From: an archaeon | GTDB taxonomy: Archaea; Iainarchaeota; Iainarchaeia; Iainarchaeales; CSSED10-239 | Assembly (NCBI GenBank): GCA_041677685.1 | Contig: JBAYPN010000011.1 | Span: forward strand, 1 to 24,623 | Length of the DNA: 24,623 nucleotides | Direction: 5' to 3' | Part shown: piece after piece, positions 1 through 24,623 of the stretch | Layout of the letters: each line of letters begins with the position of its first letter | Position numbering within the stretch: position 1 is the stretch's first letter | Translations under genes and position numbers: made by a program | Notes under the pieces: generated by a model | Databases searched by the model: none | What the model was told of the DNA's origin: nothing | Seen by the model: only the letters and a program-made list of their open reading frames with translations

Positions 1-561
1 GAAAAAGCAATTAGAGATATTTTTAAAAAAGCAAAAAATGTTTCTCCATGTATTCTTTTTTTTGATGAAATTGATTCCTTAACACAGAATAAAGAAGACT
101 TGATTGGAGGAGGACCCAAAGTCTTAGATCAACTTCTAACAGAGCTAGATAATGTTTCTCTAAAAGACATAATTTTTATAGCTGCAACTAACAGACCTGA
201 CTTGATTGACAAATCTTTTTTAAGAAGTGGACGAATTGACAAGATCATTGAATTTAAAATTCCAAGTGCAAAAGAAAGAAAAGAAATAATTGATCTTCTT
301 ATTAAAAAGACTCCACACGAGAAAATAAATATCAATTTAATTGTTGAAGAAACTGATGGATTTGTTGGAGCTGACCTTAGCTTGCTAATTACTGATGCAA
401 CCCTTTTAGCAATCAAACAAAATAAATATAAGGAAACAAAACTAAAAGAAGAGCACATTATAACCATTCTAAAAAAGATGAAAAGCCATAACAAAGGTGG
501 TAAAAATAAAGCCTCTGATGATTTTAGAAATGATAAGTCTATTGCAAAATATATTCAGTAG
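1..561 (+). CDS. AAA+ ATPase, C-terminal part (CDC48/VCP- or PAN-like); 5' end cut by the window edge
   Basis: Frame 1 is open from base 1: EKAIRDIFKKAKNVSPCILFFDEIDSL (Walker B DExx region), then FIAATNRPDLIDKSFLRSGRIDKIIEF (second region of homology with arginine fingers). The ORF-track entry 100..561 is only the TTG-truncated tail. Stop TAG at 559-561. Confidence 0.85.
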   Translation, partial: EKAIRDIFKKAKNVSPCILFFDEIDSLTQNKEDLIGGGPKVLDQLLTELDNVSLKDIIFIAATNRPDLIDKSFLRSGRIDKIIEFKIPSAKERKEIIDLLIKKTPHEKININLIVEETDGFVGADLSLLITDATLLAIKQNKYKETKLKEEHIITILKKMKSHNKGGKNKASDDFRNDKSIAKYIQ

Positions 562-595
562 AAGTTTTTTTACAAAATAAAAATTTAAAAAACCT

Positions 596-1231
596 CTATA
601 AAACAAACAAGAACAAAACAGGAATAGCAATAGTAACTAACCAAATAATAGGGTTCCACAAAAATATACTTTTTCCATCAAGCGGACCAATTGGAATTAA
701 ATTAAATAAAGCTATCCAAAAATTAATAAAGATTCCATAGGTAATAATGATTGCTGGTAGTCCCAAAAAAGCAAGACCAAAGAAAACAAAACCCATAATG
801 ATGTTAATAACAGGTCCTGCAAGAGAGGTTATGCCTTCTTCTTTAACACTTAACCTTTTACCGTAGATGTACACAGCTCCAGGGGCAACAAAAACAAATC
901 CCACTAAAAAAGACAGACCTATAGAAAATAATAAAGAATTTTTCCACTTTACAAATTTTGCTTTTGCACCAAACCTAATTGCTGTGTATTTGTGTGCAAG
1001 TTCGTGGAGGATAAAGGATGTTCCAGTAACAATTAGGCTAACTCCTAAAAATATTAAAAAATTAATAATTGTAAATTCCTTTAATTGGCTTGAGAAAAGA
1101 TGATAACCACTAAGGACTATTGTAAAGCATAGAGAGATAACTAACCAAGCAATAACAATATCTTTAACTTCATTGTGTTTTTTTGGTTTATACTGTTCTG
1201 CATAGTCTTCAAAATTATATTCTTCTTCCAT
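596..1231 (-). CDS. Site-2-protease-type (M50) intramembrane zinc metalloprotease
   Basis: 211-aa polytopic membrane protein with HELAHK (HExxH) in a hydrophobic segment. The distal NLIPIGPLDG motif is typical of S2P/M50 peptidases. Confidence 0.8.
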   Translation of the reverse strand: MEEEYNFEDYAEQYKPKKHNEVKDIVIAWLVISLCFTIVLSGYHLFSSQLKEFTIINFLIFLGVSLIVTGTSFILHELAHKYTAIRFGAKAKFVKWKNSLLFSIGLSFLVGFVFVAPGAVYIYGKRLSVKEEGITSLAGPVINIIMGFVFFGLAFLGLPAIIITYGIFINFWIALFNLIPIGPLDGKSIFLWNPIIWLVTIAIPVLFLFVL

Positions 1232-1418
1232 ATCTTTTCAAACTTTTTCAAATTATATATATGTATAATGTTTACAAGTTATTTTATTTATATTCTTTTT
1301 AGAAAGAATTTAATTGGTTAAAAAATAAAAGACTATTGGTTAAAAGCTAAAATTTATTTTTTAAAAATAAAAGCTAAAATCTAAAAAAAAAACTTGCTTT
1401 TTCTAAAATTAAAAAACT

Positions 1419-2162
1419 TTAAACCTTTAAAAAAAGCTTCTCAAAATTATTATGCATTGTTTTTTTCACATCTTCTAAATTTAGATCATACTCTCTACAA
1501 TATTGTTTGTAAACCTCAATTATTGACAAAGGCGTTGTTTTTTCTCCATTTAAGTAAATTGGATAATCAGTCTCAAGTAATATTTGGTTTTTGTATTTAT
1601 TTACATCTATTGTGTTTTTATTCAAAGCCTTCTGTGTTAGGTAATACCCTCTTTTCAAAGCTTCAAGTTTCTCTTCCTCTTGCCCAGTAAACCAATGTAG
1701 TAAGACTTTTAATTTTGAATAATTTTTTAGGATCTCTAGGGTTGGCTTAGTTGCATATCTTGTATGAAGTATTACAGGCTTTTTTAAACTTTGTGCAATC
1801 TCTAATTGCCTTTCAAGTAATTGTTTTTGTTCAAGTCTTTTATTTTTATCTTTTGTTATCTTATAATCTAAACCAATTTCTCCAATTGCCAAAGCCCTTG
1901 AAAAATCAATTTTCTCTAAATCTTTAAGAGTTTCTTCTAATTTTCTATTTAAAACATAATCTGGGTAAAGTCCATATGCAAAATAAATATTTTTAATATT
2001 CTTTTTTCTAATCTCTTCTAATCTTAAATAACTATTCATGTCAACTGAGCAGGTGATGGCTTTTAGAGCATTTTCCTTAAAAGTTTCCATCAAATAATCA
2101 CTATAAAGCAAATCATAATGGCAATGTGCATCAAGATAGTAATTATATTTGTTTTTGTCCAT
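1419..2162 (-). CDS. tatD: TatD-family metal-dependent hydrolase/DNase
   Basis: Ordered TatD signature: DAHCHYD, AIGEIGLDY, VILHTR, LHWF, ETDYP. Confidence 0.85.
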   Translation of the reverse strand: MDKNKYNYYLDAHCHYDLLYSDYLMETFKENALKAITCSVDMNSYLRLEEIRKKNIKNIYFAYGLYPDYVLNRKLEETLKDLEKIDFSRALAIGEIGLDYKITKDKNKRLEQKQLLERQLEIAQSLKKPVILHTRYATKPTLEILKNYSKLKVLLHWFTGQEEEKLEALKRGYYLTQKALNKNTIDVNKYKNQILLETDYPIYLNGEKTTPLSIIEVYKQYCREYDLNLEDVKKTMHNNFEKLFLKV

Positions 2163-2170
2163 ATATACAT

Positions 2171-2764
2171 ATGATTAAAATACATTTTAAAGAGTTCGGC
2201 CTAGAAATTCCACCTTATATTTATTTACCATCTGATGACACTTATCTTTTGTTAGATGTTTTAAGAGAAGAATTAAAATCAAAGACATTTAGAAAGAGTT
2301 TAGAGATTGGAGCAGGTAATGGAATATTAAGTTTAGAGTTACTTGACTATTCTAAAAACCACCTAGCATCAGACATCAACCCAATTGTTATTAAGTACCT
2401 CATTAAGTTAAAAGAAAGATTTAGTTTAAAAAACTTAGAAATAGTTGAAAGTGATTTGTTTAAAAAAATTAAAAAACAAAAATTTGATTTAATTGTTTTT
2501 AATCCACCATATGTAGTTTCAGAGGACATTGTTGATTGTTCAACAGATGGTGGAAAGTGTGGATCAGAGATTATTTTAAGATTTGTTTGTGAACTTAAAG
2601 ATTACCTTTCTAAAAAAGGGATATGTTATTTATTAATTTCTTCTTTAAATAAACCAGATGACATCTACAAGTTGATTAAGAAACAAAAACTAAAATGTGA
2701 AATTGTAAAAAAAACAAATATATTTTTTGAAGAACTATTAGTCTTAAAAATAACAAAAAAATAA
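2171..2764 (+). CDS. HemK-related SAM-dependent methyltransferase (archaeal Mtq2/PrmC-like)
   Basis: Motif I LEIGAGNGILSLEL and motif IV FNPPY, with the roughly 200-aa length typical of the archaeal HemK-related group. I moved the start to ATG 2171 (MIKIHFKEF). The track start at 2126 would overlap the divergent tatD start and adds a Cys-rich, non-conserved extension. Confidence 0.75.
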   Translation: MIKIHFKEFGLEIPPYIYLPSDDTYLLLDVLREELKSKTFRKSLEIGAGNGILSLELLDYSKNHLASDINPIVIKYLIKLKERFSLKNLEIVESDLFKKIKKQKFDLIVFNPPYVVSEDIVDCSTDGGKCGSEIILRFVCELKDYLSKKGICYLLISSLNKPDDIYKLIKKQKLKCEIVKKTNIFFEELLVLKITKK

Positions 2765-2784
2765 AATTTTAAATTTGAATATTT

Positions 2785-3891
2785 ATGCCAGCAAATGTAT
2801 CCTTTGAATTTTCAATAGCTCAAAAAAAATATGATGACGCTAAGACTGATGAAGAAAAGATTGTTGCTTTACAGGACATGGTTTCTAAGGCTCCTGGGCA
2901 TAAAGGTGCAGAAAATCTAAGAAAAGATCTTTCAAGAAAATTATCTTCTTTAAAAAACAAAATAGAAAAACAAGCTTTAACAAATGCAAAAAGATCTGGT
3001 AACACCATAAACATAAAAAAAGAAGGTGCTGGGCAAGTTGTTATTGTTGGTCTTGCAAACACAGGGAAGAGTACTTTTCTTTCTGAGTTTACAAACTCTA
3101 AACCCTTAATAGCCCCTTATCCTTATTCTACAACCAAACCAGAAGTTGGAATTTTGAATTATGGTGGTGCTTTAATTCAATTGGTTGAACTTCCTTCTTT
3201 TTTAGAGAATCATGATTTAACTTCTCAAATTTATTCTATGATTAGGACAGCTGACCTTTGTATATTGATAATAAAAAATGGTTTGATTTCAGAGTTAGAA
3301 ACATTAATAAAAATAATTGAATCAAAAGATGTTTTTATAACTAAAAAGAAACCAAAAATTAGTTTTACAAAAAGTGATTTTTTAGGAATATCTTTTATAA
3401 ATGAACAAAATCTTTTAGTTCCAAAAGCACAAGCAATTGATTTTTTAAGATCTTCAGGATTTAGATCTCAAAATATTATTTTAAATCAGAAAACCACAAT
3501 GGAAGATCTCTTGTTGTTAGTTAATCCAAGAGCCTCTTTTGTACCAACAATTATTGTCTCCATGCCCTTTGCAAGAAATATTAAAAAAACAAAGTACAAA
3601 GATTTAGATGTTTTTGACTTTTCTCAAAAAGAAGAAATTATAGAAAAAATATTTGAGCTTTTGGAAAAGGTAATTGTTTACACAAAAAAACCTGGACAAA
3701 AAGCAGATAAAACAGAGCCTTTAGTTTTAAAAAAAGGAGAAACAATTGTTGATGCTGCAAAAATAATTCATAAGACAATTTATAAAAATCTAAAGTCTGC
3801 AAAAGTGTGGGGTTCTACAAAATTTCCTGGACAAGTTGTTTCTAAAAAATATGTTTTAAAGAACCATGATGTTGTTGAGTTTAATGTTTAA
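2785..3891 (+). CDS. DRG/OBG-like GTPase with C-terminal TGS domain
   Basis: N-terminal helical region, G1 GLANTGKST, G3-like LVELPSF, and a C-terminal TGS-like segment (VYTKKPGQK...PLVLKKGETIVDAAKIIHK...AKVWG). This is the architecture of archaeal/eukaryotic DRG proteins. Confidence 0.8.
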   Translation: MPANVSFEFSIAQKKYDDAKTDEEKIVALQDMVSKAPGHKGAENLRKDLSRKLSSLKNKIEKQALTNAKRSGNTINIKKEGAGQVVIVGLANTGKSTFLSEFTNSKPLIAPYPYSTTKPEVGILNYGGALIQLVELPSFLENHDLTSQIYSMIRTADLCILIIKNGLISELETLIKIIESKDVFITKKKPKISFTKSDFLGISFINEQNLLVPKAQAIDFLRSSGFRSQNIILNQKTTMEDLLLLVNPRASFVPTIIVSMPFARNIKKTKYKDLDVFDFSQKEEIIEKIFELLEKVIVYTKKPGQKADKTEPLVLKKGETIVDAAKIIHKTIYKNLKSAKVWGSTKFPGQVVSKKYVLKNHDVVEFNV

Positions 3892-3960
3892 AACGAAACA
3901 AATAAAAAGAAAACATAAGATATACTTTATTAGATAAATATATTTAATATATGAGAAACT

Positions 3961-4845
3961 ATGGCTTTTTCAAAAAATCCAAAAGAAATAATTGAATTAA
4001 GTTTAGAGGAAAAACTATATCTTTTATTTTTGCCTTTAACTAGAGAAATTACCTCTAAAAGCTTTGAACATAAATTAGAGCAAGCAGACATACCTCTAGA
4101 CATGGATGTTTATTTAGCAAAGAATTTATTTTTTGCAGTGTTTGTCTCTTTTTTGGTTTTAATTTTTGGAATAATTTTGATTGTGATGTCTCCAGGGATT
4201 ATTTCTTTTGGAACTCTTTTAATTATTTTTTTTGGTGTGTTTTTTGCTTACGTAGTTTACACTATAATTAATCCCTACATGGTTGTCGGAACAAAGGTAA
4301 ACAGTATTAAAGCAAACCTGCCATTAGTTATCTTAGGGATGTCATCTGTTGCAGAATCAGGAGCACCACCAGCATCCATTTTTTCAACATCAACTGTTAA
4401 AGATAAAAGTCAATATGTAAATAAAGAATTTTCAAAAATTGTATATTACATAGACTCTCTAGGGATTTCTTTGTTAGAAGCAATTGATCTAGTTGCAAAT
4501 AAAACACCATCCTTTGAGCTTAAAAAATTTTTAATGGATTTAAAATCAAATATTGAGTCAGGTGGAGATCTTTCTGACTTTATGTCTAAAAAAGCATCCC
4601 AGGCTAAATTCCAGTATGATCTTTTACTTGATAATCAAAATAAAAAAGCAGAGATGTTTGGTGACATCTATTCTGCTGTTGTAATTGCAGGACCATTATT
4701 TTTATTTTCAGGAGTTATGCTTTTGGGAATGGTTGGTGGTGGCATTGCTGGAATAAGTATAAGTGCTTTATTAACTTTAGGTGTTTTTGTTTTAGTGCCT
4801 ATAATGAATATAATATTTTTAATTGTAATGAATTTATTTCAATAA
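3961..4845 (+). CDS. Type II secretion system F-domain membrane protein (FlaJ/TadC/PilC-like platform, half 1)
   Basis: N- and C-terminal TM bundles flank a cytoplasmic helical domain (LPLVILGMSSVAESGAPPASIF...LLEAIDLVANKTPSFELKKFLMDLKSNIESGGDLSDFM) typical of T2SSF domains. Confidence 0.75.
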   Translation: MAFSKNPKEIIELSLEEKLYLLFLPLTREITSKSFEHKLEQADIPLDMDVYLAKNLFFAVFVSFLVLIFGIILIVMSPGIISFGTLLIIFFGVFFAYVVYTIINPYMVVGTKVNSIKANLPLVILGMSSVAESGAPPASIFSTSTVKDKSQYVNKEFSKIVYYIDSLGISLLEAIDLVANKTPSFELKKFLMDLKSNIESGGDLSDFMSKKASQAKFQYDLLLDNQNKKAEMFGDIYSAVVIAGPLFLFSGVMLLGMVGGGIAGISISALLTLGVFVLVPIMNIIFLIVMNLFQ

Positions 4846-4866
4846 AGGAGAATATGAGGAATTATT

Positions 4867-5715
4867 TTGGATTTGGATTTAAAATTAAATTTAAGTGATA
4901 AGCAAAAGTTTTTTCTAGACTATGCTGTAAAAGGTTTAATTGGTAGTATAATTGCTTTTGTATTATTGTATAACACAAAGATCTTAATATTTTCTTTTTT
5001 TCCTCTACTTGTAGCAATTGGTTTAGCTGCAAAAATCTATACTGCGAGAATAAAGTCTTATGAAAGAAATTTGTTTGTTTTTTTAGATGACCTTAAAGAT
5101 CTTTTACAAGGTGGTATGAATATTGTTACTGCTGTTGAGATTTCTACAACTCATGATTACGGGGCATTAAATGAAAAGATTAGAAGACTTGCTGCACAAG
5201 TAAAGATTGGGGTTTCTTTTGATAAAGCGCTTTCTGATATTTTTGGAGAAATTGATAGTCCTATTTACAAGCAAGTAATTCAAATTATTTCAGAAACTAC
5301 AAAAATTGGAGGAAGTATAATTAAGATATTTTCATCTATTTCAAGCTATGTTAGGACCCTAAACGACATGGTTGATCAAAGAAAATCAAAAACCTTCTCT
5401 ACTGTTTTTTCAAGTTATTTTATGTTTTTTGTTTTTATTGCAATTATTTTAATAATTCAGATTATCTTTTTACCAATGCTTAGTGGGGAAGGTGTGTCTA
5501 TGAGTGGGGAAGGGGCAAGTCAAGTAAATGCTTTGGCAGATGTTGATTTTAACAGTTATTTTTTATATTTAATTTTAATTCAAGGATTTTTTGCAGGTCC
5601 AATAATTGGTAAGATTTCAGAAGGAAATGCAATTGCAGGTGTTAAGCATTCAATTATTTTAATTAGTGTTTCTGTGCCAATATATGTTTTGGTGTCTTTG
5701 TTGTTTATTGGGTAA
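4867..5715 (+). CDS. Type II secretion system F-domain membrane protein (FlaJ/TadB/PilC-like platform, half 2)
   Basis: A second T2SSF-like domain (LDDLKDLLQGGMNIVTAVEIST...VSFDKALSDIFGEIDSPIYKQVIQIISETTKIGGSI) followed by TM helices. TTG start 21 nt after the previous stop; AAGGAG lies upstream. The exact start is uncertain. Confidence 0.7.
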   Translation: MDLDLKLNLSDKQKFFLDYAVKGLIGSIIAFVLLYNTKILIFSFFPLLVAIGLAAKIYTARIKSYERNLFVFLDDLKDLLQGGMNIVTAVEISTTHDYGALNEKIRRLAAQVKIGVSFDKALSDIFGEIDSPIYKQVIQIISETTKIGGSIIKIFSSISSYVRTLNDMVDQRKSKTFSTVFSSYFMFFVFIAIILIIQIIFLPMLSGEGVSMSGEGASQVNALADVDFNSYFLYLILIQGFFAGPIIGKISEGNAIAGVKHSIILISVSVPIYVLVSLLFIG

Positions 5716-5730
5716 AGGATTAAAGGTTAT

Positions 5731-5783
5731 AGAAATTAAGTTTAAGTTGTAGAGAAATTAAGTTTAAGTTGTAGAGAAATTAA
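5731..5783. repeat. 22-bp tandem repeat (agaaattaagtttaagttgtag), 2 perfect copies plus a 9-nt partial third
   Basis: 5731-5752 and 5753-5774 are identical, and 5775-5783 repeats the first 9 nt. It lies between the platform genes and pilin 1. Confidence 0.9.
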
Positions 5784-5845
5784 AGAGAATTTGTGGAAAG
5801 TAACCTAAATTGGAAATAAGAACTTAATTTTTTAAAGAAGTAAGA

Positions 5846-5853
5846 TTTATAAA
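5846..5853 (+). promoter_or_regulatory. Candidate TATA box for pilin gene 1
   Basis: TTTATAAA matches the archaeal TATA consensus. It would place a transcription start near 5878-5882, just upstream of the ATG candidates at 5907 and 5919. Confidence 0.35.
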
Positions 5854-5918
5854 AGTATAGGTAATATATTTAATATAATTTGGAAATATTGTTTCCTAAA
5901 AAATATATGTTGATAAAA

Positions 5919-6389
5919 ATGTTTGTTATAAAAAGTCAAAGAGGGTTATCTCCATTAATTGCAACAATCTTGTTGGTTGCAGTTGCTTTATCGTTAGCTG
6001 GGATTTTGTATTCTTGGTCATCCCAAAATGCAAAAGAAACAACTGGTAATTTAACTGACACAACTAATGAATGGATCGATTGTAGTTCAATTGATATATA
6101 CATTGATTATGGGTGTACATATCATGAGACAAATGGAATTAACTTTATACTTTATGATAAGTCAACAGTGGAAATTGATGATAATATTACATTGACTGTT
6201 ATTGATGCCAATAACACTGTTAGAAGTGCAAGTTTTGCTCCTAACTTTGTAGGTAATGCCATGGCTATTAACAATAATGTAATTACAAATGATTCAGATT
6301 TTCAAAATTTAGTAAAGCCTTTAAAAAGGGTGTCTGTGCAAGTTGACTCTTGTCCAGACAGAGTAGCTTATGTTACAAAATGTAATTGA
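5919..6389 (+). CDS. Archaeal type IV pilin-like protein (class III signal peptide, flagellin-N-terminal-like domain), paralog 1
   Basis: MFVIKSQRG|LSPLIATILLVAVALSLAGIL is a short basic leader followed by the conserved hydrophobic N-terminus. It has four Cys in the same relative positions as paralogs 2 and 3. Alternative starts are 5880 (TTG) and 5907 (ATG). Confidence 0.8.
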   Translation: MFVIKSQRGLSPLIATILLVAVALSLAGILYSWSSQNAKETTGNLTDTTNEWIDCSSIDIYIDYGCTYHETNGINFILYDKSTVEIDDNITLTVIDANNTVRSASFAPNFVGNAMAINNNVITNDSDFQNLVKPLKRVSVQVDSCPDRVAYVTKCN

Positions 6390-6448
6390 AAGTAAATTAA
6401 AAATATTTGAACAAAATAAAATAAATTAAAATGAATAGGTGATATGAA

Positions 6449-6931
6449 ATGAAAAGAAAAGCAATCTCTCCATTAATTGCAACAATTTTGTTAGTTGTTG
6501 TTGCTGTTGCTTTAATTGCAATAGTTTTGACATGGGGTAAAACATTTACACAAGATAGTTTAGCTGAGACTACTGACATTATTGATAGTAGTTGTTCAGG
6601 TGCACATTTAAATGTCTCAAATTGTAAAGTAGGTACTGATGGTAATATAACATTCTATGTTAAAAATATAGGAACAACCTATACATTCCCTTTAACTGAT
6701 GAATTTATGATTGACATTACTACAGATGATAGTAAAGATTCAACTAACCTAAATCTTACAAATTATGCAACTTGGGCAGGATTAGGTCCAGGCCAGATGG
6801 TTCAAGTAGATATGGATTTATCTAATTTAGGCGGTAAAGATATTAGTTCAGGAACATTTTTTGATGTTACTGTAAGATCTTCAGTTTGTCCAACAGATGC
6901 TGTTGCTACAGCAAAGAATTGTCACAGATGA
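6449..6931 (+). CDS. Archaeal type IV pilin-like protein, paralog 2
   Basis: MKRKA|ISPLIATILLVVVAVALIAIVL; AGGTGA sits 7 nt upstream of the ATG. Cys pairs occur at SSCSGAHLNVSNC and VCPTDAVATAKNC. Confidence 0.85.
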   Translation: MKRKAISPLIATILLVVVAVALIAIVLTWGKTFTQDSLAETTDIIDSSCSGAHLNVSNCKVGTDGNITFYVKNIGTTYTFPLTDEFMIDITTDDSKDSTNLNLTNYATWAGLGPGQMVQVDMDLSNLGGKDISSGTFFDVTVRSSVCPTDAVATAKNCHR

Positions 6932-7010
6932 TGTGACTGTTCTTTTTTTACTTTTTTTATTTTAAAAAAGTATTTTTTATCTTTAATAAATAAATTAAAA
7001 AAGAGAATCT

Positions 7011-7457
7011 ATGAAAAGAAAAGCAATTTCTCCATTAATCGCAACAATCTTGTTAATAGTTGTTGCTGTTGTCTTAGTTGGAATATTAGTATCTTGGGGG
7101 CAGAATTTTGTGCAAAAAGGTACTACTGATGCTGACAACTCAATTGACACCACTTGTACAGGTGCTGGAATAAACATTATTACTTGTGATTATAATAGTT
7201 CTGGTCAAGAAATCAAATTAACAATTGTAAACTCAGGAAATGTAAGATTTAATTCTGATAACACTTTTGATGTTCTTTTAATTGATTCAGATAACAATTT
7301 AGATAACTCTAATCTAAATGTTTTGTCTTCAAGAGAATTTGATATAGGAGAATCAGAAGCAATTACAATTTCAGATTATTCCGGAAGAGGTCCTGTAAAG
7401 CTAGAGATTAGAAATTCACAATGTCCTGGTTATTTTTGGGCAACAAGATGTAGTTAG
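7011..7457 (+). CDS. Archaeal type IV pilin-like protein, paralog 3
   Basis: MKRKA|ISPLIATILLIVVAVVLVGILV; its 5' nucleotides are nearly identical to paralog 2. Cys pairs occur at TTCTGAGINIITC and QCPGYFWATRC. Confidence 0.85.
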   Translation: MKRKAISPLIATILLIVVAVVLVGILVSWGQNFVQKGTTDADNSIDTTCTGAGINIITCDYNSSGQEIKLTIVNSGNVRFNSDNTFDVLLIDSDNNLDNSNLNVLSSREFDIGESEAITISDYSGRGPVKLEIRNSQCPGYFWATRCS

Positions 7458-7960
7458 ATTAATCTTTCTAATTTTATTTTTATTATTTTATTTTCTGCAT
7501 CTATGATTGCAAGAATGTATTTTGCATTTATGGAGTTTGCAAGTCTTTCTGATTTTATTACTTTTATAATTGTGTCTTTATAGGTTCTTTTAATATCAAC
7601 TACATATTTTGTGTGGGTGTGTTTTTTATCACTCTTCTCATAGATTCTAAAATCAAAACCAAAAATTGCTCCATCTTTAATGATGTAACCTTTATCTCTA
7701 AAGTCTTTAAAAACTAGATACTTGTCGTTAAAGTCTTTAATCTCTTTTTCACAGATCTTTTGCAAGTCTTTTTTTGAAAGCTCTAATTTTATTTTATTAT
7801 TTTCAACCAAATAGAATGTTTCAAAAAGATCTAATTTTAAGACACCATTGTCATTAAACCCAAAACCCTTAGAAACAAGTTGAGACTTAAGTTTATTATT
7901 TCTAATTTCGCAGAAGTTTTTATTAATTTTTATTAAACTATTCATATCTAGTTTCTTCAT
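7454..7960 (-). CDS. endA: tRNA-splicing endonuclease (short homotetramer-type EndA)
   Basis: 168 aa. The catalytic-domain signature GFDFRIYEKSDKKHTHTKYVVDI supplies the Tyr and His, and a C-terminal Lys-rich strand follows. Confidence 0.8.
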   Translation of the reverse strand: MKKLDMNSLIKINKNFCEIRNNKLKSQLVSKGFGFNDNGVLKLDLFETFYLVENNKIKLELSKKDLQKICEKEIKDFNDKYLVFKDFRDKGYIIKDGAIFGFDFRIYEKSDKKHTHTKYVVDIKRTYKDTIIKVIKSERLANSINAKYILAIIDAENKIIKIKLERLI

Positions 7961-7966
7961 ATCAAA

Positions 7967-8278
7967 TCACTTATATAAGGTAAACAGATTTCTATCTATT
8001 CCATAAAAGACACCAAGCCTTACACCAGAATCGATCCAGGCATAGGCATAAGAAAAGCAAGCTAAGGCTCTAACATAATCTTTCTTTTCTTGAAAAACAA
8101 TTCCATCAGACAGATAGTTTTTAGCCATTGACAGATAATCTGTTTCTATATCTTTTAGAAAGGATTCATTTTTTATATTTAATTTAATTGTTTTTAGTGC
8201 CTTTTCTAAAAGTCCTCTATACTTTTTACAATAATTAATTAATTCTGTGTTCATCAATTGCCACTCTCTCAAAATCAT
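7967..8278 (-). CDS. Small helical protein, DUF357-like (assigned from memory; function unknown)
   Basis: A coherent roughly 100-aa ORF with ALACFSYAYAWIDSGVRLGV near the C-terminus. GGAG sits 6 nt before ATG 8278. Alternative starts are GTG 8290 and ATG 8254. Every candidate start overlaps the end of dph5. Confidence 0.55.
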   Translation of the reverse strand: MILREWQLMNTELINYCKKYRGLLEKALKTIKLNIKNESFLKDIETDYLSMAKNYLSDGIVFQEKKDYVRALACFSYAYAWIDSGVRLGVFYGIDRNLFTLYK

Positions 8279-8969
8279 TAAGTTCTCCACAGACTATCAT
8301 TGTTTGTGGGAATTCTTTAATTTTTAATTTTTTATAGTCTTTAAAAGTAAAGCCAATAATCTTTTGTTCATCACAACCCATTCTAACTAAAGCTAAACAA
8401 TTTAAATTTTCTAATATTTTCTTTTCATCAATTTTTTCCAGAATTTCACAAGCTTCATAAACACTCATAAACCTGTTCTCTAAAACTTTTATGTCTAGTA
8501 AACAAAAGGTGTGTGCCTTTATCTTAAGGTTGTCAAGAATAACATCATAGAAGCTTGTTGGAAAATAGTTCTTTTCAGGGTAAACAATTGAAACTGTTTT
8601 TCCAAACTTATATTCATAGAGACCTGAGTGTGCTCTGTAATTGAAGATTGAAATTCCAGGAATTACTTTTATTTTAATATTTTTAGATTTTGCTTCTTGA
8701 TAAAGGGAATAGTGAGTAGTTGCAGACAAGACATTACCAATCACTAAAAGGCAAGAATCTTTTTTAAGAAATTTTTTCTCTTGCTCAAGCTCTGTTCTAT
8801 TTAGTGTGATTATTTTTTTTGTAATTATTTTTTCTAAACTTAGGAGTTCTCCTTTGCTAAAGATGTTTGTGTAATTATCAATATACACTTCTTTACAATC
8901 TTTTATTGCATTCTTTGCTTCTAAGGTTAATTGCTCAGGAACAAGTCCAATACCTATTATGTAAAACAT
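8235..8969 (-). CDS. dph5: Diphthine synthase (tetrapyrrole-methylase-fold Dph5)
   Basis: MFYIIGIGLVPEQLTLEAKNAIKDCKEVYIDNYT is the canonical Dph5 N-terminus. The length (244 aa) and the VIGNVLSATTH and IPGIS motifs also fit. Confidence 0.85.
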   Translation of the reverse strand: MFYIIGIGLVPEQLTLEAKNAIKDCKEVYIDNYTNIFSKGELLSLEKIITKKIITLNRTELEQEKKFLKKDSCLLVIGNVLSATTHYSLYQEAKSKNIKIKVIPGISIFNYRAHSGLYEYKFGKTVSIVYPEKNYFPTSFYDVILDNLKIKAHTFCLLDIKVLENRFMSVYEACEILEKIDEKKILENLNCLALVRMGCDEQKIIGFTFKDYKKLKIKEFPQTMIVCGELNDFERVAIDEHRIN

Positions 8970-9352
8970 TAATAATAAACTCCTATCTCTATATATATTA
9001 CTTTATTAGAACTATTAATATATTTAATGGATTGGGAGATTAATTGGTTTTCATTTTTAGATTTGGAATTTATTTCTTTTAGTTTTGAATCTATCTTAAC
9101 GTAACCTTTATTTTCAAAAAGCTTATTATAATTTTTTTCAAGGTCTTTTAGGTTGTCTATCTCTAAGAGTTGAGAAGTAATCAACAGGTCAGAGATTCTA
9201 GAAGTAATTATTATTTTTTCTAGATCCTTGTCTGTGTTTGTTGTTGTGCTCATGTTGAAGGAAAAGAGGAGTATGGTTATAAAGATTAAAGCAAATAACC
9301 CATCAATTGTAAAAAATAAACCTCTATTTTTATTCACAAAAACCAACCTCAA
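8969..9352 (-). CDS. Pilin-like protein with class III-type signal (fourth gene of the operon)
   Basis: ..VNKNRG|LFFTIDGLFALIFITILLFSF is a basic leader, Gly, then a hydrophobic helix. Candidate starts are TTG 9352, TTG 9346 and GTG 9337. Its stop overlaps the dph5 ATG by 1 nt (TAATG). Confidence 0.55.
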   Translation of the reverse strand: MRLVFVNKNRGLFFTIDGLFALIFITILLFSFNMSTTTNTDKDLEKIIITSRISDLLITSQLLEIDNLKDLEKNYNKLFENKGYVKIDSKLKEINSKSKNENQLISQSIKYINSSNKVIYIEIGVYY

Positions 9353-9752
9353 TTATTTTAAAATCATTGTTGTTGACAACTGCTCTTTTTATTATGTTTA
9401 TTATAATTTTATTTTGTGTGTTTTTAATAACTTCTTTTGAGTCAATTTTAAGTAAACAGATTTTTTGGAAATTATTTGTTATCTGTGTTAGGTTTTTAAT
9501 TTCTATTTTGTTTTTGGAGCAGAGGTTAGTGGTCTTATTTAGTGTTGCAAGATATTTGCAGTCTGTTATTAGTTGTTCAACAACCATCTCTTTTTCTAAA
9601 AGTTTTATGTCTTTTGTATCATTTTCAATTTTGGTCTTATAGTTGTAAATTTCTTGAAATTCTATGTTGATTAATAATATACAGATAATTAATAAAATCA
9701 AAATATCAAGAATCATTACCTGTGCTTTGCTTGATCTTAAGACAAGAGTCAT
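9330..9752 (-). CDS. Pilin-like protein with class III-type signal (Gln +1), third gene of the operon
   Basis: MTLVLRSSKA|QVMILDILILLIICILL. ATG at 9752; the track start at 9758 is a TTG two codons upstream. Confidence 0.55.
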   Translation of the reverse strand: MTLVLRSSKAQVMILDILILLIICILLINIEFQEIYNYKTKIENDTKDIKLLEKEMVVEQLITDCKYLATLNKTTNLCSKNKIEIKNLTQITNNFQKICLLKIDSKEVIKNTQNKIIINIIKRAVVNNNDFKIIEVGFCE

Positions 9753-9945
9753 TTGCAATTACTCCATTGTTCTTTTCTAAGATGTGGTTTTTGATGACAC
9801 ATATTTTGTTATTATAATCTTTGTAGTTTATTTTTGTTTCTAGTTTATTTTTATAATTAATATTTAGGTTTATAAAAAGACTAAGAACAATTAACAATAT
9901 TAAAATTGATAAAATAAATTCAATTGTGATTTGCCCTCTAGGTAT
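9706..9945 (-). CDS. Pilin-like ORF whose signal and processing site lie upstream of any canonical start codon
   Basis: The track ORF starts at TTG 9897 (MLIVLSLFI...). The same frame is open back to the stop at 9952-9954 and reads LPIPRG|QITIEFILSILILLIVLSLFI, with Gln+1 and Glu+5. There is no ATG, GTG or TTG upstream of RGQ. ATA at 9943-9945 is the only near-cognate candidate. Confidence 0.4.
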   Translation of the reverse strand: MPRGQITIEFILSILILLIVLSLFINLNINYKNKLETKINYKDYNNKICVIKNHILEKNNGVIANDSCLKIKQSTGNDS

Positions 9946-10450
9946 AGGTAATCACCATTACTGAGTAGTTGGCAGGTAATGTTTTTTGGGAGAAGTAGTT
10001 GTTTGTGGTTATTGAGTATCTTAAAAATAGGTTTTTATTGATTCCGTTTGTTATAATATATTTTTTGACAATAATGTTTTTGGAGGGTTTGTAGATGATG
10101 ACTTTTGAGGTTTCTTGGAGTCTAGAAAAGCTTAACTTTTCTTCTTTATTTTCTTTAAGATCATACATCTTAACCTTTATGTTCTCTTCTCTTTGGAGAT
10201 AGTTGAGGATTTCGTAGTTAACCTTTTTCTTGATCAAGTCCTCGTCTTCCTCTCTCTCGCCAAGCTGGTTCCTAATAAGTTGCTCTAAGTTATATTCAAA
10301 GTTAGTAACCTGAGTCTCACTAATATTTATCTCTATAAAGTCAGAGAGTCCTTCTTTTTGGGAGCCACTAATAAATAAAAGAAAAGTTAATGCAAAAAGC
10401 AATGTGAAGATAGACACCATTGCCTTTCTATTTTTAATTATACCTTTCAT
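9938..10450 (-). CDS. Secreted or pilin-like protein with class III-like signal, first gene of the operon
   Basis: MKGIIKNRKA|MVSIFTLLFALTFLLFISG followed by a hydrophilic domain of about 140 aa. ATG at 10450. Confidence 0.55.
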   Translation of the reverse strand: MKGIIKNRKAMVSIFTLLFALTFLLFISGSQKEGLSDFIEINISETQVTNFEYNLEQLIRNQLGEREEDEDLIKKKVNYEILNYLQREENIKVKMYDLKENKEEKLSFSRLQETSKVIIYKPSKNIIVKKYIITNGINKNLFLRYSITTNNYFSQKTLPANYSVMVITYT

Positions 10451-10537
10451 GTATACTTATAATTGTGGTAATGAATATTTTTAAAGCATTTCCTTTCCCT
10501 CCTTTCTCTCTCTAAAGTGTATTATTTTAAATAAATT

Positions 10538-10708
10538 TTAGTTAGCATTCATTCTTCTATAATCAAGTTCACTCAAAACATCTATAAGCATATTATTATA
10601 TTTCTTAGTCATTGCCTCAAGTTCCATTCTCTTAAGCAAAGTATGTTTGATTTTAAGTAAAAAGTTTGTTTGTAGATTCCCAATTTCTTTTTTATACATC
10701 TTGTGCAT
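10538..10708 (-). CDS. Small helical protein (56 aa), not in the ORF track
   Basis: My translation is MHKMYKKEIGNLQTNFLLKIKHTLLKRMELEAMTKKYNNMLIDVLSELDYRRMNAN*. ATG at 10706-10708 is preceded by AGGTGG (reverse complement of 10713-10718) with a 4-nt spacer. Stop TAA at 10538-10540. Confidence 0.45.
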   Translation of the reverse strand: MHKMYKKEIGNLQTNFLLKIKHTLLKRMELEAMTKKYNNMLIDVLSELDYRRMNAN

Positions 10709-10754
10709 ATAACCACCTATTTTTAAGTTTTTTTAAATTGTATATATATTATGC

Positions 10755-10801
10755 ACTTTATAAGCCTAGTTAATTTCTAAGGGGGGTAGCTTGCCGAGAA
10801 A
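10755..10801 (+). repeat. Left arm of the 47-bp inverted repeat (30-bp perfect core aatttctaaggggggtagcttgccgagaaa)
   Basis: 10772-10801 is the exact reverse complement of 14630-14659. Identity is 44/47 over 10755-10801 versus 14630-14676. Confidence 0.95.
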
Positions 10802-10884
10802 GATATAATTTAGAAAATTTCAAAAAAGATGTTAGAAAAAATGATAGAGAACAGTTATCAAAAAATAAAAATATTAATTTCTTT

Positions 10885-11178
10885 TTAGTTTTTAGAATAA
10901 TATTTTTGTTTTGGACTTGTGGGTTTATTTGGTTCTGTTAACAATAATAAGCTTTTATTTAGTAAAGGTTTTAATAATTCTGATCTAAAATAACCTCTGT
11001 TTTTTAATTTTAAATAAGCTTGTATCTCATCTATAGTTTTAGGTGTTTTACAGAATTTAAGTATTTTAGCTTGAGGGGTAGCTTACGGGGTGATAAGAAT
11101 AATAATCTTAAAAACATCTTTTTCTATTAATTCTGGTACTCCATCTGAGTAGTTTTTCACATACTTAGTTAAATTTCT
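10885..11178 (-). pseudogene. C-terminal remnant of a wHTH regulator of the AlbA_2/'RecG-like C-terminal' (Schlafen-like ATPase/Fic-associated) type
   Basis: The minus-strand frame reads RNLTKYVKNYSDGVPELIEKDVFKIIILITP*ATPQAKILKFCKTPKTIDEIQAYLKLKNRGYFRSELLKPLLNKSLLLLTEPNKPTSPKQKYYSKN*. The tail (ILxFC...EI...L.LK.R..FR...L.PL....LL..T.P.KPxSPxQKY) is the characteristic C-terminus of that family. It has an in-frame TAA at 11083-11085, no start codon, and lacks roughly the N-terminal three quarters of the protein. Confidence 0.6.
11073..11094 (+). repeat. Degenerate third copy of the G-run repeat core
   Basis: gaggggtagcttacggggtg matches the ggggggtagcttgccgagaa core at 14 of 22 aligned positions and shares the 10-mer ggggtagctt. 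It has the same orientation as the left arm. Confidence 0.5.
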
Positions 11179-11291
11179 TTATATCTACTTTTATTAAATC
11201 TACTATCCTTTTTTGAATTTATTAGTTATAAAATAGTTTTTTTTCTATAAAAACCAATTTATTTTTAAAATAAACCATACATAATAGAGTT

Positions 11292-12383
11292 ATGGGATCT
11301 ATTAAAAAGAATATATTTTCAGACACAGATATTGAAAAATCAATATTTAAAGATGAAAGTGTTTTCTATCCTGATTACCACCCACAAAATATACTAGCAA
11401 GAGATTCCCAAATTAAAAACCTAACCTATTACTTAAAACCAATCATTTCTAAAAAAAAAGCAAACAACATATTAATCTCAGGACCTCCAGGAACAGGAAA
11501 AACCTTAATTACAAATTATGTTTTAAATCAACTAACAGATTTTTCAAACAAAGTAAAATTTATATATATTAATTGCATACAAGACAACACAAGATTTGCA
11601 GTACTATCAAAACTAGTAAGCTTCTACAACGGAGTTTTACCAAGAAGAGGACTTGCAATTGATGAAGTATGGCAAAGATTAACAGAACTTTTCTCAAAAT
11701 CAGAAATCTTCCCAATAATTGTTCTAGATGAAATTGATAAAATGGATCTAGATGATTCTTCAAAGCTTTTGTATGATCTTTCAAGATTTTATATTAATTC
11801 AAAGTATTTTACTTTAATTCTAATTACCAACCACAAACCCTTTATTCTAAAATTAGATACAAGAACACAAAGTTCATTATTCTTAAATGAAATTGATTTT
11901 TTAAAATATAAACCAACAGAGATTAAACAAATTTTAAAAGAAAGAATTGAATTTGGATTAATTGACAATTGCTTATCCCAAGATCTTTTAGGCTATGTTT
12001 GTGGTTATTCAGCTTCTAGAGGAGGAGATGCAAGAATTGCAATTGACTTAATCTATAAATCTGCAAAGGCTTCAGAAAAGAGAGGTGAATTAGTTATTTT
12101 AAAAGAAGTCTTATTAGATTCTTCAAAATTAGTAGATTCTGTTAAGCTTTTTGAAAAGATAGAATGTCTAAATCAAAGAGAACAAGAGATTTTAAATTTA
12201 ATTGAAGAACCAATAACTACCAAAGACTTATATCTAAATACAAAGATTCCTCAAAGAACAGTAAGAAACATAATTGATGCTTTAGAAAAATTAGAACTAA
12301 TTTCTGTAGATTCTTTAAGTCAAGGGAAAGGAAAGACAAGAGTAATTAAATTAAGATTTGATAAAAGCCTTTTAAAGAATTAA
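11292..12383 (+). CDS. cdc6: Orc1/Cdc6 replication initiator
   Basis: Walker A ISGPPGTGKTL, Walker B IVLDEIDKM, sensor region LILITN, an arginine-rich lid (SRGGDARIAIDL) and a C-terminal winged helix (PQRTVRNIIDALEKLELI). Confidence 0.9.
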   Translation: MGSIKKNIFSDTDIEKSIFKDESVFYPDYHPQNILARDSQIKNLTYYLKPIISKKKANNILISGPPGTGKTLITNYVLNQLTDFSNKVKFIYINCIQDNTRFAVLSKLVSFYNGVLPRRGLAIDEVWQRLTELFSKSEIFPIIVLDEIDKMDLDDSSKLLYDLSRFYINSKYFTLILITNHKPFILKLDTRTQSSLFLNEIDFLKYKPTEIKQILKERIEFGLIDNCLSQDLLGYVCGYSASRGGDARIAIDLIYKSAKASEKRGELVILKEVLLDSSKLVDSVKLFEKIECLNQREQEILNLIEEPITTKDLYLNTKIPQRTVRNIIDALEKLELISVDSLSQGKGKTRVIKLRFDKSLLKN

Positions 12384-12538
12384 AATTAATTACATAAAAA
12401 TAAAAAAAGAATAAGATAAAAATAATATCAAAAATAAATAAAAGAAAATCAAATTAAAAAAAGAATAAGAAACAAAATTAAATATAAATAAAAATTAAAA
12501 AGAATAAAAAAATAAAAAAAGAGAATAAAGAAAAGAAC
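12384..12538. repeat. A-rich low-complexity tract with 16-bp direct repeats
   Basis: Almost only A, with sparse G and T, on the + strand. taaaaaaagaataaga occurs at 12401-12416 and 12455-12470, with degenerate copies near 12497-12529. On the minus strand it gives multiple oligo-T runs immediately after the pcna stop. Confidence 0.85.
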
Positions 12539-13291
12539 CTAATCACTATCTACTCTTGGTGCTAAAAAATATCTAATTGCTGCAGAACCAATTGTGTAAT
12601 CTAGTTCTAAAGGCATGTCATCTTTCAATTTAATTGTAAGCATTGTCTTTGCATTCTTAATCATATTTTGTAAATAATCCAAAGGATACATTGCTTTTGC
12701 TTTATTTCCAGAGATGATTAGATTTTTAGAATCTGCTTCAATTTCTTGCTTAAACTTACCTTTACTACTTTGAGTTTCTAAAAATAATTTATTATCTTCA
12801 ACTCTAAAGCTTAGATGAGAACTAAACAAAGAAGCATCTTTAATACCTCCAAGAAGTTGGTCAGGCATGATCTGAATAGTTACATCAAATTGTATTTTTG
12901 GAAGTGGTTGTTCTTGTTTAGAAACATCAATTAAAGGTATACTAAAGCTTCTTTTTGAACTTCCAATAAGTTCTATTAATATAATTGATCTATCTTCTTT
13001 TATTTCTAAAACTAACTTCTCATCTGCTGAGGAGTGAGATAAAATCTGTAAAAGATTATTAATATTTATACCAAATGTTATTTTGTCTTCATCTTGAGAA
13101 GTATCAATTACAAATTCTTCAAAAGCATCTTTTGGCATAACAAAATCAACTAAACTAATTTGGCTAGGATCTGTTGCCCTTAGGTAAATTTTATCTTTAT
13201 CTATAGTAAATAATCCTTCATTTATTAAAACTCCAATTGCATCTATGCTTTTATGGAATTCTTTTGTATCTTTAATTACTAACTTAATCAT
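12539..13291 (-). CDS. pcn: DNA polymerase sliding clamp PCNA
   Basis: 250 aa with a typical N-terminus (..KEFHKSIDAIGVLINEGLFTIDKDKIYLRATDPSQISLVDFVMPKDAFEEF) and C-terminal YFLAPRVD. Confidence 0.9.
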   Translation of the reverse strand: MIKLVIKDTKEFHKSIDAIGVLINEGLFTIDKDKIYLRATDPSQISLVDFVMPKDAFEEFVIDTSQDEDKITFGININNLLQILSHSSADEKLVLEIKEDRSIILIELIGSSKRSFSIPLIDVSKQEQPLPKIQFDVTIQIMPDQLLGGIKDASLFSSHLSFRVEDNKLFLETQSSKGKFKQEIEADSKNLIISGNKAKAMYPLDYLQNMIKNAKTMLTIKLKDDMPLELDYTIGSAAIRYFLAPRVDSD

Positions 13292-13439
13292 TTAAAAATC
13301 CCCCTTTTTTTTGTTTTCTTAATTAATTTTTTTAATTTTAATAATTATTTATTATTTTATTAGTATATTAGGTATAAAATGGTTTTTAAATAAGTGTTTT
13401 TTTAAATTAAAGAAAGAAACTTTTAATTAAAGAAAGAAA

Positions 13440-13961
13440 TTAAATAATTATAGTTATATATACCCAACCAATTATTAAAAAAAACCTAAAAATAAAGGAT
13501 TGATCTAAAACCTCAAACAACCATGCTAAGATTAATAAGATTAAAGTGATTGGGAAAATTAAGATTTTAAAGATCCAACTAACTATACTTTGTTTTTTTG
13601 TGTAGCTGTTTTTTATAGAGGAATATACATTTTTTGAATCTTGTTTGCTTGGAACACTAAAAAACAGTGAAGAGATTGCAATCCAAACAAGAATGACAAT
13701 AAATATTATTTTTAATTCTATTCTTTTAATAACAATTGAGATAATTATTGCAAGTAAGAGATTTATAAAAAAAGGAGCCATGGAGATAAGTATATTTTTG
13801 TAGTTTCTAGAAGCTTCATGCACAACATATCCTCCTGAACTTCCAATCAATTTAAATTTTTTAATTTTTACTCCTAGAAGTAGGCAGGCTAACATATGTG
13901 AGAGTTCATGGGTTGTAATTCCAATAAAGAAGAATTTGTTTAAGAAATTATTTAAGTTCAT
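13440..13961 (-). CDS. Polytopic membrane protein with HExxH motif (DUF3267/M50-like putative zincin)
   Basis: FIGITTHELSHMLACLLLG followed by at least four hydrophobic helices. It starts 3 nt after the pilin-like gene's stop. Confidence 0.6.
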   Translation of the reverse strand: MNLNNFLNKFFFIGITTHELSHMLACLLLGVKIKKFKLIGSSGGYVVHEASRNYKNILISMAPFFINLLLAIIISIVIKRIELKIIFIVILVWIAISSLFFSVPSKQDSKNVYSSIKNSYTKKQSIVSWIFKILIFPITLILLILAWLFEVLDQSFIFRFFLIIGWVYITIII

Positions 13962-13964
13962 TAT

Positions 13965-14375
13965 TTATTTTTCCAAAGTTTTATAGTCTAAGATTATTTT
14001 GTTGTTGCTCTTTTCAATAGTTATTGTTGCTGATGTTTTTATTTTTTTAAATTTTAAGACTACTATGTTATTTGAGGTAACTATGTATTCTTTATTTTTA
14101 TTATTAATTTTTAAAGTATTTTGTGTGGTTGTTTGAAAGTTCCATTCTGTTTGCGGGTTAATTGTTAGAGTGGTTATTGCTTTTGGTTGTAGTTTAAGGA
14201 GGTTTAAGGTATTTTGTAGGTCTTTATGTGTGTTTTTAAGTTCAAGGTTATCTATTGCTGTTATGTTTTTAGAGTAGAGGTTTGTGATTTGGTAGATAAG
14301 TATACTTAGAATGGAGATGACTGCTAATGCTATTAATAGATATTCTAAGCTAATTTGTGCTTTTGAACTAATCAC
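13965..14375 (-). CDS. Pilin-like protein (class III signal, Gln+1/Glu+5)
   Basis: GTG start; VISSKA|QISLEYLLIALAVISILSILI. It begins 2 nt after the upstream pilin's stop. Confidence 0.65.
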   Translation of the reverse strand: MISSKAQISLEYLLIALAVISILSILIYQITNLYSKNITAIDNLELKNTHKDLQNTLNLLKLQPKAITTLTINPQTEWNFQTTTQNTLKINNKNKEYIVTSNNIVVLKFKKIKTSATITIEKSNNKIILDYKTLEK

Positions 14376-14377
14376 AA

Positions 14378-14575
14378 CTAATCAATCTTTTCAATCTGCT
14401 TAAAGACATCATTTGATTTTTTATCCACTGCTTTATTTGCTTTGTTTGTTGTTTTTTGTAATTGTGTAACAACAACTAAGACTATTGCAATGATTGCAGC
14501 AATTAAGATTATCATTTCAGCAGATAATTGTGCTTTATTTTCTGCGTATAGTTGTTTAAATCTATTTAGTTTCAT
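14378..14575 (-). CDS. Small type IV pilin (Methanococcus EpdE-like class III signal peptide family)
   Basis: 65 aa: MKLNRFKQLYAENKA|QLSAEMIILIAAIIAIVLVVV followed by a short polar tail. This is the architecture of the small archaeal major pilins. Confidence 0.75.
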   Translation of the reverse strand: MKLNRFKQLYAENKAQLSAEMIILIAAIIAIVLVVVTQLQKTTNKANKAVDKKSNDVFKQIEKID

Positions 14576-14597
14576 AATGTATATTATTGAAAGCTAA

Positions 14598-14607
14598 TAT
14601 TTATAAA
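14598..14607 (-). promoter_or_regulatory. Candidate TATA box for the small-pilin operon
   Basis: The minus strand reads TTTATAAATA, beginning 33 nt upstream of ATG 14575, which is consistent with a leaderless or very short-leader mRNA. Confidence 0.35.
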
Positions 14608-14629
14608 TTGCTTTTTTTAAGAAAAAGTT

Positions 14630-14676
14630 TTTCTCGGCAAGCTACCCCCCTTAGAAATTGACTAGGGTTACAAAGT
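14630..14676 (-). repeat. Right arm of the 47-bp inverted repeat
   Basis: This is the reverse complement of 10755-10801: 30 bp perfect and 44/47 overall. Confidence 0.95.
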
Positions 14677-14835
14677 ATATATATTATTGTGAAGTTAAAT
14701 ATTATTGAGAGTAGATAGAGAGACTTTAACTGATAATTTGACTTCAAATCCCTTTTAGGGAAAGCCTAGAGTTGTTCATTTATAAGTGTAGCTATCTTTA
14801 ACTTTATATTCTTTTTCCCACATATTTATATTATT

Positions 14836-17139
14836 ATGATCAAATCAATTTCTTTACAAAATTGGAAGACCCACCAAAAAACCAAACTCTCCTTCAAGAA
14901 AGGAACTAACATTATTCTTGGAACCATTGGCTCAGGAAAGTCAAGTGTTATTGATGGTATCTGTTATGCTCTTTATGGAAACTTTCCTTCTCTTCAAAAT
15001 AGAAAAGTAATTCTTACAGAAAACATAATGTTTAAACCCGCAAAAATGGAGTCTTCAAAAATAGTTTTAGAACTTAATTTCAACAATAACAACTACACAA
15101 TTGAAAGAGAAATCTACCTAAGCTCAAAAGCAAACTATGCAAAACTTTACCAAGACCAAAAATTAATAGCTGGTCCAAAACAAACAGATGTTAATGAAAA
15201 GGTTTCAGAAATTCTAGGAATTGATTATAATCTGTTTACAAAGATTGTTTATTCAGAACAAAACGAACTAGATTACTTTTTAAAAATACAACCTTCTAAA
15301 AGAAAAGAAAAGTTTGATGAGTTATTTGGAATCATCCACCTAAAAGAAATTAAAGAAGACACAAAGAAACTAGAAAATCTAGTCTCTATTGAGATTGACA
15401 AACAACAATCTCTTTTTAACCAAATAATTTCACAACTAAAAGACATTGACATAAACCTACTAAATTCAAAAAAAGAAGATGCAGAAAAAAACCTAATAAC
15501 AATTTCAAAAGACCTCCAAGATTTTAAGATTAAAAAAGAACAATTAGAAAAAGAAGTTAAGATTCTAAAATCAAAAAAACAAAACTTTGAAAACCTAACC
15601 CTACAACTTAATATCAATAAATCTAAATTACAAGAAATAGACCAAAAAATAAACACTTACTTAGAAAAATACCCTTCCCTTTCTTCTAACTTTCAAGAAC
15701 AATTACGTCTAAAGGAACAACAACTACTAGATAAAGAAAAAGAATTTCTTCTTTTCTCAAACAAAAACAAAGATTTAGAAATTAAAAATAAAGATCTAAA
15801 CAACAAATTATCTTTTTATAAAGAACAACTTCAAGTTAATCAAGATAATGTTACCTCTCTTCTAAAAAAACTAACTCCAACAACCAAATCCTCAGACATT
15901 TTAAAAACAGAACTTGAAAACTTAAACAAAGATCTAGAAACAATTAAGACTACCCAAATTAATCTTAACTCAATAACCCAAGACTTAAACAAAGCAATCT
16001 CAGAACTTAAAAAAGGCTTTGCAAATTGTCCTGTCTGCGATTCAAAACTAAACCCTGAACAAGTTACTCAGAAACTTGAAGAAAAAGAACTAAAGTCCTC
16101 TTTAGTCTTTAAACAATTACAAGACATAAAAGATAATCTTCTTTCTCTAAATAAAAAAAAACAAGAGCTTGAGTCTTTAGACAAACAATTACAAGTTAAT
16201 AACACAATCAACCAAGAGATAAACACTCTTAAAGAAAAGAGTTATAGTTTTGAAGAAAAACTAAAAGACCTAAACACCTTGATTGTTAGTTTAGAAAAAC
16301 CAAAAGACCTTTCCTCTCTAGATAAAGAAATCCAAACCATAAAAGAAGAAATTTTTTCTCTAAAAAGTTATTCTGATTTTTTAAAAAATAAAGAAGAAGT
16401 TACTTTTAAAATAAACAATTTTTCTCAAAGTCTAAAGGACCTTAACTTTAATGAAGACACATACATCTCTTTACTTTCTGAATTTAAAAACACAGAATCA
16501 AAGTTCTTAAACCTTAATGATAAAAAAGAGCTTTTCTCAAACATTCTTTTGGATGTTAATAAAAACATAAACACTTACTTTCTTTTAGATTCTCAAAAAC
16601 AAAAGTTAACTAAAACAATATCTGCCTTAGAACTTAAAAAAACAGATCTTTCCTACTTTTCTAAGTCCTTAGAGGTTAGCCAACATCAACTAAGAAAAGT
16701 CTTGATCGACAACATCAATCAAGCCCTAAACATCATCTGGCCAAAAGTCTATGCTTACAATGATTATAAGTCAGCAAGACTACAAGCAAATAATGACTAT
16801 ATCTTAGAGGTTTTAAGTCTAGAAGGAGAATGGTACAGAGTAGAAGGTATACTTTCAGGTGGAGAAAGGAGTTGTGCTGCTTTATCAATAAGGGTGGCAA
16901 TTGCTTTAGTCTTAACAGAGAAGTTAGGTCTATTAATTCTTGATGAACCCACTCATAATCTTGATGAGAAATCAGTTCAATCTTTAGCCACAATTCTAGA
17001 AAAAGAACTTCCTGACCTTGTAGATCAAGTCTTTATTGTTACTCATGATTCTAAGCTTTTAGAAACAGTAAATTCCTCAAAATTTATAATAAACAGAGAT
17101 AAAGAAAATGATGGCGTTTCTTTAGTTGATGAAAGTTAG
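14836..17139 (+). CDS. rad50: Rad50-type SMC-like ATPase with zinc hook
   Basis: Walker A GTIGSGKSS, a coiled coil of about 550 aa, a central CPVC hook (16027-16038), signature LSGGERS, Walker B LLILDEPT and the His-loop VTHD. Confidence 0.85.
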   Translation: MIKSISLQNWKTHQKTKLSFKKGTNIILGTIGSGKSSVIDGICYALYGNFPSLQNRKVILTENIMFKPAKMESSKIVLELNFNNNNYTIEREIYLSSKANYAKLYQDQKLIAGPKQTDVNEKVSEILGIDYNLFTKIVYSEQNELDYFLKIQPSKRKEKFDELFGIIHLKEIKEDTKKLENLVSIEIDKQQSLFNQIISQLKDIDINLLNSKKEDAEKNLITISKDLQDFKIKKEQLEKEVKILKSKKQNFENLTLQLNINKSKLQEIDQKINTYLEKYPSLSSNFQEQLRLKEQQLLDKEKEFLLFSNKNKDLEIKNKDLNNKLSFYKEQLQVNQDNVTSLLKKLTPTTKSSDILKTELENLNKDLETIKTTQINLNSITQDLNKAISELKKGFANCPVCDSKLNPEQVTQKLEEKELKSSLVFKQLQDIKDNLLSLNKKKQELESLDKQLQVNNTINQEINTLKEKSYSFEEKLKDLNTLIVSLEKPKDLSSLDKEIQTIKEEIFSLKSYSDFLKNKEEVTFKINNFSQSLKDLNFNEDTYISLLSEFKNTESKFLNLNDKKELFSNILLDVNKNINTYFLLDSQKQKLTKTISALELKKTDLSYFSKSLEVSQHQLRKVLIDNINQALNIIWPKVYAYNDYKSARLQANNDYILEVLSLEGEWYRVEGILSGGERSCAALSIRVAIALVLTEKLGLLILDEPTHNLDEKSVQSLATILEKELPDLVDQVFIVTHDSKLLETVNSSKFIINRDKENDGVSLVDES

Positions 17140-17192
17140 TTGTCATTCTCCTTGACAACAAAACCACCTTTCTTGTCATTCTCCTTGACAAC
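17139..17192 (+). repeat. Two copies of the 20-bp palindromic unit ttgtcattctccttgacaac
   Basis: The copies at 17140-17159 and 17173-17192 are identical, and each is TTGTCA-N7-TGACAA. The first forms a 7-bp stem starting in the rad50 stop codon. The second is followed by a T-rich run, so a terminator role is possible. Confidence 0.85.
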
Positions 17193-17555
17193 CCTTTTTT
17201 AAATATTTTTTCTTTATTTTTGAAATAGTTCTCAATTCTCAAAAAGTATCATCCATGACACTATTTTTTTAAAAAGTATCAAAAACACCTTCTTTTGACA
17301 CTATTAATAGATAAGTATACATATTAGTTTGTTAATAATTGAACTTAAAACATATTTCTCCACTAAAAATCTATTCAAAGATTTTAATTATTATTTTTCC
17401 TATACTTTCTAAACATACTTTCTAAAACAAAAATTTTAAAGCTCTCAACAAACCTATTTTCTTTTTAAATTTCAACTTAAAACATTTTTTTCAAACAAAA
17501 AATCATTCTTTGCTCTTCTCCTATCTTTTTATTTCTTTCTTTATATATTATATAT

Positions 17556-18812
17556 ATGTCAAATTTCTTGAGTTTAGAGAAAATTAATTATATAAGAAAC
17601 AAGTTTAAAGAATATTACCAACTTTATCCAGCCAAAAATATAATAGAGGTTTCAAAAAGAGAATTTGGAATTGGTGACTTTGGAAAAAAAATTTCAAGAA
17701 GGCATCTTTTCTTTTCAACAGTTGAGGATTTTAATTCTTATCTACAAACAAGCACCCCCTTCTTTGTCTCTTACTCCGTAGGCTATTACACCTACCCAGA
17801 CAGAAGACCAATGGAGAAAAAAGAATGGTATGGTGCAGATATTGTCTACGAATTTGATTCTGATGACTTTGACCTACCTTGCCACCACAGACACAATGTA
17901 TGGCTCTGCAAAAACAAAGAATGTAACGACTGGGGTTATGGAAACCCAAGCTTTTGTGAAAAATGTAAAAGCCAAGTCCAAATTATAGAATGGACCTGTG
18001 ATGAATGCTTAGATAAAGCAAAAGAACAAACAATTAAATTAATTTTATTTTTAGAAAAAGAATTCAAATTAGATCCAAGCACCTTTATTATAAGCTTTTC
18101 TGGCTCTAAAGGTTACCATGTAAGAATAACAGACAGATCTATTTTAAATTTATCTAAGTCTTCAAGATTACAATTAATGAATTATATTTTAGGTATTAAT
18201 TTAAATTTAGAACAATTAGGCTTTGTTAATCTCAAAAAGGTCTACCATATCCCAGATCCAAAAACAGCAATGGGTTGGTCTAAAAAGATTCTTGACTTTA
18301 TAATTAACACAATTGAGAATAGTTCTAGCCAGGAGCTAAGTAAGTTGTTAGATATAACTTATAGAAAAGCAAAGACTTTAAAAGAAAATAAAGAAGTTAT
18401 TATAAAGAAAATGTATCATAATAATATATTTAGTAATGATTTTAAATTATCAGATAAATTTTGGTTAAATTTTATAAATAAAGCAATAGATTCAAAAAGC
18501 CTAAAAATAGACCCTCAATCATCTTCAGACATCTACAAGATTATGAGGGTTCCTGACACAATTCACGGAGGCACAGGTTTTTTATCTACAACAATAAAAG
18601 ATATTGATGCTTTAAAAAAATTTGATGCTTTTTCTGATCCTGTAATTTTTGATTCAGAAAACAAAATTAAAATAAAAATTATAAAACCAACCCCAAAGTT
18701 TAGAATATTTAAAGAGTACTATGGTCCTTATACTTTTAATGATATAGTAGAGGTAAAAGAAGGAATTGCAATATTTTTAGTTTTAAAAGGAGTGGCAGAT
18801 TTTGAGCGATGA
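17556..18812 (+). CDS. priS: DNA primase small (catalytic) subunit PriS
   Basis: The acidic catalytic motif region IVYEFDSDDFD, a Cys/His zinc module (CHHRH..C..C...C..C), SGSKGYHVRI and MRVPDTIHGGTGF are all archaeo-eukaryotic primase hallmarks. Confidence 0.9.
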   Translation: MSNFLSLEKINYIRNKFKEYYQLYPAKNIIEVSKREFGIGDFGKKISRRHLFFSTVEDFNSYLQTSTPFFVSYSVGYYTYPDRRPMEKKEWYGADIVYEFDSDDFDLPCHHRHNVWLCKNKECNDWGYGNPSFCEKCKSQVQIIEWTCDECLDKAKEQTIKLILFLEKEFKLDPSTFIISFSGSKGYHVRITDRSILNLSKSSRLQLMNYILGINLNLEQLGFVNLKKVYHIPDPKTAMGWSKKILDFIINTIENSSSQELSKLLDITYRKAKTLKENKEVIIKKMYHNNIFSNDFKLSDKFWLNFINKAIDSKSLKIDPQSSSDIYKIMRVPDTIHGGTGFLSTTIKDIDALKKFDAFSDPVIFDSENKIKIKIIKPTPKFRIFKEYYGPYTFNDIVEVKEGIAIFLVLKGVADFER

Positions 18813-19365
18813 TTACAAATTAGATTCAGATGAATTAAGAAAGGTCTATAGACTTGAGACAACTTCTCCAAAGCTATCAAAGTTAGATCCAGATTTCTAT
18901 AAGGCTACAAAGAAATTTTTATCCGAAGAAAAGAAAAAATATTCTCAAGCTTTAGAAGATTCTTTCTCTCCCTCTAGCTTAAAGAAGTTAGAGACTATTA
19001 AAAAAATGATTGAGAAGATTAGAGAAATAAGATTAAAAAAATGTATGAATTTATGTTTGATGTATAGTAGAACTAATGCTTTTAAGGAAGAGAGCTTAAT
19101 TGATTTTGAACTTGATTTTGCAAAAGGTATGATTAAGTTAATTGATAAACAAAATGAACAAACAGACAGTATTTTTGGAATTAATAAAAAAGTAAAAGAA
19201 GAACAATTACAGGTTATTAAGATAAAGGTTCTTCAAAAGATCCCAACATTTATAGGTGGGGACATGAAAGAGTATGGTCCTTTTGAAAAGGATGATATTT
19301 GTGAGATTCCTGAAAGTGTGTGTAAGATTTTAGAGGCAAAAAAATTAATAGAAAAAATCGATTAA
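18802..19365 (+). CDS. GINS subunit (Gins51/Gins15-like)
   Basis: TTG start overlaps the priS stop by 11 nt. N-terminus ELRKVYRLETTSPKLSKLDPDFYKATKKFL, then IREIRLKK, and a C-terminal domain YGPFEKDDICEIPESVCKILEAKKLI. Gins15 lies next to priS in other archaea. Confidence 0.65.
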   Translation: MSDDYKLDSDELRKVYRLETTSPKLSKLDPDFYKATKKFLSEEKKKYSQALEDSFSPSSLKKLETIKKMIEKIREIRLKKCMNLCLMYSRTNAFKEESLIDFELDFAKGMIKLIDKQNEQTDSIFGINKKVKEEQLQVIKIKVLQKIPTFIGGDMKEYGPFEKDDICEIPESVCKILEAKKLIEKID

Positions 19366-19482
19366 TTTTTTAGAAAATTGAAATTGAAATTTTAAACAAA
19401 AATTAATAAAACAAAATAAAAAAATTAATAAAAAAACAATTTAAAAAAACATTAATAATTAAAGAGAGGTAAAAGATAATTT

Positions 19483-20241
19483 ATGAATTTTCCTGAATTA
19501 AATGAAATTGTAATTTGTAAAGTTACAAAGATTACAGACTTTGGTGTTTTTGCTAGTCTCCTAGAATATGAAGAACTTGAAGGGTTTATACACATATCTC
19601 AAGTTTCATCTACCTGGATTAAAAACATCCATAATCATGTAAAACCAAACCAAATGAGGGCTGCAAAAGTTCTAAAAGTTGATGTTGACAAAAAGCACAT
19701 TGACCTTTCCTTTAGCAGAATTAATGATCAAGAAGAAAAAAGAAAAATTTCTGAATATAGATTATTTTTAAGAGCTCAAGGTCTTCTAGCAGTTATTGCA
19801 AAAGAACTAAACATCTCCACAGACACGGCCTGGGATGAAATTGCAGAACCAATCTTACAAAAAGAGTCAACCCTATATGCAGGTTTTGTAAACATTGTAA
19901 AATATAATGATAACAAATATGAGATTTCAGAGAATTATAAAAAACAAGTTTTTGAAATCCTTTCAAAAAATATAACAATTAAAGATAAAGTTCTTTCAGG
20001 AACAATAAAAACCTACTCAACTGATCCAGAAGGTCTTAACTTTACAAAAAACATTTTTATAAAGTTAGAAAAAGATAATCCTCATATTAAGATTTTATAT
20101 CTTGGTCCTGGAAAATACGAAATAAGAGTTACAGGCAAAGACTTTAAGATTGTTGCAAAAGAGTTTGATAAAACTTCTACAGAGTTAAGTAAATCTTTAA
20201 AAAAAAATGCAGTCTTTGAAATTAAGAAAAATGAGGTTTGA
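19483..20241 (+). CDS. eif2a: Translation initiation factor aIF2 alpha subunit
   Basis: N-terminal S1 fold (VICKVTKITDFGVFASLLEYEELEGFIHISQVSSTWIKNI...VLKVDVDKKHIDLSFSR), then helical and alpha-beta domains. GAGGT lies upstream of the ATG. Confidence 0.85.
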   Translation: MNFPELNEIVICKVTKITDFGVFASLLEYEELEGFIHISQVSSTWIKNIHNHVKPNQMRAAKVLKVDVDKKHIDLSFSRINDQEEKRKISEYRLFLRAQGLLAVIAKELNISTDTAWDEIAEPILQKESTLYAGFVNIVKYNDNKYEISENYKKQVFEILSKNITIKDKVLSGTIKTYSTDPEGLNFTKNIFIKLEKDNPHIKILYLGPGKYEIRVTGKDFKIVAKEFDKTSTELSKSLKKNAVFEIKKNEV

Positions 20242-20255
20242 TGGAGGAATAATTG

Positions 20256-21059
20256 ATGGTTACAAATATAGATATTGTTAAAAAATTAAAAAGAAAATTA
20301 AAAGATCCAGTTTTGTTTGTTGGGCTTCCTGGCATTGGTTTAGTTGGAAAAATTGCAATTGATTATCTAGTTAAAGAACTTAATCCAAAACCAAATCTGT
20401 TTGCAAAAATCTATTCAGATACTTTTCCTCCAGCAGTTCATGTAAAAAATTCAATTTTAGAAGCAATAACAGATGACTTTTATTTATATTCTTTAAACCA
20501 AAGGGACTATTTGTTTCTAGTTGGACCAGTTCAACCTCCTCTAGGAAATATTTTAAATAGCTTTCAGCATTATGAATTTTCTGAAAAGATTGCAGAATTT
20601 GCAAAGAAATTAAATATAAAGGAAATATATACTTTTGCAGGTTTAAATGTTGGAGATAGAAGAATTGTTGAAGCTCCAAAGGTTTATGCAGTCTGTAGTG
20701 ATGAAAAAATAAAAAACTCTCTAACTACTAAAAGAATTAAAGACTTAATTTTTGAAAAGAATAACAAAGACACTTTAATTTCTGGAGTCTCTGGTCTGTT
20801 ACCAGGAATAAGTTACTATAAATATAATATTTCAGGTGTTTGCATTATGGGAGAAACAAATGGTAGATTAACTTTTGGAGATCATGGCTCTGCAAAAAAG
20901 ACCTTAGAAATTATAAGTAAGTTATTCCCTCAACTAAAGTTTGATCTGAAAAAAATAAATGAAGATGCAAAAAAGATTGAACAATCCTTTAACTTAATCT
21001 CAAAAAAGATTGATAGTATCTCAAAGAAAGAAGATTCTCCAAGTAACTATATAAGATAA
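20256..21059 (+). CDS. PAC2-family proteasome-assembly-chaperone-like protein
   Basis: LFVGLPGIGLVGKIAIDYLVKEL is the typical PAC2 N-terminus. GGAGG sits 8 nt before ATG 20256; the track start at 20253 is the adjacent TTG. Confidence 0.7.
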   Translation: MVTNIDIVKKLKRKLKDPVLFVGLPGIGLVGKIAIDYLVKELNPKPNLFAKIYSDTFPPAVHVKNSILEAITDDFYLYSLNQRDYLFLVGPVQPPLGNILNSFQHYEFSEKIAEFAKKLNIKEIYTFAGLNVGDRRIVEAPKVYAVCSDEKIKNSLTTKRIKDLIFEKNNKDTLISGVSGLLPGISYYKYNISGVCIMGETNGRLTFGDHGSAKKTLEIISKLFPQLKFDLKKINEDAKKIEQSFNLISKKIDSISKKEDSPSNYIR

Positions 21060-21061
21060 TT

Positions 21062-21832
21062 ATGCCTCTTAAAATATTTTCAAAAGTTTTTAAGAAAAAA
21101 CCAAAACAAAAAAAGAACATATCTAGTAGTAAATCAAAAATCTTTTTACCTGAAGAAATAAAAACAATACGATTTTCTAAAGTTAATGGCAAAAACGTTG
21201 AAATTGGAAAAGGTTTGTTTGGTAAAATTTATATAGGGTCTATGACTTTGCCAGATGGTAAAAGAAAAAAAGTTGCAATTAAATGTTACCACCAAAATTA
21301 TAAAATAACTGATTATGATATAAAAAAATACCAAGAAGTAATTAATAAAGTTGGAGTGTTAAAATTAGAATCAGGAGAAACTATTTTTCCAAAAATGTTT
21401 ATGACAAAAATGGAAATTGATGGTAAGAAAGAATGGGTTCAAATTTCTCAATTGTTTGGAAGTGTTAAAAAAGGTTCAAAATTCTTACCAAACAATAAAT
21501 TTAATAAATTTAATTTAAAAAATATCTCTGATTATATAGAAATAGAGATGAAATTATTTGAAAAAGGAATAAATAACTCCATTGATAAACTTGCTTATTT
21601 TAAAAACAATAATTATCTTGTGGTGTTGGACATTGACTTTATGCATTTTTCAAATTCAAGAAAAGAAAATGCTGTATTTTTTTTTAAAAATATTGAATTT
21701 TTATCAAAAAATATAAATGTAGATAATAAATACGACTATCTTAAACAACATTATAAATATTCTCGTAAATTTCTAAGCCCAAAAAACAGAAGATATTTAG
21801 ATAAGCATAAAGACAATCCTTTTAAAAAATAA
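21062..21832 (+). CDS. Minimal protein-kinase-like protein (atypical; no HRD or APE motifs)
   Basis: Gly-rich loop IGKGLFGKIY, then KKVAIKCY (VAIK lysine), an acidic helix KKYQEVI, and a late VVLDIDF (DFG-like Asp). A basic N-terminal tail. Starts 2 nt after the PAC2 stop. Confidence 0.5.
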   Translation: MPLKIFSKVFKKKPKQKKNISSSKSKIFLPEEIKTIRFSKVNGKNVEIGKGLFGKIYIGSMTLPDGKRKKVAIKCYHQNYKITDYDIKKYQEVINKVGVLKLESGETIFPKMFMTKMEIDGKKEWVQISQLFGSVKKGSKFLPNNKFNKFNLKNISDYIEIEMKLFEKGINNSIDKLAYFKNNNYLVVLDIDFMHFSNSRKENAVFFFKNIEFLSKNINVDNKYDYLKQHYKYSRKFLSPKNRRYLDKHKDNPFKK

Positions 21833-21849
21833 TTTACTTAACTTATATT

Positions 21850-23400
21850 ATGGACCAAGAAGATAACAACATCGGAATTGTAGTTTCTACCTTAGATTCT
21901 CCATCTACTTCAAAGATCAATTTTGTATGTGTTAATAAGTTAGTGCACAAAGGACAGTATGTTCAAATTAATTATTCTCAAGGGCACTTAATTGGTCTAG
22001 TTACAGATGTTATAAAAACAAATAGATACTTTGAAAACAACGAGTCTGTTAAAGAATTTGAAAACTCAAATGTAAATATCTCTGAACAATTTCCAACAAC
22101 AGAGTGGGAATTTCTACAAGCTGTTGTAAAACCTTTAGGTGTCTTAAACCAAGAAGGTTTTTTCACAAGAGCAACACTTCCAATCTCTCCAGGTTCAAAA
22201 GTCTTAATTGCAGATAAAGAGGTTTTAGCAAAATTTTTACATTTAAAAGAAAATGGTCTATTTTTAGGAAATATTACCCACCCAGACCTAGAGGTGAAGT
22301 TTGATCTTAACAGACTACTTCAAAAACATTTAGCAATTTTAGCTCAATCAGGGGCTGGTAAGAGTTATTTGACTTCTGTGATGTTAGAAGAAATATTAGA
22401 CAGAACAACCAATCAAGGAAGAATTGCAACAGTACTTTTTGATACCCACGGGGAATATTCAAATTTCTCAATTCCAGTAAATGATGGTATTCACAAAGAC
22501 TATTCTTCCAAATCAATTAGAATTAATTCCTTTGATATAAAGATAGGCTGCACAGGTCTAAGACCAGGCTTTCTTTTTTCTTTACTTCCAAATCTTTCTG
22601 TTGCTCAAAAAAGAGAACTTGTAAATGTTATTAAAAAGCTAGATGAAGACAAAAAGCATGGTGCAGGTCCCTATGATCTAAAAGACATGATTAAAGAAAT
22701 TGAAGTTCAAGAAAATTCTAGAGAAAATGTAACTAAACCCTTAATTGCTGCTCTATATGAACTTGACTCTTATAAGTTGTTTGGGAAAACAGACAAACCA
22801 TCTATTCTAGATGTAGTAAAGTCAGGAAAATTAACAATCATAGATCTAGCAAAAGAAATTAATCTTAGAAAAAAACAAATTATTCTTTACTATTTTGCAC
22901 ATAAATTATTTTACTCGAGAGCAAATTCCGAAAATACAATTCCTCCCTTTTTGTTTGTGGTAGAAGAAGCACATCAGTTTGCTCCAGAAACTGCAACTAA
23001 AGAAAATGCTTTAGCAAAAAATATTTTAGAAACAATTGCAAGGGAAGGTAGAAAGTTTGGTGCTTGTGTTTGCTTAATCTCTCAAAGACCTGTAAAGTTA
23101 TCTTCAACTATTCTTTCTCAAGCAAATACCCACATAATCTTAAGGGTTACAAACCCATATGACCTAAAGCATATTGGAGAATCAAGTGAAGGCTTAGATC
23201 AAAAATCAATAGAGATGATAACAAGTCTAAGAGTAGGTGAAGCATTAGTTGTTGGAGAAGCAAGTAACTACCCTGTATTTTTTAAGGTTAGAAAGAAAAA
23301 CTCTGCAGACTCTCATCTAGATGTTACTTTAACAGGTCTTGCAAAGACTTTTGAGGATAGAGAAAAAGATCAAGATAAAGATGTTGACTCTTTCATTTAG
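21850..23400 (+). CDS. herA: HerA-like (DUF87) hexameric ATPase/helicase
   Basis: N-terminal HAS-barrel-like segment (IGIVVS...GQYVQI...GLVTDV), Walker A ILAQSGAGKSYL, Walker B FLFVVEEAHQFAP and arginine-finger region REGRKFGACVCLISQRP. Confidence 0.85.
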   Translation: MDQEDNNIGIVVSTLDSPSTSKINFVCVNKLVHKGQYVQINYSQGHLIGLVTDVIKTNRYFENNESVKEFENSNVNISEQFPTTEWEFLQAVVKPLGVLNQEGFFTRATLPISPGSKVLIADKEVLAKFLHLKENGLFLGNITHPDLEVKFDLNRLLQKHLAILAQSGAGKSYLTSVMLEEILDRTTNQGRIATVLFDTHGEYSNFSIPVNDGIHKDYSSKSIRINSFDIKIGCTGLRPGFLFSLLPNLSVAQKRELVNVIKKLDEDKKHGAGPYDLKDMIKEIEVQENSRENVTKPLIAALYELDSYKLFGKTDKPSILDVVKSGKLTIIDLAKEINLRKKQIILYYFAHKLFYSRANSENTIPPFLFVVEEAHQFAPETATKENALAKNILETIAREGRKFGACVCLISQRPVKLSSTILSQANTHIILRVTNPYDLKHIGESSEGLDQKSIEMITSLRVGEALVVGEASNYPVFFKVRKKNSADSHLDVTLTGLAKTFEDREKDQDKDVDSFI

Positions 23401-23830
23401 TTTTCAACTTTTTATTTTTTTCAATCAACTGTTTTTTTTTAATATTCTCTAATAGCATTTTTTTAATATCTTCTGCATCTGCTACTGAAAATTTAAAAGA
23501 CTCATATCTTGGGTCTGTAGTTTTGAATTTATTTGTTTTATGTTTTTTATAGTGTTCTCTATATGTTTCTAAGAGTGTTGAATAATATAAGGAGTCTTTT
23601 ACAAGATAAGATTTGTTTTCAATTTTGATACGCCCTGTAATTGGGTCTCTTATAGGTCCCCCTAATATCATCTCAATTTTTTTTTCAACAATTTCAAATT
23701 GTCTTTTTGCTCTTTCTTTATTTCTTTTCTCTTGCACTTTCTGTTTTTCTATAACAGGCAAGTTATTTATTTTTTCAAGTTTTTTTCTACAAGGTTTTGA
23801 ACTTTTTTTAAATGGATTTTTTAGTTTCAT
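23393..23830 (-). CDS. Basic helical protein of unknown function, tandem paralog B
   Basis: 145 aa and Lys/Arg-rich. It shares RAKRQFEIVEKKIEMIL, YLVKDSLYYSTLLETYREHY and IKKMLLENIKKKQ blocks with the upstream paralog. The two genes have an ATGA start/stop overlap. Confidence 0.6.
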   Translation of the reverse strand: MKLKNPFKKSSKPCRKKLEKINNLPVIEKQKVQEKRNKERAKRQFEIVEKKIEMILGGPIRDPITGRIKIENKSYLVKDSLYYSTLLETYREHYKKHKTNKFKTTDPRYESFKFSVADAEDIKKMLLENIKKKQLIEKNKKLKTK

Positions 23831-24240
23831 ATTTTTTCATATTTTTGTTTCTTTTTTAAATTTTCTATTAATATTACTTTTATCTTTTCTACGTCTGCTT
23901 TTGTTAATTGATTTGCCAGTTTTTTATTTATTTTAAGATAGCTTCTATATGCCTCTAAAAGTGCAGGGTAATATAATGCATCTGCAACCCTATAAGTTCC
24001 AATTTTTGTTTTTACAATATTTGAAACTCTTTCTCTTAAATTTGTGTTTAATATTGTATCTAGTTTTTCTTCAACAATTTTAAGTTGCCTTTTTGTTCTG
24101 GCGTTATCCCTTTTAAGAGTAGTTCTTTCTTTTTTTAAAATTGATAGTTCTTTTACTTGTTTAAGTTTTCCAGTTACTGGGTTTCTAGAAATTAATGATT
24201 TCTTTTTATTTAATGTTTTTTTAAAGTTTCCTGGCTTCAT
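23827..24240 (-). CDS. Basic helical protein of unknown function, tandem paralog A
   Basis: 137 aa with RTKRQLKIVEEKLDTIL, YRVADALYYPALLEAYRSYL and IKVILIENLKKKQ, colinear with paralog B. Confidence 0.6.
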   Translation of the reverse strand: MKPGNFKKTLNKKKSLISRNPVTGKLKQVKELSILKKERTTLKRDNARTKRQLKIVEEKLDTILNTNLRERVSNIVKTKIGTYRVADALYYPALLEAYRSYLKINKKLANQLTKADVEKIKVILIENLKKKQKYEKI

Positions 24241-24387
24241 ATCTTCTCTTTTTTTTATTTTTTAGATAATTAACATATATTTATTATATCCCAATTCATT
24301 TTTAATATTATCTTTACTTCACAAATCTATTTCTGTAAATAACCTAGCCACTAATAATTTATAAGACTTTCTTTACACAATATATAT

Positions 24388-24623
24388 ATGTATTACATCT
24401 CTTGGAATGAATTTGAATCTTTAGCTTTAGATCTTGCAAAAAATATAGATCTGTCTAATAAAAAATACGATTTAATTGTTACTGTTGGAAGAGGTGGGTT
24501 ATTACTTGGAAGAATTTTAGCTTCACTTTTAAAGTTACCTTTAGGTGTTATCTTTGCAAAGACAATAAATAAAAAATATGAGATTTCAGAAGATATTTCT
24601 TGCCTTTTCGAAATTAAAGGAAA
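24388..24623 (+). CDS. Phosphoribosyltransferase-family protein, N-terminal part (3' end cut by the window edge)
   Basis: My translation is MYYISWNEFESLALDLAKNIDLSNKKYDLIVTVGRGGLLLGRILASLLKLPLGVIF.... The pattern I(S/T)W.EF..L...LA..I then D.IV.(I/V).RGG matches small type I PRTases. The frame is open to the end of the window and is absent from the ORF track. Confidence 0.6.
   Translation, partial: MYYISWNEFESLALDLAKNIDLSNKKYDLIVTVGRGGLLLGRILASLLKLPLGVIFAKTINKKYEISEDISCLFEIKG

Follow-up and report, generated by a model that had tools for sequence, protein, structure and literature searches.

Inverted copies of a conserved promoter-spacer module flank orc1/cdc6 in an Iainarchaeota genome: a candidate ORB-type initiator site

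Why does a long inverted repeat bracket the initiator gene orc1/cdc6 in this archaeon, and do its two arms form one functional unit? In the window, by which we mean the whole stretch of 24,623 nucleotides analysed, positions 10772-10801 are the exact reverse complement of 14630-14659 (30 bp, perfect), and the complete arms (Table 1) are identical at 44 of 47 positions, the differences falling at arm positions 6, 10 and 17. A repeat search revealed that the arm pair is the longest inverted repeat of the window and extends to 85 nt at 76% identity. Among 100 simulations of the window under a first-order Markov model, no perfect inverted repeat exceeded 24 nt (mean of the longest, 17.7). A 20-mer core, allowing up to three mismatches, was found at two window sites only, the arms, against 0.00 expected from 100 shuffles. 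The repeat reported in a preliminary description was thus borne out, and neither a shuffle nor a simulation matched it; the same holds for the lack of any other full core site and for the AT-rich runs, which inspection of the flanking letters located on the outer side of each arm. The inner boundaries of the repeat are sharp, and a ATATATATTAT string is present outside both arms. The five genes in the 3,828 nt between the arms are as first described: orc1/cdc6, whose homologs bear the name cell division control protein 6, PCNA, an HExxH membrane protein (the M50B-like peptidase) and two pilins with class-III signals, while rad50 lies beyond the right arm and a 56-aa ORF (orf56) beyond the left arm.

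Table 1. Positions of the arms, their parts and the neighbouring genes in the window
Feature	Position	Strand	Remark
orf56	10538..10708	-	lineage-specific 51-64 aa protein
Left arm	10755..10801	+	ancestral-position module copy, toward cdc6; PWM score 37.8
Left-arm TATA-like TTTATAAG	10757-10764	+	followed by AATTTC T-run
Left-arm G6	10781-10786	+	5 nt from box
Left-arm core TAGCTTGCCGAGAAA	10787-10801	+	
Insertion, ~450 bp	10803..11255	.	from alignment with sister-species spacer (L075)
Fic-like C-terminal domain gene remnant (pseudogene fragment)	10885..11052	-	Pfam PF21247, E=2.3e-11 and 6.3e-11
Doubtful partial copy GAGGGGTAGCTTACGGGGTGAT	11073..11094	+	shares only G-run and TAGCTT half
cdc6 proximal promoter-like block AATTTATTTTTAAAATAAACCATACATAATAGAGTT	11256..11291	+	immediately 5' of ATG
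orc1/cdc6	11292..12383	+	Pfam AAA_22, Cdc6_lid, weak Cdc6_C match
PCNA 12539-13291, M50B-like peptidase 13440-13961, pilins 13965-14375 and 14378-14575	12539..14575	-	Pfam
Right arm	14630..14676	-	extra copy, toward pilin operon; PWM score 34.9
Right-arm TATA-like TTACAAAG (+ strand letters)	14668-14675		faces rad50
rad50	14836..17139	+	Pfam AAA_23, SMC_N, Rad50_zn_hook; on TATA-like side of right arm

Each arm is a copy of a polar module of ~47 bp that comprises a TATA-like box, a T-run, a G-run and TAGCT(G/T)GCCGAGAAA. The module is non-palindromic and its conserved core is ~20 nt. Forterrea-like Iainarchaeota (DPANN) carry one module between orf56 and orc1/cdc6 and one between radA and a PPDK-like gene, and at radA|PPDK it is universal. 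In the orf56|cdc6 spacer it was found in at least 12 relatives (cdc6 50-62% identical) and in the sister species (cdc6 90% identical), 55-95 nt upstream of cdc6, in constant orientation and as the sole conserved block apart from two promoters. Since the left arm occupies the site next to orf56 that the module has in all of these, its place and letters identify it as their cdc6-side ortholog. The right arm is additional: the pilin-rad50 spacers of six other species (L006, L007, L010, L011, L012, L026) and the partial spacer of L008 hold no module. Conservation of the repeats at the cdc6-pcna locus of relatives therefore holds for the left arm and fails for the right. With the right arm absent from six species and the module present at radA|PPDK and near a few other promoters, a proposal that the two arms act as one bracket, as half-origins or through looping, also finds no support from comparison.

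In the window species, the left arm is separated from the cdc6 proximal promoter by the ~450-bp insertion, where the sister species has 23 nt. L009, L011, L012, L026 and the sister species all keep the block next to the start codon, which probably represents that promoter. A degenerate third copy of the repeat had been noted within the insertion. The shared 10-mer is real, as GGGGTAGCTT recurs at 11075, but we treat its standing as a copy as doubtful because it lacks the conserved CCGAGAAA half, falls below the threshold of 14 in our position-weight scan and abuts the Fic-like remnant.

The module occurs in few places, and these places are of one kind. Exact 18-mer searches gave one or two matches on contigs of 110-698 kb, so on these contigs the repeat is not dispersed in many copies like a MITE or REP element. 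In ~343 kb of related low-GC loci the module was present only in spacers, at few loci, and viral contigs gave no matches except high-GC chance ones. All five readable contexts are divergent promoter-bearing spacers: orf56|cdc6, radA|PPDK, pil65|rad50, one between a sulfatase-like gene and a 482-aa ORF (L043), and one between a nuclease and a toxin-antitoxin pair (L050). A replication or repair gene is present in four of the five. Furthermore, module copies co-vary inside a genome. The MAG CAZQEL01 has CCTCTTGTCCGAG at both its cdc6 and radA loci (L012, L074), L036 and L043 share one core on one contig, and both window arms have TAGCTT. At the homologous positions, relatives have copies reading TGTCCAGTGG/C; the G-run is present in most, and a C-run takes its place in L011 and L074. 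On this comparison the arms are a putative DNA signal, conserved by relatives near replication-initiator and recombinase genes.

We favour the reading that the arms are a lineage-specific ORB-type site, predicted to be bound by Orc1/Cdc6 and also used near repair-gene promoters, with a probability of about 0.45, slightly short of even odds. The left arm is non-coding spacer DNA adjoining orc1/cdc6, the setting of archaeal ORB and mini-ORB elements such as Pyrococcus ORB1/ORB2 and Sulfolobus oriC1 ORB1-3. In Ca. Forterrea (L007), which has the same synteny, cumulative GC skew and Z-curve analyses place the origin beside the orthologous cdc6 (PMC5905446). Like ORBs, the module is polar and non-palindromic, of ~20-35 bp, and a few bases separate its G/C-run from a KCCR...AAA box. 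In eight deeper relatives (L017, L019, L021, L072, L073, L080, L081, L088) it reads G-run-TAGCTG-TCCAGTGC/G, and at the level of letters this core matches the canonical ORB core TCCAGTG, exact in these relatives, plus G-run, a similarity that was noticed post hoc. For comparison, P. furiosus ORB1 is CCCCCC-AGAGTTTCA-TTTCCACTGGAA (PMC1904270). Two boxes lie 28 nt apart in L072 and L073. In the distant L025, the stretch 60-125 nt upstream of cdc6 holds TGCCGGTGCGGAAAA and TTTTTTGCACCGGCA as an inverted pair separated by 39 nt, together with a TTCCACTGCAACC box and a G-run on the 5' side. The core of the window arms, TTGCCGAGAAA, is a loose match to the ORB consensus TTCC...GAA, as in TTCCAGTGGAAA. 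One Orc1 monomer binds with defined polarity, which a ~20-nt asymmetric site fits (PMC12141716), and module copies co-vary with lineage as in replicator-initiator pairing. In Thermococcales, too, clusters of ORBs flank cdc6 on either side within 5 kb (PMC1904270). The ORB-like character proposed earlier for the arms thus stands in kind, through a conserved family, an ancestral cdc6-side copy, and TCCAGTG with a G-run in older variants.

The likeness to ORBs has limits. Neither the window nor its close relatives show inverted boxes flanking a short unwinding element of AT-rich DNA: in the close relatives each cdc6 spacer has a single copy, and the window pair is 3.8 kb apart, while in Sulfolobus both inverted boxes are required (PMC12141716). 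Compared with ORBs, the module core is shortened (CCGAGAAA vs CCAGTGGAAA) and its run-to-box spacer is 4-6 nt instead of 9 nt; in both window arms G6 lies 5 nt from the box. In most members the G-run is on the other strand than in Pyrococcus ORBs, so that G usually stands where Pyrococcus shows C. The second conserved copy is unlike ORBs as well: its universality at radA|PPDK, where an origin would not be expected, counts against the ORB-type reading, as do the resemblance of the upstream half to an archaeal promoter and the lack of a module upstream of cdc6 in the six species without orf56 at that place (listed below). A parallel for sites outside origins comes from Sulfolobus, in which the promoters of DNA-damage genes and of pili are bound by a paralog of Orc1 (PMC6061795). 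The Orc1-2/DDRE system, with its DNA-damage genes including ups pili, resembles ours in having putative Orc1-type sites close to promoters, 17-99 nt ahead of start codons, and in counting both type IV pili and DNA-transaction genes among its targets; the right arm precedes the start codon of pil65 by 55-79 nt. The window arms even carry AATTTC (ANTTTC) just before the G-run, although ANTTTC is chance-frequent in DNA of 27% GC. The DDRE, unlike the module, is a hexanucleotide inside a different 20-bp consensus, and the window shows one orc1/cdc6 only.

A possible but unlikely alternative is that some transcription factor distinct from Orc1/Cdc6 uses the module as an operator linked to promoters. 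This factor would control a small replication/repair regulon: cdc6 and orf56, radA, in the window species also rad50 and the pilins, and elsewhere a nuclease of Cas4/AddB-like type. The right arm would then be a regulatory module recruited to a new spacer. The uniform divergent-spacer contexts described above agree with this. At the cdc6 locus the presence of the module also tracks orf56: in L021 it stays beside orf56 although cdc6 is 1.4 kb away, and upstream of cdc6 it is absent from six species that have no orf56 there (L013, L014, L015, L020, L022, L023). There is a precedent in the small aCcr factors of Sulfolobales (aCcr1-3), which bind orc1, gins and radA promoters (PMC13199686); these targets resemble the neighbour genes of the module, which the small gene orf56 adjoins. 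The aCcr proteins are, however, ribbon-helix-helix factors on a palindromic motif (PMC13199686), whereas the ~20-nt module core is non-palindromic, unlike typical dimeric archaeal operators. The candidate binder is also a poor match. The gene orf56 has a conserved GGTG Shine-Dalgarno sequence and is always divergent from the cdc6-side module (13 representative clusters), but the AF2 model of its product, built with an alignment, is a plain two-helix hairpin (pLDDT 90) with no significant fold match, and its profile match to the regulator 7kd3_A is marginal (E=0.016). Moreover, distances from the module to the start codons on its two sides vary widely, from 40 to 190 nt, and an operator leaves the continuity with TCCAGTG ORB-like boxes unexplained. 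The earlier suggestion of duplicated outward-facing promoter/operator modules is likewise possible. Its promoter side agrees with a TATA-like box at tRNA-promoter spacing and with the constant location in divergent promoter spacers. Against its outward direction speak the inward geometry (TATA outside, core inside) and the proximal promoter that rad50, whose start codon is 160 nt from the right arm, retains.

The same TATA-like box could instead belong to a short RNA of ~30-40 nt that starts at the G-run, so that the module would be its promoter plus a conserved first ~20 nt, present in each genome as two or three gene copies that concerted evolution keeps alike. The box lies 16-20 nt upstream of the G-run, and the geometry is the same in tRNA-Cys genes of the family, whose TTTATAG precedes the mature 5' end by 19 nt. 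The T-rich proximal element and CAAG-like start just 5' of the G-run, T runs within 10-40 nt downstream in many copies, the co-variation of copies in one genome and an apparent resemblance of the core to the 5' part of a class II tRNA are all consistent with such a gene. We nevertheless consider it improbable. Rfam and tRNA searches returned no matches, even at E up to 10, RNAalifold predicted 0 conserved pairs, and putative arm transcripts fold no better than shuffles (z-scores +1.24 and +0.18). The sequence 3' of GAGAAA shows no conservation, and in TCCAGTGC-type relatives a second G-run replaces the TATA-like box at that spacing.

For the right arm taken singly, its absence from the other species examined and the mere 3 of 47 positions that separate it from the left arm would fit a functionless, neutral by-product of a short inverted duplication or of gene conversion, which we regard as very improbable. 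Identities over 47 nt are 44/47 between the arms, 42/47 between the left arm and the sister module, and 43/47 between the right arm and the sister module. The right arm is thus as near to the sister module as to its own left arm, and the flanks and outer sequence fall near background. This pattern suggests constraint rather than youth. In addition, the right arm landed in a divergent promoter spacer, as did all other copies.

Finally, the arms could be thought of as the terminal inverted repeats of a 3.9-kb cassette that carries cdc6 and pcna and is either mobile or site-specifically invertible. Such elements likewise have inverted copies with sharp inner ends around a gene block, and the ATATATATTAT strings beyond the arms and the Fic remnant insertion, another sign of rearrangement, would fit. 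This reading is rejected as hardly credible, because five independent assemblies from different sources (99.9% identity) all show the single orientation of the window, whereas an invertible segment would show both, and because no transposase, integrase or invertase was annotated by Pfam among all ORFs in or beside the segment, to which are added the ancestral inner gene order and orientation, identical in L006, L007, L008, L010, L011, L012 and L026, none of which shows the right arm, the low copy number of the module with viral contigs matching by chance only, and the orthology of the left arm to an element fixed in other species.

If the arms are ORB-type sites, a single Orc1/Cdc6 molecule would bind the module in a fixed orientation, by analogy with solved ORB complexes, and would contact the KCCRAG(AAA)/TCCAGTG half together with the G-run beside it. 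Of the module copies, the ancestral one is that of the orf56|cdc6 spacer, where the origin of a related complete genome is placed; a second conserved copy lies in the radA|PPDK spacer and occasional others in divergent promoter spacers. In the window species, the ~450-bp insertion displaced the cdc6-side copy from cdc6, and an additional copy became fixed, inverted, upstream of the pilin operon and facing rad50; the 3.8-kb inverted repeat exists because this extra copy was added. With Orc1/Cdc6 as the probable binder, the cdc6-side copy may work in origin firing and the other copies may be regulatory. Since such copies lie in other divergent promoter spacers, the initiator is probably also a regulator or an architectural protein there.

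The two arms share a perfect 30-bp sequence (AATTTCTAAGGGGGGTAGCTTGCCGAGAAA, containing the G-run and GCCGAGAAA) in exact reverse complement, and identity extends to 44 of 47 positions. A repeat search of the whole window showed that they form its longest inverted repeat, and in 100 Markov simulations of the window the longest perfect inverted repeat was at most 24 nt, versus the 30 observed. With up to three mismatches allowed, the 20-mer core was found in the window at the two arm sites only, against 0.00 expected. Thus, the inverted repeat that the preliminary description placed around the orc1/cdc6-pcna-pilin segment is real. The DNA has a GC content of ~27% and belongs to a DPANN archaeon (Iainarchaeota/Diapherotrites group), with near-identical contigs in NCBI (GCA_028690785.1), ENA and Logan. 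Within the window, local GC skew mostly follows gene orientation and gave no origin information. The convergent cdc6 and pcna genes are separated by 155 bp that consist almost entirely of A and G on the + strand and include A-rich repeats (families D1 and D5); this spacer may act as a terminator or unwind readily. Elsewhere in the window, a pair of T2SSF (PilC-like) genes precedes three small paralogues in tandem, of 169, 160 and 148 aa, with a common 69-nt block encoding SPLIATILLV-type N-termini, likely a pilin or archaellin-like family expansion.

Features of the window and of loci from related genomes
Feature	Locus	Position (nt)	Strand	Remark
T2SSF genes and three small paralogues	window	3961-7457		
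orf56 (56-aa ORF)	window	10538-10708	-	outside the arms, left
Left arm	window	10755-10801	+	perfect part 10772-10801
Insertion	window	10803-11255		between left arm and cdc6
Fic-like C-terminal domain gene remnant	window	10885-11052	-	PF21247, E=2e-11; inside the insertion
cdc6 promoter block	window	11256-11291		
orc1/cdc6	window	11292-12383	+	between the arms
cdc6-pcna spacer	window	12384-12538		A/G tract on + strand
PCNA, M50B-like peptidase, two class-III-signal pilins	window		all -	between the arms, after orc1/cdc6
Right arm	window	14630-14676	-	perfect part 14630-14659
rad50, primase small subunit, GINS	window		+	outside the arms, right
Two module copies	L050	1382-1405 and 2114-2137	-	730 bp apart, same orientation
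Two TCCAGTGGC-type boxes	L072	2880-2935	-	radA-PPDK spacer; direct orientation, exactly 28 nt apart
Two TCCAGTGGC-type boxes	L073	2875-2930	-	radA-PPDK spacer; direct orientation, exactly 28 nt apart
GGGGG-TGGT-TGCCGGTGCGGAAAA and inverted TTTTTTGCACCGGCA	L025	3838-3935		39 nt apart

Each arm is one copy of a polar element of about 47 bp, here called the module. A Cdc6 profile scan with one genome per species yielded 25 loci. Relatives whose cdc6 is 50-62% identical keep the gene order orf127-orf142-orf170-orf56 (-), cdc6 (+), pcna-M50-pilin-pilin (-) and rad50-priS-gins (+). In the orf56-bearing relatives, the spacer between orf56 and cdc6 (130-200 bp) has exactly one module pointing toward cdc6, whose parts are, in order, a TATA-like box, ATATAT, a T-run with a final C, a G-run and TAGCTGGCCGAGAAA or one of its variants. 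In a sister species (cdc6 90% and orf56 89% identical), the 160-bp spacer also has one module, CCTTATAACCCTAGTCAATTTCTAAGGGGGGTAGTTTGCCGAGAAAG, followed after 23 nt by a cdc6 promoter block that is found in the window as well. Because the relatives and the sister species carry the module at the matching position, the left arm is the orthologous copy of the cdc6-side module. Comparison with their spacers also revealed an insertion of ~450 bp, absent from the sister species, between the left arm and cdc6. The Fic-like remnant within this insertion points to rearrangement or integration at the very place where the origin is presumed to lie. A decayed second copy of orf56 was looked for in the enlarged spacer and none was found; the Fic-like remnant is there instead. 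A degenerate third copy of the repeat had been proposed at 11073. The site exists, but it lies inside the insertion, adjoins the gene remnant, has no CCGAGAAA half and scores below the threshold of a weight matrix built from the very instances it scores, so it is doubtful as a copy. In a clade that has the cdc6-pcna synteny and no orf56 beside cdc6 (L013, L014, L015, L020, L022 and L023), the module is also absent upstream of cdc6.

The orf56 family consists of two-helix proteins of 51-64 aa and has a narrow distribution, with 13 representative clusters among 1.8 billion proteins. The gene has a conserved GGTG ribosome-binding site and always diverges from the adjacent cdc6-side module. It matched no family in Pfam or NCBIfam. 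AF2 modelling of the single sequence gave an uninformative single helix, and the alignment-based model predicted a two-helix hairpin with no significant fold match in the PDB. Only a profile search gave a match, a marginal one to the regulator 7kd3_A, and orf56 was rejected as the binder of the module.

The pilin-rad50 spacers of six relatives carry no module, nor does the spacer of L008, which is partial. Because of this, the right arm is an extra copy, seen in no other species examined. It was not copied along with the cdc6 promoter, since the promoter next to the pilins here matches those of the pilin genes in relatives. The cores of the left arm, the right arm and the sister module differ at 3-5 of 47 positions, while the sequence just outside them shows about background similarity. 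This argues for selection on each copy.

Copies of the module are also found away from cdc6. Scanning a metagenome collection with the 18-mer GGGTAGCTKGCCGAGAAA gave 39 loci, 30 of which were unrelated (high-GC chance matches and eukaryotic-repeat matches). One unit of a ~150-nt tandem repeat (L033, L035, L037, L062, L066 and L068; 40-44% GC, kelch-like ORF fragments, apparently eukaryotic) also contains the exact 18-mer GGGTAGCTTGCCGAGAAA, a chance match that would mislead a naive copy count. The other nine loci belong to low-GC relatives: two in orf56-cdc6 spacers (L036 and L056), five in spacers that separate radA from a PPDK-like gene, one between a sulfatase-like gene and a 482-aa gene (L043, on the 332-kb contig of L036) and one near a toxin-antitoxin pair (L050), where a second, weaker copy lies upstream of a Cas4/AddB-like nuclease. 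The two L050 copies flank the RelE/YoeB-like toxin pair. Neither a family nor a structure match was found for the 482-aa protein. Furthermore, the radA-PPDK spacers had the module in all 11 distinct loci (L034, L047, L070-L074, L080, L081, L087 and L088), always pointing away from radA; among the loci examined, it is more universal there than beside cdc6. By this comparison, the arms are not a private pair. In ~343 kb of related low-GC DNA, module copies were confined to the spacers listed here, and exact matches numbered one or two per contig (contigs of 110-698 kb). The module is thus of low copy number in the related low-GC DNA scanned, and the dispersed MITE/REP-like element that the preliminary description had weighed against its own reading is not what we found. 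Copies in one genome have common lineage-specific variants: CCTCTTGTCCGAG is found at both the cdc6 (L012) and radA (L074) loci of MAG CAZQEL01, L036 and L043 on one contig have the same core, both L050 copies start with GGAGGG, and both window arms have TAGCTT in place of the TAGCTG or TAGTTT of all other species. Taken at the level of sequence, the window arms are two selected copies of a family-wide polar element, one orthologous and one not seen elsewhere, both pointing inward.

TCCAGTGG is the core of the canonical archaeal origin recognition box (ORB) and of the mini-ORB. The module at the homologous position in deeper-branching relatives is GGGG..ATTTTC-GGGGGGG-TAGCTG-TCCAGTGC/G, on the cdc6 side in L017, L019 and L021 and on the radA side in L072, L073, L080, L081 and L088. 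These modules, whose resemblance was recognised after the fact, are like the Pyrococcus furiosus ORBs known from binding assays, CCCCCC-AGAGTTTCA-TTTCCACTGGAA, in their order of G/C-run, spacer and box (PMC1904270). In the distant relative L025 (cdc6 34% identical, 48% GC), inverted boxes, a G-run and TTCCACTGCAACC all lie 60-125 nt upstream of cdc6, a classical-looking origin layout. In Ca. Forterrea, which has the same synteny, cumulative GC skew and Z-curve analysis put the origin adjacent to this cdc6 (PMC5905446). One Orc1 monomer binds each ORB with a defined polarity (PMC12141716), and the asymmetric conserved core of ~20 nt fits such binding. Initiator sites flanking cdc6 also have a precedent in the Thermococcales, where clusters of ORBs occur within 5 kb on either side of the gene (PMC1904270). 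However, close relatives have one box per cdc6 spacer, whereas oriC1 of Sulfolobus requires the two inverted boxes on either side of its unwinding element (PMC12141716). Compared with the ORB consensus, the window-type core is shortened and matches only loosely, and its G-run is on the other strand than in Pyrococcus ORBs, with a C-run instead in two lineages. The 3.8 kb between the arms, the radA-PPDK spacer as the most universal site and the six species that have neither orf56 beside cdc6 nor a cdc6-side copy also count against ORBs. The ORB-like reading first offered for the arms remains our preferred one, with confidence that is only moderate, somewhat below even odds.

Orc1/Cdc6 may bind each module copy as a monomer. 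The cdc6-side copy would then be part of the origin and of the cdc6 control region, and the radA-side copy, together with the pilin/rad50-side copy here, would be promoter-proximal initiator sites. The arms would then be inverted simply because of where the additional copy became fixed, and would not form a functional bracket. In a more novel reading, one Orc1/Cdc6 of these reduced DPANN genomes, using a remodelled ORB, would mark the origin beside its own gene and control recombination and repair genes from promoter-proximal sites, and the inward pair around cdc6-pcna would be a newly evolved regulatory or looping arrangement; we give this about one chance in five. Its targets would be radA everywhere, rad50 and the type IV pilin operon here, and the Cas4/AddB-like nuclease elsewhere. 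A single protein would thus do what in Sulfolobus is divided between the initiator Orc1-1 and the damage regulator Orc1-2.

It is also possible that the module is a promoter-linked operator for a factor other than Orc1/Cdc6. All contexts are divergent promoter spacers, four of five including a replication or repair gene, and small factors control the orc1, gins and radA promoters in Sulfolobales (PMC13199686). On the other hand, the module is not palindromic, its spacing to neighbouring starts varies, and the adjacent orf56 is a lineage-restricted protein whose predicted hairpin has no recognisable DNA-binding fold. Because a Sulfolobus Orc1 paralog acts at promoters of pili and damage genes (PMC6061795), the ORB and regulatory readings are compatible. 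The evidence counts against a small-RNA gene with its own promoter. The upstream half of the module does have the geometry of a promoter: TTTATAG-type boxes lie 16-20 nt before the G-run, as at the genuine tRNA-Cys genes of the family, with a T-rich element after the TATA-type box and T-runs often after the core. But no such TATA is evident in the TCCAGTGC-type copies, and the module has no Rfam or tRNA match, conserved structure or conservation beyond GAGAAA. Rfam gave nothing relevant at gathering thresholds in the whole window or at E up to 10 in 10650-11300, ARAGORN found zero tRNA in the window, RNAalifold predicted zero pairs from 17 module copies, and single-sequence folds of the putative transcripts of both arms were no better than shuffles. 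The 5' part of a class II tRNA, which the module resembles, was rejected for want of a D-stem partner and T-arm. Terminal inverted repeats of a mobile or invertible segment, as once suggested, are rejected, because the enclosed block is ancestral synteny, zero recombinase genes were found in or around it, five assemblies have one orientation, and the module has few copies and none on viral contigs. Two IMG/VR pattern scans for a viral or plasmid origin gave only high-GC chance matches without related genes.

To our knowledge, from the literature searched, no DPANN archaeon has had its replication origins or their recognition sequences characterised by experiment. The module is a concrete, conserved and short candidate site, 30 bp here with clear variants in relatives, and its radA-side conservation connects recombination genes with the initiator or with another factor. 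Even if Orc1/Cdc6 does not bind it, the module is a signal strongly conserved in promoter regions of a phylum about which little is known. If Orc1/Cdc6 does bind it, the module would provide a simple example of an initiator that also acts as a regulator, and the change from the canonical TCCAGTG box to the shortened CCGAGAAA box, with co-varying copies, would offer a natural series for initiator-replicator co-evolution.

Follow-up and report, generated by a model that had tools for sequence, protein, structure and literature searches.

A minimal site-2-protease-like membrane protein encoded with two class III pilin precursors in a conserved DPANN operon

Introduction

The best-described counterparts of the genes analyzed here are those of the Epd pili of Methanococcus maripaludis, which comprise a major pilin (MMP1685/EpdE), minor pilins (EpdA to EpdC), and the prepilin peptidase EppA. 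Their pilin precursors, like those described below, belong to PF04021/DUF361 and have a leader that ends in Gly or Ala; Gln+1 together with Glu+5 is the published signature of these proteins, and the Gln+1 pilins of Methanococcus require a dedicated peptidase (PMC3875500). All class III signal peptidases characterized to date are A24 aspartyl enzymes (PMC4858521; bioRxiv 10.64898/2026.04.22.720090). Epd major pilins are typically encoded by stand-alone genes (PMC4858521), whereas in the locus described here, found in a 24,623-nucleotide stretch of DNA that was analyzed as a whole (the window), a short pilin gene heads an operon that also contains a second pilin gene and a gene for a predicted metalloprotease.

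Some precedents exist for additional peptidases in the vicinity of such genes. Makarova et al. (2016) linked transglutaminase-like peptidases to clade-1 pili and suggested pilin processing or degradation as their role (PMC4858521). These surface enzymes (arCOG02164 and arCOG09555) resemble the present case in that an extra peptidase is genomically tied to Epd-type/clade-1 pilus genes, but they have another fold, rely on extracellular Cys catalysis, and occur in other lineages, whereas the protein considered here is a predicted intramembrane zinc enzyme. Archaeosortase D and the PIP-CTERM class III proteins (TIGR04205) provide a precedent for a class III protein that is paired with a polytopic membrane peptidase not of the A24 type. 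However, our short pilin has no significant match to TIGR04205 (12.4 bits; cutoff, 65), and both the PIP-CTERM signal and an archaeosortase are absent here.

Site-2 proteases (S2P; MEROPS M50), such as MjS2P (3B4R), SpoIVFB (8VJL), and RseP, carry an HExxH motif in a transmembrane (TM) helix that is followed by a beta-hairpin, and their zinc-binding Asp lies at the end of a later helix. Members of this group (RseP, SpoIVFB, and Eep) cut helices in type II orientation that have short ectodomains, and many S2P substrates need a helix-breaking residue. M50-type membrane metalloproteases, including the YydH/LiaK enzymes (NF058609) as well as Eep and RseP, are encoded with, or act on, short N-in membrane peptides. 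The substrates of archaeal S2P homologs are not known (PMC9263693). A conserved operon in which the gene for a minimal S2P-like enzyme immediately follows those for two small type II membrane proteins provides a concrete enzyme-substrate hypothesis.

Results

The window derives from a DPANN (Iainarchaeota-like) archaeon. Three open reading frames lie on its minus strand, with spacers of 2 and 3 nt, as had been stated in a first-pass annotation of this DNA. In the direction of transcription they encode a 65-aa prepilin (positions 14378 to 14575; ATG start; PF04021), a 136-aa pilin-like protein (13965 to 14375; GTG start; PF04021), and a 173-aa S2P-like membrane protein (13440 to 13961; ATG start; PF13398). 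A TATA-box-like element, TTTATAAATA, was recognized in the sequence of the same strand (14598 to 14607) and may function as the promoter; the usual archaeal TATA position is about -26. The element lies 22 nt 5' of the pilin ATG, which implies a leaderless transcript or one with a very short leader. Directly 3' of the protease stop codon (13401 to 13439, minus strand) is a tandem T-rich direct repeat, which on the coding strand consists of two copies of TTTCTTTCTTTAATTAAA(A/G). Because archaeal transcription terminates at oligo-T, this repeat may act as a terminator, and the transcription unit probably ends there. The three genes are presumably co-transcribed. Scans for sigma-70 promoters and intrinsic terminators, which are uninformative for an archaeon, gave the same counts as shuffled sequence.

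The region 5' of the operon contains the right arm of an inverted repeat, which the first-pass annotation had placed about 55 bp away; the arm is 54 nt from the pilin ATG. The two arms (10755 to 10801, plus strand, and 14630 to 14676, minus strand) are identical at 44 of 47 bases, and no such match is expected by chance. When looked for in relatives, the core of the repeat was present only in the closest one (locus L059). The 260-nt stretch 5' of the operon contains no RNA known to Rfam or ARAGORN: a scan of the whole window at Rfam gathering thresholds gave 0 matches, and ARAGORN detected no tRNA.

The first protein begins with a basic leader of 15 aa (MKLNRFKQLYAENKA), which is predicted to be cut off before Gln+1, and has Glu at +5 (KA/QLSAEM, the slash marking the cut). 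Its hydrophobic helix (about 22 aa) is followed by a Lys-rich tail of 27 aa; a globular domain is absent. The sequence across the predicted cut, AENKA/QLSAEMIILIAAIIAIVLVV, is exactly as first annotated, and the end of the leader with the mature helix reads ENKA/QLSAEMIILIAAIIAIVLVVV. The protein matches PF04021 (Class_IIIsignal) with 28.8 bits (Pfam cutoff, 23.7). Its homologs form 32 clusters (64 to 98% identity), all but two of which contain PF04021; "class III signal peptide-containing protein" and "UPF0333" are among the names given to them. A sequence search of the PDB with this protein gave 0 matches. In size and motif it is comparable to the MMP1685-type pilins of M. maripaludis (PMC3875500). 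Judged by its sequence features, it is a short Epd/Flp-like prepilin of the major-pilin type. Gln+1/Glu+5 was considered as a possible novelty of these proteins and rejected as such, as it is the published DUF361/Epd signature.

The second protein has a leader of only 6 aa (MISSKA), followed by Q+1, S+3, and E+5 (KA/QISLEY). Its N-terminal region reads ISSKA/QISLEYLLIALAVISIL, again in exact agreement with the earlier reading, or, with the complete leader, MISSKA/QISLEYLLIALAVISILSILIY. It matches PF04021 with 27.0 bits (cutoff, 23.7), so that the view of both small proteins as Methanococcus-type class III pilins is upheld by the profile matches and by the Gln+1/Glu+5 signature. The AF2 model (pLDDT, 89.1) has a long alpha-1 helix (residues 3 to 60) and a small beta domain of seven strands. 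The best sequence match in the PDB is to the alpha-1 helix of a Geobacter pilin (9egp_A; E = 0.013), and Foldseek returned no significant fold match for the model, the pilin fold included. The pilin character of the protein is therefore read from its N-terminal signature and predicted architecture, by which it is pilin-like and of the minor-pilin size class. In two related loci (L020 and L063) the +1 residue of the middle gene product is Phe (KG/FISLEY). The occurrence of a very short pilin without a globular domain (65 aa here versus 74 aa in M. maripaludis) beside pilins of about 130 to 156 aa is a further likeness to the Epd system.

The third protein matches PF13398 (Peptidase_M50B) with 36.1 bits (cutoff, 26) and falls just under the cutoffs of PF02163 (M50; 22.9 versus 27.2 bits) and PF11667 (DUF3267; 24.7 versus 27.1 bits). 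The HELSH sequence, which had been placed at the start of the first hydrophobic segment, occupies residues 18 to 22 (H18-E19-x-x-H22) within the first predicted membrane helix (TM1; 12 to 29). TM1 is followed by a cytoplasmic beta-hairpin (33 to 48), TM2, TM3, which ends in P104-S105-x-x-D108, and two more helices. In a profile search, PSxxD aligned with the FPMDG motif of MjS2P (3b4r), with the canonical LDG/NxxP context absent; its Asp falls on the position of the third zinc ligand in the Methanocaldococcus jannaschii enzyme and may bind zinc. The AF2 model (pLDDT, 95.5; pTM, 0.88) has the order helix-hairpin-helix-helix, and its best Foldseek match, a moderate one, is MjS2P (3b4r_A; probability, 1.00; E = 1.6e-2; TM score, 0.46), accompanied by SpoIVFB (8vjl_A). 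Compared to known site-2 proteases the protein is much smaller, lacks PDZ and CBS domains, and has PSxxD in place of NxxPxxxLDG. On the basis of these profile matches and the predicted fold, it is a minimal site-2-protease/M50B-like membrane zincin, a more precise description than the "zincin-like membrane protein" of the first-pass annotation. An A24-type (GxGD) peptidase was also considered for this gene and rejected, as there is no A24 profile match even at E values up to 10 and the protein carries HExxH instead. Pfam searches with ten longer family members for Rosetta-stone fusions gave nothing informative. A canonical M50 protein (HELAH...LDG) is encoded elsewhere in the window, at 596 to 1231.

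The 40 diverse family members compared have G14, H18, E19, H22, P63, P104, S105, and D108 without exception, and HExxH is also invariant in the eight close homologs (8/8). The first-pass annotation had named a lack of conservation of the HExxH residues as grounds for abandoning its proposal; the conservation found leaves the proposal standing on this point. The protein is predicted to be catalytically competent and is probably an active protease, with an active site (H18, E19, H22, and D108) that the model leads us to expect in the cytoplasmic membrane leaflet. Anchoring of the pilins was among the roles suggested earlier; the protein might serve them as a membrane scaffold, chaperone, or anchor and cut nothing, and small polytopic proteins of unknown role are indeed common accessories in archaeal type IV filament loci (PMC4858521). 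However, the invariance of all four predicted active-site residues across a sample that includes the pilin-linked clade is hard to explain without catalysis, and we consider a noncatalytic role highly improbable.

If the protein is a protease, it could be a prepilin peptidase that removes the class III leader of Gln+1 pilins, the role that EppA has in Methanococcus. No A24 peptidase (EppA included) and no pilus ATPase is encoded within about 45 kb around the locus (the window plus 10 kb on each side), which is a difference from the Epd system, and an A24 peptidase is missing altogether from some nanoarchaea that have pilus ATPases (PMC4858521). In addition, the modeled active site would be near the cytoplasmic face, the site of the -1/+1 bond, and Gln+1 pilins have a dedicated peptidase in Methanococcus. 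Nevertheless, the characterized class III signal peptidases are uniformly of the A24 type, the other class III genes of the window are not beside the gene for the 173-aa protein, distant family members have no pilin neighbors in the loci sampled, and 45 kb of a genome of about 0.7 to 1 Mb is too small a part for the lack of A24 there to say much. Leader removal by this enzyme is therefore very unlikely. We give similarly little credence to the broader proposal that in this DPANN lineage a minimal S2P-type metalloprotease instead of an A24 enzyme matures the Gln+1 pilins, be it through leader removal or through an obligatory second cleavage close to Glu+5. Were it true, the enzyme would be without precedent both as a metalloprotease that acts on prepilins as their peptidase and as an archaeal member of the S2P family whose natural substrate is known.

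By analogy to Eep, which releases a pheromone, and to the YydH/LiaK systems, the enzyme might cut one or both of the small proteins (65 and 136 aa) in the membrane and thus free a soluble or secreted C-terminal part. M50-type proteases that are co-encoded with small peptide precursors constitute a curated family (NF058609), and beyond its membrane helix the 65-aa protein consists only of the hydrophilic, Lys-rich tail of 27 aa. This possibility is unlikely, as the most conserved part of the 65-aa protein is the mature N-terminal helix (near-invariant over 10 loci), which is expected of a filament-forming pilin and not of a discarded anchor, and as PF04021 membership and size fit an Epd major pilin. 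Moreover, the 173-aa protein has no match to NF058609, the operon contains no radical-SAM or other modification genes, and the small proteins carry pilin signatures.

Different metagenomes and metagenome-assembled genomes contain at least 10 distinct, related loci that have the three genes in the same order, with intergenic gaps of -14 to +28 nt. Over the 10 loci, identity to the window is 52 to 97% for the pilin, 27 to 83% for the middle gene product, and 45 to 87% for the protease. The loci reached from pilin homologs contain the same triad both times, and a FlaFind-like scan detected counterparts of the 65-aa and 136-aa pilins in all of the triad loci scanned (7/7). The 3' neighbor of the triad varies and may be PCNA, an inserted nucleotidyltransferase-like gene, or a methyltransferase gene with rpoK; an SDR-like gene is inserted 5' of the triad in two loci (L062 and L072). 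Within the clade, synteny extends from Rad50 to the triad, and on the 5' side the synteny with Rad50 is kept throughout.

The wider protease family comprises 873 representatives, mostly from DPANN archaea, of about 170 aa with the signature FPGxxxHExxH...PSxxD. We scanned loci for a 12-sequence subset of the 40-sequence alignment; two homologs (P0041 and P0051) are on contigs of about 1 kb or less and have no gene context. The distant homologs adjoin dnaK-grpE, hsp20, cdc48, and a wHTH regulator, and in the 24 sampled loci no credible gene for a pilin or filament subunit is nearby except one adjacent archaellin-like gene (L025). These heat-shock-type neighbors point to general membrane proteostasis and not to a pilin-dedicated family, and they support a proteostasis ancestry of the protease. 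The occurrence of a compact S2P-like family beside heat-shock genes suggests a role in membrane proteostasis in very reduced proteomes. The pilin-linked proteases form a single clade, so the linkage, recurrent inside that clade only, probably arose once. The first-pass annotation, which took the protein for a candidate dedicated pilin factor, asked whether linkage of its homologs to pilin genes recurs; it does so in the triad loci of this clade but, L025 aside, not in the 24 distant loci sampled, and the proposal is supported in part.

These findings bear on an alternative explanation, namely, that the protein is a general membrane quality-control protease with many substrates, analogous to HtpX or a housekeeping S2P, which has been located behind the pilin genes since a single ancestor and is co-transcribed with them without having any specific relation to them. 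The chaperone-type neighborhoods of the wider family, the single origin of the pilin linkage, and the synteny that extends from Rad50 over the triad are all compatible with this explanation, and short intergenic gaps are common in compact DPANN genomes. On the other hand, the triad has survived rearrangements on its 3' side and insertions on its 5' side, and in several relatives its genes overlap by 1 to 14 nt. The clade is also far diverged from the remaining family (about 258 bits versus at most 116 bits to the clade profile), which fits a change of role. We regard an incidental association as a serious possibility, if a somewhat doubtful one.

Discussion

The pairing of pilin genes with the protease gene suggests that the pilins may be cut or cleared by the protease within the membrane. 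Our preferred reading, to which we tentatively assign a probability of roughly 0.4, is that an S2P-like protease was recruited once from a membrane-proteostasis role into the pilin operon and that it cleaves or turns over the co-encoded pilins, its putative substrates. Transcription would run from the TATA-like box through the two pilin genes and the protease gene to the oligo-T repeat. The first two genes would supply type IV pilin precursors of the Epd or "system 1" type, one short and major-type, the other of about 130 aa and minor-type. Both would be inserted N-in/C-out and would lose a short basic leader before Gln+1. The protease would stem from the DPANN family of heat-shock/proteostasis neighborhoods, one lineage having recruited it into the pilin operon, where it would cut the pilins encoded with it in their N-terminal TM helix. 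Pilin that is unassembled or in excess would thereby be cleared from the membrane or limited in amount there.

The type II orientation and small ectodomains of the pilins are features of S2P substrates and make them fitting targets for such cleavage. Several points count against it. A helix-breaking residue is not evident in the helix of the pilin (QLSAEMIILIAAIIAIVLVVV). As all pilin-linked proteases are in one clade, the linkage is effectively one evolutionary event, and the Rad50 synteny throughout this clade could reflect inertia in a compact genome. The moderate level of the fold match to S2P (TM score, 0.46), the PF02163 score below cutoff, and the 24 distant-homolog loci, in which the archaellin-like gene of L025 is the only exception, weaken the pilin-cleavage reading further.

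The first-pass annotation knew of no description of a partnership between pilins and an HExxH membrane protein, and we likewise found none in the literature for a pilin operon paired with an S2P-like protease. Publications on a link between M50 or S2P enzymes and pilins were limited to general reviews, and the accessory components listed in two surveys of archaeal type IV filaments, Epd/system 1 included, comprise no M50-type or other metalloprotease (PMC4858521; bioRxiv 10.64898/2026.04.22.720090). A co-encoded intramembrane protease would be a new kind of type IV filament accessory, with control of the pool of unassembled subunits at issue.

The surroundings of the triad (about 10 kb) include further filament genes, namely, two platform genes, three pilin genes that match TIGR02537, and three further class III-like open reading frames. 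The two FlaJ/TadC-type platform genes (3961 to 4845 and 4867 to 5715, plus strand) match PF00482 (T2SSF) with 36.7 and 55.6 bits and, in NCBIfam, one half of ArlJ each (N and C). In methanogens and DPANN archaea, the Epd-like "system 1" of type IV filaments has two platform genes as its hallmark (bioRxiv 10.64898/2026.04.22.720090); the window contains both this pair, as the Epd system does, and a short pilin that lacks a globular domain, the combination by which an Epd-like system 1 is recognized. The genes at 3961 to 5715 likely encode the membrane platform for the pilins of the window and may serve those encoded at 13965 to 14575. The three SPLIATILL pilin genes (5880 to 7457) match TIGR02537 (arch_flag_Nterm) and, weakly, UpsA, in agreement with the earlier view that the pilins of the triad belong to a distinct class. 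It is plausible that the cell builds two types of filament.

Organization of the pilin operon

The three minus-strand genes lie exactly where the first-pass annotation placed them and encode a 65-aa pilin (14575..14378), a 136-aa pilin-like protein with a GTG start (14375..13965), and a 173-aa membrane protein (13961..13440), with intergenic gaps of 2 and 3 nt. The triad is likely transcribed as a single short-leader transcript, as a TATA-like sequence, TTTATAAATA (14607-14598), is located 22 nt upstream of the first ATG and a tandem T-rich repeat (13439-13401) directly follows the last stop codon.

We conclude that both pilins are unexceptional representatives of the Epd/DUF361 class. They pass the cutoff of PF04021 (Class_IIIsignal, 23.7 bits), with 28.8 bits for the 65-aa protein and 27.0 bits for the 136-aa protein, and their N-termini read ...AENKA/QLSAEMIILIAAIIAIVLVVV and MISSKA/QISLEYLLIALAVISILSILIY, respectively (slash, leader end). 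The DUF361 pilins of Methanococcus maripaludis have a leader of 5 to 13 residues that ends in Gly, followed by Gln+1 and Glu+5 (PMC3875500). Gln+1 and Glu+5 are common to both groups, whereas the leader ends in Ala here and in Gly in some relatives. The protein sizes fit as well: in M. maripaludis, MMP1685, the major pilin, has 74 aa (62 after maturation) and the minor pilins have 130-156 aa (PMC3875500). Given the matching signature and sizes, Gln+1/Glu+5 marks an already known class and is ruled out as a novelty. In relatives L020 (834-1226) and L063 (4602-4985), the middle protein has Phe+1 (KG/FISLEY) rather than Gln, and Gln+1 is retained in the short pilin; thus, the +1 residue is not fixed inside one operon.

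Homologs of the 65-aa protein form 32 clusters at 64-98% identity; PF04021 is present in all except two, and some are annotated as "class III signal peptide-containing protein" or "UPF0333." The mature N-terminal 30 residues are nearly invariant between loci, which fits a subunit that forms filaments. For the 136-aa protein, the model (pLDDT 89) has an N-terminal helix of 58 residues and then a seven-stranded domain; in a search of PDB sequences, the protein's profile best matched the alpha-1 helix of a Geobacter pilin (E 0.013). Foldseek returned no significant fold match for this model, and we therefore regard a pilin fold as no more than plausible.

A minimal S2P-like protease

The third protein is probably an active, minimal intramembrane metalloprotease of the site-2 protease (S2P) family. 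It passes the threshold of PF13398 Peptidase_M50B (36.1 bits versus 26) and narrowly misses those of DUF3267 ("putative zincin peptidase") and PF02163 Peptidase_M50. The wider family, gathered with a profile of eight close homologs, comprises 873 cluster representatives at E <= 1e-3, most of them 165-200 aa long. G14, H18, E19, H22, P63, P104, S105, and D108 are invariant in an alignment of 40 diverse members, and P13, C26, V46, H48, I59, and W93 are nearly so, giving the signature FPGxxxHExxH ... YVxH ... APF ... W ... FPSxxD. With HExxH kept in 40/40 members, a non-catalytic scaffold seems very improbable. Among PDB sequences, the family profile best matches the Methanocaldococcus jannaschii site-2 protease 3B4R (E 0.021); the alignment spans HExxH and PSxxD, and the latter pairs with FPMDG, where the third zinc ligand sits.

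The AlphaFold model, of very high confidence (pLDDT 95.5, pTM 0.88), places HExxH in helix 12-29. After it come a beta-hairpin (33-48), two helices (53-80 and 85-100), an interruption at PS, and three more helices. In the fold search, 3b4r_A (prob 1.00, TM 0.46) and the SpoIVFB:pro-sigmaK complex 8vjl_A ranked highest, the structural match being moderate. The earlier description of a zincin-like membrane protein is borne out by the invariant motif and the PF13398 match. An A24/GxGD identity, that of the canonical aspartyl prepilin peptidases, was rejected in favor of an HExxH protein of S2P type. Since the hairpin loop carries basic residues, the loop, and hence the active site, is predicted to face the cytoplasmic leaflet. 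The superfamily is known, the branch in which the protein falls is uncharacterised, and no function has been assigned to archaeal S2P homologs (PMC9263693). With a canonical M50 site-2 protease (596-1231, minus strand; HELAH ... NLIPIGPLDG) encoded beside a CDC48/AAA gene (100-561, plus strand), the count of S2P-family proteins within 14 kb rises to at least two.

Linkage of pilins and protease

A word-indexed search yielded eight close protease homolog clusters (46-100% identical), and wherever the context was readable the order was the same: short pilin, 127-143 aa pilin-like gene, protease. We tabulated the triad in 10 distinct loci, with gaps of -14 to +28 nt and identities to the window of 52-97% (pilin), 27-83% (middle gene), and 45-87% (protease); both look-ups begun from pilin homologs reached the same triad. 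It is divergent from Rad50 (14836-17139 in the window) in all cases, with an SDR-like gene between Rad50 and the pilin in L062 and L072. Other neighbors vary: depending on the locus, what follows the triad is PCNA, a nucleotidyltransferase-like gene that has been inserted, or rpoK or an FtsJ-like methyltransferase gene. The genome to which the window belongs has its rpoK-S17e-pelota block ~14 kb away, which indicates a rearrangement breakpoint directly after the protease gene in the L020/L063 lineage. The order kept amid varying neighbors, together with this breakpoint, argues that the three genes behave as a unit. All pilin-linked proteases fall into one clade of a rough neighbor-joining tree, and the linkage therefore probably arose once.

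We also sampled 24 loci of distant protease homologs (24-36% identical) from Iainarchaeota, Micrarchaeota, Nanoarchaeia, and two CPR bacteria. The pilin HMM found nothing significant outside triad loci. A FlaFind-like scan recovered both pilins in 7/7 triad loci; its matches in non-triad loci were judged spurious (for instance, pieces from inside the protease gene or transporter genes), apart from a 370-aa ORF of ambiguous status in L024, a CPR bacterium. In the Nanoarchaeia MAG L025, an archaellin-like gene (17-868; PF01917, 79 bits; truncated at its N-terminus by the contig end) stops 30 nt before a family member (899-1447), the only filament-subunit neighbor found outside the pilin-linked clade. 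The neighborhood survey suggested in the first-pass annotation thus divides: pilin linkage recurs in the 10 loci of one clade and, L025 aside, is not found in the 24 distant loci.

Elsewhere, family members neighbor a divergent dnaK-grpE pair (L007-L013; HSP70 739-761 bits, GrpE 101-138 bits), a wHTH ArsR/MarR-like gene of ~144 aa directly upstream (L008-L013, L065, and L070), hsp20 (L015, L017, and L071, the last also with grpE), or cdc48 (L070). In this DPANN family of ~170-aa S2P-like proteins, the gene arrangement resembles a heat-shock regulon holding a membrane metalloprotease. That the enzyme is a housekeeping protease, co-transcribed with the pilins yet unrelated to them, is only slightly less probable than the reading favored below; the evidence pointing to functional coupling is one conserved synteny.

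Possible role of the protease

The helices cut by S2P enzymes such as RseP, SpoIVFB, and Eep are type II (N-in/C-out) and belong to proteins whose ectodomains are short. Class III prepilins would sit in this orientation, the 65-aa pilin would leave just ~27 residues outside the membrane, and the usual family neighbors suggest a membrane-proteostasis role. For these reasons we favor, at a probability of roughly 40%, a recruited quality-control or turnover protease that would cut the pilin alpha-1 helix within the membrane, limiting the unassembled pilin pool. Cleavage that releases a soluble C-terminal peptide is unlikely. No A24 peptidase or pilus/secretion ATPase occurs within ~45 kb (the window plus 10 kb beyond each end), an absence that says little for a genome of ~0.7-1 Mb. 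A metalloprotease prepilin peptidase replacing the A24 enzyme would be of high interest if true, and we give it very little credence.

Additional peptidases with a link to clade-1 pili are already on record; these are transglutaminase-like (PMC4858521), whereas the one here is an S2P-like metalloprotease. Neither that census nor a recent survey (bioRxiv 10.64898/2026.04.22.720090) mentions a metalloprotease or M50 component, and our literature searches found no M50/S2P link to pilins, in keeping with the initial view that the partnership was undescribed. What is new is a lineage-specific pilin operon including a minimal S2P-like protease, which offers a candidate enzyme-substrate pair for testing; the three gene identities, the conserved catalytic residues, the S2P-like model, and the retention of the module in one lineage are established.

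Other filament genes and genomic setting

Two adjoining FlaJ/TadC-type T2SSF platform genes (3961-4845 and 4867-5715, plus strand), matching the N and C halves of ArlJ/FlaJ, are followed by three SPLIATILL genes (5880-7457; TIGR02537 arch_flag_Nterm, weak UpsA similarity). The separate pilin class recognized in the first-pass annotation does differ, being TIGR02537 versus PF04021 for the triad pilins. Archaeal type IV filament "system 1," reported from methanogens, Thermococcales, and DPANN, has as its hallmark two platform genes and a pilin without a globular domain (bioRxiv 10.64898/2026.04.22.720090). Three further minus-strand ORFs (8969-10450), which cdc6 separates from the triad, have class III-like N-termini (NRG/LFFTIDGLFALIF, SSKA/QVMILDILILL, and NRKA/MVSIFTLLFAL). 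They match no family significantly, their synteny is kept in relatives, and they probably encode more minor pilins.

The nearest named relatives are Candidatus Iainarchaeum MAGs (DPANN archaea). The window is AT-rich (~27% G+C), and its archaeal information-processing genes include, besides Rad50, those for Cdc6/Orc1 (11292-12383), PCNA (12539-13291), primase, GINS, and aIF2-alpha. The inverted repeat cited earlier is real: its 47-nt arms (10755-10801, plus; 14630-14676, minus) are identical at 44/47 bases, with 0 such expected by chance, and the right arm stops 54 nt short of the pilin start codon. It has a G-string core, TTCTAAGGGGGGTAGCTTGCCGAGAAA, in a ~27% G+C genome. A third, partial copy, GGGGTAGCTTACGG, is at 11075-11088 (plus). 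The copies lie around cdc6/orc1, and cdc6, PCNA, the protease gene, and the pilin genes all fall between the two full arms. The closest relative, L059, has one copy, upstream of cdc6, and more distant relatives have none. The repeats may be ORB-like origin recognition elements, in which case the pilin promoter would adjoin a replication origin. If the G-string repeats mark an origin, an A-rich low-complexity tract of overlapping degenerate repeats between cdc6 and PCNA (12393-12529) may be its DNA-unwinding element.
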